Shown here in pieces: positions 1 to 15,867 of a DNA stretch of 15,867 nucleotides (within the stretch, counting starts at the first letter, position 1; each line of letters starts with the position of its first letter). The DNA is from Candidatus Krumholzibacteriia bacterium (lineage in GTDB: Bacteria; Krumholzibacteriota; Krumholzibacteriia; WVZY01). The translations under genes were made by a program, and so were the position numbers. Location of the stretch: NCBI GenBank assembly GCA_036478295.1, contig JAZGDW010000192.1, positions 1-15,867 of the forward strand, written 5' to 3'. The notes under the pieces are model-generated. The model searched no databases. It was not told where the DNA came from and worked only from the letters and a program-made list of their open reading frames with translations.

Positions 1-738
1 TTCGAGCGCGAGATTCGATTCGAGGGCGTGGGCTTCGAGTACATCCCGGGGAGAAAGGTGTTGAGCGGCATCGACTTCTCTGTATCGCCGGGCGAGGTAA
101 TCGCGCTGGTCGGTCCGAGCGGCGCCGGCAAGACAACACTGGTGGATCTGGTACCTCGTTTCTACGAAGTGACGGAGGGACGGATTTTGTTCGACGGGGT
201 GGATATCCGCGATATCGACCTGGGGTCGCTTCGGGGTTTGATGGGTCTGGTGACGCAAGACGTCATCCTGTTCAATGACACGGTACGAAACAACATCGCT
301 TACGGCTTGCGCGATTGCCCGCTGGAGGAGGTGACGCGCGCTGCGAAGGCGGCCAACGCGGACGCGTTCGTTCGCGCGCTGCCCAACGGTTACGACACGC
401 TCATCGGCGAGCGCGGGACGCAGCTCTCCGGAGGGCAGCGCCAGCGCATATCGATCGCGCGTGCGATCCTGAGAGACCCGCAGATCCTCATATTCGACGA
501 GGCCACCAGCGCCCTGGATACCGAAAGTGAAGTACTGGTGCAGCAAGCAATCGACTGCCTGCTGAAGGGACGAACCACCTTTGTCATCGCCCACCGCCTG
601 TCTACCATCCAAAACGCGGACAAAATCATGGTGATCGAAGACGGTATCGTGCGCGAATTTGGAACGCACAGCGAACTGATCGATTCGGAAGGCGTCTACA
701 AAAAGCTCTATGATCTGCAGTTCGGCCTCGTTTCGTAA
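1..738 (+). CDS. msbA: ABC transporter nucleotide-binding domain (3' part, 5'-truncated), MsbA/lipid A-core flippase-like
   Basis: Frame is open from base 1 (FEREIRFEGVGFEY...). Walker A GPSGAGKTT, Q-loop VTQD, signature LSGGQRQR, Walker B IFDEATSALD, H-loop IAHRLST and C-terminal GVYKKLYDLQF are typical of MsbA/ABCB half-transporters. It directly precedes LPS core genes. The msbA symbol rests on context because the membrane domain lies outside the window. Confidence 0.8.
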   Translation, partial: FEREIRFEGVGFEYIPGRKVLSGIDFSVSPGEVIALVGPSGAGKTTLVDLVPRFYEVTEGRILFDGVDIRDIDLGSLRGLMGLVTQDVILFNDTVRNNIAYGLRDCPLEEVTRAAKAANADAFVRALPNGYDTLIGERGTQLSGGQRQRISIARAILRDPQILIFDEATSALDTESEVLVQQAIDCLLKGRTTFVIAHRLSTIQNADKIMVIEDGIVREFGTHSELIDSEGVYKKLYDLQFGLVS

Positions 739-746
739 GCGCCGTG

Positions 747-1805
747 ATGAAGACCGAATCCCGCAACCTTCTCGTGGTCGCATCCAACTGGCTCGGGGAT
801 GCGGTGATGAGCCTGCCGCTGCTCGGGTTCATGTCCGGGCTCCCGGGCGCGCGCGTGACCGTTCTTGCACAGGGTTATACCGCGCGTGTTTTCTGGGGGA
901 TCGACCAGGTGCATCGGCTCGTGGTCCTCGCCAAGGATGGCCCAACACGCCGCCTGTGGAAGAGGATGCGCTCGCTCCACGCCCTGGGTTTCCATGGAGC
1001 GGTAGTGCTGCCCCCGTCGTTTTCGTCAGCGTTGACCACGTTTCTCGGGCGCGTGCCCCATCGGGTTGGATTCGCAGGGGACGGGCGCGGGCTGCTCTTG
1101 AGCGAGGCGTCGCCGTCTGGGAACCTGCGTCGGGAGCATCTGTCGGAGAACTACCTGCGGCTCGGGAGGGTGCTGAGTCGCCGTCTGCAACTCGGTGACG
1201 CACACGACAGAGGGACGCCGGTAATCCGGGTTTTCGGCCACGAGCGAGACCAGGTGAAAAGTATCCTGGAATCGCAGGGGGCGCCGCCAGGGGACTACGC
1301 CGTGGTCGTGCCCGGTGCGACCTACGGTGAGACGAAGGCCTGGCCGCAGAAGGAGTACCGAAATCTGGTAGGGCGACTGCGCGGTGAAATGCCGGTGGTT
1401 CTCGCCGGCGGATCCGGGGAGCGACGGCTATGCGAGGTGGTTGCCGAGGGTTTGAAAGGCGTCTATAATCTGGCGGGTTTGACGACCCTGGGGGAACTTT
1501 TTGCCCTGCTCGAGGGGGGGCGGGTGCTGGTGGCGAACGACAGCGGCGCGCCGCACGCGGCGGCCTCGTTGGGCACGCCCGTCGTAGTGATTTTCGGGTC
1601 CACGTCGCCCACGTGGACGCGGCCGTTGGGGGACGTGGTGCGCGTGGTGCGGGAACCGGTTCACTGCGCGCCCTGCTTCCGCAAGAAGTGCCCGACGCAC
1701 CTCGAGTGTTACCAGGGTATTTCGGCGGATGACGTCTTTGCGGAATCGATTTCCGCGATAGGCCGGGCCGCCGGAAGTTCTGGAGCACGGGCGCGGTACT
1801 CGTGA
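747..1805 (+). CDS. waaF: GT9 ADP-heptose:LPS heptosyltransferase II-like
   Basis: N-terminal SNWLGDAVMSLP (WaaF-type W-x-G-D), VLPPSFSSAL, VPGATYGETKAWP, ANDSGAPHAAASLGTPVVVIFGST and C-terminal CAPCFRKKCP..EC. Start is ATG 747 or GTG 744. Confidence 0.85.
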   Translation: MKTESRNLLVVASNWLGDAVMSLPLLGFMSGLPGARVTVLAQGYTARVFWGIDQVHRLVVLAKDGPTRRLWKRMRSLHALGFHGAVVLPPSFSSALTTFLGRVPHRVGFAGDGRGLLLSEASPSGNLRREHLSENYLRLGRVLSRRLQLGDAHDRGTPVIRVFGHERDQVKSILESQGAPPGDYAVVVPGATYGETKAWPQKEYRNLVGRLRGEMPVVLAGGSGERRLCEVVAEGLKGVYNLAGLTTLGELFALLEGGRVLVANDSGAPHAAASLGTPVVVIFGSTSPTWTRPLGDVVRVVREPVHCAPCFRKKCPTHLECYQGISADDVFAESISAIGRAAGSSGARARYS

Positions 1806-1830
1806 CCCGGTCGGAACAGGGGACTTGTGT

Positions 1831-2856
1831 ATGAAAGACGATCGTTTCAACAAATTGCTCGATGCTTTTCGTTCCAAGAGAATCACCGTCATCGGCGACT
1901 TTATCCTGGACGAATACCTGATTGGCGATACCCGTCGCGTATCGAGGGAGGCGCCTGTCATCGTGATCGACTACCGGGAAAGCCACTATCATCCGGGCGG
2001 TGCGGCGAACGCCGCCCAGAATGTGACCGCACTCAAAGCCGATGCCCGCGTTTTCGGGGTGGTCGGGGCAGACCGGGACGGCGAAGTCCTCAGCGACCTC
2101 CTTGCCTCAAAAGGCGTGAACGTTTCCAATCTGGTGAAGGATAGGGTGGTGACCACCGCTGTCAAAACGCGCATACTGGCCGGCGAGCTACACGCGCAGA
2201 AACAACAGATTGCGCGTATCGATCGCTCGTGTGTCGTGCCCACCGAGAGCGCCGCACGGGAAACGCTCGGCGCGGCGATAACGCAGATGACCACCGATAG
2301 CGATGCAGTGTTGTTCTCCGATTACGGCATGGGTTTGATCCCCGGCTCACTGAGCGCAGCCGTCATTGACGCGTGCCGCGCGAGGTCGATTCCCGTGGTG
2401 GTCGACAGCCGCTTCAATCTTCTCCGCTTCGGCGGAGCGACCGTGGCGACGCCCAACGAGGTCGAGCTCTACGAGGCGCTGAAACTGAAGGACCACGAGC
2501 GCAAGGATCTGGACGCGCTGGCGCGGCGCGTGCTTACCGAGCAGGATCTGGCGGGTCTGGTCGTTACGCGAGGTAGCCAAGGCATGCGCGTGTTCGACAG
2601 CGACGGGGAGGGAGAGAGTGTGGGGATCGTGGGCAGTCGCGACGTGACCGATGTCACTGGCGCCGGTGATACGGTAGCCGCGGCACTGGCGCTGTCGCTT
2701 GCCGCCGGCGCGAGCCTGGCGGAAGCGGCGGAGATTGCGACCTACGCGGCCGCGGTCGTGGTGATGAAGCGAGGAACCGCGACGGTCGGCCACGATGAGC
2801 TGACCGCCATCCGTGACAAACACCCCTGTCCGCTGATCGGCGGTGAAAATGCATGA
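1831..2856 (+). CDS. rfaE1: D-glycero-D-manno-heptose-7-phosphate kinase (stand-alone HldE/RfaE domain I, PfkB family)
   Basis: VIGDFILDEYLIGDTRRVSREAPV, PGGAANAAQN, KTRILA, FSDYGMG, TPNEVE, VTRGSQGM and the PfkB signature DVTGAGDTV. ATG 1831 has AGGGG upstream at 1818-1822. Confidence 0.9.
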   Translation: MKDDRFNKLLDAFRSKRITVIGDFILDEYLIGDTRRVSREAPVIVIDYRESHYHPGGAANAAQNVTALKADARVFGVVGADRDGEVLSDLLASKGVNVSNLVKDRVVTTAVKTRILAGELHAQKQQIARIDRSCVVPTESAARETLGAAITQMTTDSDAVLFSDYGMGLIPGSLSAAVIDACRARSIPVVVDSRFNLLRFGGATVATPNEVELYEALKLKDHERKDLDALARRVLTEQDLAGLVVTRGSQGMRVFDSDGEGESVGIVGSRDVTDVTGAGDTVAAALALSLAAGASLAEAAEIATYAAAVVVMKRGTATVGHDELTAIRDKHPCPLIGGENA

Positions 2857-3359
2857 GCCGCGAGGCCGCACGGGTTTTTCGAAGCGCCGTCGGAGTCAAG
2901 CGGTACATCCGGCGTACCGGCAAGAGAACCGTCGTTCTTGCCAACGGGTGTTTCGACCCGCTGCACGTCGGGCATGTGCGGTACCTGTACGGGGCCAGCG
3001 AGTACGGTGATTTTTTGGTTGTCGCCATAAACGACGACAAGAGCACGCGTGCACTCAAAGGACCCAGACGCCCCGTCATGCCGGCTGGTGACCGCGCGCG
3101 TCTCGTGGCCCAACTGGAAATGGTAGACGCGGTGTTGATCTTTTCGGCGGCGGATGTCCGGCGGGTCCTGAAAACACTGCTGCCCCGCTTTCACGCCAAG
3201 GGGACGGACTATACGAAAGACACCGTGCCCGAGCGGGAACTGTGCCGGGATATAGGTATAGAGACGGTGATCGTCGGCGATCCCAAGGCCCACGCGTCGC
3301 GCGACATCGTGGGCAAGATCAAGAATACACAAAAGGGGAGTGAGGTGAGCACGGAGTGA
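2853..3359 (+). CDS. rfaE2: D-glycero-beta-D-manno-heptose 1-phosphate adenylyltransferase (stand-alone HldE/RfaE domain II, cytidylyltransferase family)
   Basis: NGCFDPLHVGHVRYL (HxGH), GDFLVVAINDDKSTRALKGPRRP, HAKGTDY. ATGA overlap with the kinase gene. Confidence 0.88.
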   Translation: MSREAARVFRSAVGVKRYIRRTGKRTVVLANGCFDPLHVGHVRYLYGASEYGDFLVVAINDDKSTRALKGPRRPVMPAGDRARLVAQLEMVDAVLIFSAADVRRVLKTLLPRFHAKGTDYTKDTVPERELCRDIGIETVIVGDPKAHASRDIVGKIKNTQKGSEVSTE

Positions 3360-4444
3360 AGGCGGACCTCGTACGCGTGGTGACCGAAGAGCTAGGTCAA
3401 GGGGGCAGGATCCTCGTCAGCCGGCTGCAGTATCTCGGGGACGTCATCCTGTCGCTGCCGCTCGTGCAGGCGCTTCGGCGGCGGTTCCCCAACGCGGAAA
3501 TCGATTACTTGACCCGCGAGCAGGGAGCCGGAGCTCTGGCCGGGGAAGCAGCGTTTGGACGCGTATTTCGCCTGCCCGAAAAACACGAGGGAACGGTCGC
3601 GATGATTCGCCTGGTCCGCGAACTTCGCCGGCGACGATACAGCGCGTCGATCGATCTCTACTCCAATCCCCGCAGCGCGTTGCTCACCTGGCTCTCCGGT
3701 GCGAAGCTGCGAATCGGCGGCGCGCGGCGCGTCCGCCGCCACCTGTACACGCACGCGGTGCGGGTGCCGCCCTCTGTCAGGGCCGCCACCGAGCACCATC
3801 TTTACTACGCGAAATGTCTCGGTGTGGAAGGGCCGCCCGTCAAACCCAGTCTGGTTGTTTCGGATGCCGAACGCACGCGGGCACGCGAGACCCTGGCGTC
3901 GCTGGGCGGCGGTCAGGGACTGTCGATAGGGATCCACCCCGGCGGCAAGTGGGAAGTGAAACGCTGGCCCGTCGAGAGTTTTGTGTCACTGGCGGGCCGT
4001 CTCGCGGACCGTGGTGACCGGGTTGTGGTGCTCTGTGGGCCAGGTGAAGAGGGCTACAGGGACGCCGTCCGCGCCGAGCTTGGCGAGCGAGCGGTCTACG
4101 CTCCCGTGCTGCCGGTGCGCGACACCGCGGCGATCATTAGCGAGCTCGCCGGCATGGTGGTTTGCGACGGCGGCATGATGCATGTGTCAGTGGCCGTGGA
4201 CACGCCGACCGTGGGCATTTTCGGAAGCAGCGAGCCGGAGGTGTGGTTTCCATATGAAGATCTCGGACCGTATACGCCGGCATGGACGCCAATAACCTGT
4301 CGGCCCTGCCACCAGCACACTTGTGATCACCTCAGCTGTTTGAACTATTTGACCGTGGACATGGTGAAGCAGAAGCTGGACGCGGTGTTGAACCGTGCGA
4401 CTTCGCCAGGTCCCATAGTGCGGTCACAGGAAACGTCAGCATGA
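3356..4444 (+). CDS. Glycosyltransferase family 9 (heptosyltransferase-like)
   Basis: RILVSRLQYLGDVILSLPLVQALRRRFPNAEIDYL, GIHPGGKWEVKRWP, VCDGGMMHVSVAVDTPTVGIFGSS, CRPC..C..C. GTGA overlap with the upstream gene. Confidence 0.9.
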   Translation: MKADLVRVVTEELGQGGRILVSRLQYLGDVILSLPLVQALRRRFPNAEIDYLTREQGAGALAGEAAFGRVFRLPEKHEGTVAMIRLVRELRRRRYSASIDLYSNPRSALLTWLSGAKLRIGGARRVRRHLYTHAVRVPPSVRAATEHHLYYAKCLGVEGPPVKPSLVVSDAERTRARETLASLGGGQGLSIGIHPGGKWEVKRWPVESFVSLAGRLADRGDRVVVLCGPGEEGYRDAVRAELGERAVYAPVLPVRDTAAIISELAGMVVCDGGMMHVSVAVDTPTVGIFGSSEPEVWFPYEDLGPYTPAWTPITCRPCHQHTCDHLSCLNYLTVDMVKQKLDAVLNRATSPGPIVRSQETSA

Positions 4445-5511
4445 AAAAAACTACCTCGACCATACTGGCCGTGCGCCTCAGACAGTTGGGTGACGTTCTC
4501 GCCACGCTGGGCACGCTGCGTGCCATCAAGCGAGCGGCGCCGGACAAACGGCTCGTTTTTATGGTCGACGCCCATTACCACGATCTGCTCGAGAACGTTC
4601 CCTTCGTCGACTTGCTGCTGCCACAGCCGCCGAAACTCGCCGGCGTGCAAGGGCTGGCGCACTTCACCCACTTTGTGGAGGAACTGCGGGGCCTGGAGGT
4701 CGATTGCGTGCTCGATTTTCATTCGAACACGAGAAGCGCCCTTTTGGCATGGCTGTCCGGTGCACCGGTGCGAATCGGGTTCGACGTGCGCCTGCGCAAA
4801 CTTCTTTACACCGACGTCGAACCGCGGGCTGTTTTTGAAAATGGTCACAAGAAGGCCCGGACGGCGCACGAATCCGCTATGGCGCTTGCTCGCAGGTGCG
4901 GCGTTTCGGACCTGAAAGACGACGGATACAATACGCTCGCCGTGTCTGTGGAAGAACTGGCGACGGGGAAGCGCGCGTTATTGGCGAGCGGCGTGGGCGA
5001 CGAGCACGGCCTGCCGCAAGCGGTCGTGGGCATCAACCCAGGCAATCCCTATCCGGCCAAAGCGTGGCCCGAAGCGTCATTTGTTGAATTAGCACGGAGG
5101 CTCGTGGCGAGCGGCAAGTCGGTCGTGGTGTTGTGGGGACCGGGAGAGCGGCAGCGCGCCGACGCGATTACGGCCGGCGCGGGCAAAGGTGTGACCATCG
5201 CGCCGGCGATGCCCCTCAAAGCAATGCCGGGCTTCGTGAGCCACATGGCGCAGATTGTAACCATCGACTCCGGATTGAAGCACCTCGCCGTGGCGGTAGG
5301 CGTACCGACGGTGACACTCTTCGGCCCGACACATCCCGAAGAGTGGCACATGGGGGGTGAGCGTGACCGTTACCTGTACGAAAACCTCTCTTGCTCCCCC
5401 TGCAGGCTGCTCGTTTGCCCGTTCGGCGACCATCCATGCATGACACGGATCGCTCCCGATACCGTCCTAGACGCCGTCGCGGCAATCGACCAGCAGGCGG
5501 CGATCCAATGA
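4441..5511 (+). CDS. Glycosyltransferase family 9 (heptosyltransferase-like)
   Basis: ILAVRLRQLGDVLAT, GINPGNPYPAKAWP, TIDSGLKHLAVAVGVPTVTLFGPT, CSPCRLLVCP..HPCM. ATGA overlap. Confidence 0.9.
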   Translation: MKKTTSTILAVRLRQLGDVLATLGTLRAIKRAAPDKRLVFMVDAHYHDLLENVPFVDLLLPQPPKLAGVQGLAHFTHFVEELRGLEVDCVLDFHSNTRSALLAWLSGAPVRIGFDVRLRKLLYTDVEPRAVFENGHKKARTAHESAMALARRCGVSDLKDDGYNTLAVSVEELATGKRALLASGVGDEHGLPQAVVGINPGNPYPAKAWPEASFVELARRLVASGKSVVVLWGPGERQRADAITAGAGKGVTIAPAMPLKAMPGFVSHMAQIVTIDSGLKHLAVAVGVPTVTLFGPTHPEEWHMGGERDRYLYENLSCSPCRLLVCPFGDHPCMTRIAPDTVLDAVAAIDQQAAIQ

Positions 5512-7373
5512 ACCTGTCTAAGATATCCGCTATCGTGACGTCGTTCAACGAGGCGGCCAATATTACGCGCTGCCTCGATGGGCTGGAGGGTTTCGGTGAG
5601 ATTATCCTGGTGGATTCGTTCAGCGCTGATGACACGCTGGAGCTGGCGCGCAAGTACCCCGTGACGATCTACCAGCGGCCCTACGAGTCCGCAGCCAGAC
5701 AAAAGAATTGGGCTCTGGATCGCGCGCGGTATCCGTGGGTCTTGATTCTGGACGCGGACGAGGCACTAACGGAACCGCTGAAGCGGGAGATCGCGGAGCT
5801 CGATGAGACGAGTTCGGCGGACGGTTTCTGGATACGGCGACAGAGCGACTACCTCGGTCACACCATCAAGCACTGCGGCTGGCAGCGTGACAAGGTACTG
5901 CGGCTTTTCCGGCGGGATCTCGGACGCTACAAGGAGAAGGCCGTGCACGAAGAGGTGACGTTGAACGGCCGCATAGCGATGATGAGGGACAAACTCCAAC
6001 ATTTCCCCTACACCAAGGTCGAGGCCCATTTCAGAAAGATCCGTGAATACAGCAGCCGTGGAGCGATAGACTACGTCGCGAACGGCGGCCGCCTGGCACC
6101 CGTCAACATGCTGCTGCATCCGCCGTTCCGGTTCCTTCGCATGTACCTGCTGCAGCTCGGCATCCTGGACGGACCCAAGGGGTTCGTTCTCTGTTTGCTC
6201 TCCTCCTACGGTGTCTACCTCAAGTACGCGAAGGCGTGGAAGCGGCAACGATCGCGACGCAAAAGTACAGAACTAAGAAAGGTCTGTTTCTTCGGCGGTT
6301 ACACCGAGGGTTACCCGCGGAACGAGGTGCTGCGCAAGGGGCTCTTGAAGCGGGGTGTGGAGGTGTGCACCTGCCGGACGTCCCCGCGACGGCGCCTGCT
6401 CACACGCTACGCTGAGCTGCTGTATCGCTACCTGAAGATGAAGCGTGATTTCGAGGTAATCTACGTGCCCGAGTTCCGGCACAAGGACGTTCCGCTGGCA
6501 TACGTGCTGGCCAGGCTCAGCGGCAAACGGGTGATTTTCGATCCACTCGTATCCAGACTCGACACCAAGATCAACCGGGGCGACGCCACCGAGGGATCCT
6601 TTCAGGCCTGGCACAACCGCAATCTCGATCGCATCTCTCTCTCCATGTGCGATCTCGTTCTGTCGGACACGCAGGCGCACGCGGACTACTACGTGAACGA
6701 ACTTCACGCCACAAGGGAGAAAATACGCGTACTGCCCGTCGGGTTCGATGAGGATCTCTTCAGCCCGAACAGCATCACTCGTGATCGGCGCGAAGGCACC
6801 TGCCGCGTATTGTTCGTCGGCAGCTACCTGCCTCTCCACGGTGTAGACGTGATCGTGCGGGCCGCGAAGCTGCTGGCGAGCGAGGACATCGAATTCATTC
6901 TCATCGGCGGCGGTCAGACGTTTCGTTCCGTGGCGCAGTTCGTGAAGGAACACAAGCTGTCCAGGGTTCAGCTTCGTGGCAACGTTCCCATGGAACAACT
7001 GGCCGCGCACCTGACGGATGCGGACATCAGCCTTGGTGTGTTCGGGCCTACGGCAAAGACGACGCGCGTGGTGGCCAACAAGGTGTTCCAGTCGATGGCC
7101 GTGGGCAGGCCCGTCATCACGGCCGATACCAGTGCGGCACGGGAATTCTTTTCCGAGGGTGAAAACATTTGCCTGGTGCCGGCCGGGGACGCCGAGGCGC
7201 TCGCGGAACGCATACGAGAGCTTGCGCGCGAACCGGCGCGGCAGCAGCGAATAGGCGCGTCGGGCGCCAGGCTGGTGCACGAGCGTTTTTCGAGCCCTTC
7301 GATCGCGGATCTGTTTCTCCGCTACACCGGGGAACTGCTGGGACAGTCCACGTCGTCAATGGAGACACGATGA
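5508..7373 (+). CDS. Two-domain glycosyltransferase: N-terminal GT2 (WaaE/KdtX beta-glucosyltransferase-like) fused to C-terminal GT4
   Basis: Real start is probably ATG 5508 (ATGA overlap), not 5391. GT2 part: ISAIVTSFNEAANITRCL, VDSFSADDT, QKNWAL, WVLILDADE (DxD), LRLFRR, VHEEV, GILDG..GF..KYAK. GT4 part from about 6275: KVCFFGGY..YPRN, VLFVGSYLPLHGVDVIVRAA, ADISLGVFG, NKVFQSMAVGRPVIT. Confidence 0.88.
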   Translation: MNLSKISAIVTSFNEAANITRCLDGLEGFGEIILVDSFSADDTLELARKYPVTIYQRPYESAARQKNWALDRARYPWVLILDADEALTEPLKREIAELDETSSADGFWIRRQSDYLGHTIKHCGWQRDKVLRLFRRDLGRYKEKAVHEEVTLNGRIAMMRDKLQHFPYTKVEAHFRKIREYSSRGAIDYVANGGRLAPVNMLLHPPFRFLRMYLLQLGILDGPKGFVLCLLSSYGVYLKYAKAWKRQRSRRKSTELRKVCFFGGYTEGYPRNEVLRKGLLKRGVEVCTCRTSPRRRLLTRYAELLYRYLKMKRDFEVIYVPEFRHKDVPLAYVLARLSGKRVIFDPLVSRLDTKINRGDATEGSFQAWHNRNLDRISLSMCDLVLSDTQAHADYYVNELHATREKIRVLPVGFDEDLFSPNSITRDRREGTCRVLFVGSYLPLHGVDVIVRAAKLLASEDIEFILIGGGQTFRSVAQFVKEHKLSRVQLRGNVPMEQLAAHLTDADISLGVFGPTAKTTRVVANKVFQSMAVGRPVITADTSAAREFFSEGENICLVPAGDAEALAERIRELAREPARQQRIGASGARLVHERFSSPSIADLFLRYTGELLGQSTSSMETR

Positions 7374-8515
7374 CTGGGTTTCGCGACCTCAAGGTTCTCA
7401 TGGTCGATTCGGAGTCGACCTGGCGCGGGGGAGAGGGCCAACTCGAGCTCTTGATGCGCGGTCTGCTGGCGAAGACAGGATTTGCGGTCACCCTTGCCGC
7501 ACCGGCCGGCTCGGCGATCGCGGGCCGGGCCGAGGCGCTGGGAGTGCCGTTCGTGCCTCTGGCAGTTTCCGGAGGCATGGATCTTGCGGCGGCATGGAAA
7601 CTGAGAGGACACCTGCGAGCGAATCATTATGACATCTTACATTGCCATTCATCCCACGCCCATGGCGTTGCGTTGCTGGCCATGAAAAGCATGTTTGCAG
7701 GAAACGCGTGGTCGAAGCCCGCACTCGTGGTTAGCCGTCGGGTTGATTTTCCGGTGGCGACGAATCGCTTCAGCGCCGTTAAATACCGTGGAGGCGTTGA
7801 CGCATACGTCGCCATCTCGCGTGGCGTGCGTGACGCGCTCATCGAGGGCGGCGTGGAGGAGAGCCGCATCGCTCTGGTACGAAGCGGTATCGATCTGGAT
7901 AAGTTTGCGCGTGTGGAGGATATTGGTTATCTTTATGAAGAGTTTGGAATATCAGCACAGACTCCGGTGATCGGCAATATTGCCGCACTGGCCCCTCATA
8001 AGTCACAGGCGGATTTCATCCGCGCCGCCGCATTCGTAGCAAAACAATTGGATGGAGCAAAATTCTTTGTTGTGGGCGAAGGCAAGTTACGGCCAGAGCT
8101 CGAACGCTTGATAGAGGATCTACGATTGAACGACGACGTGTTTCTGACCGGCTTCCGAAGTGACGTGCTGGAGCTGCTCTCCATGTTCGACTGCTTCGTA
8201 CTCTCTTCGTACCTCGAAGGGCTCTGTACGTCGATCATGGACGCGCAGGTGATAGGGGTGCCCGTGGTGGCGACGCGTACCGGCGGAGTGCCGGACCTGG
8301 TCGATGACGGAGCGACGGGGCTGTTGGTGCCGCCGAGGCGGCCCGAGCTCCTCGCGAATGCCATAGTACGCATGATGACTGAGGCTGGACTGAGAGAATC
8401 GTGCGCAGCCGCCGCGATGACAAAGTCCAGAACGTACGACTACTGCGACATGGTCGACGGCACCGTGGACGTCTATCGGAGCATGGTGGAGCGGCGCATG
8501 GGGGTGGCCCGGTGA
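7370..8515 (+). CDS. Glycosyltransferase family 4 (GT-B)
   Basis: Start ATG 7370 (GGAG at 7361-7364, ATGA overlap). WRGGEGQ, DILHCHSSHAH, VVSRRVDF, GIDL, IAALAPHKSQ, FLTGFRSDV, SSYLEGLCTSIMDA (E-x7-D), PVVATRTGGVPDLV. Confidence 0.92.
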   Translation: MTGFRDLKVLMVDSESTWRGGEGQLELLMRGLLAKTGFAVTLAAPAGSAIAGRAEALGVPFVPLAVSGGMDLAAAWKLRGHLRANHYDILHCHSSHAHGVALLAMKSMFAGNAWSKPALVVSRRVDFPVATNRFSAVKYRGGVDAYVAISRGVRDALIEGGVEESRIALVRSGIDLDKFARVEDIGYLYEEFGISAQTPVIGNIAALAPHKSQADFIRAAAFVAKQLDGAKFFVVGEGKLRPELERLIEDLRLNDDVFLTGFRSDVLELLSMFDCFVLSSYLEGLCTSIMDAQVIGVPVVATRTGGVPDLVDDGATGLLVPPRRPELLANAIVRMMTEAGLRESCAAAAMTKSRTYDYCDMVDGTVDVYRSMVERRMGVAR

Positions 8516-9402
8516 GACTTCATGCCTGGTTATTCACATTCGCGTTTGGAATCGTGGTAACGGCGTGCGGCGATCTTCTCGTGGCGCAGACGGACTCAAC
8601 GGCGACCCGTGAGACGACGGCCGCTGCCGATAGCGCACCGGACACACTCGCGTCGCCGGTTCACACGACCGAGGCACAGGATAGTTTTCTGCCTGGATTC
8701 GTTCCGTTCGGCGAAGGCGAGAAGCTCGTGTTCGCGGTGCAGTACGGCATCATAACAGCGGGCGAAGCCACCCTGGAGATACGGAACATTTCTGACATAG
8801 ACGGCACCCCCTGCTACAATATTGTCTCCAACGCCCGCACCAATGACGTGTTTTCGGCGTTTTTCAAGGTTCGTGACCGTTTCGTGTCCCTGATGGATAC
8901 CACGGAGCTGGTGAGTCTTCGTTACGAGAAGCACCTGCGCGAGGGCAAGTTCAAGCGGGACGAGGTTGCGACGTTCGACCAGAAGGAGCACAAAGCGATT
9001 TATGATGAAAAGGTGGTAAGAATCGCGCCCCGGACACAGGACATCCTGTCGTCGATGTACTACGTTCGTACGCTGCCGCTCTCGGTCGGCAAAGTTATCT
9101 CACTGGCCACCCATTCCAACGGCAAGAACTACCCGCTAGCGGTCAAGGTTCTGCGGGAGGAAAAAGTGACGGTCGACGCGGGCACGTTCGACTGCCTCGT
9201 TGTCGAACCGTTCCTGGAGGGCGCAGGATTGTTCAATCAAAAGGGAAGGTTGACGGTGTGGGTGACCAATGATAAGTATAGGATTCCGGTGCTGATGAAG
9301 ACGCAGGTGTTCATCGGGGCGGTTTCCGCCGTTCTCAAGAGTTACCGGCTGGCGTACAAGTTGAACCATGACGAGCAAGTACGATCAAGCGGATCTGAAT
9401 AA
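8512..9402 (+). CDS. DUF3108-like exported protein, possible lipoprotein
   Basis: Start GTG 8512 (GTGA overlap). Hydrophobic N-terminus ending in VTAC, then a T/A/D/S-rich linker, then PFGEGEKLVFAVQYGIITAGEATL, FFKVRDRF, QDILSSMYYVR, EKVTVDAGTFDC and VWVTNDKYRIPV, the pattern I associate with DUF3108 (LolA-like fold clan). Confidence 0.75.
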   Translation: MRLHAWLFTFAFGIVVTACGDLLVAQTDSTATRETTAAADSAPDTLASPVHTTEAQDSFLPGFVPFGEGEKLVFAVQYGIITAGEATLEIRNISDIDGTPCYNIVSNARTNDVFSAFFKVRDRFVSLMDTTELVSLRYEKHLREGKFKRDEVATFDQKEHKAIYDEKVVRIAPRTQDILSSMYYVRTLPLSVGKVISLATHSNGKNYPLAVKVLREEKVTVDAGTFDCLVVEPFLEGAGLFNQKGRLTVWVTNDKYRIPVLMKTQVFIGAVSAVLKSYRLAYKLNHDEQVRSSGSE

Positions 9403-10318
9403 GATTCGACCGATTCCGATCGCAAGCCGCGAATCGAAGGTTCGCGTCGAGCACTTTGTCGATCCAGAAACGGTGGGAGCCGGAGTCACCGGCGCCGCAC
9501 TTGCCGGAATCTTCCCCGACATTCTGAAGGGCGATGACTTCAAACGGGTCGTTGCTGCGCTTCAGACGGCCCGCAGCAACAAGAAGCAGATCTTGTGGCT
9601 AATTGGATCGCACGTGATAAAATGCGGCCTGTCGCTCTATATCAATTCGCTGATCGATAAAGGATATGTTACCGCGCTGTCCACGACGGGGTCGGCGACG
9701 GTTCACGATCTCGAGCTGGCCTTTTACGGCAAGACATCGGAAGACGTGGCGGCCGAATTGCCGCGAGGTCGCTTTGGGATGTCCCAAGAAACGTCGGAGC
9801 GGTTTGTTGCGGCGTGCCGGCACGCCGCCGAGCGCGAGCTGGGACTCGGTGAAGGTGTCGGGGAATACGTGGTGCAGGAAGCAGCGCCGCACGAGCGGGT
9901 CAGCATTTTCGGCGCCGCGCATCGTCACAACGTACCGGCCACCGTCCACGTCGCGTTGGGCACGGACATTACCCATCAACATCCCGCGTTTCCGGCCGCC
10001 CTGGTCGGAGAATTGTCGATGCGGGATTTCCGCATTTTGACTTCAGTAATAGGCGATGTTTTCGAGGGCGGCGTCGTCGTCGTCTTCGGGGCCGCCGTGG
10101 TCCTCCCGGAAGTGTTCCTGAAATCGGTATCGATCGCCTACAACCTTGGCAAGAAGCCCGACGGCGTGACAGCGGCGAGCTTCGACATGTTTCAGCAGTA
10201 TCGGGTCAAGGAGAATGTGCTTTCCAGGCCGTTTCAAGGAAGCGGCAGGAACTATTCCTTCAGTGGCCATCATGAGATCATGCTGCCGCTCCTGTATCAT
10301 CTCCTGGACCGGGGTTAG
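9368..10318 (+). CDS. Conserved hypothetical protein with a deoxyhypusine-synthase-like (DHS/NAD-binding) fold; function unknown
   Basis: 316-aa ORF overlapping the upstream gene by 35 bp. Blocks [10 protein letters not shown]..I..L...G.[39 protein letters not shown] and [10 protein letters not shown] are colinear with DHS motifs (manual comparison). Confidence 0.7.
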   Translation: [316 protein letters not shown]

Positions 10319-10320
10319 AG

Positions 10321-10351
10321 AGGCTGGTAGCCTGTCAGCGGGTTGGTGCGA
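10321..10351 (+). promoter_or_regulatory. JUMPstart/ops-like hairpin element upstream of the O-antigen ligase-family gene
   Basis: AGGCTGGTAGCCTGTCAGCGGGTTGGTGCG. It forms either AGGCT-GGT-AGCCT or GCTGGTA-GCC-TGTCAGC hairpins and resembles the enterobacterial JUMPstart pattern CTGGTAGC...CAG-GGGCGGTAGCG. Confidence 0.35.
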
Positions 10352-10431
10352 TATACGCCCGGCGGCGGGTCCGTAACGTGCTTGCGCGCACGGGAATTGA
10401 ATCGGAAGAAACAAAAGTGCGAATTGCTCAC

Positions 10432-11976
10432 ATGCGCAAACGGATAACGGAGCTGCTTTGGCAGTACGTGCCGATTGCCGCTGTCCTCGGCCTGGCGTCG
10501 CTCGTTCTCGCCAGCCAGGTCGTGCGGCCGCACCGCCGCATGATCAAGATGTCCGTTATGCTGGTTGCGCTCGTCATCATGCTGCGCTTCGAGATGCTGT
10601 ACAGTCTGTACTTCTTCGTCTTCCTTTTCCCGTTTCCTAGCGGGATTCTCGTCACCAGTACCAACATCCTGCTGATGACTCTCCTCACGTTGCTGTGGAT
10701 GGTGCGCGCGAACGCGACCGGAGTTCGGCTGTTCGCGAGGACCGAGATCGATGGTTTTGTCATCTTGTTCTTGGTCGCCTATCTGCTGTCCTTTTTCAAC
10801 ATAGAACAAAAGTCGGATCTGATAGAGGGAGTCAAGATCGTGTGGCGCCAGGCGACGGCCTTCGCCTTTTTCTATTTGATTGTCACTTTTGTCACCGACG
10901 AGAAGAAACTCGAAGGGATAATTAAGGTAGCGTCCCTGTCGGCGGGCTTTCTGGTTCTGACCGCGCTGATCGAAATGGTGTCACCCGGAATCACCATTAT
11001 CCCCGGCTGGATCATGACGGGGCAAAAGCTGGGACAGGGCGAGCTGGGGTATCGACTGGAGGCGCTACGTGTGGGTGGATCGGTGGCCAGTCATGGGCTG
11101 CTGTCGGACTACTGTACTATCAGCATTTTTTTTATGGTTATGTTGTTCATGCGGGCAAGAAACCCCATCGAGAAACTGATGTGGCTGGCCGTGAGCACCG
11201 GCACCTTCATTGTGCTCCTCGCGACCGCCAACCGCGGCGCTTTTTTCAGCTTCATTTTCGGGGTGATCTACTTTTTGTATGTGTTCCGGCACCGCTTCAA
11301 CCTCGTTCGCTACGTTATCGTTATTTCCGCCATCCTGGCGTTTTTCTCGGTTGCGCAGCTGATGCTCGACAGATACACGTTGGCGGCGTCGATTACACAG
11401 CGCGTGGTCGGCACCGAATTTATAGGGTGGGTTCCAGACAGCCGGGTCGGCGTGTGGGAGGCGCCTCTGCGACGCAGCACCGAGCACCTCTTCTTCGGGC
11501 ATGGTCCCTTTTATGGTGTCGCGCCGGGACTGGAACGGATGCTGTGGCCCCACAACGCGTATATCTATTATTTGTATACCCTGGGGCTCCTGGGACTGAC
11601 GGCATTCATGCTCATCGTCTACCGCGTCGCGAGAACTTCTTTTCGCCACAGGAGCCTTGTGGTCCGAAACACATTCGTCGGCACGGTGATGGGCATCCTG
11701 CACATCCAGCTGGCGATGTTCTTGCTCGAACAGCTGCGCACCGATCACCAGCGCAACACGGACTTCGTGTACATCTATATCGCGTGGATGTTGTTCGGGC
11801 TTATCGTTGCCGCAGGCAAATTGATCCGGGAACGCGAAAAGGCGGCGGCCGTGGCGACGAGCACTACAGATAACCCAGCGCCTTCAACTGGCGAATTATC
11901 TCCGGGTTGGCCAGTGACTCGGCCTGGTGCCCAAGCTCCTGGGCCTTTTCCAGGTAGAGGTCCAGCCTCCTCATGA
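10432..11976 (+). CDS. O-antigen ligase family (WaaL/Wzy_C) polytopic membrane protein
   Basis: About 12 hydrophobic segments, LLATANRGAF (T-x-S/N-R-G), periplasmic loop SRVGVWE...FFGHG, and PHNAYIYYLYTLGLLG (HN-x-Y...G-l-l-G, catalytic His). Start is ATG 10432 or GTG 10417; the ORF-track start of 10378 is less likely. Confidence 0.85.
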   Translation: MRKRITELLWQYVPIAAVLGLASLVLASQVVRPHRRMIKMSVMLVALVIMLRFEMLYSLYFFVFLFPFPSGILVTSTNILLMTLLTLLWMVRANATGVRLFARTEIDGFVILFLVAYLLSFFNIEQKSDLIEGVKIVWRQATAFAFFYLIVTFVTDEKKLEGIIKVASLSAGFLVLTALIEMVSPGITIIPGWIMTGQKLGQGELGYRLEALRVGGSVASHGLLSDYCTISIFFMVMLFMRARNPIEKLMWLAVSTGTFIVLLATANRGAFFSFIFGVIYFLYVFRHRFNLVRYVIVISAILAFFSVAQLMLDRYTLAASITQRVVGTEFIGWVPDSRVGVWEAPLRRSTEHLFFGHGPFYGVAPGLERMLWPHNAYIYYLYTLGLLGLTAFMLIVYRVARTSFRHRSLVVRNTFVGTVMGILHIQLAMFLLEQLRTDHQRNTDFVYIYIAWMLFGLIVAAGKLIREREKAAAVATSTTDNPAPSTGELSPGWPVTRPGAQAPGPFPGRGPASS

Positions 11977-13759
11977 GATCGGCCATGACCTCGGGCTCGC
12001 TAGCGGAGAGATCACGGTACTCCTGCGGGTCTTTGTCGAGGTCGTACAGATAGGCCGTATCCGTCGAGTCGACGTACATGACTTTCCAGTTGCGCTCGAC
12101 GAGCGCGGCGCAGAAATCACCTTCCGAGATCGATGCGAGCTCCAGATCACGGGTCTCGCCGGTGAGCAAGGGTTCAAGACTCTGCCCCATGGCTTCCTGG
12201 GGGACGGGCTGGCCGATGATCCCGGCCAGCGTCGGCAGGATATCGATGTGCCTTACCAAGGACTCGACGCGCCGCCCGCCCTGGTAGCGGGCCGGATCCC
12301 AGACGATGAGCGGCACCCTGATGAGTCCCTCGATCACCAGGTTGGTGTGGTAGAGGCTCCCGTGTTCGAGAAACTCGTCGCCGTGATCCGCGGTGATGAT
12401 GACGATGGTTTCCCGCTCCTGTGAGATCTGCCGCACCCGGTCGAGAATGCGGCCGATCTCATGGTCGGCGTACAGAATAGTCGCGTCGTAGTAATCGCGC
12501 AGGGCTTCGAGCCGTTCTGGATCGAGGTCTTGTGGCCGGCCTGCCTTGAGTAGTTGCAGCGTCTCTATAAACAACTCCGCGGCGTCGGGACCGTCCGTCG
12601 ACGGGCGAATTCGCCGTTCGAACTCCTCGGGCGCGACGTAGGGATGATGCGTGTCCATGTAGTGCATGTAGAGGAAAAAAGGCCGGTCCTGCAGGTGGTC
12701 CAGCCAGGCCAGGCCGCGGTCGGTGAGCGCGGCGGCTCCGGGTGAGCCGGTAGAGGCATATTCCGGCCGTCCCAGCACATTGAGTTTTCGGAGCAGCTTG
12801 TACAGGCCGAGGGCGTAACAACCCGCGTTGAACTCTTCCACGCGATCGAAACCCTGGGTCATCCCGAATGCGGATTTGAGGTAGATGTTGGTCATCAGGC
12901 CGACGGAGGTGTAGTTCGCCCGCTGAAACAACTCCGCGATGGTCACGCGGTCGTCCGGCAACGGGCTCATGAGTTCACCCCGGCTGATGGCTCCGTGAAA
13001 CGACGGGTAGAGTGAGGTAAAGATGGCGGGCATGGCCAGCACCGTCCGGTTGCCATGCGAGCGCGCGTTCAGGAACACAACGCCCTCGGCGGCCACCCGA
13101 TCCATATTGGGAGAGGTCGGGCGTTCATAGCCGTATGCCGACAGGTGGTCGGCGCGCAGGGCGTCCAAAACAATGAAGACCACGTTGGGGCCGGCACTCG
13201 GGTCGGCTGGGGGTTGCGGCAGGCGAAATTCACTTCCGCGCTGGGTGAGGAACAGTACCAGCGCGAGCAATACAGATGCGGCCGTGGGTGGTACGAGGTG
13301 TTTCGTGCGAGGGGGCCGCCCCTTGGGTGCAATAATCCTGCCCGCCGCCATCGCCACGGCGGCGGCGGCCAACAGAAAAGCGACGATGAACAGCATATCA
13401 GGGGACGCCCACAGTCTCCGAATCGCGGACAGGGGGTGGTTGCGCAGGTACCAGAACGACGCCGCCAGAAAGAACCACGCTCCCGCGTAGAACCGGACGA
13501 AGCCGGCGGGCCGCAGCAGTCGCCCGGCGAGCACGCTGGGTGTCGCGACCACCAGGCCGAAGACCGTGCCGGCGGCGATGAAGGACACCAGATAGACGAA
13601 AACCACGCGTGCGAGAGAATCACCGAGCAGGCTGTAGTGGCCGCGATACGGGATCACGGCTTCGGCGACGAGCAGGGTCACGCCTCCCACTACGCCAAAA
13701 CAGCAGGCCGTCAGCAAGTGCCCCGCGAACGCCCTCGGTCGATCATTGCCGGTCCGCAT
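11864..13759 (-). CDS. Membrane-anchored sulfatase-like hydrolase/transferase (alkaline phosphatase superfamily, Thr-type)
   Basis: About 5 N-terminal TM segments, then PNVVFIVLDALRADHLSAYGYERPTSPNMD, RTVLAMPAIFTSLYPSFHG, PFFLYMHYMDTHHPY, IITADHGDEFLEHG, VRHIDILPT, LYDLDKDPQE and C-terminal LKALGYL. SD AAGGAG (13767-13772, minus strand) lies 7 nt before ATG 13759. Confidence 0.9.
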   Translation of the reverse strand: MRTGNDRPRAFAGHLLTACCFGVVGGVTLLVAEAVIPYRGHYSLLGDSLARVVFVYLVSFIAAGTVFGLVVATPSVLAGRLLRPAGFVRFYAGAWFFLAASFWYLRNHPLSAIRRLWASPDMLFIVAFLLAAAAVAMAAGRIIAPKGRPPRTKHLVPPTAASVLLALVLFLTQRGSEFRLPQPPADPSAGPNVVFIVLDALRADHLSAYGYERPTSPNMDRVAAEGVVFLNARSHGNRTVLAMPAIFTSLYPSFHGAISRGELMSPLPDDRVTIAELFQRANYTSVGLMTNIYLKSAFGMTQGFDRVEEFNAGCYALGLYKLLRKLNVLGRPEYASTGSPGAAALTDRGLAWLDHLQDRPFFLYMHYMDTHHPYVAPEEFERRIRPSTDGPDAAELFIETLQLLKAGRPQDLDPERLEALRDYYDATILYADHEIGRILDRVRQISQERETIVIITADHGDEFLEHGSLYHTNLVIEGLIRVPLIVWDPARYQGGRRVESLVRHIDILPTLAGIIGQPVPQEAMGQSLEPLLTGETRDLELASISEGDFCAALVERNWKVMYVDSTDTAYLYDLDKDPQEYRDLSASEPEVMADLMRRLDLYLEKAQELGHQAESLANPEIIRQLKALGYL

Positions 13760-13970
13760 CACGAGGCTCCTTTCCAGGCGATACAGTAGCGGGCCGGCGA
13801 CCCGGTGGCCGGCGTCCCTCGTGCCTCGTGGGGGGGCGCGTCAGGGCTCACGCGCAGGCCATGGGTCGGCGCCGGTGGGTGAGGCAAGAAGTGTCGAGAT
13901 GCGCGGATCAAGGATACAGAGCTTGTCAACGGAAGTACTGCCAGGCTGTTACGCCAGCCTGCTAGCACTG

Positions 13971-13999
13971 ATAGTAACAGAAATGGCGGGGATATTCGA
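13971..13999 (-). promoter_or_regulatory. Candidate extended -10 sigma70 promoter for the sulfatase-like gene
   Basis: Minus strand TCGAAT (13999-13994)-N17-TACTAT (13976-13971), with TG-n directly before the -10. The -35 is weak (3/6). Confidence 0.45.
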
Positions 14000-14133
14000 G
14001 GCCAAAGTGAGGTGGGTGGTTCCAAACAACCGCGGGTAGGGCACGCGGAGGCGTGGTGGAAGGGCAGCAGCGGTGGCCGCCCCGGGGCCACGTGTGTGGG
14101 CGGCCGGCAGGCGATTCGGGCGCCATGTACACC

Positions 14134-14162
14134 TTGACATCAGGATGGGGAGATGGTACTAT
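14134..14162 (+). promoter_or_regulatory. Near-consensus sigma70 promoter for the polysaccharide locus
   Basis: TTGACA (14134-14139)-N17-TACTAT (14157-14162) with extended TG at 14154-14155, followed by an AT-rich stretch. Confidence 0.8.
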
Positions 14163-14168
14163 TATCAA

Positions 14169-14335
14169 ACAAATCAGGAGGTTACCCCGAGTTACTGTTA
14201 AAGCATCTTATACTTGATTTACAGCTTAGGTTTTCAATTGTGGAGCGCTGGTAGCGCGCCAGTATAAGTTTCTTTGGCAGGAGGTTCGGGTTGAGCGATG
14301 TGCCGTATTCCCTTGGATCAGGGTGCGGTTTTTTT
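14169..14335 (+). ncRNA. Putative structured leader/attenuator RNA (or sRNA) between promoter and terminator
   Basis: Hand pairing gives 14186-14193/14283-14290, 14195-14203/14272-14280 and 14207-14214/14261-14268 (25 bp, 5 G-U), an apical GCGCT-GGT-AGCGC hairpin (14245-14257), and then a terminator. The 5' end is inferred from the promoter. Confidence 0.5.
14302..14335 (+). terminator. Intrinsic terminator within the 5' leader of the sugar transferase gene
   Basis: GCCGTA-tt-CCCT-tggatc-AGGG-TGCGGT stem-loop followed by a T7 run (14329-14335), about 57 nt before the start codon. Confidence 0.6.
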
Positions 14336-14392
14336 GTGTCCAGGAGTGGGATTGATACGTCTTTTGTCAGGATAGCAGAGTAGGAGTCTTGT

Positions 14393-15091
14393 GTGGGCGT
14401 GAAGGAAGAAGTAACAACAAGGGCCGGGCGGGTTTTGGACGCCGGTGTGAACACTGCGGCGCCGGTGCCGATCGAGATCCGGCAGTCGTCGATGTATGAC
14501 CTGGGCAAGCGGATTTTTGACCTGGCCGCGGGGTCGCTGATTCTGCTGCTGCTGTTGCCGATCATTCCGTTGATCGCCATCATGATCAAGCTGGACAGCC
14601 CGGGACCGGTATTCTTCAAACAGGAGCGTGTCGGCAAGAACGGCCGGGTTTTCAAGTTTTTCAAGTTTCGCTCGATGTACCGGGAGGCGGAACGACGACG
14701 CAGGGAAGTGGAGAGTCTCAATGAGCAAGAGGGGCCTGTTTTCAAGGCTCGCTTGGATCCCCGGGTGACGGTTGTGGGAGGTTTCCTGCGACGGTCCAGT
14801 CTCGACGAGATCCCCCAGATTTTCAACGTGTTGCGGGGTGAGATGAGCATCGTTGGTCCGCGGCCGCACCTGCCGGCCGAGGTGAAGAAATACCAACCGT
14901 GGCACCGCAAGCGGCTCGAGGTGACGCCGGGTATCACCTGTTTGTGGCAGATATCCGGTCGTAGCCACATCAGTTTTAACGAATGGATGCGTCTCGACGT
15001 GGAGTATTTACGGCTCCGTAGTTTCAAGACTGACCTCGCGATTTTCCTCAAAACCATCCCCGCGGTGATTGCCAGGAAAGGTGCGTACTAG
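14393..15091 (+). CDS. Undecaprenyl-phosphate glycosyl-1-phosphate transferase (Bac_transf; small WcaJ/WbaP/PglC-type initiating transferase)
   Basis: KRIFDL plus hydrophobic helix, DSPGPVFFKQERVGKNGRVFKFFKFRSM, DPRVT, SLDEIPQIFNVLRGEMSIVGPRP (DE dyad), PGITCLWQISGRS. SD AGGAG at 14382-14386 before GTG 14393. Confidence 0.93.
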   Translation: MGVKEEVTTRAGRVLDAGVNTAAPVPIEIRQSSMYDLGKRIFDLAAGSLILLLLLPIIPLIAIMIKLDSPGPVFFKQERVGKNGRVFKFFKFRSMYREAERRRREVESLNEQEGPVFKARLDPRVTVVGGFLRRSSLDEIPQIFNVLRGEMSIVGPRPHLPAEVKKYQPWHRKRLEVTPGITCLWQISGRSHISFNEWMRLDVEYLRLRSFKTDLAIFLKTIPAVIARKGAY

Positions 15092-15109
15092 GGCCCGGGG
15101 TACCGGGCC
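15092..15109 (+). other. GC-rich hairpin with GGTA loop immediately after the sugar transferase stop codon
   Basis: GGCCCGG-GGTA-CCGGGCC, a perfect 7-bp stem. There is no U-tract, so it is not a classical intrinsic terminator. Confidence 0.5.
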
Positions 15110-15131
15110 ATCCCGTGGTCTTCAGGAGTGT

Positions 15132-15159
15132 TTGACAAGCGATTTTTTGGTGGCATGAT
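15132..15159 (+). promoter_or_regulatory. Candidate sigma70 promoter upstream of the wza-like gene
   Basis: TTGACA (15132-15137)-N16-CATGAT (15154-15159) with TG-n extension, 52 nt before the ATG. Confidence 0.55.
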
Positions 15160-15211
15160 AAGGGCGGGGGAGGCGTACGGCTACCGCCCGTGCATCGTTC
15201 ACAGGAGCGGA

Positions 15212-15867
15212 ATGTTGAAAAAAAGAGTTTTCGGAACCTTGATGTTGCGGGTCGTGATCGCGCCGGCGCTCGTTGTCGGCCTTTCGGCTTGCTCTTCCAA
15301 CCGCAGGCCTGTCGGTGCCGGGGGCGGCGTCTACCCGCCGCAACAGCTCGGGCAGTTCCTGCGGGATACGTCGCCGCCAAGGCAGAGCAACGACTACATC
15401 ATCGCTGTCGGTGACCGCCTGGACGTCGTCTTCTTTTTCGATCGCGACCTGAGTCAGAAAGAGCTGCTGGTCAGAAGCGACGGGCGCATCACCCTGCCCT
15501 ACACGGGCGATGTCATGGCCGCGGGCCGCACGCCGATGCAGCTCGACACGTTGCTGACCCGTCGCTTTGCAGAGATCCTCAAGGAGCCGAATCTTTCGGT
15601 CATCGTGGTAAAGACCACCGACCCTGTGGTGTACGTCCTGGGCGAGGTCCGCGATCCGGGCGGATATCCGTTTAAGCGGGCGGTTTCACTGGTGCAAGCG
15701 CTGGCTCTGGCGGGCGGGCTGAGGGACGGTGCCAAGTCGAACCACGTACTGGTCATTCGCCGCAAGGGACTACAGGGGATCGTCGGCGTGGAGGTGAATG
15801 CCAAGGCCATAATCCAGGGCGAGCAGGTACAGAACGATTTTCTGCTGCGGGATTTCGACATCGTGTA
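15212..15867 (+). CDS. wza: Polysaccharide export outer-membrane lipoprotein (Wza/OPX family), 3'-truncated
   Basis: Translated by hand; absent from the ORF track because there is no stop in the window. MLKKRVFGTLMLRVVIAPALVVGLSAC (lipobox, Cys27), DYIIAVGDRLDVVFF..LLVRSDGRITLPYTGDVMAAGRTPMQL (Poly_export), VYVLGEVRDPGGY..SLVQALALAGGL (SLBB). SD AGGAG at 15203-15207. Confidence 0.92.
   Translation, partial: MLKKRVFGTLMLRVVIAPALVVGLSACSSNRRPVGAGGGVYPPQQLGQFLRDTSPPRQSNDYIIAVGDRLDVVFFFDRDLSQKELLVRSDGRITLPYTGDVMAAGRTPMQLDTLLTRRFAEILKEPNLSVIVVKTTDPVVYVLGEVRDPGGYPFKRAVSLVQALALAGGLRDGAKSNHVLVIRRKGLQGIVGVEVNAKAIIQGEQVQNDFLLRDFDIV

Follow-up and report, generated by a model that had tools for sequence, protein, structure and literature searches.

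A conserved structured leader RNA ahead of a polysaccharide operon in Candidatus Krumholzibacteriia

The locus and the architecture of the leader

The DNA under study is a window of 15,867 nt (the whole stretch that was analysed) from contig JAZGDW010000192.1 of assembly GCA_036478295.1, Candidatus Krumholzibacteriia bacterium; the leader occupies 14134-14392. Two genes follow it on the + strand: a polyprenyl glycosylphosphotransferase (Bac_transf, 14393-15091; PF02397, E 2e-65; TIGR03025 slightly below cut-off) and a Wza-type polysaccharide export protein (15128-15867; PF02563 and SLBB), which is truncated by the contig end. The first gene has an ordinary Shine-Dalgarno (SD) sequence, AGGAG at 14382-14386, with its GTG at 14393 lying 6 nt downstream. 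In the relative G011, a single contig, the run of polysaccharide genes extends ~17 kb further and encodes a chain-length protein, an XrtA-type ATPase, a tyrosine kinase, glycosyltransferases and a second Bac_transf protein, most of them below NCBIfam cut-offs. The closest named orthologues are 66-81% identical and labelled mostly Ca. Krumholzibacteriia or Latescibacterota. A membrane-anchored sulfatase gene (11864-13762, - strand) is divergent to the leader promoter in the window and co-directional upstream in G011; the polysaccharide block has thus been rearranged. The leader itself is single-copy and not a dispersed repeat (blastn and nhmmer against this genome). Its sequence is corroborated by a contig from another public DNA run that covers 13900-14349, none of whose nine differences falls within 14160-14299.

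The initial annotation described a near-perfect promoter, and this is what we found: a sigma70-type -35 hexamer TTGACA (14134-14139, + strand), a 17-nt spacer and an extended -10 element TG-G-TACTAT (14154-14162), 10/12 matches in all. It is the sole promoter-like site in 13400-14700 (shuffle mean 0.4). A TTGAC-type -35 hexamer is present in 27/30 orthologous loci and the extended -10 element is conserved in relatives. Transcription would start near 14169.

Close to the predicted 5′ end lies an SD-like AGGAGGU (14176-14182), whose GGAGG is found in 27/30 orthologous loci. It is followed by the 5′ strands of three nested helices, P1 (CCCGAG, 14186-14191, partner 14285-14290; MFE and arm covariation), P2 (14195-14203, partner 14272-14280) and P3 (CTTATACT, 14207-14214, partner 14261-14268; MFE and same-genus comparison). 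The P2 strand doubles as a box, YUGYUAnnG (CTGTTAAAG), that stands out by its conservation. The apex (14215-14260) is variable and unconserved in sequence and includes, in the MFE structure, a GCGCT-GGT-AGCGC hairpin (14245-14257). The 3′ arm (14261-14290) holds the partners of P3, P2 and P1 and varies between relatives so as to keep the pairing with the 5′ arm; we refer to the paired arms as the rod. Downstream, the MFE structure has an intrinsic-terminator-like hairpin (14302-14329) with a T7 tract (14329-14335). Most of this had been proposed from the sequence, and it holds: direct counting gives 25 pairs in the three helices, five of them G-U, and both the cap hairpin and a separate terminator stem before T7 are present in the MFE structure. 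The latter forms 23 of the 25 pairs and leaves open the two U-G pairs on the inner side of the first helix. A simple terminator scan detected just the inner 5-bp portion of the terminator stem.

Three smaller features were noted. Behind the terminator, a TTGA(C/T)A hexamer (14346-14372) is kept in the same-genus relative; it has no proper -10 element at 17 nt and is possibly a weak second promoter. Both rod arms contain the direct repeat CAGGAGGTT (14175-14183 and 14278-14286), of which the 3′ copy is retained in several family-f1 genera. Across the order, the terminator base ACCG(C/U)A...UGCGGU (14302-14329) shows exceptional conservation. It looks like the stem of helix 45 in 16S rRNA, on which RsmA acts, as judged from relatives' 16S ends; the likeness may be due to chance, because family f5 has CCCGGG instead.

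Conservation, covariation and the platforms of the rod

A plain DNA search found the leader in only 1/40 relatives, and relatives were therefore collected through gene orthology. Thirty loci were selected on protein orthology. The promoter, GGAGG, 13-16 nt and (Y/A)TG(Y/G)TA occur in 27 of them; the other three comprise two cut contigs and one gene directly after its neighbour. A pattern scan matched 86/208 genomes of the phylum, mostly with one match each (reversed control, 23/208), and the matches concentrate in certain families (f1 9/12, f2 19/23, f5 37/43, f6 10/12, f3 5/91). Among the loci viewed, those of f3 and most of those of f7 have the gene within a larger operon and no leader. A Bac_transf gene lies downstream in 26/30 fetched pattern loci, which bears out the proposed tie to polysaccharide operons. 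Unselected orthologues widen the SD-box spacer to 12-20 nt and add the variant TCGCTA. Counts given below out of 66 refer to a leader set of which 38 members were picked via the motif pattern itself and in which relatives are non-independent.

Against shuffled sequence, the fold of the window's copy is weak (-51.2 kcal/mol, z -1.68, 13/200 shuffles as good), and that of its relatives strong: 21 homologous leaders of the order have a mean z of -3.04, 17 of them below -2. The relatives decide the question in favour of the described fold. RNAalifold on a plain MAFFT alignment of the 21 leaders recovered the terminator alone; indels break the alignment register, so we used arm-swap permutations instead. 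Cognate 5′ and 3′ arms pair better than swapped ones by 8.6 kcal/mol in family f1, 9.3 kcal/mol with one genome per genus and 8.1 kcal/mol across the order, with 0/20,000 permutations as good in each set. In family f5 the margin is 2.4 kcal/mol (24/20,000 permutations as good); an f5 alignment is 93% paired, and of its 20 pairs 4 have changes in both partners and 10 in one. The window's own arms rank 4th of 21. In 41/41 leaders the fold of the + strand is better than that of the - strand, as is partly expected from G/U skew. Together with the recurrence at orthologous loci, the co-varying arms uphold the initial view of a structured RNA. The cap hairpin keeps its fold but not its sequence in the same-genus relative, and the apex sequence is free. 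A covariance model built from 15 f5 leaders matches 37/82 sources on the modelled strand (f5, f8 and f9) and did not detect the leaders of the window's order or of KSB1; membership across groups consequently rests on motif, architecture and gene context.

The leader had not been assigned to any known family, and our searches agree. Rfam 15 (T-box, SRP, 6S, riboswitches, JUMPstart and EAR among its models) gave 0 matches at or above the gathering threshold in the window, and its E-value mode gave two chance matches only (E above 2), both outside the leader. A literature search, mainly of freely readable papers and including the accessible text of PMC5737381, found no description of this leader family in the text it covered. 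The leader is real, conserved and, in that literature, undescribed, and is very probably a cis-regulatory element of attenuation type.

What stays constant among the leaders is the 5′ arm, an SD-like GGAGG(U), 12-20 nt and the YUGYUA box, while its 3′ partner varies. Conservation is one-sided: the conserved bases lie on one strand, there is no conserved junction or pocket, and the box sequence is kept regardless of its pairing state in the MFE structure. The GGAGG has SD-like flanks (preceding A in 32/66, following T in 51/66) and is complementary to the 16S 3′ end as read in relatives. It is not followed by a start codon at a usable distance. ATG, GTG or TTG occurs 3-12 nt after the leader SD in 0/66 leaders against 23.0 expected; in this genome SDs most often lie 4-9 nt before an ATG, and unselected metagenome hits with promoter and GGAGG have a normal start codon in 102/118 cases among the matches listed. 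Nor are in-frame AUH codons enriched in the polysaccharide leaders (8/66 versus 10.8 expected). An upstream open reading frame (uORF) starting at the box YUG was rejected; that frame is unconserved (2-104 codons). Purging of start codons means that ribosomes see the site; it does not imply that the ribosome is the trigger.

We give almost no credence to the idea that an alternative sigma factor uses the motif as a second promoter, with GGAGGT as -35 and TGCTA as -10, producing a shorter transcript without the 5′ arm. Most spacers do put 16-19 nt between the two hexamers, and the genomes carry 14-21 sigma70-family matches. However, with unselected orthologues included the spacer ranges over 12-20 nt, against 17-18 nt for the true promoter, and on this spacing both an alternative-sigma and a sigma54 promoter were rejected. 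A genome-wide weight-matrix scan also gave no convincing further sites.

The rod leads into one of two platforms. A terminator was called in at least 41/66 leaders (after removal of one false call; some terminators that can be seen escaped the script). In 16 leaders that lack a terminator, opening the start region is predicted to cost 16.1 kcal/mol with the 5′ arm free and 10.5 kcal/mol with it covered (a drop in 14/16); in terminator-type leaders the two values are 11.0 and 10.4 kcal/mol. The two platforms would thus share one logic, the rod being followed by a terminator or covering a start codon.

These platforms bear on two further explanations. The initial annotation left the choice between a cis element and a stand-alone sRNA of ~165 nt. 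The latter, acting for instance as a decoy for ribosomes or a protein while read-through or a second promoter serves the operon, would account for the leader's own promoter and terminator and for the hexamer behind the terminator here and in the same-genus relative. Yet in the 16 terminator-less relatives the rod extends into the first gene, over its start codon, which favours action in cis, and the motif always stands upstream of a same-direction operon. The genome's 6S and SRP RNAs both lie elsewhere, so that the leader is not a missing copy of either. We regard the cis-acting alternative as very probably right and the stand-alone sRNA as very unlikely. A metabolite riboswitch responding to a nucleotide sugar or second messenger seems highly improbable: one upstream element that serves both terminator and start-sequestering platforms is riboswitch-like, but the conserved bases are confined to one strand and outline neither a junction nor a pocket, rsmA leaders have the motif although they are unstructured (see below), and Rfam gives no match.

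Whether the 5′ arm could control the terminator was addressed by prediction, with mixed results. A first antiterminator test was null (0.63 versus 0.62 in the control, p 0.73), revealing nothing beyond composition. A duplex test between the rod interior and the 5′ strand of the terminator gave a mean z of -1.67 (34/41 negative), and of -1.54 in the comparison with controls, which gave -0.18 and -0.06; values below -2 were reached by 14/41 leaders versus 3 and 0 of 41. Genus g51 has 9-bp co-varying helices between these segments. The window's own leader has no predicted antiterminator (z +1.48). Its terminator persists in the fold when the 5′ arm is covered, and in equilibrium folding the terminator opens in only 5-12/41 leaders; these results and the null first test count against the switch proposed below.

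The same motif ahead of other operons

The conserved core (GGAGG 14177-14181, box 14195-14203) and its recurrence at other operons were overlooked in the initial annotation. In this genome (G000) a copy lies ahead of rsmA/ksgA on contig C198 (- strand, ~4430-4710; locus L451, GGAGG from 4650 downwards). The rsmA motif is present in 20/20 genomes of the order and at 21/50 rsmA loci overall. These leaders have neither rod nor terminator (z near 0). The inferred rsmA start is TTG in 16/21 leaders and has no nearby SD in 18/21; from rsmA onward a co-directional run continues with pdxJ, secD and secF. Other intergenic matches resembling SD plus box in G000 (C310, - strand, oriented 8766; C30, + 18478; C260, - strand, oriented 11234) have no clear -35 and may be due to chance.

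The motif was also found in KSB1, here the phylum of one KSB1-labelled record, in leaders reached via gene orthologues; the strict pattern applied across KSB1 matched 39/151, which is control level. At loci for a choice-of-anchor X lipoprotein (L401-L430, some after pdxJ), 12/30 have SD, box, rod (mean z -2.4) and terminator. Loci L419 and L425 have a promoter and a very short terminator hairpin only, the motif being absent. At the PorV loci (L488-L517) the motif is present in 26/30. The KSB1 SD shifts along the anti-SD (AAGGAG, GAGGAG, GGAGG, GGUGAG), which counts for reading by the ribosome. As in the polysaccharide leaders, canonical starts at 3-12 nt are missing from the PorV leaders (0/26 versus 12.5 expected); here, in-frame AUH is found 4-11 nt past the SD in 16/26 against 4.7 expected, and in 20/26 the box forms a stop codon, mostly as GUU CGY UAA. 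On this sequence evidence the PorV leaders are candidate near-cognate-start attenuators. They also have a rod and a CCGAA...UUCGG terminator, and ~12/26 have an in-frame NTG just 0-2 nt after the SD. A match in a Chlorobaculum-labelled genome was rejected, its family standing at control level (9/61 genomes). From shared motif and layout, we infer a common ancestry of the polysaccharide, rsmA and KSB1 leader sets.

A proposed switch and its relation to known systems

Comparison of the relatives shows a sigma70-type promoter, a 5′ arm with SD and YUGYUA box, and, ~100 nt further on, a 3′ arm able to zip with it into the rod. The rod is followed by an intrinsic terminator in this lineage; in others it encloses the start region of the first gene. 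The folded leader probably keeps the long cell-surface polysaccharide operon OFF. Beyond this layout, we infer the default-OFF logic, the trigger and any signal. Our preferred reading, a tentative one with slightly less than even confidence, is a default-OFF cis switch for a long Wzy-type polysaccharide operon that is opened by occupancy of the 5′ arm, with the 30S subunit as the likeliest occupant. The 5′ arm would serve as a landing site until the rod closes; with the arm occupied no rod would form, and the terminator would be bypassed or the start codon freed. The occupant, of which we are less sure, may be a 30S subunit that pairs through its anti-SD, here without a canonical start and in the KSB1 PorV version with a near-cognate AUH start. 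Output would then follow the supply of free 30S subunits or the stringency of initiation. As for the box, it may provide a further contact or act as a pause signal that lengthens the time available.

The two-platform logic counts for the 30S model, as do the constant 5′ arm with its varying partner, the purged canonical starts, the pairing of rod interior and terminator, the AUH and stop pattern of the PorV leaders and the presence of the same motif before the SD-poor rsmA start (20/20 genomes of the order). Against it, a 30S subunit without initiator tRNA might be unable to keep a rod of about -40 kcal/mol open, the polysaccharide leaders show neither an AUH excess nor a conserved YUG frame, and the model does not account for the box itself.

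The box is central to a different proposal, which we consider unlikely, if still to be reckoned with: RNA polymerase (RNAP) reads it as DNA. Retained sigma70, or housekeeping NusG in the manner of ops, would pause the polymerase ~20 nt downstream, and the paused complex would be modified for processive antitermination or would hand the SD to the 30S subunit, the rod being secondary. The sigma70 version is suggested by TG-n-TA, which corresponds to the upstream part of an extended -10 element. The box fits TGnTA with a free middle base, as the real promoter does, always lies within ~30-75 nt of a -10 element and persists in rsmA leaders, where rod and terminator are missing (z near 0). Its G, T and A could moreover be lined up with G4-A7 of the ops loop, including the flipped T6 (PMC5995543, accessible text). 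However, the sigma-bound -7 T is missing (T in 12/66), although pauses rely on the determinants that promoters use (PMC5995543, accessible text), the logos contain no downstream G+1 pause signature, and the second base of the box is C in family f4 and many KSB1 leaders. The genomes searched also offer no NusG paralogue. PF02357 has exactly one match in each of 32/41 genomes, never two, and none in nine, this genome included; the UpxY model NF033644 was over its cut-off in 0/5 genomes. The initial suggestion of relief by a NusG paralogue accordingly found no support among these genomes. The nusG gene itself has no match in this 91%-complete assembly, most likely because of an assembly gap; tRNA-Sec and tmRNA were found.

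It is distinctly unlikely, in our estimate, that an RNA-binding protein or small RNA binds GGAGG and box and opens the rod, by an anti-antisense or a CsrA- or BglG-like logic. The Y positions of the box are the tolerance expected of an invariant partner G, the 12-20 nt spacer suits recognition at the RNA level, and some f5 leaders hold GGA in a small hairpin loop. But CsrA was over cut-off in 1/5 genomes, not this one, and the BglG/LicT-type CAT domain (CAT_RBD) in 0/5. No shared complementary RNA was evident among 23 pattern rows from five genomes, inspected by eye with one pattern, and the SD variants track the anti-SD rather than a fixed GGA. We also compared the box with the Nus boxA. The rrn leaders of five genomes (L483-L487) carry a canonical boxA, GYTCTTTGA(A/C)AA, and this identity was rejected because the lineage's own boxA is canonical and different from the leader box. 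The same rrn leaders have a conserved ATAGYGT element after boxA.

Returning to 30S occupancy, a wider claim can be phrased, which we think doubtful: a grammar common to at least two uncultured phyla, a promoter-proximal SD free of canonical starts plus a YGnUA box, would catch the 30S subunit on nascent RNA and so license long envelope operons. If true, it would cover polysaccharide, PorV, lipoprotein and rsmA-pdxJ-secDF operons, do the job of RfaH and UpxY with no protein devoted to it, and couple both envelope output and rsmA to the supply of ribosomes or the fidelity of initiation. Were the ribosome the trigger, the leaders would be a natural test of a start-less SD as a sensor via transcription-translation coupling, and ribosome maturation, through rsmA, would be linked to envelope genes. 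The leaders make up a cis-regulatory RNA family, hitherto undescribed, whose small candidate regulon spans two poorly known phyla. They show a possible gating of long polysaccharide operons where RfaH, UpxY and LoaP were not found, and the element is short and testable with ordinary reporters.

Several known systems invite comparison. RfaH-type leaders have the conserved ops sequence GGCGGTAGnnTG. BglG/LicT RAT, CsrA sites and rrn boxA are known motif types, to which the leader bears a superficial likeness only (GUUACUG...CAGG in this copy, GGA and UGCU, respectively); it is not conserved, and the binding proteins were mostly not found. RfaH/ops (JUMPstart) and UpxY/opsX resemble the leader in placing a signal ahead of long polysaccharide operons and in premature termination within the leader, as far as the accessible parts of PMC7819879 and PMC11685472 describe. 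They share SD-poor downstream starts with the leader (here that of rsmA) and, loosely, a G-n-T-A likeness to the ops loop (PMC5995543, accessible text). In contrast to them, the genomes searched here have no NusG paralogue, the SD lies within the signal, and the ops-like GGTAG in the window's cap is unconserved, being replaced in the same-genus relative as part of an unconserved apex.

Ribosome-mediated attenuators with tiny uORFs include Listeria lmo0919 and trp-type leaders. In this class an SD-bearing 5′ segment doubles as anti-activator arm; B. subtilis vmlR is an example (PMC9226507). A downstream terminator or sequestered start is likewise present, and occupancy of the 5′ segment would switch expression on. 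Of the features that mark such attenuators, the leader has the SD; a uORF with a normally spaced start and conserved regulatory codons was not found. It differs further in having no canonical start at usable spacing, no conserved peptide and an extra conserved box, and its targets are envelope genes or rsmA in place of amino-acid or resistance genes.

The Bacillus EAR RNA is a structured RNA tied to exopolysaccharide operons, and infC (IF3) is autoregulated through its AUU start, as E. coli ksgA is at the level of translation. EAR and LoaP leaders are alike in being structured RNAs at exopolysaccharide or long biosynthetic operons (for LoaP, the accessible text of PMC7819879); the present leader, unlike them, has no Rfam match, is directly promoter-proximal and comes without a LoaP-like second NusG. 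The infC and ksgA cases are echoed by the AUH at normal SD spacing in the KSB1 PorV leaders and by the motif ahead of rsmA/ksgA. Unlike in infC, the KSB1 AUH opens a tiny upstream frame and not the gene, and AUH is unenriched in Krumholzibacteria leaders. The leader coincides in full with none of these systems; it would operate in the manner of a ribosome-mediated attenuator and takes the place that RfaH/ops and UpxY/opsX have elsewhere.
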